Made by a program: the position numbers and the translations under genes. This document shows, piece after piece, positions 1-64,000 of a DNA stretch of 64,000 nt. Under the pieces are notes generated by a model. That model saw only the letters and a list, made by a program, of their open reading frames with translations, was not told the DNA's origin and searched no databases. Positions within the stretch are counted from its first letter, which is position 1. Each line of letters begins with the position of its first letter. The stretch covers positions 381,789-445,788 of the forward strand of contig CAVWXH010000016.1 in NCBI GenBank assembly GCA_963758915.1. Direction: 5' to 3'. This DNA is from an uncultured Methanomicrobiales archaeon. GTDB lineage: Archaea; Halobacteriota; Methanomicrobia; Methanomicrobiales; Methanospirillaceae.

Positions 1-44
1 TTACCATGCTGTCCCTCTGATAGTCACTATGTCCGAAATCTCTG

Positions 45-593
45 TTACCATGGGACCTCCTTCACGCCTGCCAGGTACCCGATGATATTGGTTGCCCGGT
101 GGAGCAGGGGGGTAATAATCAGAATTATTATCACAATCGGCACCGTCATGACGCTGAAAAACCATTGTGGATCGAACACCGCTGTAAGCAGGAAAGCTCC
201 TGCAACGAGGTCATACTGGTCTGCCACCGGCCAGGGGTCTCCCGACTTTTTACCGAGACGGCGCTTGAAAAAACTCTTTCCAAGGTCCCCAAGGAGTGCC
301 CCTGTTGCAAGGAGGAAAACTGACAGCATTGTGAGGACTGGGAAAAAATCCCAGTTGAAATATGACGCAAGTGAAATCTGGACTACCCCGACAATGACCC
401 CGCATGCAATCCCGAGGATCAGACCTCTCCATGTCTTACCGCTCCCGAAGAGCCTCCTGCCGTCGTTAAAATTTCTCCCCCCGTCAATGGGTGCGCCCCC
501 TCCGAATGCAGCTGCCGAGGAGTTTGGGATATACGCTGGCAGCATAATCCAAAGAGCTGATACCAATGCAATTATTACTGTTTCGATACTAAT
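45..593 (-). CDS. carS: CDP-archaeol synthase (DUF46)
   Basis: Motifs LPAYIPNSSAA, PIDGGR..DGRRLFGSGKTWRG, GALLGDLGKSFFKRRLG, DQYD, LHRATN..KEVPW. The track start at 782 overlaps tes. The start is uncertain: ATT at 593 behind a GGGGTG SD, or ATG at 545. Confidence 0.92.
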   Translation of the reverse strand: MSIETVIIALVSALWIMLPAYIPNSSAAAFGGGAPIDGGRNFNDGRRLFGSGKTWRGLILGIACGVIVGVVQISLASYFNWDFFPVLTMLSVFLLATGALLGDLGKSFFKRRLGKKSGDPWPVADQYDLVAGAFLLTAVFDPQWFFSVMTVPIVIIILIITPLLHRATNIIGYLAGVKEVPW

Positions 594-689
594 AACTGGA
601 GCACCCCAATACCTAAAATAAAGAGCAGATATAAACATTAAGGTATCTAAGGGAGAAATTCCAGTAAAGGATACAACGGTTGGAGTATT

Positions 690-2154
690 ATGCTGATCAA
701 AAAGACGAAGAGCCTGTGCCCTGTCTGCAATGCCGTGATTGAAGCGGATATTGTGGAGGAGGATGGTGGGGTATGGATACACCGTTCATGTCAGGAGCAT
801 GGATCATTTCGTGATCTCTACTGGTCTGACGTGGATATGTACCGCAGGTTCGATACCTATGAGAATATCGGATCGGGAGTCGAAAATCCGCAGCGCGAGG
901 GCTCGGAAGAGACCTGCCCTTCCAATTGCGGACTTTGCAGCAACCACAAGTCCGCCACCCTTCTCGCAAATATTGACCTCACAAACCGTTGCAATTTAAA
1001 CTGTGACTTCTGTTTCGCAAACGCCCGCGCCTGTGGATATATTTACGAGCCCTCTTTTGACCAGATTGTTGAAATGCTCAAACTTCTGAGGGATGAAAAA
1101 CCAGTCCCGGCCCCTGCAGTGCAGTTCTCAGGTGGCGAACCAACCATGCGCGAAGACCTGACGAGGATTATCAGGAAGGCGAAAGAACTCGGGTTTCCTC
1201 AGGTTCAGGTAGCCTCAAATGGCATAAAACTGGCAAAAGATATTAACTTTGTCCAGGAACTGAAAGATGCGGGTCTTTCTACCGTTTATCTCCATTTTGA
1301 TGGTGTTACCAGGGATACAAACCCGAACCTGGCAATCGATGAAAAAGCAATTGCAAACTGCCAGAAAATCGGCCTTGGCATCGTCCTGGTCCCCACAATA
1401 ATCCGGGGAAGGAATGACCACCAGATAGGGGACATCATCCGGTATGCAGCCGATCATATTTCAGTTGTCCGCGGTATAAATTTCCAGCCGATTGCATTTA
1501 CCGGTGCAGCAAGCCAGGATGATGTTATCAGAGAGAGGGTCACGGTACCAGACATATCTGCAGCTGTTGAGGAACAGACGAGCGGTGTAATCAGGAAATC
1601 AGATTTTTACCCGATTCCCTGTGTGTTACCAATATCAGATCTCTTTGAAGCCTATGGAGGAAAACCCCAGATACAGTTCACTGCCCACCAGCATTGCGGG
1701 GCCGCCACCTATGTATTTGTAACAGAAGATGGTCTCGTCCCTATTAACCGGATGATCGATGTTGACAGTTTCTTTGACATCTGTTGATGCAATGGCAGAA
1801 AAACTGAAAAAAGGAGGGTCACTGAATAAGTACAAGACCCTGATTGAGGGGATCAAGGCGCTCCATGACTCTGTGAAGAAAGGTGAACAGGGAAGTGCAA
1901 TAGATTTCTGGAAACTTATCGGAAAAGCACTCCTGCTGCAGAATTTTGATGCGTTAAGGGAATTTCACTGGAATGCACTCTTTATAGGCACCATGCATTT
2001 CATGGACCGTTATAACTATGACCTCTGCCGCGTCCAGCGGTGCTGTATCCACTATGCAACCCCCGATGGGACACTCATACCGTTTTGCACCTATAACTCC
2101 GGCCCGGTATACCGGGAACAGGTCTGGCAGAGATGGAAGCAACCGGATGAATAA
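690..2154 (+). CDS. tes: Tetraether lipid synthase (GDGT-MAS, radical SAM); one frameshift near 1775
   Basis: N-terminal CPVC...C..H metal site, CPSNCGLC auxiliary cluster, CNLNCDFC radical SAM motif, FSGGEP, C-terminal CCIHYATPDG..IPFC. ORFs 690..1787 and 1759..2154 join if one base is removed. Confidence 0.9.
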
Positions 2155-2663
2155 ACGGGCAGTATTCCCTGTGGATAACGGGAAATACAAGTAATTTTAA
2201 TCATAAAAATACTCCTGATTTTGATAAACAAGACCTGTGAACGTAGTGTTCATCAGTGTTTTTTTAAGACCTCAATATTGACAGCTGTAATGGTAACAAT
2301 GTGAAATATCCCCCCATATGCAGCACCTTTGGATACCGGGTTTATCTTCTGGCCGGTTGTGCAGCGTGCTGCAAGGGGAATGGTGATACTACAAGGTTGT
2401 TACTGTTGACTGCTATGAGAATTCGTTTCATGGGTACCTGGACGCAATTTCCTGTATTACAATTACGGGAGCGATGGAACTTTACTGGTAAGGGATTGAA
2501 GACAGGAGTTCCGCTAGGAGTCTCATTCCTCCTGCACCTGCCGGTGAACAGGAGAATGTTTTCGTATGGGATTGTATATCTGCGGGGGACAGAACGGTTA
2601 TTCCCGTAGAGTCCCCATGTTTTTTTTGGATTATCGGGTCAAAATCGGAGCAATAAGTTTTTC

Positions 2664-3600
2664 TTATGGAAATTCTAGTTCCAGATATGCCCCGCTCTTC
2701 ATGGCTAGTGCAGCGATGGCAAGGTCCTGTATTGCAAGACCAGTTGAGTCAAAAACTGTAATCTGCTCACTACGAGTCCTTTTTTTCCGGCCAAGCACCA
2801 CTTCTCCGAGCGTTCCTGAAATCTCCTCCTGAGTGAATATCCCCTCCCGAATCGGGACATTAATCTCTCCGGAGTGGATGGCCTGTACCGGGTCATCAAC
2901 GATTACCATTGACCTTTTAATAATAGCCGGGTCCAGTTCCTCTTTCCCGGGTGCATCAGCCCCGATTGCATTGATATGTGTCCCGTCATGGATCCATTCA
3001 TCCATTACGAGAGGGCTTCGTGACGGGGTCGTGGTGACAATCACATCGCTATCGCAGACAAAGGGTAAGTTTGCCGGTCCTGCAGTCAAAGCGGGAGAAT
3101 TGTTTTGCAAATTTTTCAGCAGACTCTTCTTTCCGGCTCCATACACGGACTCCTGTTACTTCTGTTTCTCGTGATATCGCCTCGAGCTGTGCTGCTGCCT
3201 GGCGTCCTGTCCCGACCAGGCCTAAGGTCACCGATCTTTTCTGCGCGAGATACCTTGTTGCGATGGCACCAGCAGCACCGGTCCTCAAATCAGTCAGACC
3301 CGTGGCATTCAGGATAGCAAGAGGCAGTCCGGTCTCAACATCAAGGATTGTGGTCAGTGCCATGACCGTTGGCAGTCCTTTCACGGGGTTCGCAGGGTGG
3401 ACATTAACACATTTTATTCCAGCCAGTTGCTCTGCGGGTAAATATGCCGGCATTGTCCTGAAATCACCGTTTGGGAATGTGATATAGACTTTCGGAGGCA
3501 TCTGTACATTACCTGTCCCATGTTCCCGGAATGCTTCTTCAACGGCGAGATTAACCTCGTGGATATCCAGTCCGCTCTCAGGCCTTGGATAATACTTCAT
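2664..3600 (-). CDS. ala: Archaeal alanine dehydrogenase (ornithine cyclodeaminase/mu-crystallin family); one frameshift near 3075
   Basis: VQMPPKVY, GDFRTMPAY, KCVNVHPAN, LRTGAAG, GTGRQA, INAIGADAPGKEELD, FDSTGLAIQD across ORFs 3049..3600 and 2664..3146. Confidence 0.85.
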
Positions 3601-3908
3601 TGTCCTAATCTGATCTCCAACCGGGATCCCCGGTTTTTTCTGACAAAGAGTGGGTCTGGATAATCAAATACCTTATCGTTCCCCTGAATTTTATTTCTCC
3701 CCTGCAGGGCTCAAAAAAGAACCGTCAACTATAGCAGCGTACAATTATTATATCGATGTAGTATGGCCAATCTGAATCAGAAGAAAGGTTGAACCGTATA
3801 AATCTGACATTTCTATGCACGCGGGTCTATTAAGCCCGGGTACCGCGAATTATTTTTGGTTTCGAATCCGTTGGCCCAGAAGTCCCAGGGGTGTCAGGAC
3901 AGACCGTT

Positions 3909-4171
3909 TCATTGTTCATTCATGATATCTGTGATAACATTTGAATAACCTGACCCGCTGCAGGTCGTACACCTGCAACACCCTGCAATTCCCGTTCCAT
4001 AACAGCATGCACATGGTGTGACCGGTTGGGATACCAGGATAAACCCTTTGCCTTGGCAGGCAGGGCAGGGTATACAACCTATCGTTCCATCTCCCCTGCA
4101 ATAGGCACAACTTTTTCTTGAAATACCAGATATCCACTATAACGAGTAGTACCGCGTTCTGAAATAGCCAT
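3909..4171 (-). CDS. Small DnaJ-type zinc-finger protein (4x CxxCxGxG), frameshifted in an A-run; absent from the ORF track
   Basis: Manual translation gives CAYCRGDG, CPACQGKG, CACCYGTG, CTTCSGSG, stop at 3909-3911. One extra base in the T5 run at 4112-4116 joins this frame to the ATG at 4171 (87 aa). Confidence 0.75.
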
Positions 4172-4484
4172 ACGTTCGTGGCTGGCAGGTCAGGAATGAT
4201 GATTGGTTCAGGATCTGATATTTTGCACAGACCAGGTAAGCATTTAAAGGATTAAATAGGCGGCGTTTTTTTAAAAATATACAAAATTAAGAGTTTACAC
4301 ATCTCTTCTTATCTCAGCCAATCTACCGGAGATTCTATTTCTAAATCATTTCAGGATTGGATATAATCTATCACAATGTTGTGGATCTTGCGTTGTTATT
4401 TAACCGGTGCAACAAAATCAACGTAATTAATAGTTGAAGCCAGCGAAATAATTTCTTAAGAGATATTATGCTGAGGATTATTTC

Positions 4485-5279
4485 ATGATCACCATCGTCC
4501 CCAAACCAACAGATTCTCCTGGTGATAATTCTACATCAATGGTCGCCGAAGAACTCACCAAAGCCGGAGCAACTTACAAATTTATCAATCTTGATTTCAT
4601 TAATCCACTGTCTGCCCCTTTATCAGGGGACCTGATCTGGGTATGCGGGCTCCGGCAGGATGACCACCAGTTTGAAATTATCAATGCACTGTCCGTGGAC
4701 AATCACGTAATCAATTCACCGGAGTCGATATTTACCTGTGCCAGTAAAGTAAAGACGTCCGCACTCCTTCAAAAAAAAGGGATACGGACCCCGGAAACTC
4801 TTTTCACCGCCTCTGTTGAGATTGCCAGGCATTTCATTGAAAAACACGGCAGGGTTGTATACAAACCCGTATACGGGTATGACGGGAACGATATCTGTTT
4901 CATCAAAACGGTAGAGGAACTCGGGAAAGGTCCCTACTATCTCCAGGAATATGTCGCTAATGATTGTGATTACCGGATTTTTGTTATTAACGGAAAGTCG
5001 GTCGGAGCAATTATACGTCGTTCGGATTCACTTGCACACAATATTCACCAGGGGGGCATAGGTATCCCGTGCGAGATAGATACCGACATGGATGAAATGG
5101 CAGGGGAGGCTGCCATGGTTGTCGGGGTGGATTACGGCGGAGTTGACCTCCTCAAAGATGGGGAAGGATATACCGTGCTGGAAGTAAATGGGACTCCGAA
5201 CTGGCACTGCATGAGCACCCCGATACCAAAACTTCTTGCTCAATACCTTATCACGAAGGAACGCCAGTCCCGGTGCTGA
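4485..5279 (+). CDS. RimK-family ATP-grasp alpha-L-glutamate ligase (MptN/CofF-like)
   Basis: VINSPESI..CASK, VYKPVYG, YLQEYV, DYRIFV, NIHQGG, GVDLL, LEVNGTP motifs. Confidence 0.88.
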   Translation: MITIVPKPTDSPGDNSTSMVAEELTKAGATYKFINLDFINPLSAPLSGDLIWVCGLRQDDHQFEIINALSVDNHVINSPESIFTCASKVKTSALLQKKGIRTPETLFTASVEIARHFIEKHGRVVYKPVYGYDGNDICFIKTVEELGKGPYYLQEYVANDCDYRIFVINGKSVGAIIRRSDSLAHNIHQGGIGIPCEIDTDMDEMAGEAAMVVGVDYGGVDLLKDGEGYTVLEVNGTPNWHCMSTPIPKLLAQYLITKERQSRC

Positions 5280-5319
5280 CCCCTGGAAATCTTTTCGAGT
5301 CCGGAATTTGGCAGTGTCC

Positions 5320-5778
5320 GGCATTGTTGAAACACACATGAACTGGAAGTTCACACCCGACCATGAAAATGCCACGTTCAAAATCTCTTCTTATTGCTGG
5401 CCGTTCAGGCATTTAATCTGAAAACCCACACTGGCAAATTCATTTTGTATACTTGTGGACTTTTATCATCATGCCTGGTTTCATGGAAAACCCTCTCAAC
5501 TCATCTGGCAGATTAGGGTATTGCCGCATCTGTTAAAAGACTGGAACAGGCACCCGGAATCCTGATTTTTCTGAAATTTATCTACGTCCCCGTGGCTCTG
5601 CCCCACCGCTCTGGTATCACGGTTGGGATAGGGACTTGACTTGAATCTCTTACTATGCAAATGATTTCAGCAAATCCTGACCTGTGAATATCCTATGGAG
5701 GGTAGGGCAGGGAGAGGGTGAACCCCCCTGGCTATGTATCCCATCTATTGTATACTTATACGGGGATTCAACAGAGCC
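5320..5778 (+). mobile_element. MITE-like repeat, copy A (diverged, with internal insertions)
   Basis: Ends GGCATTGTTGAAA ... TTCAACAGAGCC. Internal GAAGTTCACACCC..CCATGAAAATGCC.CGTTCAAAATCTCTTC matches copy H (52495-52849). Confidence 0.8.
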
Positions 5779-5830
5779 GGATTTTCCCTCTGAATTCCTC
5801 TAACAGTAAAAAAAAGATGATTACCAGGTA

Positions 5831-6115
5831 TTACTGGGTGTATTCCATTTCTTTTAAGGTTTTTTCTGCCAGTTCCTTCATTCTGGCAGATATTCTTCCG
5901 GATGCTGAGAATTCGACGTCCTTCATGGCATTGGCAAGCTCGTTGCCGAGGACAAAAATCGCATATTTATGCTCCATCTTGCTCTTATGTGTCTGGTTTG
6001 GCAGGATTTTCAGGGAATAGTATTGTGAGAACTTAAGGTCCGGGTTGATGCTCTCAAAGTAGTCCTTTATATTAAACAGCATCTGGTGTAACGTAATTAA
6101 TTCCTCTTTGTGCAT
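5831..6115 (-). CDS. UPF0058 family protein
   Basis: MHKEELITLHQ...Y.SLKILP..THKSKMEHKYAIFVLG is the UPF0058 signature. Confidence 0.88.
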   Translation of the reverse strand: MHKEELITLHQMLFNIKDYFESINPDLKFSQYYSLKILPNQTHKSKMEHKYAIFVLGNELANAMKDVEFSASGRISARMKELAEKTLKEMEYTQ

Positions 6116-6180
6116 TTTCTGTATCATCCCCAAGATCAAATGGTAAATTTTATCTTAAATAAGTATGGGGAAAAGGTTAT

Positions 6181-7434
6181 TCAGGCGATTTTTATTAGCC
6201 TGATTGATATTGGGCGCTTTATAATCCCCTTGAATTCACGTGCGGCCACATACTCCACGCCAGCCCCGACCAGGTGGTCGAGTAGGTTCTGGTTCACTTC
6301 ACTGTCAAGGACAACTCCCTTTATGTCACCATTCATCTCATCGAGTGACGTTTCTACATCCCCCATTTTCATTTCACGGAGTATTCCATAGTCATCAGAC
6401 AGGAACCGTGCAATATGATGTCCGCGTACTGCCCTGAGGTGGTCTGTAAGAGTTTTTGAGACACCGTGTTTTTCTGCGGTCCGTGATTTTGGCCGGGACC
6501 CTTCTGATGTATCAGGTTTTCCGGCGGGTTCGGGGGCAGTTGCGTGAATGAGAGGTTTTTCCATGATACCACGTTCCACTTCAACCGGGGCCTCTCCATC
6601 CTCCCCCGTAAAGAACTGGTCACGAACGTATTCCACTGGTACCTTGTTCCTGAGTGCCTTGATGACCTCTTTCCTGGTCATATCCTCAACACTTTTACCA
6701 CGTGGGGAGTGGGCCACATAATCGATATCAGCCACCTGTAAAAGTTCCCTGAGTATCAGTTCTCCACCGCGGTCCCCGTCAAGGAATGCTGTTGACGTTT
6801 TTGTTTCGGTAAGTTCGATAATGGTCCCGTTAACTTTTGTCCCTTCAACAGCTACCGCGTTTTTAATCCCATATTTTAGGAGGTTGATAACGTCCGCGCG
6901 ACCTTCCACAACGATAATCGCATCGGTATCCAGCACGTTCGGTCCTGCCGGGACTTTATCCTCTCCGATTACACTGATTTTTTCAATGCGGATACTTTCC
7001 CGGACATCGTCAAGCAGTTCATAGCTGTCGATTGAAGCATCGTTGAAATAACCGGTGAGCAGTTCTTTCGCTCTTTCAGCTATAACTTTTCGTTTTGCTA
7101 CCCTGATATCCTCGATGCTCGCAACCGTTACATGAGCTACACATGGACCCACCCGGTCGATAGTCTCCAGAGAGGCGGCAAGGATAGCCGTTTCTGCACG
7201 GTCCAGTGAAGAAGAGATCAGGATCTCTCCGTTTGTCTCACCCTTCCTGCTGGTTATCTGTACATCTATTCTCCCGACACGCCCGGTGCGCTGTAAGTCC
7301 CGGAGGTCGAGTTCTTCGCCGAGCAACCCTTCGGTCTGGCCAAAAATAGCCCCGACTACATCAGGTTTCTCGACCACCCCCTCAGCAGTGAGATGGATGT
7401 GAATAAGGTACCTGGTAGTATCAGACGAATACGT
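6181..7434 (-). CDS. dnaG: Archaeal DnaG (Toprim; primase-like/exosome-associated)
   Basis: GVVEKPDVVGAIFGQTEGLLG, TGRVGRI, VVEGRADV, FLDGDRGG. Start placed at ACG 7434 behind a GGGGGTG SD; the track uses TTG 7461. Confidence 0.95.
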   Translation of the reverse strand, partial: TYSSDTTRYLIHIHLTAEGVVEKPDVVGAIFGQTEGLLGEELDLRDLQRTGRVGRIDVQITSRKGETNGEILISSSLDRAETAILAASLETIDRVGPCVAHVTVASIEDIRVAKRKVIAERAKELLTGYFNDASIDSYELLDDVRESIRIEKISVIGEDKVPAGPNVLDTDAIIVVEGRADVINLLKYGIKNAVAVEGTKVNGTIIELTETKTSTAFLDGDRGGELILRELLQVADIDYVAHSPRGKSVEDMTRKEVIKALRNKVPVEYVRDQFFTGEDGEAPVEVERGIMEKPLIHATAPEPAGKPDTSEGSRPKSRTAEKHGVSKTLTDHLRAVRGHHIARFLSDDYGILREMKMGDVETSLDEMNGDIKGVVLDSEVNQNLLDHLVGAGVEYVAAREFKGIIKRPISIRLIKIA

Positions 7435-7659
7435 AATAATGCACCCCCATGTGTCATGCAATACTTCATGCGCGTGATCATAGGTAGTTCCTAGTGGTAT
7501 GCAGGATCACTTAAAATGTATGATATTGTAAAAGGGTATTCCTCATTTGAAAGAATGGTGTGACCGGGTTTCGGAGCGAAATAAATACCCGGTAATCAGG
7601 GCGTATTTTAGAATAATTACCTCATGTATAAACCTTACAGGTTTCAGGGGTCCAGAAAA

Positions 7660-7855
7660 TATATTCACACTCCCATGGGGCTCCACTGCTCCTCTCTGGT
7701 GGGAACGACCGCGATAGAGACGATCCTTTAACAATCAAACTCCTGGTGAACCCGGGTCACCAAATCCAGTTCTGGGAATGGTATGGGGAGTTAAAAAAAA
7801 CTTTCTTTCTCGAGTTTTTCGCTTTTTCTTAAGAACACAAAGATATCAACAGGGC
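7660..7855 (+). repeat. MITE-like repeat, copy B (strongly degenerate; left end undefined)
   Basis: CACTCCCATGGGGCTC...GATAGAGACGATCC resembles CACGCTCCCGGGGCTC...GATAGAGACTAATCC of copy H. Ends TCAACAGGGC. Confidence 0.45.
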
Positions 7856-7894
7856 GGATTGTCCAATAGCTGAGATACGAGAAAAAAAATTTAT

Positions 7895-8250
7895 GACTTT
7901 GTTGAAAGCCTTCGGTGTCATAAAAAGTAAGAGGGAAATACCACGACAGGAGGGGGTTTCAACCCCTCCCTGCCCCACCACCATTAAGGTATTTTTCGGG
8001 CAGGGTTTCCCGAAGACTCATTGAATTCAGATTACTGGGGAATAGTCTCTGTCCCAACCGGGGTCGCCAAAGTGGTGGGTCATGAGCCCCGGGAGCGTGA
8101 CGAAATTTTGGAATTACCAGTCTGCAAGAAAGAATTGAGAGGATTTCCCATGAAAGTGCCAGAACGGTGAGTAATATGAAGAGATTTTGAACGTGGCATT
8201 TTCAATCGTCCGGGTGTGAACTTCACGTTCATGTGTTTTTCTACAGAGCG
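7895..8250 (-). mobile_element. MITE-like repeat, copy C (full length)
   Basis: Ends GACTTTGTTGAAA ... TTTCTACAGAGCG. Colinear reverse complement of copy H over about 355 bp. Confidence 0.9.
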
Positions 8251-8293
8251 GAATTTTTTAAAATGGGGAGAAGTTCTTCGGCTATTGCACTAT

Positions 8294-8827
8294 TCATCCG
8301 GTAAATATCTCCGCAACCTGGTGAGTCCGAAAATCACTCATCGTAATCGGGGTCGTCCTGAATTTCCAAACCTTGTTCGGTTCAAGATAATTTACTTCCG
8401 AGCTGGTGCTCCCGATAATATTACCATCTGCGTCTAATAGTGAAAGGGTTACGACCACCAGATCTATCCGCTCATCACCGATATTTTTTATTGTGCCAAC
8501 AATCATCCGGGCCCCGGTTGGATCTGTTTCCACATGAGTGTCAAGAAGCCGGACCTTATGAGCGGGATTATATTCATACTGAACGAGACCAAAAGGTCGT
8601 TTAGTATATGCCTCTATTGGGACCGGTGTCTCTTCAGGGACGGGATTTGGAACTGCAACGGTTCCCGTTACGGTAACCCCGGGGGTAATCGGGGGAGTGG
8701 GGAAGGTTGTTGGCGGGATTGAAACAGGTGATACCGGGTTCACCTGGGATGTATTCATACACCCCGAAGAGATGAGAAGGGCTGTGAGTATAAGGAAAAA
8801 TGCCGGCATCCAGGTATTGAATTTCAT
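8294..8827 (-). CDS. Lipoprotein with FxLYD-type Ig-like domain
   Basis: Signal peptide with lipobox SSGC, Pro/Thr linker, then IVGTIKN...VTLSLLDADGNIIG...LEPNKVWKF. Confidence 0.8.
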   Translation of the reverse strand: MKFNTWMPAFFLILTALLISSGCMNTSQVNPVSPVSIPPTTFPTPPITPGVTVTGTVAVPNPVPEETPVPIEAYTKRPFGLVQYEYNPAHKVRLLDTHVETDPTGARMIVGTIKNIGDERIDLVVVTLSLLDADGNIIGSTSSEVNYLEPNKVWKFRTTPITMSDFRTHQVAEIFTG

Positions 8828-8935
8828 AAGATTATCATCCTTGTATTGAATATCGACTGGTACTATTTGTTTTCTTTCCGGATTTACAGATCATGACAGG
8901 ATATATCTGGCATGGATATCGGATAACCGGGTGAA

Positions 8936-9256
8936 TTATTCCGGGACAATTTTTTCGAGCTGCAATAGGATTTCATCTTCAAAACGTCCTCGGACCAGGA
9001 CTTTTTTCTGGGAGGAGGTTGTACCCGATACAATGCTCACATCATTTCGTGAAACATGTAACACCCGGGCTATCAACCCGATAATAGCGATATTTGCTTT
9101 TCCTTCGACAGGCTGGGCGGAAACCTGGCAGCCCAAAGACTTTCTCCATGGATTGTAACCTGATGGAAATGAGTCAGATTTACACCCGGTTGAGACCTCG
9201 ATAGTAATAATCGTCCCATTGGTGGAAGTAGTCAGGGCTTCCGATATATCTGCCAT
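8936..9256 (-). CDS. UPF0235/DUF167 (YggU-like) protein
   Basis: GYNPWRK, AQPVEGKANIAI, IVSGTTSSQKKVLV. ATG at 9256 follows GGGTGA. Confidence 0.88.
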   Translation of the reverse strand: MADISEALTTSTNGTIITIEVSTGCKSDSFPSGYNPWRKSLGCQVSAQPVEGKANIAIIGLIARVLHVSRNDVSIVSGTTSSQKKVLVRGRFEDEILLQLEKIVPE

Positions 9257-9390
9257 CAAATACCTATCACCCCATACCCACATAATCTGCCCGGTTATCC
9301 CGGGGTGGGCACAAACCATGCAATGAAAAGTGAATGGGTGAATATATCGTAAAACCAGATTATCCCGATACCAAAAAAACGTTCAATTGG

Positions 9391-9562
9391 ATATGTCGCC
9401 CGACGTTAACAAGTTGGGATCACCAGTGGCATGTCGCCGTTCTTCACCCGCTTTTAACCCTGTCGGGCGGTGCCTGTCGCAAAACCGGGTTGTCCCGAAG
9501 TTCATTTCCAGGCGCTTGCCAGTCGATCACCCGGGGACCTATGGAAGTGCTGTATCGGCACC
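9391..9562 (-). ncRNA. Two-hairpin box H/ACA pseudouridylation guide sRNA
   Basis: Two stem-loops, each with apical K-turn-like GUGA(N)NGA/UGA elements and a downstream ACA (9477-9475, 9396-9394). Pockets are complementary to conserved 23S rRNA sites. TATA-like ATAAATA upstream, T7 run at 9379-9373 downstream. Confidence 0.8.
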
Positions 9563-9604
9563 ATTCACATTTCGTCGTCCCGGTATTTATCCAGTGCCCT
9601 TGTA

Positions 9605-10927
9605 TCATTCCACCGCGTGATACCCTCTTCCCGGGTACCACCGCGGGTCCTGCTTATAAAATTCCCCGTTATGGTAGACAATCCTCCCTTCCATTATGAC
9701 AATGTCAGGAAATATTGCGGGAAGCCCTTCGAAGGGTGACCACCCGGCCCGGCTGTGCAGGTCTCCTGAGACAACCCGGGTAATTTCTTTGGGATAGAGC
9801 GCAAAATCTGCCCGCTCCCCGGGAGCAAATCCTGCCGGTGGGATCCCGAGAATCTCACAGGGCTTCCGGGAGACCTTTTCAACAAGAGTTGTCATCGGTA
9901 TCTTTCTTTTTTGTACTTCAGCGAGCAGAAGAGGGACCATCGTCTCAACACCCGGTATTCCTGATGGTGCATTTGGAAAATCTATAGTCTTTTCAAGTGC
10001 CGTATGTGGTGCATGGTCTGATGCGATGACATCTATCCGGTCCCACATGTTCCAGAGCCCTTCCTGGATTTTTTTATCCCGGAGCGGCGGGTTCACTTTA
10101 GCACGGGCATCACCAGAAAGGAAGTCCTGGTTTGCAAGGAGCAGGTGGTGTGGTGTCACTTCGAAAGATGTCATGAAACCCCGGGAATTACCAGGCTTAT
10201 CCCGGGGTATGCCGTTCAATTGTCTCCTCTGTTCTAAAACTACCTCTATTGCCCTGGCTGAACTCATGTGGCAAAAATGGAGCTGACACCCGGAAACATT
10301 AAGATTACAGACATTCCTTACTGCTTCTGCCTCACCCTGTGGAGTGCGGTTGGAATCGTGCGCGGTCATGGTCTCCGGTTGTAATGGCCCGACGTCTTCT
10401 GCATGGATTGTTGCAAGACTATCCATATGACTGATTGCCTGTAGTGCCATTGAAAGGTCATGGGATGACAGGGCTTCTCCATAACTTGATGGTCCTGCAA
10501 ATATTTCACCGAAAGCCATGGCACCTGCGCTCCATAACGAAAAAAGGTCTGCCCCAGGCGTAACACCTGCATTTATTGCAAAACCACAGCATGCATGAGA
10601 AATTGCTTCTTTTACGCGACTGTTAAAGCGGTGTGAAGTGGTAAGGGCCGGGACAGTATTTGGCTGGTCGACAACGAGTGTAACACCTCCTGCGATGGCA
10701 CTTCTCGTCCCGCTATGCCAGTCTTCTTTTTCCGACTGGCTTCCCCCACGCATATGGACGTGCATATCCGTCGCAGCAGGAATCAGCAACATACCATGGC
10801 AGCGGACATATTCATCTGACTTTTCCACTGCACCAATGTGGATTACCCGCCCCTCCTTAAATCCAATATCTGCTCTCCTCCCGTCAGGGAGTGTTACATC
10901 GTAAAGGGCAAGGTCAGATCCGGACAT
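9605..10927 (-). CDS. pyrC: Dihydroorotase
   Basis: DMHVHMR, AIAGGVT, DQPNTVP, HAED, EVTPHHL, KVNPPLR, ASDHAPH, PSGIPGVET. Confidence 0.9.
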   Translation of the reverse strand: MSGSDLALYDVTLPDGRRADIGFKEGRVIHIGAVEKSDEYVRCHGMLLIPAATDMHVHMRGGSQSEKEDWHSGTRSAIAGGVTLVVDQPNTVPALTTSHRFNSRVKEAISHACCGFAINAGVTPGADLFSLWSAGAMAFGEIFAGPSSYGEALSSHDLSMALQAISHMDSLATIHAEDVGPLQPETMTAHDSNRTPQGEAEAVRNVCNLNVSGCQLHFCHMSSARAIEVVLEQRRQLNGIPRDKPGNSRGFMTSFEVTPHHLLLANQDFLSGDARAKVNPPLRDKKIQEGLWNMWDRIDVIASDHAPHTALEKTIDFPNAPSGIPGVETMVPLLLAEVQKRKIPMTTLVEKVSRKPCEILGIPPAGFAPGERADFALYPKEITRVVSGDLHSRAGWSPFEGLPAIFPDIVIMEGRIVYHNGEFYKQDPRWYPGRGYHAVE

Positions 10928-11047
10928 TCGTACCTGACGTTGGAGTGGTTTACCATAAACTAGTGGCTTATCAATCGCCTGGGGAGGTAGCCGGTATCAA
11001 TTGTTACGGGTTAGAAAAAAATTTGCAATAAAGGGGGTCGGGTATCG

Positions 11048-13312
11048 CTAACTATGTTCATCCGGGAGGAGGCACGCTTCTCCCTCCTCACGTGGCCTTG
11101 GCTTTTCAAGCCTGCCCATGACAGAAAGGATTGCGGGCATTATAATGATGGCCCCAATCAGCGAGAACCCGACAGCAATCAGCGTCGTGATTCCAAAATT
11201 GCTGATGATCGGGAAGCTCGCAAATAAGAGCGCGGAAAACCCGAAAAATGTTGCCAGTCCCGAGATGGTAATTGCAGTGCCTATCCGTTCAACACTATGA
11301 TGGATGGCACTCATGGGGTCACCGAGATTATCAAACTCTTCAGCATACCGCTCCATAACGAGGATTGTGTACTCAGCTGCGACCCCGATTGTCATTGAGC
11401 CGAGGGTAGCTGTAAGCGGGGTATAATCGATCCCGAGAAGGTACATGGCAGCGGCATTCCAGCCCACTACAAGAATAATTGGTACGAGCGGCGTGACAGC
11501 ATGGACTCTGCGATAGACCAGCAGCAGGAACATAAATACCAGGATGAACCCAAGTGCGGTCATCTGTTCTTTTGATGAGGATAAGGAGCCGATAAGACGC
11601 GTAAACAGGTCAAAACTACCGGAAGGGGCTGCATTGATGCCGGCAGGGGGGGGATTGAATGCAATGTCACCGATTACCAGTTCCTTTAACGAGGATTGCT
11701 GTGTGGTCTCAAGTTTTACCGTGGTAAACTGGATTACCCCGTCTGTAGAACCTACCAGGTATGCCTTTTTAATATCAGCCGGGATTAGGGATAGCACCGT
11801 ATCAAGTTCATTCTGTGTTACCGGCATCTGCCCGTTATTATAAGCGAGGACATAGGTAACAATACTGGTCGCACCCGTAAGCTGACTATGCCGGTTCAGT
11901 TCATCGTCCTGGAACTGCTTTATCCATTTAATGGTGACCAGGGAACTTACCCCATCCCCGTTCAGGTAAATGGGCACGGTGCTCGTCGCACCATACATCC
12001 TGGTAACCTTATCGTTCAGGACCTTGGCCGGCATGTCTGACGGGACAAACGTGTTTTCATTTGTCTGGATTGGAATATAGGAATCGATCTGGAACCCGAT
12101 GACCGCGATTACGCAAGCCACGAGAAGAATCGGGACAGGATTTTTTGCAATTTTCATTGAAGTTTTTGTCAGCAGCGCACTATACGAAAAACTGCCTTTC
12201 GATGATGGTTTCTTCACTTTTGGTTTATACTTCAGGAGGATGGCTGCAGTGGGAATGCCGATCAGGGATGCCAGGTAACAACAGGCAATCCCTATGATGG
12301 AGACCAGCCCGAAACTCTGAATCATCGGCACCGGGGAGATGAACATGGCAACAAATCCCATGCAGGTCGCAAGCATCGCATAGAGGACTGCAGGGCCGGT
12401 CTTGGTAATCGTCATGAAAATTGCCTGTTCCATTGAGCCCTTTCTGATTTCCTCGTCAAACCGGGAATGGAACTGTATTGCATAATCAATTCCGAGCCCA
12501 ATAAGGACAGGGAATGCGCCGAGTACTGCCATGTTCAACTGGATCCCGACAAGGCCCATGAGGCCCATAGACCCGACGAGTCCTATCGTGACCATCAGTA
12601 CCGGCAGGAACCGGTGGCTGACAAACGAGAACAGGATACCCATCACAATGACCATTAAGATAAGGGCTGCAAAGATGAGGACCCCGGCAGAGGACCCCAT
12701 CGAGCTCTGCATCTGCTTGGAGAACGCGGCACTCCCGGTAAGTGATATTGTTACACCAGGTGGTGGATTGGCATTATCAACGAGACTCTGCAAATTGGTA
12801 AGGAGATTGGTTTTTGCTTTTTCCGAAAGGCCTTCATTCACATCAACCCGGATTATCGTGATCAGGTTTGACTGGCTATAGACTGCAAGGACATTTGGAG
12901 GTACCCTGGTCTCAGCATCCTGTATCTCACCAACTGAGGTTGGGAGGGCACCGTTGTTGGCCTGCTTCAGGATATCAGCAATGCCAGAAACGCTCTTAAT
13001 ATTCTGCTGGCTGCGGATCGATTCTTCAAGTCCGTCCATAAAATGCAGCATATCAGGACTTATCGGTGTATCGGTATCAATGAACAGTACAACCGGGTCT
13101 GACTGGAACGTGGTAATATATTTATTATACTGGCTGCCTTCTGGTGAATCTTTCACCATGTATGTTTCCCACCCGGACTGCATGGAAATCATCGTCATCC
13201 CGTACAGGCAGACAATAAAAAGTGCTACAACGATTCCTGCGACCAGCATCGGGTGATGGGTAATTACGTTTGCAAGCCGTTCAAATATTTTCTTCACAAT
13301 AATCTTGTCCAT
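11048..13312 (-). CDS. RND-superfamily (MMPL/HAE3) transporter
   Basis: Duplicated architecture of 1 TM + extracellular loop + 5 TM. Motifs IGLGIDYAIQFHSRF and IGVAAEYTILVMERY. Confidence 0.9.
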   Translation of the reverse strand: MDKIIVKKIFERLANVITHHPMLVAGIVVALFIVCLYGMTMISMQSGWETYMVKDSPEGSQYNKYITTFQSDPVVLFIDTDTPISPDMLHFMDGLEESIRSQQNIKSVSGIADILKQANNGALPTSVGEIQDAETRVPPNVLAVYSQSNLITIIRVDVNEGLSEKAKTNLLTNLQSLVDNANPPPGVTISLTGSAAFSKQMQSSMGSSAGVLIFAALILMVIVMGILFSFVSHRFLPVLMVTIGLVGSMGLMGLVGIQLNMAVLGAFPVLIGLGIDYAIQFHSRFDEEIRKGSMEQAIFMTITKTGPAVLYAMLATCMGFVAMFISPVPMIQSFGLVSIIGIACCYLASLIGIPTAAILLKYKPKVKKPSSKGSFSYSALLTKTSMKIAKNPVPILLVACVIAVIGFQIDSYIPIQTNENTFVPSDMPAKVLNDKVTRMYGATSTVPIYLNGDGVSSLVTIKWIKQFQDDELNRHSQLTGATSIVTYVLAYNNGQMPVTQNELDTVLSLIPADIKKAYLVGSTDGVIQFTTVKLETTQQSSLKELVIGDIAFNPPPAGINAAPSGSFDLFTRLIGSLSSSKEQMTALGFILVFMFLLLVYRRVHAVTPLVPIILVVGWNAAAMYLLGIDYTPLTATLGSMTIGVAAEYTILVMERYAEEFDNLGDPMSAIHHSVERIGTAITISGLATFFGFSALLFASFPIISNFGITTLIAVGFSLIGAIIIMPAILSVMGRLEKPRPREEGEACLLPDEHS

Positions 13313-13682
13313 TTTTTATGTTTATTACCTGAAACGGCCTGTGTTTTAAAACACTGGACTGATCCATCCGTTATTGGGCAAATCACTGTGGAATTGGGGC
13401 CCTGAAGCAATATGATACCATATGGATGAATGAAATGGATCTCTTTTATGCCTCACGGTTTCTGAAATGCCGCAAAGACAATCCAGACTTTTTTTATTCG
13501 TGACCTTGTTCTCTGACACCGGCTTTCGTTTCAATTTGCTGATAATTTTTCGCTTGGATTAGTAATAAAGTATTTGTTGTGAATAAGACAACAATACATT
13601 ATTTATCATTTTTAACATGCTGTTTTTTGTGTTTCCTGTTTTTTTTAGAATAAATGATAAATTATTCCTCTTTATAAACGAT

Positions 13683-14382
13683 TTATGATATGAGGGTTTT
13701 AATAATACGCAATGTATTACAGGGGTCATCCGTAATAACCCCGTCAATTCCTATTGAAATTGCCCTTTTTAATTCAGTTTTTATATTCAGGGTCCACGGA
13801 ATGACCTGCATCCCGGAATCATGGGCTTTTCGTACAAATTCAATAGAAAGGAAATCCTTTCGTGGAAGAATGAAATCATATATTAACCTTTTTTCTTCGA
13901 AGTGATGATCCCTATGGTTATTCGATACGATAATCCCTGTTTTTAAATCCGGAAGATAGGTTTTCATTACTTCCAGGCTCTCGGAATGAAACGAAACGCA
14001 TATGATCTTTCCTATTCTGAAAATTACTTAAGACCTCACTGACTATTTTTTCGCTTCCCGGTTCTTTTATCTCGATAAAAATGCCCCTTCCCCTCGTGTA
14101 ATACAACGGGAACAACTTCCTCCAGGGTAGGAATTTTTTCCCCATCCCCCGCATCGAGTCCTTTTAAATCTTTTAACCTGTCAGGTCATTGACCTGTCCC
14201 GTCCCGCTGGTGGTCCGCTCAAGTCTGGCATCGTGGATAAGAACAGGGATACCGTCATGGCTTAGCCTGACATCGACCTCAACATAGTCTGCACATTTCA
14301 TTCCGGTCCTGATTGCCCGCAAGGTGTTTTCGGGTGCCACTGCCCGGGCCCCCCGGTGCCCCACAATCCACAATTGTACCAT
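13683..14382 (-). CDS. Glycerophosphodiester phosphodiesterase, split by 2-3 frameshifts
   Basis: VGHRGA...PENTL, EVDVRLS.DG.PVLIHD, IEIKEPG, IPWTLN, GIDGVITDDP across three ORF fragments. Confidence 0.82.
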
Positions 14383-14650
14383 AGTCTCCCTGTTTTTTTA
14401 TTATTGGTACATAGCAGCAGAAAAATACTTTTAGGTTAAATTGGGAATTTAAGTATTTATACCAATAATTTCCGGGAGTTCAACCTGTACTGCTTACCTG
14501 ACAACGGTTAGGCAGTACATATTCCTGACCGGTTTCGCTGCATCCGGATAGGTATATTGTCAAATGTTGCTGAGTTAACCCTGCGGGAACCCCCGGCAAA
14601 GGGCATTGGTATCAGAAAATAATAAAAAACGGGTGAATTCAGAAATACAA

Positions 14651-14735
14651 TGCGAGGGATGGGATTCGAACCCAAGAACTCCTGAGAGAATAGGCCCTGA
14701 ACCTATCGCCGTTGGCCAGGCTTGGCTACCCTCGC
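14651..14735 (-). tRNA. tRNA-Leu(CAG), intronless, CCA not encoded
   Basis: GCGAGGG/CCCTCGC acceptor stem, ATAGG-TTCAGGG-CCTAT anticodon arm, long variable arm, GGGTTCGAATCCC T-arm, discriminator A. Confidence 0.97.
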
Positions 14736-14838
14736 GCTTTATACACTACAGCTTCCGACAAAATAAATGTAGTAGTTCCATTCAACGATGCCATTACCTT
14801 ATAACCCTGTTTTCAGGGATGGTTTTTTTCACCGGCAG

Positions 14839-16704
14839 TTAAGATCCCGGGCTACCCAGTCCATTCTGGTATTTTTTCAATTCTGCTTCCCGCAACTCTT
14901 TTCTCCTGATCTTCCCTGATATGGTTTTTGGCAGGGAATCCGAGAATTCAATCAGCCTTGGATATTTGTAGGGTGCGGTGACATGCTTGACATGGTTTTG
15001 TAATTCCTTTACCAGCGCATCTGATGGTTTATGCCCTGGCGCCAGCACAATAAATGCCTTGACGATCATTCCCCTGACATCATCCGGGACCCCGACAACG
15101 GCAGCTTCCTGGACGGCAGGGTGTTCTATGAGGGCACTCTCGACTTCAAACGGGCCGATACGATAACCTGATGCCTTTATGACATCATCATCCCTGCCAA
15201 TGAACCAGAAATAGCCGTCTTCGTCTTTGTAGGCCTTGTCGCCGGTATAATAGAAACCGTTGACAAACACCTTTTTATTCTCTTCATCATTGTAGAGGTA
15301 CCCGTCGAACATTCCTACCGGTTTTGGATCTGTCTTAATTGCTATCCTGCCTTCCTGGTGAAGAGCGACAGGTTTTCCCTCGTCATCGTGGAGTTCGATA
15401 TGCCAGCCCGGGGAGGGCTTCCCCATGGAACCGAATTTCGGTTTCATCGATGGGAATGTCCCGATGCAGAGAACCGTCTCAGTCTGCCCGTAACCCTCAA
15501 AGATAGTGAGGCCGGTGGAGTCTTTCCACGCCTTGATCACTTCAGGGTTCAGGGGTTCCCCGGCACTGACACAGTGGCGGAGCTCGGAGAAATCGAATTT
15601 ATCCAAATCTGCAAGGATCAGCATCCGGTAGATTGTCGGAGGACAGCAGAAGGTAGTAATACCATATTTTTCGATAAGCGGAAGGATTTCTGTCGCATTA
15701 AAGCGGCTCCGGATATCATAAACAAAAATACAGCAGCCTTCTAGCCATTGCCCGTATAATTTGCCCCAGGCACTTTTCGCCCAACCCGTATCTGACAGTG
15801 TAAAGTGGACATCAGTTGAACGGACATCATGCCAGAACCTTGTAGTGACAATATGACCGAGGGGATAACTGTGATCGTGAACCACCATCTTGGCATCTCC
15901 CGTTGTACCTGATGTGAAAAAAATTACAAGCGGGTCAGTAGACTTCGTCTTTTTCATACCAGGAAGTGCAATGAGTTTTGTTGAGACTGGTGCAGGATAA
16001 TTGAGTTCTACCGGGTAACTTATCCAGCCGTCACGTTTGCCATCCATTACCATGCGACCGCAAAGTGACGGGCATTCATCGAAAATCTCGTCCACTTTAT
16101 CGGCATGTTCCATGCTGGTAATAATCATCTTGATATCAGCGATGTGGACGCGGTACTTCAGGTCTTTCGGAGTGAGCATCGTAGGTGCAGGGCAATAAAC
16201 CACACCACGCTTAATGAGTGCCAGGGTGAATATCCACCATTCCGGGACTCTTGGGAGCATGATCAGGACGCGGTCACCTTTCGATATGCCGTACTTGATG
16301 AACATGTTTGCGACCTGGTTTGAGAGTCTCGACATGTCCCAGAAGGTAAATTTTTTTTCCTCGCCGTTCTGGTTCACCCAGATCATTGCTATCTTGTTAC
16401 GATCTTTTTTTGCCCATTCATCGACCACATCAAAACCGAAATTAAAGTATTCCGGGACTTTTATCCTGAAGTCTTTGTAGGTCTTATCATAATCCACAAT
16501 ATTGTGCAAATTAAGGGGATCAGTTTTTCCCTCTTTTGCATGTTCTCCCGACGGATGAACCCAGATGTCCTGGTGACCACCTTGTTTCATATAAGTGGTG
16601 CATGCCTCACTGATCCAATCAGACCGGGAAATACCCTGATTTTCTGATGAAGCATCTATTTTTTCCGTGAGCTGGTCATCCATCGTGACTGAGTAGCGCA
16701 CCAT
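14839..16704 (-). CDS. Acyl-CoA synthetase (AMP-forming, medium-chain/ACSM-like) with N-terminal ribbon-helix-helix domain
   Basis: FTSGTTG, EGYGQTET, TGD, GRDDDVIK.SGYRIGPFEVES, LPKTISGKI. N-terminus MVRYSVTMDDQLTEKID...GISRSDWISEAC fits the RHH pattern. Confidence 0.92.
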   Translation of the reverse strand: MVRYSVTMDDQLTEKIDASSENQGISRSDWISEACTTYMKQGGHQDIWVHPSGEHAKEGKTDPLNLHNIVDYDKTYKDFRIKVPEYFNFGFDVVDEWAKKDRNKIAMIWVNQNGEEKKFTFWDMSRLSNQVANMFIKYGISKGDRVLIMLPRVPEWWIFTLALIKRGVVYCPAPTMLTPKDLKYRVHIADIKMIITSMEHADKVDEIFDECPSLCGRMVMDGKRDGWISYPVELNYPAPVSTKLIALPGMKKTKSTDPLVIFFTSGTTGDAKMVVHDHSYPLGHIVTTRFWHDVRSTDVHFTLSDTGWAKSAWGKLYGQWLEGCCIFVYDIRSRFNATEILPLIEKYGITTFCCPPTIYRMLILADLDKFDFSELRHCVSAGEPLNPEVIKAWKDSTGLTIFEGYGQTETVLCIGTFPSMKPKFGSMGKPSPGWHIELHDDEGKPVALHQEGRIAIKTDPKPVGMFDGYLYNDEENKKVFVNGFYYTGDKAYKDEDGYFWFIGRDDDVIKASGYRIGPFEVESALIEHPAVQEAAVVGVPDDVRGMIVKAFIVLAPGHKPSDALVKELQNHVKHVTAPYKYPRLIEFSDSLPKTISGKIRRKELREAELKKYQNGLGSPGS

Positions 16705-16717
16705 ACTGAATCGTTTC

Positions 16718-16758
16718 GTGGTGCACATAAAGAGTCTTTCGATGTAATTGTGCATCAC
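16718..16758. promoter_or_regulatory. Inverted repeat (GTGGTGCACA-N21-TGTGCATCAC) bracketing the BRE/TATA of the RHH-acyl-CoA synthetase gene
   Basis: 10-bp arms with 1 mismatch at 16718-16727 and 16749-16758. On the minus strand CGAAAG...TTTATG lies between and overlaps them, about 27 bp above the ATG at 16704. Confidence 0.6.
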
Positions 16759-17202
16759 CTATGGAGGGAATTAGGTATAGTAATGAACCGTTTAAAAAAG
16801 AAGACACAGGAGGATCTCTTGCCGGACTACAATTAAAACTGAAATGCTTCTCTTTCTTCAGTTTGCGGGTATATCCTGTTCTCCTGACTGGTTGATATGT
16901 TCACGGCATTTTTCCCCTCTGGTAATCTGATTGGTTTAATGTACGGTCTTGTAGTCCTTGTCAGAAATAACGGTTATGACAATCTGACTCTCCAGACGTT
17001 CATAAAAAAGTCTTATTATGCCTCGGGTTTCATCCGGATATCCTGTTGATCAACAGTTCCTGTTCAGAGAATACAAGGGTTTTACCGCACATTTGACGAT
17101 TTTTGCACAAGACTCATCGTACCCTCCAATTCAGTAATGTTACATTTTTAAAAGCAGAATCATTCCAGTAAATTAATATTAATACATTTTCAAGAAGATA
17201 TC

Positions 17203-18705
17203 ATGTTCTCATATTCATCACACCAGGGGTTTACAGGCCACGGCAGGCAAAAACCTGGAATGATTATAATTCTCGCAACCCTGCTCGTAATCCTGGTATT
17301 GCTGCTCCCCGCTGCCACGGCGGCAAATATTAGCGGGTCATCCAATAGCACTTCGGTAACAAATACACTGCCTGTTGCTACTTCGCTGCCACCGACAACA
17401 GCTACCCCCATTCTTAAGGACGCTAATACCACCGCTATGGCTACTACCACCATGGTCACCATTGCAAAACCGGCAGTAAAGGCACCAAAAATTGAGTTTA
17501 CCGTAACACCAGTGGATGGTATAGCCCCACTTACCGTCACAGTATACCCGGTATTTAATCCGGCAGGAGGAGCACCGCAATATCTCGTGCTTGATTTTGG
17601 TGATGGTCAGCAGGTGAATGACACCCTGAAAACCAGCTTTGAACATACCTACATGATAGCAGGCAGCTACACTATCACTCTTACCTCGGTCAATGCAGGG
17701 GGAAGTAACGTGGAAACCCTGCAAAGTCCCGTAAACGTACGCATCCCCGTCACTGCGACAAGCGCAGCACCAACATCACCAACAACAGTTCCGAACACAA
17801 CTGCAACAGTTCCGGTAACCATAGCTGCCACCAATGTACCGGTCCTGAATACAACAGTAGTAAATGCAACCATTCCACTTCCACTCACAGCAGCTGTGGG
17901 GAACATTTCGGTGAATGATACTCCCTGCTTCTACCCGAATATGACAAAGGCCGATATCCGGGCGACACCTATCGAGGGACCAGCCCCCCTCCGGGTGAAT
18001 TTCTTTGACAATTCGACGTGTGCCCCCCCCACGGCCTGGCAATGGGACTTTGGTTCTCCGGTCAACCCGGGTGTTAAAACCATGCGCGATCCTATCGTTA
18101 CCTATGCAGAACCAGGGACCTATAACGTAACACTGCTGGTTATCAACTCGTTCAATAACAACAGCACAAAAACCCTCACGGGGTTCATCCACGTCCTGCC
18201 ACCGGTCACTCCTGCCCCCTATCCAACGGCAGCACCTGTTGTTGTGCCAGTCCCGGTAATTGCCCCTAATTTTACAGCAAACCAGACAACCGGCCCTGCC
18301 CCGTTATGTGTCCAGTTCACCGAAAGTTCAACAGGCCCCACTGCTGTCACGTGGTTCTGGGAATTTGGTGACGGGACAAACTCGACGGTAAAGAACCCGG
18401 CTCACTGCTATAATAACAGTGGTAATTTTTCGGTGACGTTGAAGACAGCCCCCGCGGGAGGCGCCCCGGTTACCAAAGTCAGGGAGAATTATATCATTGT
18501 CACCTCCGGATCCACCCCGTTCCCGATGGACCTTATTTTCGTTATCGGGATCATCATTGTCATCCTCGTTGTTGTCGGACTTTTCGTTATGAAGAGAAGC
18601 GGGGGTTCGCACCATACACACAGCGGGAGACACCATGATGATACAATGCAGGCTGAAGATGAAACTGCTGAAACCAAAGGTCCACGTCATGGCAGGGACC
18701 TCTGA
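17203..18705 (+). CDS. Membrane-anchored PKD-domain surface glycoprotein (3 PKD)
   Basis: Signal peptide, Thr/Pro-rich linkers, LDFGDG / WQWDFG / WFWEFGDG, many N-x-S/T sequons, C-terminal TM followed by KR. Confidence 0.88.
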   Translation: MFSYSSHQGFTGHGRQKPGMIIILATLLVILVLLLPAATAANISGSSNSTSVTNTLPVATSLPPTTATPILKDANTTAMATTTMVTIAKPAVKAPKIEFTVTPVDGIAPLTVTVYPVFNPAGGAPQYLVLDFGDGQQVNDTLKTSFEHTYMIAGSYTITLTSVNAGGSNVETLQSPVNVRIPVTATSAAPTSPTTVPNTTATVPVTIAATNVPVLNTTVVNATIPLPLTAAVGNISVNDTPCFYPNMTKADIRATPIEGPAPLRVNFFDNSTCAPPTAWQWDFGSPVNPGVKTMRDPIVTYAEPGTYNVTLLVINSFNNNSTKTLTGFIHVLPPVTPAPYPTAAPVVVPVPVIAPNFTANQTTGPAPLCVQFTESSTGPTAVTWFWEFGDGTNSTVKNPAHCYNNSGNFSVTLKTAPAGGAPVTKVRENYIIVTSGSTPFPMDLIFVIGIIIVILVVVGLFVMKRSGGSHHTHSGRHHDDTMQAEDETAETKGPRHGRDL

Positions 18706-18719
18706 TTTACAGAAATAAC

Positions 18720-18972
18720 GGCTTTGTTGAAACCCTTCGGTGTCATAAAAAAGCAGAAGGAAATACGAAGACAGGAGGGGGTTTCACCCGGGTTTCACCC
18801 CCATTAACATATTCTTCGGGCAGTTTTTCCCGAAATCTCATCAAATTCAGAGTATTGGAGGATAGTCTCTATCCAACCAGGGCCGCCATAGTGGCAGGGC
18901 GGAGCCCCGGGAGGGTGACTAAATTTTAGAATAACCAAGTCTGCAATATAGATTATGCTGTTTCAACAGGAT
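18720..18972 (-). mobile_element. MITE-like repeat, copy D (short form)
   Basis: Begins GGCTTTGTTGAAACCCTTCGGTGTCATAAAA, matching the end of copy H in reverse complement. Ends TTTCAACAGG. Confidence 0.88.
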
Positions 18973-18996
18973 GACAATAATTATTTTTTAAAAAAA

Positions 18997-19462
18997 GTAA
19001 CTGTTCAGCCGAGCCTGTGAGCAATAGAAGGGATGAAAGGATTTCCCTAGAATGCATCCACAAGAGAGTTCAGGACAGGCATCTGAATTTTTTTTTCAAG
19101 GTTGAGATATATCTCCCTTACCCTGCAGAACCAGTCCGCCCCTTCCTCACTCCTGAACGTCCCACGGCTCGTTCTCCTTTCTTCCGCGGACTCTGGGATC
19201 TTTTGTAGATATCTGTTGATGGCGGTCTGCTGCTGGTACGGCTGTTCTGTTTTAATTGAGCCTCTAATTCCTGTATCCGTTTCTGTAAATCAGATATTAT
19301 ATGATTCTGTTCTTCTATAACCGCTAGTAATGACTGGACATACGAAGCTGGGTAGAACTCAGGAATACTATTATCTTTTTTATTATTCAGGTTATTTTCA
19401 GCCACTAATTGTTAATTTGACTTCATTGTACCAGGATCTTGCGGTGGAAGCTGAACAGTTAC
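18997..19462 (-). mobile_element. Internally deleted IS66-family element
   Basis: Perfect 13-bp TIRs GTAACTGTTCAGC / GCTGAACAGTTAC in an A-run target. Transposase N-terminus (LKQNSRTSSRPPSTD) is joined to a degenerate C-terminus (FCRVR.YISTLKK...DAF*GNPFIP). Confidence 0.9.
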
Positions 19463-19486
19463 AAAAAAAAATAGTATAACGAAAAT

Positions 19487-21154
19487 TCAGGAATTTCCGA
19501 GGTATTTTCTGAGTTCTGAATCACGGAGCTCGTTCCGCTTTATCTTCCCTGAAATAGTCTTTGGCAGATCTGGTACGAATTCTATCTCCCGGGGATATTT
19601 ATAAGGCGCAGTGGTACGCTTTACATAGGATTTTAATTCCTTTACCAGTGTTTCAGATGGTTCGTACCCGTTATTGAGTACAACAAATGCCTTGACAATC
19701 AACCCCCTGATCCTGTCAGGAGAACCTACCACTGCTGCCTCGTGTACCGCGGGATGTTCTATGAGCGCACTCTCTACTTCAAATGGTCCTATCCTGTAGC
19801 CGGAACTCTTAATGACATCATCATCGCGCCCGACAAACCAGAAATATCCGTCATCATCACAGTAGGCCTTATCGCCCGTGTAATAGTAACCATTGATGAA
19901 TGAATTAGTATTTTCAGCAGGATTATCTATGTATTCCACAAAAAGTCCCACGGGTCGTGGGTCGAGTTTAATCGCGATCCGTCCCTCCTCACCCGCATTT
20001 ACCAATTTCCCGTTATCGTCATGGAGTTCCACGATCCATCCCGGTGACGGTTTACCCATTGATCCGAATTTTGGTTCCATGCAGGGGAACATGCCAATAC
20101 AACAGGCTGTTTCAGTCTGGCCGTATCCTTCATAAATGGGAAGTCCTGTTCCCTCCTTCCAGACCCTGATCACCTCGGGGTTTAAGGGTTCTCCCGCGCT
20201 GCAACAGTGCCGAAGCGCAGAGAGATCAAACCTGCCCAGATCTGCAAGGATCAACATCCGGTAGATCGTCGGTGGACAACAGAATGTTGTGACCTCATAT
20301 TTCTCCAGAAGCGGCAGCAGCTCAGTTGCAGCGAATTTCCCGGTAAAGTGGTACACGAAAATACAGGCCCCTTCTATCCATTGCCCGAAAATCTTGCCCC
20401 ATGCACATTTAGCCCACCCAGTATCGGCAAGGGTAAAATGAAGGTCATTGTGATACAGGTCCTGCCAGAACCGTGCAGTCACGATGTGACCGAGCGGGTA
20501 GCTATGGTCATGGAGGACCATTTTCGGCTCTCCGGTCGTCCCCGATGTGAAGTAAATAAGGAGCGGGTCTGTACGCCGGGTACGCTTCATTTCAGGCATA
20601 CTAACCTCATGGTGGGAAACCGGGGCTGGATAAAGAAGTTCATACGGGTAACCGGCCCATCCTTCCAGTTCTCCATCCACAAGAAATCTTGCAGTAAGTG
20701 TCGGGCACTGGTCACATATTTCTTCGATTTTTGCTGAATTTTCGAGGTTTGTAATGACCATCCTGAATTTCCCGATATTTACACGATACTTGATATCCTT
20801 TGGTGTCAGCATGGTCGTACAGGGGCAGATTACTGCACCGAGCTTGATCAGGGCGATCGAAAAAATCCACCACTCAGGAATTCGCGGCAGCATGATCAGC
20901 ACGCGATCACCCTTGTTGATCCCGTACTTGAGGAGAATGTTGGCGGCCTGGTTGGATTGATTTTTCAGGTCCTGGAAGGTATATTTCTTCTCCTCTCCCT
21001 TTTGGGAAACCCAGATCATTGCCAGCTTATTCCGGTCTTTTTTTGCCCATTCATCGATTACATCGAAGCCAAAATTATAATGTTCAGGGACCGGTATGGA
21101 AAAACGAGCATATTCTTCCGGATAATTGGATAGGTTACTCCTTGAATCTGCCAT
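19487..21154 (-). CDS. Acyl-CoA synthetase (AMP-forming), paralog lacking the RHH domain
   Basis: Same ANL motifs (YFTSGTTGEPK, YEGYGQTET, LPKTISGKI); colinear with 14839..16704. Confidence 0.93.
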   Translation of the reverse strand: MADSRSNLSNYPEEYARFSIPVPEHYNFGFDVIDEWAKKDRNKLAMIWVSQKGEEKKYTFQDLKNQSNQAANILLKYGINKGDRVLIMLPRIPEWWIFSIALIKLGAVICPCTTMLTPKDIKYRVNIGKFRMVITNLENSAKIEEICDQCPTLTARFLVDGELEGWAGYPYELLYPAPVSHHEVSMPEMKRTRRTDPLLIYFTSGTTGEPKMVLHDHSYPLGHIVTARFWQDLYHNDLHFTLADTGWAKCAWGKIFGQWIEGACIFVYHFTGKFAATELLPLLEKYEVTTFCCPPTIYRMLILADLGRFDLSALRHCCSAGEPLNPEVIRVWKEGTGLPIYEGYGQTETACCIGMFPCMEPKFGSMGKPSPGWIVELHDDNGKLVNAGEEGRIAIKLDPRPVGLFVEYIDNPAENTNSFINGYYYTGDKAYCDDDGYFWFVGRDDDVIKSSGYRIGPFEVESALIEHPAVHEAAVVGSPDRIRGLIVKAFVVLNNGYEPSETLVKELKSYVKRTTAPYKYPREIEFVPDLPKTISGKIKRNELRDSELRKYLGNS

Positions 21155-21283
21155 GAGAATCGCATTAAAATATGTGTTTTCCGACTTTTAAATGATCTTT
21201 TCCTTCACGATGGAACCCCTTTTTTTGAGGACATAAAGGTTCTCCATTAGTATTATGATGCAAAAGCAAGCATATACTAATCA

Positions 21284-21838
21284 ATGGACGATAAGCAGTA
21301 CGCTTCATTAAAAATCGAGAATATCGTTGCTTCAGGGGCAATTGCAGATTCTATAGATCTTGCAGAGATCTCTAAAAAAATAGAGAACTGCGAACTCAAT
21401 ACCAAGCGGTTCCCCGGGGCAGTATTCCGGATAGAGAACCCGAAGATCGCCTCGCTGATATTCTCATCCGGTAAGGTAGTGCTCACCGGGATCCGGGATA
21501 AACAGGCACTCCATGATGGTCTGGCACTGATAATCAAGTCCATGAAGGAGGCCGGGGTTAAGACCTATGATGAGCCCCGGGTGGCGATTACGAATATTGT
21601 CTGTTCGTATGATATCGGGAAATATATCAACCTCAATAAAGTCGTCATTACCTTAAACCTCGAGAATATTGAATACGAACCTGAGCAGTTCCCGGGACTT
21701 GTCTACCGGATTAAGGACCCGAAAATTGTTGCCTTACTCTTCTCATCAGGAAAGATCATCCTGACTGGTGGGAAAAACCTCGAGGACATCAAGCGTGGCC
21801 TCGATTTCCTTGAGCAGAAACTCGGCAGTATTATGTAG
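21284..21838 (+). CDS. tbp: TATA-box-binding protein
   Basis: Two TBP repeats: IENIVAS...FPGAVFR...LIFSSGKVVLTG and ITNIVCS...EYEPEQFPGLVYR...LLFSSGKIILTG. Confidence 0.98.
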   Translation: MDDKQYASLKIENIVASGAIADSIDLAEISKKIENCELNTKRFPGAVFRIENPKIASLIFSSGKVVLTGIRDKQALHDGLALIIKSMKEAGVKTYDEPRVAITNIVCSYDIGKYINLNKVVITLNLENIEYEPEQFPGLVYRIKDPKIVALLFSSGKIILTGGKNLEDIKRGLDFLEQKLGSIM

Positions 21839-21865
21839 TGCCATGAATTTGCAATTTATTTTTTC

Positions 21866-22106
21866 GCTTTGTTGAAATGCTCTGAAAACTATCTTACCTT
21901 TTTGAAGTATTCCTTAATTTACCAACGCTGCCGGGGCGGAGACCAGAGAGCGGTGGAGACTCTCGGAATAATCCAGATTCTGTACAATTCGGTCAGAAGA
22001 TTTCCCATATATATATCAAATCGGCGCCCAATTTAAGGAGAATTTTAACGAGGCATTTTCAATCGTGCGGGTGCGAATTTCCCACTCATGTGTGTTTCAA
22101 CGGGGC
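21866..22106 (-). mobile_element. MITE-like repeat, copy E (internally deleted variant)
   Basis: Ends GCTTTGTTGAAA ... TTTCAACGGGGC. The right half (GGCATTTTCAATCGT.CGGGTG.GAA..TC....TCATGTGT) matches copy C. Confidence 0.78.
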
Positions 22107-22184
22107 AGGAATTATGATACCAAATCGTGGTTCTCTGCCTTTCCATTGAATTTATCGGTTAAGTTCCTCCCTAATGCCAGTTCT

Positions 22185-23528
22185 TTATTGCCCTGTTCCC
22201 GGAACAATACCGTACTTCCGGCAGAGAGCCTGCCATGCAGAATAATCGGATCTGCCAAGTACAGGGCCGAGGGAATTGAGGCGGTCCCATTCCCTGGCAT
22301 CATGCCATTCTTCGCTCACGGTACCAAAGGATTTTCCCTCCCCGGCAGGTAATACTTCAGGGAGTGACCTGATCCTGCCGAATGCCGGGTATTCTCCGTT
22401 GCCGTCAGTGATTATTAAGGGGGTTGTCGTTTCGATAAATGCGTATCCGGTATTTTTATATGCATATTCAGGCGTTGAACGAATCCCGACGGCGGTATGT
22501 TTCTCGGCATCAAAGTCCAGTAATGCCACACCGTACCCCAGTTTGTGAAGGATATAGGCAAGAAGTACTGATTTCTCACAGCAGACACCCTTATTGTCAA
22601 GCAGGGTCTGGTACGGGTACCTGATCTCAAGCCTCCCCGTATCAAGCATCTCCTGGTCATACGGGATCTGCTGCACAAGGCTTACGGCGATCCGTACCTG
22701 GTCATCAGGATCATCCGTTTTTTCCCGGATGGCATCAACCAGTGGGACGAGAAACGGGTCCTGTACAGGCAGGTAGATAAATTTCTGGTACCGGTCTTTT
22801 TCCCCTGTATAACTATAGGGGTCCTCTTTTGCTATCTCCCTGGATACACCATTGTACAAGGTAAGGTTCAGCATCCCGTGTTCTCCCCGCAGGACATAGG
22901 GGAACGATGTTAAAACCGCCCCTGTTTTCATAGCCATGTAATGCTTTGGGATAACGCCTGAATCCTGGCTTAATGAAGGCACAGTGGAGTACACAGGTGC
23001 AGGAGTCTTTGCAATGACCGCTCCCTGCTGGCCTGCAGGGCCCCTGGCATCAGTTCCCGAACTTCCGGAATACAGAAATAAATTAGTCCCGCCTTTCCCG
23101 GTAATAATCGGGATGGAGACGGTAAGGGCAATAGTAAGGACCATGAGCAGGACAATGACCATTGCCCATACCTTCAATGACTGCTTGTTCTTCCCGGTAG
23201 TCACCACACGGGAGTTCAGATTTTCCCTGGTACCCGTTGAACCATTCCGGGCAGTTTTTTTGGACTGAACAGATGATTTCAGAGATGTACGCGAAGGGAT
23301 ATTCGCATTGCCCCCTGCTGGTCCATATTTCTTCGCTCTTTCAAAACAAGTGACTGCTTCATCCAGATAACCAAGCGCACGACAGGTCATACCCAGGTTG
23401 TACCACGCATCTGCATAGAGGGGGTCTATCTGCACCGCTTCCGAGTAACAACGCAATGCTTCTTCAAACCGTTTCTGCCTATAGTATCCGTTTCCTTTCT
23501 CCTTCCAGTCGGTCGCACCGGTATCCAT
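22185..23528 (-). CDS. TPR + transmembrane + transglutaminase-like cysteine-protease domain protein
   Basis: Two N-terminal TPRs, one TM, then SLVQQIPYD, RYPYQTL...GVCCEKSVLL, HTAVGI, FIETT. Confidence 0.82.
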   Translation of the reverse strand: MDTGATDWKEKGNGYYRQKRFEEALRCYSEAVQIDPLYADAWYNLGMTCRALGYLDEAVTCFERAKKYGPAGGNANIPSRTSLKSSVQSKKTARNGSTGTRENLNSRVVTTGKNKQSLKVWAMVIVLLMVLTIALTVSIPIITGKGGTNLFLYSGSSGTDARGPAGQQGAVIAKTPAPVYSTVPSLSQDSGVIPKHYMAMKTGAVLTSFPYVLRGEHGMLNLTLYNGVSREIAKEDPYSYTGEKDRYQKFIYLPVQDPFLVPLVDAIREKTDDPDDQVRIAVSLVQQIPYDQEMLDTGRLEIRYPYQTLLDNKGVCCEKSVLLAYILHKLGYGVALLDFDAEKHTAVGIRSTPEYAYKNTGYAFIETTTPLIITDGNGEYPAFGRIRSLPEVLPAGEGKSFGTVSEEWHDAREWDRLNSLGPVLGRSDYSAWQALCRKYGIVPGTGQ

Positions 23529-23609
23529 TATTCCCTGCAGATATGTTTGTCTGGTATTTCGTGCCGTAAAATTTAAACTCGCGGGTAGCAACAACAAAGA
23601 CCGGGAGCA

Positions 23610-26302
23610 TTACCAGTAACGATGCGTCCTGATAAAATTCCGTTCCGCTTTCAGTATCTCCCGGTAGAATGCATCACCTTCAGAGAGTGTCAGTAAGATC
23701 CTCGATGCATGTTCAGGTCCCACACCTTTTCCTGCCAGTGCGATGACTGCCTTCTTCCCGCTGGAAAGGACAATATTGGCGTTCCTGTTCAGCCTTATTT
23801 CGATTGCGCGTTCTTCAACCGTCTTTTTCTGCTTGTTTGCAATGGCATAAAGCTGCTCATCCCATGGTTTGAGGACAGCGATGAGGCGGGCATTGCAGAG
23901 CGGACATACCGGGTTGTCCTTCACTCTTTCGACAGTTGTCTTGCTTTTCCATTTCCGGCAGTTCATACATGCAAGGAACACTTCCTGCTGCATGAGGCGG
24001 CGTTTGAGAGTTGATATAACCGCCTGGTCTGCAGTAGGTGGGGGTATCTGGTCACGGGATGAAGTGAACAGTGCCTCGGCTCCCAGCAGGCTGATCGGCC
24101 CCGTATGGACCTCGATTTTTCCGGAACGGACTTCTTCAACAATAGCCGCAGCACCATCCACGTCCATGTATACGGAGAACAACTCTCGATAGGCTTCATC
24201 CTGGATCACGGTATCTTCAAACATTTCGGTTAGACGATGGATTGACAACCGTTCATAGTCAGCGTCCGGGTCAATTGCCCCGAATTTTTTCGCTATCTGT
24301 ACCAGTTTCCACTTGAAAAGAGCTGTACGCTTGAGCGCGAGCCCGAGTATCCCCCTGATATGCGCGGGTTCAAGTGCAAGAAGGGCTTCTTTGACATCCG
24401 GTGCCCTGATAGTGGATGGTAACCTCAGCAGTGCCCTGTATGCATCGATCTCAATTCCAACGGTTGTTCCGTACCGTGCTGAAATGAGGATAGAGAGGAC
24501 GCGGGCGAGGGCCTCGTTTGTTTTATGGCCTGCACAACAATTAAGCACCACACCTTCCGGGGCGTTTTCAAGGGTAATACACTCGTCTGTCGGTACAACC
24601 GACCTGTTCTTATCCATCTCGGAAAGGAACCGCAATACAACGTGAGATACCGTTTCATCGTCCGAATATGACCTGATATCACGAGTCCTCCGTAGGCGCC
24701 CCTGTTCACGGGCGATTTCAAAGGGGACAGGTATCTGCTCTCCCTCCCATGAAGGCAGTTCACCTTTTGCGAATTTCGCGGGTTCGACCGTAATTTTTCC
24801 GTCTTCAATATCAAGGACCCTCCAGAGCTGTCCCTTGGTAATAAATACAGCTCCCGTGTAGACCCATCCTACAACAAAGGACTCGTCAAGCGTGCCGACA
24901 GTCTTCCGCGATACCATGTCAAACACCGGCATCTTACGTTCGTCATGGATCATCGAAAGGTTGCCTGCGAGGTAGCGCCGTGCGCGGGACGTGGTAATGA
25001 TACTGTCACCATTCAGCCTTATCAACCGGTGGTCCTGCATCTGGCCGCATACCCTTGAAAGGAAGTCCGGGTGACCGGAAAAGACCGAAGTCCTCCCAAT
25101 AATTGAGGTGATTTTCGATTTCTGGATCTCGCCATATTCTACTGCCATCGCTGCGACCTGGTTGGCAAGGACATCTGCCGCATCTTTCGGGATGCGGACG
25201 GGTTCTATCTCATTTGCCCTGGCTTTCCGGGCAATAACAAGCGATTCGAGAAGATCATCAAACCCTGTGGCAAAGACCGTGCCCCTCGAAACGGTGTTCA
25301 GCTGGTGCCCGGCCCGGCCAACTCTCTGGACGAGGCGTGCAACTTCCCGGGGGGAGCCGAACTGTATTACATGTCCGACATGCCCGATATCAATTCCCAG
25401 TTCCATTGAAGATGTGCAGATGAGTGCCTTTATCCGGCCTGATTTGAACTTTTCCTCGGCTTCGATCCGCACTTCACGGGAAAGTGATCCGTGATGGACT
25501 TCAACATCGCCCCTTGCATACAGGACATGGCCCAGCGCCTCTGCAGTAACGCGTGTATTGGTAAAGACCAGTGTTGATCCATGTGAATCGATTGACTTCC
25601 CAACAGATTCCGCCTGGTGTTCAAATTTATCACCGATATACTCTACCCCGATCTCAAGGTGTTTCGCGACCGGGACCTGGACAAGCGAGAATGGACGCTG
25701 CCCGCAAAGGTAACGGCCTACATCCCCGGGGTTGCCGACAGTTGCAGATAGTCCCAGCCGCTGGAATTCCCCTGCATACTCCACCAGTCGTTCAAGTCCC
25801 ACCGCGAGCTGTATTCCCCGCTTACTTCCTGCAAGCTCGTGAATTTCATCAATTACTACAAACCGCACATTGTCCAGGTGCTTCCTGAGAATTTTCCCCA
25901 TAAAAAGTGCCTGAAGGGTTTCAGGCGTGGTTATTAACAGGTCGGGTGGTGAAAGTGCCTGTTTTCTCCGGTCTGTTGCAGTCGTATCCCCATGACGCAC
26001 CCCGACAGAAAAACCAGCTCCTTACACCACCACTCGAGACGCTGGAGCATGTCCCGGTTCAGCGATCTGAGCGGGGTAATGTACAGGACCTGGAACCCAC
26101 CCCCGGGCAGGGAAAGCATGCTGTTGAACACGGGGAGCATGGCACTCTCAGTCTTACCGGTCCCGGTAGGCGCGATAAGGACCATGTGTTCCCCTGAAAG
26201 GACACGCGGGATCGCCTGGGTCTGCACCTCGGAAAGGTCAGAGAAGCCACGTTTCCGGATACACGCCCTGATCCGGGAGTCAAGGAGATCAGCCGGACTC
26301 AT
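23610..26302 (-). CDS. lhr: Lhr-like DEAD/DEAH-box helicase; frameshift near 26010
   Basis: APTGTGKT, ITPLRSLNRD, TTPETL, DEIH, LSAT, HHGSLS, QRVGRAGH, PSWEGE, C-terminal CxxC...CxxC. Confidence 0.92.
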
Positions 26303-27263
26303 ATTCCTCCACCGACGAAAGTGGCCCGATATAGGTACCATCAGCCAGGTAGATTTCGCAGGACGTCCTGTCCATGCACCGGGAGAGCGGGGAGGTCGGT
26401 GAACCGGCTATCTTCAGCACATCGAACCCGGACAGTTCGTTAAATGCCGGTATAAACAGCACCCTCGTTCCGGATCGGCCATGCTCACGCTGAATAGTCC
26501 CTTCCGGAAGTTCAGGCCAGGCCATACCTTCATAATCGGGCAGGTTACAATCAAAACCATCCACTGAACCGGTCCCTGAAAGTGATACCATGGGGACCTT
26601 CTTTTTTTTCCGGGTCGTCCGGGTTTTTCCAGTTCCAAACTGCAGGGTATGAGAGACTGGTTGTTCACAGGCAGGTACATGGCTATGGTTTCCCATGTTG
26701 TCCGATGGCCTCATTCTTGTGAAACATTCCTCCCTGATTTTTGCAAACAGGTAGGCTGGCGCCCGGAGTGAACACCCGACTTCGTCCCGGAGGCATACAA
26801 GCGGGTGGTGGTGACCGCAGACAATCAGGTGGCCTTCAAGGGAGGGATCTGGATAGGTATGACCATGAATGTAGCCGGTACCGTCAACAAGGGCTCCTTC
26901 TTTTGGTAACAGTTCTCCATCCATGAGAAACCGCTCTATCCCGATATCATGGTTTCCCGGCATCAGCAACAGGCGGGATAAACCCCGGAGAGAAGAGAGA
27001 AGTTCCGGGAGCTCACGGTATTCCTGCCAGGTCGTCTGTGGAATACTGTGTTTTACATCACCTAGGAGAAGTACGATATCAGGGTCTGTTTCCCTGATGC
27101 ATGCAACACACTTTTCCTGTCGCTGCCGGCTCCTGCTTTTAAAATGTATGCCGTGACGTGCAAGATCTGACTCAATTCCCAGGTGGAGATCTGCGATGAC
27201 CAGCACATCTTTGGTGTTGCTGACAAGAAGCGCCGGACCGGACTCGATGAATTCAAGGTTCAT
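26289..27263 (-). CDS. Metallophosphoesterase (Lhr-associated MPE type)
   Basis: ADLHLG, GDVKH, GNHD, HGH, GHHHP, PAFN. Overlaps both neighbours. Confidence 0.88.
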   Translation of the reverse strand: MNLEFIESGPALLVSNTKDVLVIADLHLGIESDLARHGIHFKSRSRQRQEKCVACIRETDPDIVLLLGDVKHSIPQTTWQEYRELPELLSSLRGLSRLLLMPGNHDIGIERFLMDGELLPKEGALVDGTGYIHGHTYPDPSLEGHLIVCGHHHPLVCLRDEVGCSLRAPAYLFAKIREECFTRMRPSDNMGNHSHVPACEQPVSHTLQFGTGKTRTTRKKKKVPMVSLSGTGSVDGFDCNLPDYEGMAWPELPEGTIQREHGRSGTRVLFIPAFNELSGFDVLKIAGSPTSPLSRCMDRTSCEIYLADGTYIGPLSSVEEYESG

Positions 27264-28030
27264 AACAGCTTTATTGCACCTGCAGCAGGCTGGTAACATT
27301 CATCCTCTTCCACAAGCTGCCGGACTGCAGCAATGACCTGGTCTTCGCGTATCCCCTTCCCGGCTGCAATCGGGAACAGTTCGGATATGTTGACACCCTT
27401 CGGTCCGCTGTGGGTTTTTATCAGGTCAAGCAGGACTTCCCGTGGATCAGGTACTACGATTGAGCCTCCGATAACCCCAGTGACTTTTGACAGGGCTTCC
27501 TCAACCATATCCACGAGCGATCTGATTTGGACAGCACTTATGTGATAATGATTAATTGCCTGCCTGATTACCGGGTCATCCGTTCCATTCCTGATTGCCT
27601 CCTCCAAAATTTCAAGCCGTGCGAGTGTCTGTCCGGCTGTGACAAGAATCCATGAATCACGAGTAACCCGGTCAACAATCCGGATTGACAGGGGTCTGAT
27701 GATAACTCCCTTATTAATACTCCGTGAAACCTGTGCCTCACCGGTGACCAGTACAAAAACCGGCGGTTCCACCTTTTCAAGAACCGTGAAAACTTCTTCC
27801 TCCTGTATACCTGTGGACAGGTTAAAGGTCCCGGTGGGGTCAGCAACCCACGCCTGCAGAAATCCACCGGGTTTTTTTTCCACGCGGGTCAGTGCACCGC
27901 CCAGTAACAGGTATGAACCGCATGCCCCCGAAGGCGTAATCATTAATTGTGGAGATTGTTTCGATCCCGCATCTTTTTGCAGGGATGTCCCTGATAGTTC
28001 GCCTGCAAAAATCCTGAGTAGGGCCGTCAT
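27260..28030 (-). CDS. RPA32-like OB-fold + winged-helix protein (RPA-associated family)
   Basis: ALLRIFAGEL, ITPSGA, ADPTGTF, PPVFVLVTG, RDSWIL, C-terminal LVEEDECYQP. Confidence 0.78.
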   Translation of the reverse strand: MTALLRIFAGELSGTSLQKDAGSKQSPQLMITPSGACGSYLLLGGALTRVEKKPGGFLQAWVADPTGTFNLSTGIQEEEVFTVLEKVEPPVFVLVTGEAQVSRSINKGVIIRPLSIRIVDRVTRDSWILVTAGQTLARLEILEEAIRNGTDDPVIRQAINHYHISAVQIRSLVDMVEEALSKVTGVIGGSIVVPDPREVLLDLIKTHSGPKGVNISELFPIAAGKGIREDQVIAAVRQLVEEDECYQPAAGAIKLL

Positions 28031-28537
28031 GTCCTGGATCTCCCGGGAAATATACACGTATAGTACGTACAGGTTGTAAAACTGATACTATGATTACCTG
28101 AATTATTGCAAAAATACCTTACCTGTTGACAGGCAGGGGTCATGCTGTTCTTTCCGCTCATATTTGTATACATAGTATCTCAGGCCTCAGCTGATATCCA
28201 TTATGCTGAAGGCAATTGTTATCCCGGTAACAGTTTAGTACCGGCGATTAAACATCAGGATGTTTTTTTTACGCATGAAAATAATCCATCATTATTATCG
28301 ATCCTGTTATATTGTAATTGATAAATAGTTGCTTTTTCCTGGTATTACCCTCATATATCACCTTATTCATGTATTGCGCGCTCATTAAGCGATGAATCAT
28401 TCCGGGTACAATAACTCCCTACCATGGGGGTAAATTGCGATTCCGGGGGTTTGCAGGTGAGACCTGACCCGCGAATTTATAAAGTCGACATTACCCTTAA
28501 ATACTTTCCTATTCAATCTCAAACCACTGTGGTTTTT

Positions 28538-31500
28538 ATGCGAACGAAAGGGCTAAAGATTGCGTTTCTAACGGTAGTCCTGATAATCAGCATCATATCA
28601 CTGTCAGCAGCGGCAGCAGATGATGTAAAGGCTACGAATTATCCTTTCTTTACGAAAGGGAATGTAAGCGGCGGAACTTCTGCTCCGTCTCCGGTTGATC
28701 TCCTTCTAGGGTCAATAACAGGAACCGGTGATGAACAGGAAAACCTGGTATTGCTGGATCCGGATAATGCCAAGACCGCATCCGGAAGCTGGATAAAGCC
28801 AATACCTGTGCAATTCATCAGGAATGCAGGACAGGCCGGTGAAGGAGTAAGGTTTGAGATAATTTCTGAAACAGGCTCCATCTTCTTTACAGATTCTAAA
28901 ACCGTGTTTGCACTCTCCTCACCGGATAATCCATTAGATGCTGAGGTCTTCTCTCAACAATTTGCAGGGGCAAATACAACGTTGGTCGAAGGGATTAAAC
29001 CCCTGCCAGGAAAGGTTAATTTCTTTATTGGCTCTAACCAGAATAACTGGTACACTAACGTAGATACCTACGAGGGTATCCATTATATTGGCCTCTATCC
29101 GGGAATTGATTTGAATTATAGGGTATTGAAGGTAACCTTAAAAGTGAATTCCTTCTTAAGCCGCATAGTGACCCCGGCCTGATCCGGATAAGATATGAGG
29201 GTATTACCAGTATTGCCAAAGGAAACGATGGATCACTGGTCATTACAACCCGGCTAGGCACCTTCAGGGAACTTAAACCCGATGCATACCAGATGATCAA
29301 TGGCCAGAAATTGCCGGTAAGCGTTGACTATACTATAGTATCGCCCAATGAAGTGGGTTTCAACGTGGGGAATTATGATAAGAATTATCCGCTTGTAATA
29401 GACCCCGTGATGAGATATGGCATTTATCTTGCAGGAATTGGTGTGGCAGATGCGAGGGCTATTACCAAGGATCCGGATGGGAATGCCTATGTTGCCGGCA
29501 GGACCTATACAGGGTTCACGCTTCCAGGTCCGGGTGAAGTGGTCGAAAGAACAGGAACAGATGCAATTGTAGTAAAAATCAATGCCGATGGGTCTGCCCC
29601 ACTTATATAGTACATACCTCGGGGGGAGCAGGAATGACGGTGCTGCAGGAATTGCCCTTGATGAAAATCGCAATGTATTCCTGACAGGATCAACCAGTTC
29701 GCCAGATTTCCCTACCGTTCAGCCTATACAGGGTTCCCTGAGAGGGGAAACAAATGCTTTTGTGCTTGAACTCGGACCTTCAGGGGATTCGATAATCTAT
29801 TCAACCTATCTTGGAGGGACAAAGACCGATAACGGAAATGCCATAGCCATCGATCCGCAGGACAACGCCTATATCACAGGAACAACTACCTCCATCGACT
29901 TCCCGACCATTAATCAATTTCATACCTACCAGTTGAACGGAGCTCAGGCTGCATTTGTTTCAAAAATCGAAACATCTGGATCAGAGCTTGTGTACTCCGG
30001 CTATATCGGTGGAAATGCACCCACTACCGGAGCAGGGATAGCCGTTGATACAAGTGGGAATGCATTTGTCACCGGCGAGACCTATGCATTAAGCGGCTTC
30101 CCCATCATTCATGCCTACCAGCCACACAGCGGGGGAAATGGGGATGCATATATAATTAAAATTGCACCAAATGGAGGTTCAGCAATATATTCGACATATA
30201 TCGGTGGTTCCGGTTATGACAGCGGTGCATCTGTTGCCCTCGATTCAGCCGGAAACGCATATATCACGGGTGCCACAGGTTCACCGAATTTTCCCTATAA
30301 AAAACGCTGCACAGCAGCACCCTGGCGGGGCCCTGGATGCATTTATATTAAAAATCAGTCCTGATGGTTCACAATCTCGTATATTCAACGTACCTTGGAG
30401 GATGGCTGACCGACAGGGGTAACAGTATTGCACTCAACGACAACGGGAATGCCTATATTACCGGGTGGACGTTCTCAACGAACTTCCCTGTTGTGAACCC
30501 CTACCAGTCCAGGTACGGCGGTGGCGCATCAGATGCATTCGTTGCAAAACTCGGTATTACCGGGGGATCATTTGATTATGTAACCTATCTTGGAGGGAAC
30601 GGTCGTGACCCCGGTAATGCAATCGCTGCCGACAACAATGGAAATGCCTATATTGCGGGCAATACAAGCTCCACCAATTTCCCGATGGTAAACCCCTACC
30701 CGGTTCCACCCGGTGTACTTGGGGGATATGTGGTCGTCCTGGGGGACAATCCTGTTCCCCCGGGACCCCCGGTAGCTGATTTCTCAGCGAATACCACGTT
30801 CGGATTCAAACCGGCAACAATCCAGTTCACTGACCTATCCACCATGCACCCGACGTCGTGGCACTGGGACTTCGGAGACGGGTCTGTTTCAACATTACAA
30901 AACCCTGTCCACACCTACATGGAGCCGGACACCTATACCGTTACCCTGAAAGCCACGAACCCGTATGGGGCCGACACTGTTGTTAAGGAAGGGTACATCA
31001 CCGTCATAGGGCCAATCGGAGGTGACAAGGGGTACTACCTTGTCCATAGTAACGTTGATGGAGCAAGTGTCCTGTTTGATGATGTCAATGAAGGGACTAT
31101 TGTCAACGGGACACTTCTGGTTGAAGTTTATGTAACAGGAACACCATTCAGGACATTCACTGTTCAAAAATGCGGGTACTTCTCTCTGACCCAGAATATT
31201 ACCGGTTACCCGGCCAAAGGTGAGACGGTTAACCTGTACGCCAACCTGACAGCGCCTAAGGAACCCCTGATTGCAGATTTCATTGGGGGTCCAATATCGG
31301 GGGTAGCTCCTCTGGTTGTCGGGTTTACCGATTATAGTATCGGCCACCCGGAGACCTGGGCCTGGAACTTTGGCGATGGGTCCTCCTCACCAGATGAAAA
31401 CCCGGTCCATGAATACACAATTCCCGGGACTTATAATGTTAGCCTTCACGTGACAAACACGGCCTGTTATAATAGTACGATGGTCAAAACAGGTTATATC

Positions 31501-34500
31501 ATCGTTACTGAAGCGCCTGTCCAGCCGGTAGCGGATTTCTCTGCAGACCCGACAACCGGACCCGCCCCCCTCTTCGTGCAGTTCACCGACACATCAACCG
31601 GCCCCCCCGCAACCTGGAACTGGAACTTTGGCGACGGCAACACCTCAATTTTGCAGAATCCAGCCCATCTCTACGGGATCCCGGGTCTCTATACGGTATC
31701 TCTTACCGTGGTTAACGCCGAGGGTAACAGCACAAAATCCGTAAGTGATTTTATTAACGTCACCGGGACTCCGCCGTGTACTGAAAAGGGTTACTTCCTT
31801 GTCCACTCGAATGTGAACGGGGCCGAAGTATGGTTTAACCAGACATTTAAAGGAGTTATCGCTGACGGGACACTCCTGGTCGAAGTATGTATCAATGAGC
31901 CGCATTTCACCACTATTACCGTGGAAAAAGACGGCTATTACCCGTTTAACCAGAACATTACGGAGTACCCGGTGAAGGACCAGACGATTGACGTATATGC
32001 CAACCTGACGCCAATAGTCCAGCCGGTAGCGGATTTCTCTGCAGACCCGACAACCGGACCCGCTCCACTGCTCGTGCAGTTTACCGATACATCATCCAAC
32101 TCACCGACCTCATGGAGCTGGACATTCGGTGACGGTAACATTTCAACTGAACAGGACCCGGTTTACTCTTATGGGACCAACGGCCTCTACACGGTATCAC
32201 TTACCGTGTCGAATCCGGCAGGTAGCAGCACGAAATCCGTCTACGACTTCATCAACGTCACCGGTTGTCCAGAAAAGGGGTTCTTCCTCGTCCACTCGGA
32301 TGTGGACGGTGCAGCCGTTTTCTTTGACCAGACTTCAGAGGGAGTTATCTCCAACGGGACACTCCTGGTCGAAGTATGTATCAATGAGCTGCATTTCACC
32401 ACTATTACCGTGGAAAAAGACGGCTATTACCCGTTTAACCAGAACATTACGGAGTACCCGGTGAAGGACCAGACGATTGACGTATACGCCAACCTGACGC
32501 CAATAGTCCAGCCGGTAGCGGATTTCTCTGCAGACCCGACAACCGGACCCGCTCCACTGCTCGTGCAGTTTACCGATACATCATCCAACTCACCGACCTC
32601 ATGGAGCTGGACGTTCGGTGACGGTAACATTTCAACTGAACAGGACCCGGTTTACTCTTATGGGACCAACGGCCTCTACACGGTATCACTTACCGTGTCG
32701 AATCCGGCAGGTAGCAGCACGAAATCCGTCTACGACTTCATCAACGTCACCGGTTGTTCAGAAAAGGGGTTCTTCCTCGTCCACTCGAATGTGGACGGTG
32801 CAGCCGTTTTCTTTGACCAGACTTCAGAGGGAGTTATCTCCAACGGGACACTCCTGGTCGAAGTATGTATCAATGAGCCGCATTTCACCACTATTACCGT
32901 GGAAAAAGACGGTTATCACCCGTTTAACCAGAACATTACGGAGTACCCGGTGAAAGACCAGACGATTGACGTATATGCACCCCTGACACCCGTTATTGTC
33001 CCACCGGTTGCGCTGTTCACCGCCCATCCCAGGTCCGGTGGTCCCCCACTACCAGTCCAGTTCGATGACCTTTCAACGGGAAGTCCCGTTTCATGGTACT
33101 GGACGTTCGGGGATGGCAGCAGCTCAATGGAACAAAACCCCGCATACACATATTATGGCCAGGGCAGGTACAACGTTTCACTGACCGTTTCTAATGAGGC
33201 CGGAAACAGCACGCTGGAGATCGGGGACTATATTGATACTTCCGGCGGCCCGACACCCCCACCCATATCAGACTTTACTTCGAATGTAACGGGAGGATTT
33301 ATACCGCTTTCAGTCCAGTTCACTGACAAATCAATCGGATATGTGGAATTCAGGGAGTGGAATTTCGGGGACGGGTCCCCCCTATCAACGGAACAAAACC
33401 CGGTGCATACGTACACGGCAGCAGGGAAGTATAATGTCAGCCTGTATGTCCAGAACAGTGCAGGATATATGGTGTGGACACAACCGGGTTACATCACGAC
33501 ATCAGGACAGGTAAGCCCCGTTGCAGGTTTCACCACCAATACAACATCAGGGCTTGTACCGCTTACGGTCCGGTTCACCGATGCGTCAACCGGGTTCCCG
33601 ACCATGTGGACCTGGAATTTCGGGGATAATGCGAGTTCTTCTGAACAAAGCCCGGTTCATACCTATGTATTGCCAGGAACCTACACGGTTGCATTATCTG
33701 CCTCAAATTCGTTTGGCAATGATAGTGTGGTGAAACCCGGCCTCATCAGCGTGCATGAAGAACCAATCCAGTTTACCATTACCGCAACGGCAGGTCCCAA
33801 TGGAAACATCAGCCCGTCCGGTCAGATACCAGCATGGGAGGGAAGCAGCCAGGCATTCAGTATTATCCCGGATGCAAACTATGAGGTTCTGAACGTCCTT
33901 GTTGATGGTGAATCAAAGGGACCCGTAACCAGCTACACCTTCACTAATATCCAGTCAAATCACGGAATAGAAGCGATATTCAGGAGCACAGCCGGGACGA
34001 CCTTTAATATCACGGCATCTGCCGGAGCGAACGGGGGTATAACTCCTTTTGGTATCGTCCCGGTACCGGAAGGTACTGATAAAACATTTATGGCCACACC
34101 GGACGCCGGCTACCTTGTTTCTAATCTGCTCGTGGACTCACAGTCTGTCGGTCAGGTCACCAGTTACACGTTCCATAATGTGACTGCAGAACATACCATT
34201 GCTGCAGTCTTTGCCAGGGATTCTTACCAGATTGTTTCAATGGCGGGAATAAACGGGACAATTATTCCAAACGGTAAGGTTATTGTTGCATATGGCAGTA
34301 CCAATAACTTCACCATAACGCCGGAATCGGGCTACAGGGTCGACGATGTAATGGTCGACTCGGTATCCAACGGGGCACTGACAACGTACCAGTTCACCAA
34401 TGTTCAGGCAAACCATACCATTTCAGCATCGTTTACCGAAGATGTGTATTATATATCTGCAACCACTCAGGGTCCCGGAACCGTGACCCCTGCAGGTACC

Positions 34501-35064
34501 ATCCAGGTACTTCCAGGCTCAAACCAGACATTCCAGATACGGCCTCAAAGCGGGTATCTTATCTATAAGGTCATGGTTGACGGTTCTTATGCAGGCCAGG
34601 TAACATCCTATGAATTCGAAAATATTCTTTCAAACCATACTATTGATGCCTACTTCGTCTCACCAGGCAGCGGCGGTGGCGGCGGTGGAGGGGGAGGAGG
34701 CGGTACTTACATTGCTCCGGAAGCGGTAACCCCAGTACCTACCACGAACATAACCGGGGCTGATGTCCTGAAATCAGGGACAGAACACTCAGATACCACC
34801 GGGTCCGGTGACCAGACCGGCACGATAAAAACGATAACCACAGTGCCAACAGAACTACCGGTGACCGATGTGACCACAGTCGTGACCACAAGCCCGCCGG
34901 TTGTCACAACGCCACCATCAGGGCCCGCTCCCGTCTGGTCAAAGATCCCGATGAACCTGCTCCTGCCGATAGTAATCATCCTGATCATTGTTGTGATTGG
35001 GGTCGTCGGGTACTATCTCTACTCACGAAGGAAGACACAGGACCAGTTCTTCGACCAGAAATAA
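28538..35064 (+). CDS. Giant surface protein (about 2170 aa): SBBP beta-propeller repeats, multiple PKD domains, PEGA-like and Ig-like repeats, Gly linker, C-terminal TM; 3 frameshifts
   Basis: YSTYLGG/IALD..GNAYITG.T.S.NFP repeats; 7 WxWxFGDG-type PKD motifs; four A..NG.I.P.G/VDG repeats. ORFs 28424, 29293, 29582 and 30364 join by single indels. Confidence 0.88.
31867..32978 (+). repeat. Near-identical intragenic tandem repeat, period 489 bp (about 2.3 copies)
   Basis: GGGACACTCCTGGTCGAAGTATGTATCAATGAG recurs at 31867, 32356 and 32845. Confidence 0.95.
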
Positions 35065-35121
35065 TTATTAAATTTTTTTTACATTCTGATAACCAGTGAT
35101 ATTGTTACGGATTTTAAAAAT

Positions 35122-35380
35122 GGTCTAGAATGCTCTGAGAATTTCAGCGACTTGGTCTTCAAATTTCCGTCATGCTCCCGGGACTCCGCCCCGCCGGACT
35201 TTGGCGACCCCGGTTGGGATAGAGACTATCCTCCTATCTCCATTTAATGAGCCTTCTACAAACCCTGCCCATAATGCAGAATATCTTAATACGGGGGTGA
35301 GACAGGGAGGGGGTGAAACCCCTCCTGTCTTCGTAATTCCCTCTTATTTTTTTATATCACCTAAGGGTTTCAACAAAACC
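35122..35380 (+). mobile_element. MITE-like repeat, copy F
   Basis: CTTTGGCGACCCCGGTTGGGATAGAGACTA, hairpin GACAGGGAGGGGGTGAAACCCCTCCTGTC, end AAGGGTTTCAACAAAACC. Confidence 0.85.
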
Positions 35381-35594
35381 GAATTGCCCTTTAATGCCTG
35401 AATATCCTTCCCTATATTACAGGATATTTTTTATTCAGACTAATATCAGGGTCTATATTTTTGAAAGACGAAAACGATTCAGAACAGGGTATTTCTCATG
35501 GTGATCCTTCCGGCACGTGCCCTTGTTAGACAAATACAAAAACAAAGACTTACAAAACAAGAAGACAGTTTATCACTGAAAGGAGAGGCGGGGA

Positions 35595-36566
35595 ATGGAG
35601 GAGAACAATACTATATGGATAGAAAAATATCGGCCCATACGGCTCCGGGATATCGTGGGCCAGGACGAGATCATTGAGCGGCTTACATCGTATGTCGGAA
35701 ACGGGAACCTCCCCCATCTCCTGTTCACCGGAAGCGCCGGTGTAGGAAAAACAACTGCCGCGGTATCCCTTGCGCGGGAGTTCTTTGGTGAGTCGTGGCA
35801 CATGAATTTCAGGGAACTCAATGCTTCAGATGAACGCGGAATAGATGTGGTCCGGAACCAGATCAAGCAGTTTGCCCGTACGTCCCCCCTCGGCGGTGCC
35901 ACCTTTAAGATCCTCTTCCTTGATGAGGCTGATGCGCTGACGACTGATGCACAGGCTGCGCTCAGGCGTACCATGGAGAGTTACGCACAGACGTGCCGGT
36001 TCATTTTATCGTGTAATTATTCCTCCAAAATCATAGATCCAATCCAGAGCAGGTGCGCAATTTATCGTTTCAAACCCCTTGCAAAAGCGGCAATAGCAGA
36101 AGAGATCCAGAAAATATGCCAAAATGAAGGAGTTACGGTAACCCCGGATGCCATCGATGCCATTGTCTACGTTGCACAGGGGGACATGAGAAAGGCAATC
36201 AACGCCCTCCAGGGTGCCGCAATTATCAGCCCGTCGGTTACCGGGCAGATGGTGTATGCAATAACTGCAACCGCACGTCCTGACGAGATTGACCGGCTCC
36301 TGGACTTCTCGCTGGCAGGCGATTTTGAGGCTGCAGAGAATGCGCTTTCACAACTCCTTCATGAACGGGGCATTGCACCCAACGAACTCCTGAACCAGTG
36401 CTACCGGACACTTCTCCGCCGGCCGATAGACCAGAGATTAAAGGTTATGTTGATTGATTACATCGGTGAGACCGATTTCCGGCTTTCTGAAGGGGCTGAC
36501 AGCGATATCCAGATGGAAGCGCTGATCGCGAAATTTGTGATGGCTGCCACACAAAAACATGGGTAA
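35595..36566 (+). CDS. rfcS: Replication factor C small subunit
   Basis: [34 protein letters not shown] motif. Confidence 0.97.
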
Positions 36567-36757
36567 GGAAGCGGGTATGACAGGGAATAAAGGCAGATTT
36601 TATAGAAATGATATTGTTGTTTCCCAACTTCCACAAGAAGGATTGAGAAATCTCCCTGTGGGTAAAAAAAACAGTATTGGTAGAAAACCGGGACGACATC
36701 CCCCTGTAAGGTCCGGAAATTGTACCCTGATATCATCGGTTATTACAGGGGTGAGCC

Positions 36758-38866
36758 ATGGAGGAACTTGAGGCCGAGATTACCAGCCGGGACGCAGAAT
36801 GGTCAAGGTTCTTAAAAAACAGGTATAAAAAGCAACTTGCAGAATTAACCCGCGAGTACCCATACCGCCGTTCACTCCAGATTGATTACCGTGAGGTCGA
36901 AAGTTTTGGAAAAACAGGGATCAGGCTGGCTGATGAGCTGCTTGACAACCCGGGGAAAGTCCTTGCAGATGTAAAAGATGCGATTAAAAACCACCAGTTA
37001 ATAAAGACAAAAGACGGGCGGGTTGCCGAGCATATCAATATCAGGTTTTCAAACCTTCCAAAAAAAACCGGTATCCGGCATATCCGTTCTGATGATATTA
37101 ATAAGTTCATCACGGTCGAAGGGATCCTCCGGAAAATAACGGAGGTCAGGCCGAGGATCGTCAATGCAGTTTTCCGCTGTCCTGGGGGCCATATCACCGA
37201 GAAAAAACAGGGTTACGGGCAGTTCATCGAACCGGACGGTTGCGCGACGGACGGGTGTACCTTCAAGAAACTCGAGTTAATACCCAAGCGATCGTGGTTT
37301 GTTGACTCACAGAAGATCAGGATACAGGAACAACCTGAAGGGCTCCGCGGCGGCGAACAGCCGCAGACTCTCGATTTGGACGTTACCGACGACCTTACGG
37401 GCATGGTCGCACCGGGAGACCGCGTTGTGATGAACGGGATCCTCCGGTCGATGCAGCGTGTCACACACGGCAGCAAGCACACAATTTTTGATATCTACCT
37501 CGAATGCAACTCGATTGAGGTCGCGGAGAAGGAATTTGAAGAGGTCGAGATCGACGAGAAGGCTGAAGAGGAGATTATCGCTATCAGTAAAGACCCGCAG
37601 GTCTACCGGAATATCGTCAACTCGATCGCCCCGACCATTTATGGGAATGATGATGTAAAAGAGGCAATAGCACTCCAGCTTTTTGGCGGTATTATGAAGG
37701 AGATGCCCGACGGGAGCCACCTCCGTGGGGATATCCACGTCCTCCTCATCGGCGACCCGGGTATCGCAAAAAGCCAGCTCCTCAGGTATGTGATCAAGCT
37801 CTCACCGAGGGGTATCTATACAAGCGGACAGTCATCCACGTCAGCCGGGCTTACCGCAACCGCCGTAAAGGACGAGTTTGGAGACGGAAGGTGGACACTT
37901 GAGGCAGGAGCCCTCGTGCTGGCCGATATGGGTGTTGCAGCTGTCGACGAGATGGACAAGATGCAGAAAGAGGACCGGAGTGCCCTCCATGAGGCGATGG
38001 AACAACAGACTATCAGTGTTGCAAAAGCCGGGATAACTGCAACCCTCAAGTCAAGGTGCGCACTTCTTGGTGCAGCTAACCCAAAATATGGCAGGTTTGA
38101 TGATTTTGCCCCCATATCAGACCAGATTAATATGCCCGCCTCGCTGCTGTCCCGATTTGACCTGATATTTGTCATGACTGACAAGCCGGACAAAAAGAGG
38201 GACAGTGCCATAGCAAACCATATACTTAAAGCACACAGCATCGGGGAACTCATCCAGCAGCACCGGAAAAACCCGATCGAAGGTGTTGATGACGACTATA
38301 TCACCGAGCAGTTGAAACCTGTGACCCCTGCAATTGATCCGACATTATTTCGGAAATATGTTGCCTATGCAAAGAGGACCTGTTATCCGATCCTTTCTGA
38401 TGAGGCAAAAACCGCGCTGATCGCTTATTACATGAACCTGCGTGATATCGCGGATTCCAGTAAACCTGTACCGGTTACGGCGAGGCAGCTCGAGGCACTC
38501 GTCCGTCTCGCAGAGGCCAGCGCACGTGTCCGTCTCTCGCCGAAGATAGAACAGGCCGATGCAGAACGGGTGATTAAGATTGTTGATGCCTGCCTCCGGC
38601 AGGTGGCATACGATGCCAAGAGCGGCAGTTATGATATCGACAAGATGATGACCGGTTTCTCAAAAGGAAAGCGGGACCTGATACGGATGATCAAGGAAGC
38701 GATAAAGAGCCTTGCTGATGATAATGGCCGGGCCTCACGCGAGCACGTGCTCGACAACCTCGTCCAGAAAGGGATCAACCGTGATGATGCACAGCGTCAA
38801 CTCGAGATGCTCCTTACTTCAGGCGAAGCGATGGAACCGAAGTCCGGAATTATCAAATTAATCTGA
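36758..38866 (+). CDS. mcm: MCM replicative helicase (no intein)
   Basis: GDPGIAKS, SSTSAGLTA, VDEMDKM, LLSRFDL, TARQLE. Confidence 0.98.
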   Translation: MEELEAEITSRDAEWSRFLKNRYKKQLAELTREYPYRRSLQIDYREVESFGKTGIRLADELLDNPGKVLADVKDAIKNHQLIKTKDGRVAEHINIRFSNLPKKTGIRHIRSDDINKFITVEGILRKITEVRPRIVNAVFRCPGGHITEKKQGYGQFIEPDGCATDGCTFKKLELIPKRSWFVDSQKIRIQEQPEGLRGGEQPQTLDLDVTDDLTGMVAPGDRVVMNGILRSMQRVTHGSKHTIFDIYLECNSIEVAEKEFEEVEIDEKAEEEIIAISKDPQVYRNIVNSIAPTIYGNDDVKEAIALQLFGGIMKEMPDGSHLRGDIHVLLIGDPGIAKSQLLRYVIKLSPRGIYTSGQSSTSAGLTATAVKDEFGDGRWTLEAGALVLADMGVAAVDEMDKMQKEDRSALHEAMEQQTISVAKAGITATLKSRCALLGAANPKYGRFDDFAPISDQINMPASLLSRFDLIFVMTDKPDKKRDSAIANHILKAHSIGELIQQHRKNPIEGVDDDYITEQLKPVTPAIDPTLFRKYVAYAKRTCYPILSDEAKTALIAYYMNLRDIADSSKPVPVTARQLEALVRLAEASARVRLSPKIEQADAERVIKIVDACLRQVAYDAKSGSYDIDKMMTGFSKGKRDLIRMIKEAIKSLADDNGRASREHVLDNLVQKGINRDDAQRQLEMLLTSGEAMEPKSGIIKLI

Positions 38867-38917
38867 TATTAACCAGACATGGAAAATGATACTCCCTGGA
38901 GATCCGGAGGGACTACT

Positions 38918-39272
38918 ATGACAACAGACCGTGAACTTGCAATATTTGAAGCTGCAATTAAACTTGGTGCACTGTACCACCAGTGGGTGGGAACACCCGT
39001 CTCGCGTGCCTCAGCTGAGTTACTCGAAAAAGCAATCGAAAAGAGTGTCATACTCCAGCCGTATGTAGAGGAGATCTCAGTACAGGCTGGACCGCTCACT
39101 GATGACCCCGAATGTGTACGGGTACAGCGAGGTTGCAGGCCTGATGTTTCATGTCGAAATAGTCACAAGGGTGGGGTTCTCGTATTGCCGGGCGAGGCTC
39201 AGTCCCAGGGACGAATACCCCTACATGGAGATTTTGGAGTGCAATGAAGCCGGAAAAAATACCCCTGACTGA
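38918..39272 (+). CDS. mptD: Archaeal dihydroneopterin aldolase; frameshift near 39082
   Basis: TDRELAIFEAAIKLGALYHQWVGTPVS...LQPYV; after a one-base shift it continues NVYGYSEV...EYPYMEI. Confidence 0.88.
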
Positions 39273-40071
39273 CGACCATATCCATATTGACCCGCTTAAT
39301 GGGAGGGGCATTGAAGCTGCAAAGGACTTCATGAGAGCCGGGGGTACACACATGTTTCTCGTCTCAAAACCCTCCTTTTCTCTCGGTGTTCACCCTGAAC
39401 GGGGATCTGATTTCTGCGCGGTTTTTGATGAAACGCTTCGTATTGCTGATAAAATACGAGAAACAGGGCTTGTAGTTTATCCCGTGCTCGGGGTTCACCC
39501 GGCGGAAATCACCCGGCTTTCCGAAACGATGACTCATGAAGAGGCATCGATCATTATGATGGATGGGCTGGACTTTGCGGCCCGGTATGTCGTTGAAGGG
39601 ACTGCAGTCGCCTTGAAAAGCGGAAGGCCTCATTATGAGGTCACCCCCGAAGTGTTAACCCTGTCAAATGTTGTCCTCTCGCATGCATTCTCACTCGGGA
39701 GGGACTGCAGCTGCGCGGTGCAGGTACATGCGGAGACAGGACCGTGTAATGATATGGTTGCTATGGCCGGATCTGCAGGGATGGACCCGGCCCGGGTGGT
39801 AAAACATTACGCGTCACCTGAAACCCCCCTGATCCCATCCCTGATGGCAAAACATGAGGCAATCCCTGCACTTTGCAGGGAGGGGCGGAGGTTTACCATG
39901 GAGAGCGACTACATGGATGAAAACAGCAGGCCTGGTGCGGTAATCGGGCCCAAGTCAGTGCCGAGGTTTACGAATCGTCTCCTGTCAGAGGGGCTTATAA
40001 CCGGGGAGGATGTACACCGGATCCATACTGATACACCTTCACTGGTGTATGGTGTGGAGATCGTTCTCTGA
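39244..40071 (+). CDS. TatD-related metal-dependent hydrolase
   Basis: DDHIHID, GVHPAE, SGRPHY, QVHAE, MESDYMD..RPGAVIGP. Confidence 0.85.
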   Translation: MKPEKIPLTDDHIHIDPLNGRGIEAAKDFMRAGGTHMFLVSKPSFSLGVHPERGSDFCAVFDETLRIADKIRETGLVVYPVLGVHPAEITRLSETMTHEEASIIMMDGLDFAARYVVEGTAVALKSGRPHYEVTPEVLTLSNVVLSHAFSLGRDCSCAVQVHAETGPCNDMVAMAGSAGMDPARVVKHYASPETPLIPSLMAKHEAIPALCREGRRFTMESDYMDENSRPGAVIGPKSVPRFTNRLLSEGLITGEDVHRIHTDTPSLVYGVEIVL

Positions 40072-40120
40072 ACTGCTACAGATAATATTTTTAATACACG
40101 CCTCCGCCCATAACTAATCA

Positions 40121-40414
40121 ATGTATTTAAAAGTTCATCGGGCACCGGATGGTACAACCGTGATTGCGGTCTGCGACCGTGAGCTGCTCGACCGAAAACT
40201 CAGGCTTGGGGACCTGGAACTCCATGTCAACGAATATTTCTATGGTAATACACCAGCCGACGAAGGTGATGTAACCCGGGCAATCCAGGACGGGGACCAT
40301 ATCAACCTGATTGGCGAACAGGCGGTGGGGATCGCGATCAACCTTGGACTAATCGAACGTTCAGGGTGCCTCGAGATAGAAGGTGTCCCCCACGCCCAGA
40401 TAATCAGGGTATAA
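40121..40414 (+). CDS. DUF424 family protein
   Basis: VIAVCDRELL, FYG, INLIGE.AV, IEGVPHAQ. Confidence 0.88.
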   Translation: MYLKVHRAPDGTTVIAVCDRELLDRKLRLGDLELHVNEYFYGNTPADEGDVTRAIQDGDHINLIGEQAVGIAINLGLIERSGCLEIEGVPHAQIIRV

Positions 40415-40415
40415 C

Positions 40416-41456
40416 ATGAGTATACAGGAATGTATCTGCCCCCGGTGCGGTGGACCGGTTGAAGGAGAAGGATTATGCGGCCGTTGCAGGGGGTCATCAA
40501 CTACCTGGGTCACCTTCGATCCTAGGGTAACAAGTGTCCACTGTCCCACATGTAACTCCCAGAAGAATGGAAGTACCTGGACAGATACCGAACGAGGCAG
40601 GGATGAGATCGGACCTGAAATTGTTCGGGCTGCAGTCCATTTTCATCCCGATATCAGGTCATCTTCCATCAGTATGGTAATCCGTGACAGGACCCTGAAC
40701 AGGTCATATGCCGAGGTAACTGTTACCGGTGTACTGTACGGGCAGGAGGTTCACGCAAACGCTGTCATTGAGATAGTCTGGCAGAAAGAGCAGTGTAACC
40801 GTTGCAACCGGATTAGCGGGAGTTATTATGAAGGGCTTGTACAGGTCAGGGCCCAGGACAGAAAGCTCCTGCCGCATGAATCCCTCCTTGCACAACAAAT
40901 TGCAACCGAAGTGGAAAACGGGATGCAGGCAGGCGGTGATCGGCTTTCCTATATCTCTGAAATGGAAGAGACAAGGGAGGGTCTTGATATTACGATCGGC
41001 TCCCAGCAGATTGGGCTGGCAATTTCCCAGGCTGTGGTACAGCGACTTGGCGGGCGGTATTCAACGCACCCCAAACTGATCGGTGAAAAAGCAGGGAAAA
41101 AACTGTTCAGGATTACCTATTCGGTACGGCTCCCCCGGTATATCCGCGGGGACGTGGTGAGGATTGGGAGGGGTTACGGCCAGATAATGCAAATAGAGGG
41201 GCAGTATATACGGTATCTGGACCTTGCAAACGGACAGGCACGTTCGGCAAAAGAAGAAGATTTTAGCATATTAATCGGAAATGTCCGTGATGCGGCCGAT
41301 GCACTCATCGCGTATGTCGACGGTGATGTCCTTGGAATCATTGACCCGGGTTCGGGGGTAACACGGGAGTGTGCTGTAGGCCCATGGAGGACAGCAGCTC
41401 CGGGCCAGCATATCAGGGTGTTAAAAGATCAGGACACGATGATACTGGTTGGATAG
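40416..41456 (+). CDS. nmd3: NMD3-family ribosome biogenesis protein
   Basis: CPRCG...LCGRC, CPTC, CNRCNRISGSYYEGLVQVR, RITYSVRLP. Confidence 0.9.
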   Translation: MSIQECICPRCGGPVEGEGLCGRCRGSSTTWVTFDPRVTSVHCPTCNSQKNGSTWTDTERGRDEIGPEIVRAAVHFHPDIRSSSISMVIRDRTLNRSYAEVTVTGVLYGQEVHANAVIEIVWQKEQCNRCNRISGSYYEGLVQVRAQDRKLLPHESLLAQQIATEVENGMQAGGDRLSYISEMEETREGLDITIGSQQIGLAISQAVVQRLGGRYSTHPKLIGEKAGKKLFRITYSVRLPRYIRGDVVRIGRGYGQIMQIEGQYIRYLDLANGQARSAKEEDFSILIGNVRDAADALIAYVDGDVLGIIDPGSGVTRECAVGPWRTAAPGQHIRVLKDQDTMILVG

Positions 41457-41457
41457 C

Positions 41458-42333
41458 ATGGTTATACGCATACGGGAGATGCCCCTGGCAGAACTATCAT
41501 CTGTCAGGGACTGCGATTGGGCAGATACGAGCAGCAAACCGTATGTGTCCGGTGAAACAGCCTATGTACCGGTCCGTGAAGGCTATTTCTCTACCGGCAC
41601 CCTTGCTCCCCGCCACCGGTACAGGGGCAGGGGGTACCAGATGATTGGTCCGATTGCAGTGGTACGGGGAGAACGACCGAAACCTGAAGAAGTGATGCAG
41701 ATCGTTGACTGGCAGCACCCCAGAGGTGTAGTATGGGTCAGCTCGCATTCAGGGGTCTGCCGGGTCCCGGTTACGGAAGTCCTGTACGGCAGCACAGGGA
41801 ATGTAATTCACAGGGAATCGGGGATCTCCTTCTGGATAGATCCTTCGAAGGTGATGTTTTCACAGGGTAACAGGACTGAAAAGATGAGAATAGAAGGACT
41901 TGTCCGGAATGGGGAACGTGTGGCAGACATGTATGCCGGGATAGGTTATTTTACATTACCGGTTGCAAGGGCAGGGGGGATCGTGCATGCAATGGAGATA
42001 AACCCTGCTGCCTTCCGGTACCTGCAGAAAAATATAGTGTTGAACAAGCTTTCCGGCAGAATAGTGGCCACCTGTGGTGATTGCCGTGACCTCCTGTCAG
42101 GACTGTATGACCGGGTCATCATGGGCCATTTTGATTCAGCAACTGCACTTCAAAAGGCCCTTTCCCATGTTCACCATGGTTCGATCCTCCATGTCCATTC
42201 ATCAGGACCCCGGCCACAGGATATTACCGGGTATTTGAAGGACTCAGGCTTTGAGGCCGAAATATCAGTCAGGACCGTAAAAAAAACAGGCCCGCGCTGC
42301 TGGCACTACGTCCAGGATGTGACACTGGCATGA
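41458..42333 (+). CDS. Trm5/Taw2-family SAM-dependent tRNA transferase (probably Taw2)
   Basis: HRESGI.F.IDPSKVMFSQGNRTEK, DMYAGIGYF, EINP, DRVIMG. Confidence 0.82.
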   Translation: MVIRIREMPLAELSSVRDCDWADTSSKPYVSGETAYVPVREGYFSTGTLAPRHRYRGRGYQMIGPIAVVRGERPKPEEVMQIVDWQHPRGVVWVSSHSGVCRVPVTEVLYGSTGNVIHRESGISFWIDPSKVMFSQGNRTEKMRIEGLVRNGERVADMYAGIGYFTLPVARAGGIVHAMEINPAAFRYLQKNIVLNKLSGRIVATCGDCRDLLSGLYDRVIMGHFDSATALQKALSHVHHGSILHVHSSGPRPQDITGYLKDSGFEAEISVRTVKKTGPRCWHYVQDVTLA

Positions 42334-43472
42334 GACAGGGGGTACTGAAAGGCAAATGTATCGTACTCGGTGTAACCGGGAGTATCGCGGCCACTGAAAT
42401 GGTCAGGCTCTGCCATGAACTCCGCAGAGAGGGTGCAGCGGTGCAGGTGGTAATGAGCCAGGCAGCATGTGGAATACTCAGCCCCGATGCACTCACGTAC
42501 GCCACCGGGAGAGAGACAATCACCCGGTGTACAGGTATGGTCGAACACGTGGAATACTGTGGTGAAGGGGGAAGAGCTGACCTTTTCCTGATAGCCCCCT
42601 GTACTGCAAACACTATCGGTAAAATCGCCTGTGGAATCGATGATACACCGGTCACAACGTTTGCAACCACCGCGATTGGCCGGGGTTTACCTGTTGTCAT
42701 TGCACCTGCCATGCACGAAAGCATGTACCGGCACCCTGCAGTGACCGGGAACCTTGACCGGCTTATGCATTGGGGGATTGACATAATTCCACCACGGATC
42801 GAAGAAGGGCGCGCAAAAATTGCAGGTCTGGAAGAGATACTGCTCCATGCAAAACGGGCACTCGGCGGGAAGGTACTCGCAGGGAAACACGTCCTTATTA
42901 CGAGTGGGGCATGCAGGGAGCCCATCGATGATGTGCGTGTGCTTACTACCCGTTCAACCGGCATGATGGGGAGGGCACTTGCACTTGAAGCATTCAGGCT
43001 TGGTGCAGAAGTGACGGTCGTCCATGGGGACCGGTTCCCCTGCATCCGAAATATTACTGTGGCAACGGCTGACGAAATGAGGGCCGCCGTGCTGGACGAG
43101 TGCGCCGGGGGAGCCGTGGACTACTACCTGAGTGCTGCGGCGATCTCTGATTTCGCACCAGATCGGGTAGCAGGCAAGATTCCAAGCGGGAAGTCAGTCT
43201 CACTTCATCTTATTCCACTTCCGAAACTGCTCCCGCAGGTCTGTAAGGACGGAAAAGACCGTCCTGTTACCATAGCATTCAAGATGGGAAAAGATGGAGA
43301 AGAACAGGCCCAATCTATGGTAAAGGATGGGGCCAGGATAGTCGTGATCAATTCCCCTGACGTAATGGCATCAAAAAGTGGGAGTTTTGTCCTCATTTCC
43401 AGGGATAACAGGCAGGAGTTGCGGTGCACCAAGGAAGAACTTGCTGAGGAACTATGGAAGAGGCTGCTGTAG
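42330..43472 (+). CDS. coaBC: Phosphopantothenoylcysteine decarboxylase/synthetase
   Basis: LGVTGSIAA, APCTANTIGK, PAMHESM, EPIDDVR..T.RSTG.MG, AAAISDF. Confidence 0.95.
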   Translation: MRQGVLKGKCIVLGVTGSIAATEMVRLCHELRREGAAVQVVMSQAACGILSPDALTYATGRETITRCTGMVEHVEYCGEGGRADLFLIAPCTANTIGKIACGIDDTPVTTFATTAIGRGLPVVIAPAMHESMYRHPAVTGNLDRLMHWGIDIIPPRIEEGRAKIAGLEEILLHAKRALGGKVLAGKHVLITSGACREPIDDVRVLTTRSTGMMGRALALEAFRLGAEVTVVHGDRFPCIRNITVATADEMRAAVLDECAGGAVDYYLSAAAISDFAPDRVAGKIPSGKSVSLHLIPLPKLLPQVCKDGKDRPVTIAFKMGKDGEEQAQSMVKDGARIVVINSPDVMASKSGSFVLISRDNRQELRCTKEELAEELWKRLL

Positions 43473-44326
43473 CCTTCTGCCCGGGCCATATATCAGGGTA
43501 TTTCCGGCCTGTACGGGGGGAGACCCCGAAGAGAACAGGGAGCACCGGGGCAGGGATTGTCATTTCCGAAGGAGTGACGGCGCTGGTGAGGCCGGCCCCC
43601 CGTACATATGTTGAAATTACCAGGGTAGACCGGGAGGGATCTGTTATTGAGCGATTACCGTGTTCCCCACCGGTTGAATACCTGATGGAGACCCTTGGAT
43701 GTGACCGCAAAAATCAGCACCCGGTGTCACCTCCCGATCAGTGCCGGTTTCGGTCTTTCCGCGAGCTGCACTGACTTCCTCTGCAATGGCAGCGAACCAG
43801 GTGTTTGCTCTCGGATATACCCCGGAAGAATGTTCCTGGTTTGCCCACGAGGCAGAGATACTCCATAAAACCGGGCTTGGTGACATCGCTGCCTGCCAGG
43901 GAGGGGGGGTAGACTGCAGGAAAGGTCCGGGAATAGATGCCGATATTGCCAGGTTACCCGGACCATTTCCACCACTCTGCGCGGTAACGTTCGGACCGCT
44001 CGCGTCTCCGGGCATCCTTGGAGATCCGGCGGTCATGGAACGGGTTAACCGGGCTTTTCCAGGCTCCTGCCCGGGTATCAATTGATGAATTGATTACACT
44101 TTCACGGGAATTTGCTGAAAAAAGCGGGCTTATCACGCCAGATGTCCGCCATGCCCTTGACCTCTGCGATGCAGCAGGAGTCCCTGCAAGTATGACGATG
44201 CTCGGGAACGGAATTTTTGCTATCGGAGACAATATTTTACCCGTATTGTCCGGTTTCCCTGGATTTTTCTCTCTCGAGGTCGCCAAGACCGGTGGGCCGC
44301 GCCTCCTGAAGGTGGATTCATGGTAA
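43454..44326 (+). CDS. pok: Pantoate kinase (GHMP family); 3 frameshifts
   Basis: AFCPGHISGYF, GSTGAGI, (shifted) PISAGFGLSA, AHEAEI..TGLGD, SMTMLGNGIF. Lies between coaBC and PPS. Confidence 0.88.
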
Positions 44327-44415
44327 TATTCTCATTCACTGCCCCGTGTGTTCCGGTGCAGGCATTTTCTGCCATTCATCCCAATGATAAACCTGGCAGA
44401 GGTTCCTGAACGATT

Positions 44416-45151
44416 ATGACGATTCCAACTGACCATCCCCGGTACCGGTCACTCATCGTACGTGAACGTCTCGCAGGATTTGTACGGGAAGGTATTGTTT
44501 CACCCGAAGGCCTTACTGCTCACGGAAGAGGAGAGGCATTTGATTACCTGATAGGGGAAAGAACAACAGAAAGTGCATTACTTGCGGAAAAAACTGCTGC
44601 TGCACTACTCATTTCAGCACAGCACCCGGTCATATCAGTTAACGGGAACACCGCGGCACTTGCGGCACCCGGGATCGCCCTCCTTCAGCAGGCTTCCGGG
44701 GCACTCGTTGAAGTTAACCTCTTTCACCGCTCTGAAGAACGAGTCCGGAAGATTACTCATCTCCTCGAATCAAACGGTGTAACCGTGTTAACCGGGAAAG
44801 GCTGAACGGATTGTACCACTTTCACACGACAGGGCATTAAGTTACCCGGAAGGGACCGGAAAGGCAGATATCATCCTTGTCCCCCTGGAAGACGGGGACC
44901 GTTGTGCGGCACTCCGGAAGATGGGAAAGACGGTAATTGCGGTCGATCTCAACCCCTTGTCCCGCACCGCACGGATGGCAAGCCTTACCATCGTTGACGA
45001 GGTGACCAGGGCCCTCCCTTTGATAACAGGGTTCATTGGGACACTACAGGAGCCGGAGATCACCCTCCTTTCGAAAACCCCGGATAACAATTATTTCCTT
45101 CGGGAGGCAATTCAAGAGATGAACAGGAGACTTGCTGATGCTCTGGATTGA
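44416..45151 (+). CDS. pps: 4-phosphopantoate--beta-alanine ligase; frameshift near 44800
   Basis: HPRYRSL, AHGRGEAFDYLIGE, SVNGN, EVNLFHR, then VPLEDGDR and DLNPLSRT. Confidence 0.92.
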
Positions 45152-46133
45152 AAAATACCGCCCTGCCATATTTGAGGAGATTATCGGGCACAAACGCGTG
45201 GTACAACACCTTCAGTCTTTTGCTTCCGGCGGTTCTCTTCCCCACCTCCTGATCAGCGGACCGCATGGAACGGGTAAAAGTGCCGCGGTGGAGTGTGTGG
45301 CACGAAAACTCTACGGAGATCACTGGGTCGAGAACTGTACCGTGATACATGCATCAGACCTCTTCCTCCTGGGAAAAAAATATCTTGAGGACGATGACCG
45401 GTATGCACATATTTACCGCAAAGACGAGAGCCTGATTAATAATTTCAAACTCATTATCCGGTGGTACGCTTCGCTTCAGCCCCTCAATGCACCGTTTAAG
45501 ATGGTGGTCATCGATGATGCATCAGCGCTTACCCATGATGCCCAGTCTTCACTCAGGCGGACCATGGAGCGGTACAGCCAGACCTGCCGGTTTGTATTCT
45601 GCACCACTCACCCGGCTGCAATAATTCCTCCGATCGCGTCCCGCTGTATCCCCTTCTATTTCGGACCGATCGCCCCTGAACTCGCTTCATCCCACCTGAA
45701 ATCGATCCTTATAAAAGAAAGGCCCGGACGCTGTTGCAGCGATGATGAGATAGACCTGATAGTGCAGGACTCAGGAGGAGATCTCCGGAGATCGGTAATG
45801 CTCCTCCAGGTTGCAGCCGAATCGTGTGAACCATTCGACCTCGCAAAATTCAGGGAGACTGAGACCGGCATGGTGGCAGCGGCAATATATTCGGCCATTG
45901 CAGCAGGTGACGGGATTTCTGCCAACAGGCGTATTGAATCACTCATGATTGAATACGGCCTTTCGGCACGTGAGGTAATTAAAGAACTCAGAAAAGTTCT
46001 GAAACGGGAATACAATGACCCGCGGATCGCCTGCGCACTCGCTGACACCGACCACCTGATAGGCCACTGCAACAATGAATATATTCAGCTCAATGCACTT
46101 GCAGCAAGGATAATTTACGAGGTTTTCTGTTGA
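45138..46133 (+). CDS. Second replication factor C small subunit paralog
   Basis: WIEKYRP, GPHGTGKS, divergent Walker B (IDDA), LRRTME, SRC. Confidence 0.88.
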   Translation: MLWIEKYRPAIFEEIIGHKRVVQHLQSFASGGSLPHLLISGPHGTGKSAAVECVARKLYGDHWVENCTVIHASDLFLLGKKYLEDDDRYAHIYRKDESLINNFKLIIRWYASLQPLNAPFKMVVIDDASALTHDAQSSLRRTMERYSQTCRFVFCTTHPAAIIPPIASRCIPFYFGPIAPELASSHLKSILIKERPGRCCSDDEIDLIVQDSGGDLRRSVMLLQVAAESCEPFDLAKFRETETGMVAAAIYSAIAAGDGISANRRIESLMIEYGLSAREVIKELRKVLKREYNDPRIACALADTDHLIGHCNNEYIQLNALAARIIYEVFC

Positions 46134-46699
46134 AAGCGATTAGTATACAAGGTAGGATAATCGGGATGTTTCTCCAGGTTCACCGGCACCTGGTCTGATG
46201 AAACAGTCAACCGTGTTATTGAATCTATAACGATCGGATATTGTTGGTACTGGGTACAGAATTCCAGTACCTGGCCTGCTCTGGATTTATCCCTCCTTGT
46301 TTGTGTGGAAATACTATGTTGAAAAAACATCCCGGTTTCATCACAGTCTCTGGCAGGCCGGCCCTGAAATAGTTGTCCGATAACTTCAATGACACGAATA
46401 GCCATGTTCTGCGAACCCCGATACCCCTCATAATGCAGGAACATATGTTTTCGTAAAGAGACCGTGGACATGAGTAATCATGTATCAACTCTTTACCCCA
46501 TGCCCTACATGAGGGTACTACATTTTTTCTATGGTACGCATAAGAATATTTGCCATTCAGCTTTGCACGGCATAGCAAAAAAATAGCCCGCATTATTTAG
46601 ATTAAGTGAATAGGACTCATTTTGAGAGACTATTAAATCTGAAAGTCAGAATAGCCGCAATTACCAGATTTATATGATAGTAAAAAAAATAGTAAGGTA

Positions 46700-46942
46700 A
46701 TGGTTTACACTCCGATTGCTGACGAAAAAATTCCGAGCCCCCTCAGAAGTTTCATGGGACATGCCATACACGACATTACCGGTGAAGACATATCATGTGC
46801 GGATATCGGACCCACCTCCAACCTGCTGTCCTGTCTCTCTCAAAAAATTGCCAGGGAAACCGGTCTTGATTCATGCGATGTTGCCCAATGGATCAGGCAT
46901 TCATTAAAAGAGTACTGGGTAAACACCGTAGTTAAAAGATAG
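46700..46942 (+). CDS. Hypothetical small protein
   Basis: ATG ORF preceded by TTTATATG and AAGGT, in an otherwise AT-rich gap. No family recognised. Confidence 0.45.
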   Translation: MVYTPIADEKIPSPLRSFMGHAIHDITGEDISCADIGPTSNLLSCLSQKIARETGLDSCDVAQWIRHSLKEYWVNTVVKR

Positions 46943-47304
46943 CTGAGTATAATTACCTGCTCCTCTGGAATATTCACTAGAAATAATCCGGGAAAAAAGA
47001 TCTTTTAAAATCCGAAACCAGTAATAATAGGTATATGGGGACATGTGCGGGTTATACATGCCGTTTCAGTTCATCCCGATCTTGCTAATTAATGCCTCCT
47101 CCTGTTACAAAGTAACCCATTTGGAAATTATTTTATCTTCCTGTCCTCTCTCCTGTCAGGTGATAACCCGGTAAACGGGAGATAACAGGAGTAACCCGGC
47201 TCTCCCCTTTTTGCAGCAGGTAAGATGTCCAAGGGGTCTGACAGACTCCCTCCCCCCTGCACTTCCGGGAATTGCCTGGCATATGCGACCTGTCCTCTCT
47301 CGTC

Positions 47305-47655
47305 CTATCTTCCCATTGCGAGATCGAGGGCCGTCTTTGCACAGACCTCTGCCTCTTCTACCTGGCCAAGTTTCAGGTAACTGAGACTTTTATTGTACCA
47401 GAGGTCTGAATTTCCAGGGTCAGCCTGGATTGCCTTGTTATAGCAGTCGATAGCCTGCTGGTGCTTCTCCATCTCGTCAAGGCACATTGCCTTGTTCTCC
47501 CACGCTGTTACAAGGTTCGGATAAATGGTAATTGCCTTGTCAAAGAACATGATGGAATTCAGGTAGTCCCCCTGGTGCATGAGGTCTGTCCCCTTCCGGC
47601 ACCAGAACTCGGCATCCTTGCGGACCATCATTGAATGTGGATCATTTGCATACAT
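47305..47655 (-). CDS. Small TPR protein (3 TPR)
   Basis: WCRKG..., AWENKA..., LWYNKS... repeats; GGAGTGA SD. Confidence 0.88.
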   Translation of the reverse strand: MYANDPHSMMVRKDAEFWCRKGTDLMHQGDYLNSIMFFDKAITIYPNLVTAWENKAMCLDEMEKHQQAIDCYNKAIQADPGNSDLWYNKSLSYLKLGQVEEAEVCAKTALDLAMGR

Positions 47656-47681
47656 CGCCTGTTCACTCCTTTACGCTCCCC

Positions 47682-48041
47682 TTATCTCCCCATCGAGAGA
47701 TCTATCGCCCTCTCAGCACACCGTGAAGCATCATTGGTTTTCCCTAGTTTCCGGAGCGTGGTGCTCTTGTTATACCAGCTTTCAGCATCGTAGGGATCTA
47801 TTCCGATTGCCGTGTCGTAACACTGAACCGCATCGGTTAATTTTCCAAGCTGGTCAAGGCAGTTGCCTTTGTTATGATGGGCCATGGCACACGTCGGGGA
47901 GGTCCCGATAACCTTGTCATACAACTGGATGGCCTGGTCATAGTTCCCTTTGTTCATCAGTTCATTTGCCTGGGCATACCAGGTACCGGCCTCGACCGGA
48001 ACCCTTGCCAATATTACCTGGTTTGATACTCCGATTGTCAT
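47682..48041 (-). CDS. Small TPR protein (3 TPR), tandem paralog
   Basis: WYAQA..., AHHNKG..., SWYNKS... repeats; GAGGAG SD before ATG 48041. Confidence 0.88.
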   Translation of the reverse strand: MTIGVSNQVILARVPVEAGTWYAQANELMNKGNYDQAIQLYDKVIGTSPTCAMAHHNKGNCLDQLGKLTDAVQCYDTAIGIDPYDAESWYNKSTTLRKLGKTNDASRCAERAIDLSMGR

Positions 48042-48234
48042 TTCTGCTCCTCGTCCTTCCTTTCCGGACAATCATGACTTCATGGGGGGTTATAATCAAT
48101 TTTTGCCACCCAGCTTTGCACGGCAACGGGTACCTTGAAGTGAGTATTAAGAATAGTTTCTAAAATTACCCATAATTTAAAGATATATTGGCAGTATTGG
48201 CATTATCAGGTAGACTGAGGTGGTATGGCATCTA

Positions 48235-48317
48235 AGACCGGAGGGGGTTTACTCCCTCCCTTTCCCACCACCATCAAGATTTTCTTCGGGCAGGGCTTTC
48301 TGATATTCGTTTGAATT
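48235..48317 (-). repeat. MITE-like repeat fragment G
   Basis: GGAGGGGGTTT...CCCTCCCT..CCCACCACCAT.AAG.T.TT.TTCGGGCAGGG matches copy C near 7950-8010. Confidence 0.72.
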
Positions 48318-48324
48318 ATCAGGC

Positions 48325-48868
48325 CCTCCAGAGAACCTCTACCGGCAACTTCCTGTCATCCCATTCGATATGACTATGAATATACAAGGAATAGGACCAC
48401 CTGCATATTCGTTTTCACTGAACCTCTTAATGGATGGAGAAAAGTGAATGCCAGGAAACAGATGAAAAAAGAAGTCTGGGCTTCGGAAATCAGGGAGTTA
48501 TTGGAGACTGATTATCCGAATGTCAAGAAAATAATTCTTGTCTGTGATAACCTGAATACCCACACAATCGGTGCGTTTTATGCTGCATTTCCTCCGGCTG
48601 AAGCATCGCAGCTCCTCAAACGTCTGGAGATCTATCATACTCCAAAACACGCTAGTTGGCTCAATATCGCTGAAATTGAATTGAGCGCTTTATCCCGACA
48701 ATGTCTGGATCGAAGATTGGATAACCTGACATTGCTTCTGCAGGAGATAAAAAATGGGAGTCCTCCCGAAATAACAACCAGAAACCGGTCGACTGGCAGT
48801 TTACATCTGAAAATGTCGGACCAAATTAAAACGGCTCTATCCGCAATTTTAATTGTCCCTATCCACTC
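48325..48868 (+). mobile_element. IS630-family transposase remnant (5'-truncated, frameshifted)
   Basis: RYDYEY.R, FTEPL.GWR, IILVCDNLNTH, HTPKHASWLNIAEIELS.L.RQCL. Confidence 0.9.
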
Positions 48869-49214
48869 CTCCTCAAAATTGTTACCAGCTGAAATACTAA
48901 TCAGCCTCAACATGGATAAAAAATAAGTAAATTGTTATAAGCCGGTTCACCGGGCTTTGGTGCAAACGCCTTATCCCCTTCAGACCTGGTGGCATGTGAA
49001 CACAGCGCAAGCGGAATGTCCATTGCACACAATTCTTCATATTGCTCTTAACCCTATTGGTGGCAGATATGCGGGACAGGACGTAAAATGAACCGTTTTT
49101 TCCACATTGCCACCTCGTTTCCCGGGACCTTGATCATCCCCTATTCCAACGGTCCATGCACCCCATGCAGGTGCCCCCGATAAGTGACCTTCATACACTT
49201 GTATGACCAACTGA

Positions 49215-49985
49215 GTGAGAAGCATGAATGTAGTAGGTACGTGTAATGGCAGGAAGGTCCGTGACCATTATGACGAAGTGGCCGGGGTCTATGACCACCG
49301 GTACGATGCAAACCGGGGGAAATTCTACTACAATAACATCAGCCGCCATGTAATGGAAAGAATTCCGAAAGGGGGGAGGCTCCTTGACCTCGGGTGCGGG
49401 ACCGGTCTCTTTGTCCGCCATTACGTGAACGAAGGGGGAGAGGCTGTAGGTATTGATATAAGCCGCGGGATGATTGGAAAAGCATCTGATAAATGTGGTT
49501 CCAGCGATTTTACCATCGGGACTGCCGAAATACTTCCTTTTCGTGACAATTCATTTGATGCTGTTTCAAGCCTGCTTTCGTTTTCCTACCTGAAGCACCC
49601 GGAAAAGACAATGTCAGAGACCTTTCGGGTGCTCAGGCCCGGGGGTTCAATCGCCGTCTGCACTCTTGGAATGAACCTTTTCACGCGCGGGCTTCCGGCG
49701 ATATATCACATCAGCGAGGCGATGAACCTTAAAAAAGCCTGTTTCGGGGCATTCGGAGAGCGGTATTACTCTGTTGAGGAGATGGAGCAGCTCCTGTCAG
49801 CGGCAGGGTTTATAGATATACACGTGAAGCGGTGCTCATTTGCACATTATCACCTTGCACGCCCGATATATGATATTGCAAAAAAAATGGAACCCTTTGT
49901 TGAAAGGAACATCCCATACCTTGCCTATAATATCTGTGCGAGCGGAAGAACACCATCAGACGAGGAAAATTCATTCATACCGTAG
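49215..49985 (+). CDS. Class I SAM-dependent methyltransferase (UbiE/Methyltransf_11-like)
   Basis: LLDLGCGTG, GIDISRGM, AEILPFRDNSFDAV, RVLRPGG. Start may be ATG 49224. Confidence 0.88.
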   Translation: MRSMNVVGTCNGRKVRDHYDEVAGVYDHRYDANRGKFYYNNISRHVMERIPKGGRLLDLGCGTGLFVRHYVNEGGEAVGIDISRGMIGKASDKCGSSDFTIGTAEILPFRDNSFDAVSSLLSFSYLKHPEKTMSETFRVLRPGGSIAVCTLGMNLFTRGLPAIYHISEAMNLKKACFGAFGERYYSVEEMEQLLSAAGFIDIHVKRCSFAHYHLARPIYDIAKKMEPFVERNIPYLAYNICASGRTPSDEENSFIP

Positions 49986-49991
49986 AAATTG

Positions 49992-51389
49992 TTATACTGG
50001 TTTGATCCTTATCCGTTCAATAATGCGTTGTTTTTTATCAATTGCTGCATCTGCTGCATTGCGGACTTTTACTTTCATCTCTTCAAAGTCGCACCGTTGT
50101 AACTCGACAACTTTTTTCAGGGGGGTATAGGCTGCCTCCCGGAACCGGGGAGTGAAGTCCTGTTCCCGGCCATCAACAACCAGGACTGATTCCGGCTTCC
50201 CCGCTTCAACCCTACCTATCTCCCTGATGGTAACGCCTGTGCTTTGGATGACATGTGTAATTGCCGGGACTGCAGACCTGGGTGCTGTTATCAGCAATGC
50301 ATCAAGTGATACTCCGAGATAATCAATCGAGAGATCAAGGAGCATTTTTGCAACATCAGGCTGCACCAGGGTACCGACCTCGTTCTCTTCTATTACAATC
50401 CGGCACCCTGCGGTCTCAGCCATTTCGTATACATCCCCGCGGAGACCTCCGTTTGTTACATCAGTCATAGAATGGATGGAGGTAAGGGCATCACTTGCAA
50501 GAAGGGCTTCGGATGCAAGGAGGAAATTAAGGTTTATTGTTGCATCGACAACATCCGGGAACCCCGAATACAGCGCGGCTGTTGCAATGGTCCCCCCTCC
50601 TGCCCCTTCTGTCATCAGGATGACATCTCCGGGCCGTGTCTCTTTCCTCGCGGTGAGGTGCCGGGCAACACCCACAGCCCCGACACAACCGGTCATGCGG
50701 CTCCCAAGTACCATGTCCCCGCCGATACGAAGGGTTGATCCGGTCACCAGCGGTACACCCATTACTTCACCTACTGCAGTGATACCAGCGGTATACTCAA
50801 AAATTTTAGCTACATCCCCATCATCTGCCACATGGATATCAGAGAACAGCATGACGGGGTGCGCCCCCATCACGTACACATCCCTGAGCGTGGCACGGGT
50901 CACATGAAATCCGGCAAGGAATGGAAAATCAGACAGCCGTGAATGCATCCCGTCGACGGTGCAGATAATATAGGGACCTTCACTCCCTTTCTTCGTAACC
51001 TCCCCTGACTGTTGCAGGTCATTATTTTTTGGGGTTTTCCCCCATGGTTCCAGAAGTACGGCCCCTGCATCATCCATTTCATCAACACCGACTGATGCAC
51101 CTGTATGCCCGATAATCCGGGCTATCTGCCGGTGCGCAAAGAAATCGCCGGTGCCTCTCGACCCGACACCAAAATCACCCATCTTAACACCGGACCGTTC
51201 AAATGCAAAAAAATCCCCGCTAAGTCCCCGGGTGTTTTCGACTTCCCGGATAACGGCACGTGCGAATGAATCCGCGTATGCGGCCGGGACATCCTTGATC
51301 CGTTGTATGTGAACAGCTAGTTTTTGTGCGATATCGTCGTTGCCTACACATTCGTCCATCTGGCGCCGGACGAACTCCTCAACATCCAT
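49992..51389 (-). CDS. AIR synthase-related (PurM/HypE-like) protein
   Basis: GVGSRGTGDF, DDAG, VDGMHSRLS, RATLRDVYVMGA, MTDVTNGGLRGD. Confidence 0.85.
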   Translation of the reverse strand: MDVEEFVRRQMDECVGNDDIAQKLAVHIQRIKDVPAAYADSFARAVIREVENTRGLSGDFFAFERSGVKMGDFGVGSRGTGDFFAHRQIARIIGHTGASVGVDEMDDAGAVLLEPWGKTPKNNDLQQSGEVTKKGSEGPYIICTVDGMHSRLSDFPFLAGFHVTRATLRDVYVMGAHPVMLFSDIHVADDGDVAKIFEYTAGITAVGEVMGVPLVTGSTLRIGGDMVLGSRMTGCVGAVGVARHLTARKETRPGDVILMTEGAGGGTIATAALYSGFPDVVDATINLNFLLASEALLASDALTSIHSMTDVTNGGLRGDVYEMAETAGCRIVIEENEVGTLVQPDVAKMLLDLSIDYLGVSLDALLITAPRSAVPAITHVIQSTGVTIREIGRVEAGKPESVLVVDGREQDFTPRFREAAYTPLKKVVELQRCDFEEMKVKVRNAADAAIDKKQRIIERIRIKPV

Positions 51390-51520
51390 GCACACTGGTT
51401 CGCCGGAGAGCGATAAATAGTGGTGTGATCTGCCTGACTGACTTTTTCATTCACCATGCAGAAGGCGGGACAGCATCTGCCATGGTGTTTCTTTTCAACC
51501 TTAATAATCTACCAGTCTCT

Positions 51521-51730
51521 TTGATAATATATGATAATAATATATTATTATATATCATATATTAGTAAATAATAATAATTATTAACTTGAATTAATAGTA
51601 ACTATTATAAAATTAATTATTACTATAATAAATAATTATTAGTTATCTATTGATCGTGATTGTTAAACTAATTACTAATAATAGCATAGAATGTATCAGC
51701 ATTTTACATTATAGTTATCAACTATCAATA
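51521..51730. other. Extremely AT-rich intergenic tract with palindromes
   Basis: 11 G/C in the 130 bp 51521-51650; perfect 18-bp palindrome ATAATAATATATTATTAT at 51534-51551. Confidence 0.85.
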
Positions 51731-51977
51731 ACCATGCTCATTTTCACAACAAAGAATTTCTTGTGCATGGAATGATGGCATTTTCAACGATCCGGCATCG
51801 TATAGTCTAAAACAGGTCCCCTGACGAATATTATTGAATCGCACCACATGTCGCTTTGAATGTACCGTACAGGTATCTTTTATGGTTATCTGCACGGCAT
51901 ATGCTTTTGGCAAATATTCTTCATATCAAATCTTCCACAAAATATATGCCCTCAAAACGGAGGGAATGGGGGGTACC

Positions 51978-52340
51978 ATGCAAAAGTCTATCGGCGAAAC
52001 AGACGATAAAGTCAGGCCGGAAAATTGGCACTCAGTGATCGCCCTGGAAAAGAAAGGAAAGACCGCGGTGGAGTACCTTGTACTCGCACTGAAGGATGAA
52101 GATAAATGGGTCAGGTACGCGGCAGCCGATGCCTTGGGGAACATCGGGGACTCGTGTTGTGTTGACCCCCTTATCCGTTCATTGCAGGACCACGACCAGG
52201 ACGTACGGTTAGTTACCGTGGAAGCTCTCGGGAAACTTGGGGATCCGAAAGCCCGCAGCGCATTACTTACCGTATATACAACGGACCAGGGATGTATTAA
52301 AATTGCAGCAGATAAAGCCCTGAATCAGATGAAACCGTAA
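51978..52340 (+). CDS. HEAT-repeat (PBS lyase-like) protein
   Basis: LKDEDKWVRYAAADALGNIGD and LQDHDQDVRLVTVEALGKLGD. Confidence 0.88.
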   Translation: MQKSIGETDDKVRPENWHSVIALEKKGKTAVEYLVLALKDEDKWVRYAAADALGNIGDSCCVDPLIRSLQDHDQDVRLVTVEALGKLGDPKARSALLTVYTTDQGCIKIAADKALNQMKP

Positions 52341-52494
52341 GGGCCTGGTAGGTCCTTGCGGGGCGCTGGATTTGTCGTATCGGCGTTTGAGGTGGAGCCC
52401 CGTAACCCGGTCAGTTGTTTTCTTCATTGTTAACCATACATTGGAGCGCAGGTCTTATAACTTGTGTAATTGTTGAGTAGAAACTTCGAAAATC

Positions 52495-52849
52495 CGCTCT
52501 GTAGAAACATGCATGAACGGGAAGTTCACACCCAAACCATGAAAATGCCGCGTTCAAAATCTCTTCATTTTGGTGGCCGTTCAGGCATTTACATGGGAAA
52601 TCCTCTCAAATCTATCTTGCATATTGGTAATTTTAAAATTTCGTCACGCTCCCGGGGCTCATTGCCCCGCCGCTTTGGCGACCCCGGCTGGATAGAGACT
52701 AATCCCAAATACTCTGAATTTAATGGACCTTCGGGAAACCCTGCCCGAAGAATATCTTAATGGGGGTGGGGCAGGGAGGAGGTGAAACCCCCTCCTGTCT
52801 TCGTATTTCCCTCTTATTTTTTATGACACCGAAGGGTTTCAACAAAGCG
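52495..52849 (+). mobile_element. MITE-like repeat, copy H (full length)
   Basis: Imperfect TIR CGCTCTGTAGAAA ... TTTCAACAAAGCG; internal hairpins CTTCGGG/CCCGAAG and GGAGG..GTGAAA..CCTCC. Confidence 0.9.
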
Positions 52850-53068
52850 TGCTATGTGCCTTTGGCTTATAGATGACCATGAAAAAGTGGTTTTCCAGAA
52901 TGGTCTGCGGGGAGTTTTTCATATCAGCCCGAAAATCAAATAATCTAAAAAAAACCGGCATGAAACCAGATGGCTTCGCACTGAAGCAATGTGAATTTGA
53001 AAAACCTTTTTTTTTACACCCACTGCGTTGTTGGATCCAAAATTTTCATGACACAAATATCACTATAA

Positions 53069-56000
53069 TTATCTAACCGTTTTACCCTGGTCCTGAAGCC
53101 TCTGGACCAGTACATACCCGGATTTTTCACCGGACGGGCCCCTTATTTCAGACACTGATGATTCAACAGTGACCCGGCCTTCACTTGTTAAGAGTGAGTA
53201 CAGAATGAGTGAACTGCTGTCCTTTTCGATATCTGAAATAAAATCCAGGACAATTTTCCGGTATTCAACTGCAATAATACTGCTTATATGCTGGCCGATT
53301 ACATCTATTCTCCCATTATTCCCTAACAATTCAGCCATTGCAGAATTTAATTTCCGGATTTTACCATTCCTGTCGAGGACAACGACAAGATCTGCCGAAG
53401 CGTTCAGGGCATCAATGAACAAGGCCTGGTCCGCGTTCACATCTTTTAGAGCCTCAATTTGTTTTGCCAGGTCATCGTGCTGCCGCGATAACTCCTCTAT
53501 CTGCAACCGGGTACTGGCATCGGATAACCAGTGGGCCTTATGAAGTGACGCTTCAAACATTTTTAACGGAGTAATTTCATGGATTGTCATAATAGCCCCC
53601 ATACGCACGCCTTCCCTGTTGAGTAAGGGGGATGCTTTTTCAAGGTACCAGGTCACCACTGAACTATCTTTTTCGCGGACCCCTGATTCATGGATCAGGC
53701 TTATCCCAAGGACTACAACATCCGGAAATTCGCGGGTGACCTCATCAGCGGGTAGATCAAGGAGGTCTATCAGGGGGGGCATTACATCCGTTTCGGGACG
53801 CAACACGCTTGCATACCTGTCGGTCCCAATGAGCAGTTCCCTCTTTGTACCGGTAAAATCTTCAATAGCCCGGTTCCAGGCGATGACATGGTGAGATTGA
53901 TCGATGACAAATGTCGGGTCAGGAAGAAACTCGATAACATCAGAAAGCTCCCGGTCAGTCACGTTCAGCTTATCCCGGAGTTCTTTAAGTTCAGTGATAT
54001 TCATAAATGAAAGGATGACGTAAAGGTTTTTATCTGAAGAATCAGCGATGCGGCTCACCTTCAGTTCGGCGAAAATCTCTTTTCCATTGCGGTCTTTAAT
54101 CCCTACCTCGCCTTTCCAGCCATCATTTTCATAGCTCTGTATCCTCACGTTTTGCAGCATGGTAAGCAATGCGGGGTCTCCATGGGTAAAATGTTCAATC
54201 GGGTGATAAATGACCTCATCAATGGAATGGTACCCAAGCATTTCAACAAATGCCCGGTTCGCGTAAACTACATTTCCGGCAAGGTCCAGTATTACAATGG
54301 CATTTATTGCTGCGGAAACCGCATTTTCCTTCAGGAATAGTTCATGTTCAGCTCGTACCCGGGATGAAATATCGGCAAACATGGCCATCATGCAGATCGG
54401 ATTTCCGGATGCGTCCCTGACCATGCTCGCTGATAGTTGGGCATTCAACCGGGACCCATCCCTTCTTCTTGGATGAATTTCTCCAATCCAGCCACTATTT
54501 TTTGATAATGCCCCTTTAACTTCCTCAATAATTTTTAATTCAAGGGGGTCTTCATGCGCAAAAAGTTCCATGGGTTGACCGATGACCTCATCTGGGGATG
54601 TGTAACCAAATATCCTCATAAATGAACGGTTCGCAAATAGTCACGTTACCATCCATCCCTGCAATAGCAATACCGTTTACTGAAGACTCAATTGCATATT
54701 CCTTGATGAGAAGGTCCAGCTCGTCCTGTTTCCGCCGGGTAATATCCCTCGATATACTGGATACCCCGATGACGTGCCCGTGCTCATTCAGGATTGGTGA
54801 GAGGGTAAGTGAAATATCGATTAATGTTCCATCCTTTTTCCTCCAGACGGCCTCATGATTATCAATACACTCTCCCTGGTTTATCCGCTCAAGGACGTCG
54901 ATAAAATGATCCTGGTCTTCCGGTGGGAGTAAAAGTGTAATAGACTTTCCGGTAATTTCTTCCGTGGTATACCCGAATGTTTTTTCTGCACCGTTATTCC
55001 ACGAAATTATCATCCCATCTGGTGATTTTCCGATAATGGCATCTTCTGAAGAATCAACGATGGATTTATGGATTGCCCGGATTTTTTCCACCTCCAGGCG
55101 GTCGGTAATGTCTTCGTAGGTGATAAACTGCCTTGCACCTGATATCGAAACAGCACGGATCTCGATATCACGGTACGAGCCCTCTTTTGTTTTTATTACG
55201 GCACGGATCTGGGTCACCTCACCTATCGCTGATGTGTATAACCAGCGCACACGGGTCACTTCCATCTCTTTCCGTACGTTTTCATCCGGGTAGGCAAGGG
55301 CCTGCCATTCCCTGATTGTCGGGAGTTCCTCTTTCGTGTACCCGAATACCTCGGTAAACCTGTCATTAATGTAGATAATTGCCCCTGAACTTTCAACAAT
55401 ACTTATCGGGAATGGTGAGTAATCGACTATCTTTCTGAATTGATCTTCCTGATCTTTGAGTGCTGCTTCAGCTGACTGTTTCTGGAGCGCAATCGACGCT
55501 TCCCTGATATATGTCTCGAAGATATCTACACGGGGAGGAATCGCTCCTCCTTTCATCAGGAGGGCGATCCGGCCGAGAAGTGTGTCTTTCCTGGCAAGCC
55601 CGACCACGTAAATTCCGGAAATTTGTAGTTTTTCTTCGAGTTCGGAACAGACTTCCGGAGGATACGAACGGTTAATCGCCTCGTACAGCGATACATCGAT
55701 CTTTACCAGCTTCCTTGAAAGCAGGGTCGACCTCGGACGGTCAGACATGGGGTAGGTCATCCCCACCGGATCACGACCCATCAGTGCTGTGATCTGTTCT
55801 CTTGCCAGGTCATCGAGAACCACTCGCGTAAGAAACAACCCGGTAATCTCGTCATAGGAATGAACAACAACCACCGAGTCAGGGATAAGTTCTAAGACCC
55901 CTTCCCCAATCAGATAATAAAGGTCATCCTTCCCTGCGATATCGATTAACTCACTGGTTCTCCTTGAGAGCATTTCAAGGCCCTTAATATAATCGAATGC

Positions 56001-56954
56001 CTTTTCCTCTGCCAGTATCTTTTCAGTGATGTCCCGGCCAACCGACTGGTACTCAATCACCAGGCCCTGCTCATCAAAAACGGCCCTGTCGCTCCATCGC
56101 TGCCAGCGGACATTACCATTGGGCATAATGATGCGGTGATTGATACTGTCTACGGGATGGTCGGGGGTCAATGAAGCAAAATGGGCCTTTACCAATGGAC
56201 GGTCTTTTAGGGGTACTTCCGGAATAAATACTTTATTCTCAATCTCTTCCCGTTTTTTGCCAAAATAACGCAGGTACGCTTCATTTACGAATACATGAGT
56301 CCCATCCGGGAGAAACCTAGATATAAACTCGGTCTGGTCTTCTACGATATTCCTGTACCTGGCCTTACTCTCCATGAGCTGGTGCTCATAAACTTTTGTT
56401 TCAGTCACGTTTTCAAGGATAATAGTGATCCCATGAGTTCCTTCTTCAAAAACGGTGGGGACAAGTTTCACCCGGTAAAATATTTCCATCAGGGCACTGT
56501 CGGGTGTTGCAGGACGTTCATACCGGATGTTTAGCGAAATCTCAGTTTTATCAGGAGAGTCCTTTATCGCATCTTCAAGCCGCAGCTCCGGAATAAAAGG
56601 GAGCGGGACATCAGGAAGCGGTGTACCAATAAGGTTCTCCCTGGTCATAGTAAAGGCCTGGAGAAAATTTTCATTGACCTGCAGGATCCGGAGGTCTGAG
56701 TCTACGATGATTACCAGGTCTGATGAGAAGGAGAGCATTGCGGAGAGCGGCACCCTTTGCGAGAGGAAATAGATTTTTGCAGTCCCGTAACTCCTCATTT
56801 CAACCTGGCCGGAAATAAGGAGGAGGTCGAGGTACTTCGCAACAGAGTTACGGTTCATCTTCAGGCTGTGGGAGATATCAGAGATACTCATGCCCTTTGG
56901 CTTGAACTTAAGGAGGTTCTTGATCCTGGCAATCTTCTCCTGCTCAAGTATCAT
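53069..56954 (-). CDS. Winged-HTH + 8 PAS + GAF-like sensor/regulator; frameshift near 54630
   Basis: N-terminal KGMSISDIS.SLKMNRNSVAKYL HTH; eight PAS N-box segments; no kinase or receiver motifs. Confidence 0.85.
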
Positions 56955-57137
56955 TATATCGTGTTAGGGTGCCGGGAGCTGATAAAGTGTTGTGCTTGAA
57001 TATCCTTAATCGGAACTGCTTCATCACCGGTATTTTTGAATGTCTTCCTGTATTGGGAGGTTTTCCACACGGCCAGGGGAAAAGGTTTATTATACCATCG
57101 TTTTCCAATGGTTAGTTAATCGCGGAGTATAACAGGG

Positions 57138-58314
57138 ATGCGTATTTTCACCGTTTTCTTATGTATTTTTTGTCTGGCAATAGTATCCGGCGTATATGCC
57201 GGGTGTGGTATCGATACCAACCCATACGATGACGATCCCGGCCCTCTTCCAAATGGTTTCTATCCTCCGGCAGCAGATTTTTCCGGGCAGCCGGCGCAGG
57301 GTTATGCACCCCTGACCGTCATGTTCACGGACATTTCAACCAATGTGCCAATTTATTGGGCCTGGAATTTTGGTGATGGAATATCATCCAATGATAAAAA
57401 TCCGGTCCATACTTACCAGTCTCCGGGAGTATATACGGTATCAATGACAGCCGGAAACCGGTATGGTGGAAATTCAATTACTAAAACAAGCTTTGTTGTT
57501 GTAAACCCGGCCTCATCCACACCGGTTGTAGATTTTTCTGCCAATATCACTTCAGGCTTTGCACCGCTACCCGTAGAGTTCACTGATCTCTCTACTGGCG
57601 GCATAATCATTTCAAGGTTATGGACATTTACCCATGATGGCATACCGGTACCGGAAACTGCACACGGCCAGAAGATTACTCACAATTTTTCCGAACCAGG
57701 TCAATACAATGTTACCCTTACGGTAACCGGTGAAAACAATGGATCTGCATCCCGGGAAAAGACCTATTATATTAGTGTAAGACAACCGCCCCTTGTAACA
57801 GGGTACTATTACGTTGCACCCGGGTTGGAACCTCGTATCCACGCCACTCCCGCTAAAAGACCAGCACCGTACTGCAGGCCAGGTATTTGCCGCAATCGAT
57901 ACGGACTCACGCTCTATTTACTCGTATGATGCAGGTCTGAAACAATTCGTCGTCCTGAATTCAACCTCGGAAATTTTACCACTCAAAGGAATATGGGTTT
58001 ATTCAAGAAATGAGGCCCCTCTGACATTTAATTACCAGGTGACACGCCCGGTAACAATCTCAATGCACATGCCTTCGGGCTGGAACCTCATCGGGTACCC
58101 TGCAATTGAACCAGGAAATGCACGGGCAGGTTTTGCCTCAATAGGTAACACCTGGTCTACCATATTACGGTTCGACCCGGTCACTCAACAGTACTTATCA
58201 ACGATTTTCAATGAGGGTGCAGGGGGACAGAGTGACCAGCAGATAATGGACCCCATGCAGTCATACTGGATATTCATGCCAAGAGAGGGCGATTTGATAA
58301 TTACCCTCAATTAG
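57138..58314 (+). CDS. Secreted PKD protein (2 PKD) with C-terminal 'GWN'-repeat domain; frameshift near 57802
   Basis: Signal peptide, WAWNFGDG, then PGWNLVSTP...KGIWVY...SGWNLIGY...QSYWIF. Confidence 0.82.
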
Positions 58315-58923
58315 TCATTTTTACTATTTTTTGCATGTTGGAACGGGAGAATAGTCACCTTTTCTGTAACCCTGCTGCGCGCGAGAACCGATTTCCAAAT
58401 AAGGGCCATTTCAGGAATAATGTCAGACAAAATACAAAATTACTTCTATTATAAGACGTTTTATTCAAATTAAATCCTAAATTGGACTTAAATATTATAA
58501 GCCCTAAACAGGCAGGAATTAGAATCATACTATATTCAGAACTGACCGGAAATGGCAATAATTCAATAATTTCAGTTAATTTTAAAAAAATAACGTCAAT
58601 CAATAGGTTTCAGCCTGTGAGTTTTTGCTCAGACCGAATAGTTAATCATCTCATAAGGAGTGGATAATTCTTCCCCTGTTCACTCATCCGGTCGTCCAGA
58701 GGAGTTAAAATACCAAAAAATGCCGAAAACTTTATATGCAGCAAAATCTCATCCTGACTCATATAAATGATTACATCAAGGTGGCAAGAGGGAACGATCT
58801 GCTGATTGGAATGTACATTGTTATTTTTCCAGTTTCGTGGGGCGTTTCTTCTTTGCATGATGTTTCAACTCCGAGCAAAGAGATGATCGTATGCATACAA
58901 AAGTGTTGGTTCCAAAACTCAGG

Positions 58924-61900
58924 ATGACCAAGTGGCTGGTCCTCCTGTTATTTATGACTTTGATGCTCTTCGCAGTATCACCGGTACAGGCAGCAGCCCC
59001 TGTTAAGACAATTGAAGCAGGGGATAATGTATTCATTGGTGAACAGGGTCTTGATGTTAGTCTTGCAGTGAATGGTGCTACCTCATGTTGCAAGATGGGC
59101 CCCGGGTGCTAGACAGGAATATTGATCAACCGGATCATATTGTTCCGGTATCCGATGACCAGACAAACTTCAATATCGGAACTGCAAATTTCCGTGGATT
59201 TGAAGGTCCTTATTACCAGTGGACTGGTACATCCACCTGCAGGAAATTTTACATTCCAGGTCAGTGAGCCCACAATTGCGGTAGTTCTCCATGATACACA
59301 GGGTGTAGTCCCGTCCGGTTCAAGCCGGTATATCGGAACAAAGGTAAATTTTGAAATCCAGACAAATCTGGATAGCATTGTTAGCCAGCGTGGTGTATCG
59401 GACCGGAATGGTATTATTAATATGTATGTCCGTTCTCCTAATGGGATTACTTACACGTCGTTGTTCACCAGTGATACCGTTTCAAAGATTCTCATAGATC
59501 TGACTGGTCGGTGCTAATCCATACTTCTGGTCTCCAAGCGAGTCAGTGACTACTGGAAAACCGCATCCAAGGATTCGGTCAGCAGACACTTACGGTACCC
59601 CGCAGGGGAGTATTCCATCTGGGCGGAATCCTTTATCAACCAGATGAATGCGATTTCTCCGAACCAGAAGCTGAACCTTGATTACTGAAACACTTAACAA
59701 TCACTTCACCATCATCAGTGACACAGATCAAACCAGTTTACGGTTAACGTCACAGGACGACCCAATACAACCTATACGTTGTTTATCATGGGTGACCCGT
59801 GTAACCTCATGGCATGGTTCTGACTGCAATCAGCCCCCTATGATATTAGCAGGGCAGCGTGGTGTAACATTTGACCCAGAAGGTGGTCCAGGAGAGCATA
59901 CTTATCCAATTGGAAATCAATTGATATACCCTGTACTTTGTCAGGAAGATGCAACAATTAGGGATGTTATACCTCACCAACTCCTTATGATGGGACCAGG
60001 TATTATGCAAATGTCACTACTGATGAAACGGAGTTCATTTCAGTTGGATTCAGCACATCACCAGAAACCGCACCAAGAACCTATACTATCCATGTGCAGG
60101 GAATGGGACTTGATGAGCAACCCAAATATGCCGATACAACAACTGCTGTAACCATGGGTGTTGTAACACTTGAATATGCCAGAGCACAGCAATTCTCGGA
60201 GAAGATGTTCCCATTTCAGGATCCAATACCGATAGTTTCACAACATATCTCTATCTTACCGGGCCATGTCAGCCGGTTTGTGGGGCGAACCTGACAAATC
60301 CGGATATCCCGGTAACCAATGGCGTTGGATCAACATTTACCTGGATAAATGTCACGAATTACGACCGTACCTGGATATATAACCCACTGGAAAACGGCTG
60401 GGAAACCAGCGACCTGAAAATTCAGCCAGGTGTCTATACGATCTATGCTACAAGTAAACCTGTTGATGCATGTCATCTTCCAGGTTGTGTTGCATACACA
60501 TCACAGAGTAATCACACTATTGGAACCAACTCTCGACGCAACAATTACTCCGGAAATCCTTATAAGAGATTGTTGTTCAGCGGCAATGTGTTATAATAAA
60601 TGGTAATACTACCGGCAATGACACTCCACGAGATTGAATACTGGATATTCGGAGAACAGAAAATCGGTGATAAACATTATTATCATGGATATATCGAAGA
60701 CTGCTGTGGTGATTTCGAGATAAATCTCTGTGATGATATTACCAGATTAGATTACACATACCCGCCGGAAAATATTATGTTGTGCTCCAGCACCCGATGT
60801 ATAACCATGTATTCGATGTGATGATTGAAGGGGACTACAATGGTGATTCAGCATATAGCCTCCTGAATCGACAATAATCGGTGAACAGAACAAATTATAT
60901 GTCATCAGTTCTGCCCAATCAGGTGGAGCAAGATGTTCCCGATTGAGGGAGCAGATGCAAAGCGTGAAATTGATGCACTCAATGCCTTAAGGCAGCCCTT
61001 AATGATCCGGGAATTGATGATATCTACCTGACCCTGAATTTCACGGTCAAGGATGCAAATGCACCGACTGCTGCATTTACCGGAAGCCCGACATCAGGTA
61101 GTGCACCCCTTGGAGTTCAGTTCACTGACCAGTCACTGTGGTAACCCAACCAGCTGGGCATGGGAGTTTGGTGATGGAACAACCTCAACAGAACAGTTCC
61201 CCTATCATATCTACTGCACATGAAGGAGATTACTCGGTAAAGTTAACCGCCTCCAAGGTTGTCAATGGGAAGACCTACAGTGACTCCATCACAAAGACGA
61301 ACTACATCATGTAGGTGCAGTCCCACTCCAGGCAGCATTTACCGGAACCCCGAGAAACGGACAGTCACCGCTGAATGTCCAGTTCACGGACCAGTCGACG
61401 GGAACACCGACCAGCTGGTTCTGGGACTTTGGCGACGGCCAGTACTCATCAGTCCAGAACCCGTCACATACCTATGCAACCGCGGGATCATTTGCAGTTA
61501 CACTTACTGCTTCAAAACTGGGTGTCAGCAATTCACTGACTGTTCCGGGTTACATTGTAGTGAGTGGTGTCCCGACAACAACACCAACCCCGACTCCGAC
61601 ACCGGTACCATACGACCGTATCACGCTCTCACCAGGCTGGAACTTCGTTTCAACACCTAAGCTCCTGGCATCAGGATACAACACCGGTGCGATATTCAGC
61701 AACGTGGACATGGGAGGACGCTCGGCATGGATATGGGATGGATCAAAGACCCCGCCACAGTGGGTACCGGTTATCTCAACCACACCAGTTCAGCCACTCT
61801 ACGGTATCTGGATCTACTCGGTCTCGAACACTGTCGTGAACCTGAACTTTGACACAAACCTGAATTCCCCGCCAACACGGAGCCTCCCTGCAGGATGGAA

Positions 61901-62123
61901 CAGCATCGGTTTCACCGGTGTAACCCAGCAGCCGGCACGGAACACGTACCTCTCGGTCAAGCCAAACTGGACGACCTCGATGGGGTTCAATGCAATCACC
62001 CAGAAGTATGACCCGACAATCTTCAACGGTGACCCACAGACCGAGTTCACGGTGCTGTACCCGACAAAGGGTTACTGGCTCTACATGATGACCCCGGGTA
62101 ACCTTGCAGCGATTGGTGCATAA
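58924..62123 (+). CDS. DUF3821/S-layer-like surface protein with 2 PKD and a C-terminal 'GWN' domain; heavily frameshifted (error-ridden or pseudogene)
   Basis: Signal peptide followed by TIEAGDNVFIGEQGLDV. Fragments QPPMI, YDGTRYYA.V.TD, YYVVLQHPMYN, WEFGDG, WDFGDG lie in shifting frames. Intact tail PGWNFVSTP...AGWNSIGF...KGYWLY. Confidence 0.72.
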
Positions 62124-62124
62124 G

Positions 62125-63982
62125 ATGGATCCGAAATTCCGAATAACCCATAAATTTATTTTTTGTTTGTTCTTTGTTGCGCTGTTCGGAATAGCGACCG
62201 TTTCAGCAGTACCACCCTGGCCCCAGGAATTCTACGGGACCGTAACGGTAAACGGAGGAGCTCCGGCCCCCGTACAAAGCGAAATCCGGGCCCAGATAAA
62301 CGGGGCCGACAGGGGATCATTCATTACCGATGTTGCCGGTTCCTATGGAGGTCCCGGGAATTTTGTTCCAAGACTTATCGTGCAGGCAACTGAAGCTGAT
62401 ATGTCAGGGCCTGCGGTTATCATGTTCTACGTGAACGGTGCAAAAGCAGACCAGCAGGTCAGTTATGTTGCAGGTAATTCGGGATTTCTTGCGTTAACCG
62501 TCGGTTCGGGCGGGACACAGACCCCAACCCCTGTACCAACATCAACTCCAGCTCCAACATCAACTACAACACCAGTGCCGACTGATCAACCAATGCACTG
62601 AACCAACCGGTGTCCCATCCCTTCCACAAAATTTCTACGGGATGGTTACAACGGCGGACAACCAGCTGGCACCCTTTGGGACCTTTGTACAGGCATCCGG
62701 ACCGGGTGTATTCAGCGATACCCCGGGAAACCCGTTCTTTGTGACAGTCCCAGGGCAGTACGGTTCGACTAATTACACTCAACCGAAACTTTCGGTCATG
62801 GGAACTATTCCCGATGGAACCCCGATTACCTTCACGATCAATGGCAGCCCGGCCATGTGTTACAATGTAGATGCACCGAACGGCTGGCAGGCAAGCGTTC
62901 CATTCCAGAGCAGCGGATCGACACACGTAGACCTGAAGTCCTCCTTCCTGCCTACTGCCGCATTCACTGCAGTTCCAATCCAGGGGCCACCTCCACTCAC
63001 CGTGGATTTCACTGATCAGTCAATCGGCGATCCTACATCCTGGAACTGGAGTTTCGGCGATAACCATTTCTCAACCGCACGGAACCCAAGAAATATTTAC
63101 TACGCGAACGGCCAGTACACCGTTACGCTGACCGTTACTAACAACTACGGTACCAACACCCTGACAAAAACCAACTACATCTTCCTCTTCAACAGCAATG
63201 GTGGCGGAGGAGGCGGCGGTGGCGGTGGGGGCTACATCGGCGGCGGTGGCGGTGGAGGCGGCGGTGGGGACACGGCAACCAAGACACCGACCCCGACACC
63301 AACCGTAACAATCCCACCCGTCACGGCAACATCGATCACTATCGGATCCGGTGACGGCATTGCACTGATAACGGCAAGTCCGGGTACGAACATGACCTCG
63401 TCCAGTGGAGCGCCACTATCAAACCTCACGATCACAAGGGTCGAGCGCTCTCTGGTCCCGCCCGTGCCGGCAGGAGCTACCTATAGTTTCACCGGGATCG
63501 CCTATGATGTCGAACCAAGCGGTGCAACGTTTGACCCGTACGTGACGATCAGCTTTACGCTGTCGGAGAACGAGTGGAATGCACTTGCAAACCAGGACCT
63601 TTCAATCAAGTGGTACAACACGGCGACATCCCAGTGGGAAGACCTCCAGACAACCGTCAACCCGACCACCCGGACCGTAAGTGCGAAGATCACGCATACA
63701 ACAATCTTCGGGTTGTTCACCCTGAACCCACCGACGCCGGTACCGACAACAGTTCCACCAACAGCAACCCCGACACCGACCAAGGCTGCAGGGATTATTC
63801 CGTTCCTGCCATTCAACATGATGACGCTCCTGATGCTGTTCGTCGTGGTCATTATCATCGTCGCAGTAATAATGGTGATAATTATAATCCGCAGAAGAAA
63901 ACAGCAGAAAGATGAAGATACAGGAGATGAAGGAGCTGCGGAACCGTCGGATGAACCACCCGACTGGCTTGACCTGAAATAA
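62125..63982 (+). CDS. Membrane-anchored surface protein: two P-x-x-FYG domains, PKD, Gly linker, beta-sandwich, TM; frameshift near 62593
   Basis: PPWPQEFYGTVT and (after the shift) PSLPQNFYGMVT; WNWSFGD; poly-Gly; YNTATSQWEDL..T....RTVSA.ITH; TM followed by RRRK. Confidence 0.82.
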
Positions 63983-64000
63983 CCAATTTTTTCGATTCTT

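Follow-up and report, generated by a model that had tools for sequence, protein, structure and literature searches.

On the minus strand of the 64,000-nucleotide stretch of Methanomicrobiales DNA analysed here (henceforth the window), between an amidohydrolase-like gene and a DUF167 gene, lies a sharply bounded block whose flanks are not conserved in an alignment of relatives. Read 5' to 3', it consists of a 5' helix strand, hairpin 1, an ACA box, a second helix strand, hairpin 2 and a final ACA box. Both hairpins are built alike, with a lower stem, a pocket, an upper stem, a K-turn with tandem G-A pairs and an ACA box (see the table). The initial annotation, made from the letters of the window alone, had proposed a two-hairpin H/ACA RNA at this place, with an ATAAATA upstream and a U7 run downstream, and had called it unannotated; every one of these elements was found where it had been put. 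Because no Rfam family matched anywhere in the window at gathering thresholds, and just three chance-level matches to unrelated families appeared over 9250–9700 at E values up to 10, "unannotated" is a fair description.

Features of the H/ACA RNA locus, listed in the direction of the minus strand (positions in the window)
Feature	Position	Strand	Remarks
TATA-like box ATAAATA	9584–9590	-	begins 28 nt upstream of the block
Whole conserved RNA block	9394–9562	-	169 nt; conservation starts and ends here
Outer helix P0, 5' strand GUGCC	9557–9561	-	pairs with 9474–9470
Hairpin 1, lower stem 5' strand GCACUUCC	9543–9550	-	8-bp stem with 9486–9479
Hairpin 1, pocket 5' strand AUAGGUC	9536–9542	-	(nearly) invariant in 38 relatives; kept in other classes
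Hairpin 1, upper stem 5' strand CCCGGGU and K-turn G-A (9528–9527)	9527–9535	-	G35 and A36 invariant; upper-stem pairs covary
Hairpin 1, K-turn bulge AAU (9506–9504), G-A (9503–9502) and upper stem 3' strand (9501–9494)	9494–9506	-	U59, G60 and A61 invariant
Hairpin 1, pocket 3' strand ACAACCC	9487–9493	-	invariant in 38 relatives
Hairpin 1, lower stem 3' strand GGUUUUGC	9479–9486	-	pairs with 9543–9550
Hairpin 1, ACA box, internal, in the H-box position	9475–9477	-	invariant, 38/38
Outer helix P0, 3' strand GGCAC	9470–9474	-	right after the first ACA, right before hairpin 2
Hairpin 2, lower stem 5' strand CGCCCGAC	9462–9469	-	8-bp stem with 9404–9397
Hairpin 2, pocket 5' strand AGGGUUAA	9454–9461	-	AGGGUUA pairs with helix 69 UGACCCU
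Hairpin 2, upper stem, K-turn (G-A 9445–9444 and 9421–9420, bulge GGU 9424–9422) and apical stem-loop	9420–9453	-	U141 and G142 invariant; A143 at least 90% conserved
Hairpin 2, pocket 3' strand GUUAAC	9405–9410	-	GUU invariant; GUUA pairs with UAAC
Hairpin 2, lower stem 3' strand GUCGGGCG (9404–9397) and terminal ACA (9396–9394)	9394–9404	-	conservation ends right after the ACA
U7 run, candidate terminator	9373–9379	-	15 nt after the ACA

The block is nearly universal in its class. BLAST found matches in 39 of 41 relatives, and a covariance model matched 150 of the 151 genomes sampled from the class, mostly in single copy and in all 32 genera; the full-length match at the block itself scored 184.6 bits. 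Across a phylum-wide sample the model (R1) matched 80 of 151 genomes, with full-length matches in other classes among them, and the 33 genomes of three families (f14, f15 and f16) gave no match to it. In a pattern scan, all 80 titles among the matches listed carried Methanomicrobiales-type names, with Methanoculleus, Methanospirillum and Methanoregula among the genera. As the initial annotation had anticipated, relatives keep the pockets, the ACA boxes and the K-turns: in 38 of them the pocket nucleotides are invariant whereas the stems drift, conservation of the tandem G-A pairs and of both ACA boxes is complete or at least 90%, and the distance from the top of the pocket to the ACA shows zero indels. 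The length of the block ranges from 168 to 184 nt, with indels that include non-multiples of three.

The proposed structure also covaries. In a MAFFT alignment (A1) 86.9% of the cells pair, and both-sided changes occur in 28 of the 48 pairs, compared with 13.9 ± 1.8 in shuffled alignments (none of 500 reached 28) and 8–12 in slid controls. The model-fitted alignment that includes other classes (A3) has both-sided changes in 41 of 48 pairs against 26.9 ± 2.2, and RNAalifold independently recovers the outer helix, both lower stems and both apical stems. The single sequence does not fold more stably than its shuffles (z = -0.56; 53 of 200 reached or surpassed its stability). Fold energy being uninformative, the case for more than chance rests on conservation, covariation and target complementarity.

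The outer helix P0, in which GGUGCC and GGCACC flank hairpin 1, had been pointed out before and stands up well: it is 94.8% paired, two of its five pairs show both-sided changes, RNAalifold predicts it too, and its GGCAC strand is retained in one relative (L036) despite a 5-nt insertion. Two other statements on hairpin 1 held in part. Its lower stem had been called weak, which is true of this genus, the only one with three central mismatches, whereas in relatives it is well paired and both-sided changes affect six of seven scored pairs. Likewise, of the 10-nt strand AACCCGGUUU that had been read as pocket, AACCC (from 9491) does belong there, opposite GGUC at 9539–9536, and GGUUUUGC is the 3' strand of the 8-bp lower stem. 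The 2-bp distal stem of this hairpin covaries (U-A/C-G, C-G/U-G, G-C/G-C). In hairpin 2 the lower stem is 99.3% paired with compensatory changes between A-U, G-C and U-A, the distal 2-bp stem changes from A-U to G-C, the upper stem carries UGA...UGAU, and the terminal ACA is invariant in 38 relatives; outgroup sequences have ACA, AUA, AAA or AGA as ANA boxes. In the K-turns the bulge of 3 nt is on the 3' strand, and the G-A stems, of 9 layers in hairpin 1 and 10 in hairpin 2, fall within the published ranges of 8–11 or 9–10 layers.

Both pockets find their proposed targets in the organism's own 23S rRNA, which carries GAGCUGGGUU[UA]GACC for hairpin 1 and UAAC[UA]UGACCCU, in helix 69, for hairpin 2; the sites that had been named in E. 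coli numbering as U2586 and U1915 are own U2615 and U1955. The helix 69 letters UAACCCU given at first were mistaken: the one copy of this string in the own 23S is at position 498, outside helix 69. Since helix 69 reads UGACCCU (1957–1963), its pairing with AGGGUUA comes to 7 bp including one G-U wobble, and together with that of GUUA with UAAC (1951–1954) it gives a fit of 4+7 bp around U1955. At U2615 the fit is 5–7+4 bp, AACCC pairing with GGGUU before U2615 and GGUC with GACC after U2615-A, and the upper stem is separated from the guide-target helix by two unpaired guide nucleotides, A9493 and C9492; in this genus the lower-stem strand GGUUUUGC can extend the pairing with 23S to 10 bp (10+4 at U2615). 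G9410 lies 14 nt before the terminal ACA, and for the ACA of hairpin 1 the distance is 14 nt to A9491 and 16 nt to A9493. Both 14-nt counts had been given correctly, and all three distances (14, 14 and 16 nt) comply with the rule that the ANA box lies 14–16 nt from the guide nucleotide adjacent to the target.

Exact targets were found in 27 of 41 and 24 of 41 relatives, identical wherever the stretch was assembled. Nearly all of 48 relatives have a GGG(U) element that can pair with helix 69; automatic picks for the hairpin 2 pairing were sometimes rich in wobbles (e.g. 1922–1927), and such rows were judged by eye and left uncounted. With shuffled pockets, the best site of hairpin 1 was equalled in 10 of 1000 cases and its second-best site in one of 1000. 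The best site of hairpin 2 was equalled in 47 of 1000, only modestly unusual when taken alone, and own U2235, a second site for this hairpin, comes close to it in score in this genus. At the level of sequence, then, all hallmarks of an archaeal H/ACA guide are present.

The genome also encodes the core H/ACA proteins Cbf5 (341 bits), Nop10 (77 bits), L7Ae (82.5 bits) and Gar1, the last as a 91-aa frame whose match of 25.3 bits is below the Pfam cut-off of 29.3. In 36 of 38 relatives an A/T-rich heptamer begins between -31 and -26, most often at -28, and the RNA would be transcribed from a TATA promoter of its own. As a conserved terminator the U7 run was rejected: at least four T within 40 nt occur in only 12 of 38 relatives. 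One metatranscriptome contig reads through it. Such contigs, of 151, 153 and 242 nt and with zero differences, were obtained in three of four runs and cover 9399–9549, 9400–9552 and 9310–9549; the two shorter ones, from two studies, lie inside the block and the longest continues downstream. They place the stretch in RNA libraries, which can contain DNA, and do not give strand, ends or level. The fourth run (X8) yielded no contig, which is not evidence of absence.

For hairpin 1 a further target has to be weighed. Naming U2586 for it was right as far as it went, and overlooked that the A loop of helix 92 offers an equally good site, own U2584 (E. coli 2555). Judged by its complementarities, hairpin 1 may be a dual-specificity pocket that serves this uridine besides, or in some lineages instead of, U2615 through a shift of register, a reading to which we give somewhat less than even credence. 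ACAACC would pair with GGUUGU before, and AUAGGU with GCCUAU after, U2584-C. The fit amounts to 6+6 bp, with UC left unpaired and the ACA 16 nt away, and is the top-scoring site in the organism's own 16S and 23S. The stretch so paired includes the positions that bear Um2552 and Gm2553 in Haloarcula marismortui. The conserved AUA (9542–9540) and AC (9493–9492), kept in other classes too, are used in this pairing and idle in that with U2615. In three genomes of one genus (g56), moreover, an A replaces the A-loop U opposite guide position 9491 and the guides have a U there, a change that is compensatory for the U2584 pairing and disruptive for the U2615 pairing; it remains a single event. The two uridines lie 31 nt apart, as do the candidate positions 2601 and 2632 of Afu-4 motif 2. 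That motif was first assigned to position 2601, and the pertinent passages of Muller et al. 2008 prefer 2632 and judge the 2601-type pairing to be outside the rules, while Toffano-Nioche 2015 lists L2601 as shown by Tang et al. Several observations speak against the second register. The Haloarcula marismortui 23S tables in Grosjean et al. 2008 restrict pseudouridines to the equivalents of 1915, 1917 and 2586, and SL1 of sR-h45 is assigned position 2605 only in the corresponding passages of Majumder et al. 2020. One guide (G229) reads CAUGGUC though its rRNA is unchanged, guides of one family (f8) lack the first A of ACAACC, and conservation of the AC could reflect merely its pairing, in the free RNA, with the target-fixed GU of GGUC, which is exactly what RNAalifold draws.

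Other readings concern the locus as a whole. The RNA and both neighbours share a strand, the amidohydrolase-like and DUF167 genes are kept at its sides in 37/38 and 38/38 members of the class, and one RNA contig extends to 9310, near the DUF167 start; all this would suit a cis-acting element, be it the 3' UTR belonging to the amidohydrolase-like gene or a DUF167 leader. We rejected this reading, which we consider very improbable, on the outgroup loci: at 12 of 12 the homologs occur where neither neighbour is present, and the RNA is therefore not tied to them. It also has a position-conserved TATA-like box of its own, and in a cis element ACA boxes, K-turns and complementarity to rRNA would have no part to play. 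A small protein gene on the plus strand of the window, such as the ORFs 9334–9699 or 9387–9620, can practically be dismissed. The opposite frame is stop-free across the block in 28 of 38 relatives, which lends it some appeal; the ORFs, however, have no Pfam match and extend into the unconserved flanks, the variation in length is not in multiples of three, and substitutions in the helices are compensatory. That an RNA with H/ACA architecture should act mainly without catalysis, for instance as a chaperone of rRNA folding or as an orphan guide, also seems to us very improbable, if a little less so than a cis element. It would fit with pseudouridines that are here only predicted, with the tolerated deletion of sR-h45 or cbf5 in H. 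volcanii (as reported in published passages), and with an outer helix that, unlike the textbook arrangement, encloses the first ACA in an internal loop. The pocket nucleotides, however, are invariant against drifting stems, the 14-nt ruler to the ACA is kept without indels, and by published accounts the homologous Haloferax RNA guides these very modifications.

We conclude that the minus strand from 9562 to 9394 very probably carries the gene for a box H/ACA guide sRNA with two hairpins, about 170 nt long, whose exact ends we infer, and that this RNA is, as judged by function and architecture, the Methanomicrobiales ortholog of sR-h45 of Haloferax volcanii and of Afu-4/Pf7 motifs 2–3. What supports this directly is its conservation, its covarying structure, the spacing of its motifs, its complementarity to the own 23S, the protein genes and the presence of the stretch in RNA libraries. 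The kind of RNA is thus already known, and this is the methanogen counterpart of the guide RNA studied in Haloferax, on which there is reportedly a further study by Blaby et al. from 2011. Going by published descriptions rather than an alignment to the named sequences, it belongs to the described family of sR-h45, Afu-4 motifs 2–3 and Pf7-Pab40: its 5' hairpin is complementary to the equivalent of E. coli 2586 and its 3' hairpin to the helix 69 equivalents of 1915/1917.

The comparison with sR-h45 can be made from passages of Majumder et al. 2020, according to which that RNA guides these modifications in vivo and in vitro, and of Grosjean et al. 2008, which give the equivalences Hvo 2605 = Hm 2621 = E. 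coli 2586; that sR-h45 guides the equivalent positions had been stated correctly from the outset. The order of the hairpins is the same in both RNAs. In each, the 5' hairpin is directed at the third U of GGGUUUAG and has two A's that pair with the two U just before it, and the 3' hairpin is directed at helix 69 UAUG (E. coli 1915/1917), with the G limited to a G-U pair; tandem G-A K-turns and an ANA box after each hairpin are likewise shared. As described there, sR-h45 differs in having a 56-nt linker with a possible pseudoknot, whereas here the hairpins are adjacent and a 5-bp helix joins the 5' end to the linker, and in its first box, AUA instead of ACA. Haloferax is described as leaving UAU(G) unpaired and modifying both 1915 and 1917; in this genus only UA is left unpaired, since the last A of AGGGUUA can pair with U1957, and modification of 1915 only is predicted. 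Passages of Grosjean et al. 2008 treat the two haloarchaeal hairpins as homologs of Pf7 stems II and III. By published descriptions, Afu-4 of Archaeoglobus fulgidus and Pf7/Pab40/Pho40 of Thermococcales also have motifs 2 and 3 adjacent, motif 3 being directed at the E. coli 1915 equivalent, and Afu-4 motif 2 shares with hairpin 1 its pair of candidate sites. Unlike our RNA, these have a third hairpin (motif 1), and in Pab40 a K-turn mutation has redirected motif 2 to site 1932; the literature passages on these RNAs mention no outer helix for any of them. Among eukaryotes, the H/ACA snoRNAs U19 and snR191 resemble it as single guides for helix 69 loop positions (Grosjean et al. 2008) and in their hairpin-hinge-hairpin-tail layout, but eukaryotic H/ACA RNAs have no K-turn, an ANANNA H box in a single-stranded hinge, and Nhp2 instead of L7Ae. 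What is new here is that the A-loop U2584 fits hairpin 1 as well as U2615 does, and that a helix specific to the class encloses this hairpin.

In the RNP that we infer, L7Ae would bind the K-turn of each hairpin of the guide, and Cbf5-Nop10-Gar1 would sit on the lower stem and ACA box of the same hairpin. The pocket of hairpin 2 would pair with helix 69 and bring own U1955 (E. coli 1915) into the Cbf5 active site for pseudouridine formation, and in some lineages it may also present U1957 (E. coli 1917). Hairpin 1 would pair with the peptidyl-transferase-centre strand GGGUU[UA]GACC and present U2615. It is possible, though we hold this more tentatively than the second register itself, that a two-register hairpin 1 has been conserved in evolution and modifies two uridines of domain V that are central to function, the peptidyl-transferase U (E. 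coli 2586) and the A-loop U (2555), with the outer helix holding both RNPs together in place of the haloarchaeal linker.

For Methanomicrobiales, in which weak literature searches found neither an rRNA modification map nor any pseudouridine mapping of this organism or another member, the result is a near-universal, mostly single-copy guide predicted to direct pseudouridine formation to helix 69 and the peptidyl-transferase region, where haloarchaea have it too. The covariance model and alignment of a family missing from Rfam make the gene annotatable across the phylum, and the outer helix offers a variant architecture in which the arrangement of two archaeal H/ACA RNPs on one RNA can be studied. 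The dual complementarity of hairpin 1, together with one compensatory change between guide and rRNA, makes the 20-year-old ambiguity of Afu-4 motif 2 directly testable; if the two-register reading is true, the dispute between 2601 and 2632 would be settled as "both".

On the minus strand, the interval carries a real H/ACA guide RNA gene that had no annotation, and every element that the initial annotation had listed for it is found in place when read on that strand. Of 41 relatives, 39 gave a match in a BLAST search with 196 nt (70–98% identity). In their alignment the conserved block starts at GUGCC (9561) and ends directly after the second ACA (9394), with both flanks unalignable. Thirty-eight relatives were used to build a covariance model, which matched 150 of the 151 genomes sampled from the class (6/6 families, 32/32 genera), with a single match per genome in all but one of them. 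In a phylum-wide sample it matched 80 of 151 genomes, and some hits in other classes cover both hairpins over their full length. When named genomes were scanned for an exact pattern, at least 119 stretches came up, and the 80 titles listed were all of Methanomicrobiales type (among them Methanoregula, Methanoculleus, Methanospirillum, Methanolinea, Methanocalculus, Methanogenium and Methanofollis); the proposed taxon was correct. No Rfam family was found for the interval. In one genome of the order (locus L230, G027:C1:2914029–2914518) the hairpins match separately (2914320–2914468 and 2914079–2914165), 154 nt apart and not adjacent, recalling the long linker of the haloarchaeal guide sR-h45; in G069, a second genome from that genus, the match is contiguous and 175 nt long.

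Gene order around the RNA is kept across the class. It recurs in none of 12 outgroup loci, which speaks for a guide RNA that acts in trans. The upstream gene, previously labelled pyrC, has only a weak match, to the broad Amidohydro_1 family; in most relatives its final codons overlap with the promoter of the guide RNA. Opposite-strand ORFs were rejected as genes, with neither a family match nor a conserved extent.

Features of the guide RNA locus and candidate target sites in the rRNA of the source organism
Feature	Position	Strand	Evidence or remark
DUF167 ORF	8936–9319	-	Start codon at 9319; neighbour on the same strand as the RNA
Guide RNA	9394–9562	-	169 nt; hairpin 1, then hairpin 2
Helix around hairpin 1	9557–9561 / 9470–9474	-	GUGCC/GGCAC
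Internal loop with first ACA	9556–9551 / 9478–9475	-	Conserved GAUACA opposite GACA
Amidohydrolase-family ORF, 440 aa	9605–10927	-	Pfam Amidohydro_1, E 7e-08, 32.5 bits; upstream neighbour
MMPL/RND-type membrane protein, 754 aa	11048–13312	-	Pfam MMPL, E 4e-53; unrelated to the guide RNA
Hairpin 2, best site	LSU U1955		Fit 4+7 bp; reached by 47/1000 shuffled pockets
Hairpin 1, site	LSU U2584		Fit 6+6 bp; best site reached by 10/1000 shuffled pockets
Hairpin 1, site	LSU U2615		Fit 7+4 bp; second-best site reached by 1/1000 shuffled pockets

Folding of the lone sequence was no better than that of shuffles (z = −0.56). We drew 48 base pairs by eye and then counted them for covariation. In a MAFFT alignment of the 38 relatives, 86.9% of cells were paired and 28 of the 48 pairs changed on both sides, against a shuffled mean of 13.9 ± 1.8 (0/500 shuffles reached 28) and 8–12 in slid controls. 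A model-fitted alignment, which takes in 10 outgroup sequences and is biased towards the model by construction, gave 41 of 48 pairs versus a shuffled mean of 26.9 ± 2.2. RNAalifold, run independently on the MAFFT alignment, predicted the outer helix and, for each hairpin, the lower and the apical stem. The lower stem of hairpin 1, initially described as weak, does have three central mismatches, but in this genus only; relatives have an 8-bp helix there (e.g. GCGCACCC/GGGUGCGC and UCACGUGC/GCAUGUGA), which limits the 3' pocket strand to (AC)AACCC in place of the ten nucleotides first proposed.

Both upper stems end in K-turns, with (U)GA on the 5' strand and a 3-nt bulge plus GA on the 3' strand. 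Their distal stem is 2 bp long and covaries, the G-A letters vary little or not at all among the 38 relatives, and the G-A stems count 9 and 10 layers, within the published range of 8–11 or 9–10. The non-canonical stem lies pocket-proximal here, as it does in the K-loops of solved archaeal H/ACA RNAs. Pocket-to-ACA distances are 14, 14 and 16 nt, with zero indels in the 38 relatives. The extra helix seen around hairpin 1 proved genuine in the class, where it covaries and is left intact by an insertion; it is missing in outgroups. The first ACA lies within an internal loop to which no K-turn or other known motif could be fitted.

The genome encodes Cbf5 (341 bits), Nop10 (77 bits) and L7Ae (82.5 bits); the Gar1 match is weak (25.3 bits, under the cut-off). 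In 36 of 38 relatives a TATA-like heptamer begins between −31 and −26 and overlaps the upstream ORF end. Part of the stretch is listed in 24 runs, 18 of them RNA libraries, and three of the four examined gave one contig each with 0 differences (9399–9549, 9400–9552 and 9310–9549), which hints at a discrete abundant RNA but is no proof of its strand or ends. One metatranscriptome contig (run X1) extends past the RNA, crosses the U7 run and reaches 9310, close to the start codon of DUF167, which suggests read-through or co-transcription in at least one sample.

As described by Majumder et al. (2020), the 5' hairpin of sR-h45 directs Psi2605, the third of three U's of which the first two pair with two guide A's, and the 3' hairpin directs Psi1940 and Psi1942 within a UAUG that stays unpaired and whose G could form a G-U pair only. 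The account of Grosjean et al. (2008) gives E. coli 2586, 1915 and 1917 as the equivalents of these positions, and calls both hairpins homologs of stems II and III of Pf7, the two lying next to each other in Thermococcales and at a distance in halobacteria. The RNA here agrees with all these features, and is thus a member of the sR-h45/Pf7 family by architecture and targets, as judged from descriptions of the named members.

The hairpin 1 target given in the initial annotation is present exactly in the organism's own 23S (GAGCUGGGUU[UA]GACC). The helix 69 target is there too, but reads UAAC[UA]UGACCCU, one letter off the version first given, hence one G-U pair with the hairpin 2 pocket. Both stretches are letter-identical in all relatives that have them assembled (27/41 and 24/41). 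Sites were ranked by scanning every U in the own 16S and 23S, with 1000 shuffled pockets as controls. Read by eye, the guides of relatives have an invariant GUU in the 3' strand of hairpin 2, and in nearly all of 48 hairpin 2 guides there is a GGG(U) element complementary to the CCC of helix 69. GGUCA is frequent in outgroup guides; it matches perfectly by Watson-Crick pairing and leaves only UA unpaired. Some guides within the class resemble that of Haloferax in leaving UAU or UAUG unpaired. Since hairpin 2 of this genus can pair U1957, modification of U1955 only would be predicted here. The pocket of this genus also fits U2235 (GUAAC[UC]UAACUUU; 4+7 bp, two wobbles) nearly as well as helix 69, which we regard as a chance match.

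Hairpin 1 might have a second target in U2584, which lies 31 nt upstream of U2615 and by that offset corresponds to E. coli 2555; the Um2552 equivalent given by Grosjean et al. (2008) is three positions before it. The two candidate sites of motif 2 of Afu-4, a related A. fulgidus guide, are equally spaced: 2601, assigned first, and 2632, the equivalent of H. marismortui Psi2621, which Muller et al. (2008, section 27) prefer. The double complementarity is thus old. Pairing at U2584 uses the conserved guide letters AUA and AC, idle in the U2615 pairing, although AC may be fixed merely through pairing with GU in the free RNA. Three genomes of genus g56 (family f12, another class) have an altered A-loop letter matched by an altered guide letter: their 23S (L219, L239, L240; genomes G209, G190, G200) reads GGGAGUUCACCC, in contrast to GGUUGUUCGCCU in this organism and in 11 further genomes that were checked, and their hairpin 1 guide carries the matching A-to-U change. 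The variant includes an A at the equivalent of E. coli U2552, 2'-O-methylated in H. marismortui (Grosjean et al. 2008). Against this, in one guide from the outgroups (G229) the AUA match is gone while the rRNA is unchanged, guides of family f8 lack the first A, and haloarchaea have no reported modification at the equivalent position. We therefore hold U2584 to be a possible second target of hairpin 1, though we lean somewhat against it.

The original interpretation as an H/ACA guide was essentially right, for an RNA whose family was already known. What goes beyond that family is the closing helix of hairpin 1, which is class-specific, and the conserved double complementarity of the same hairpin.
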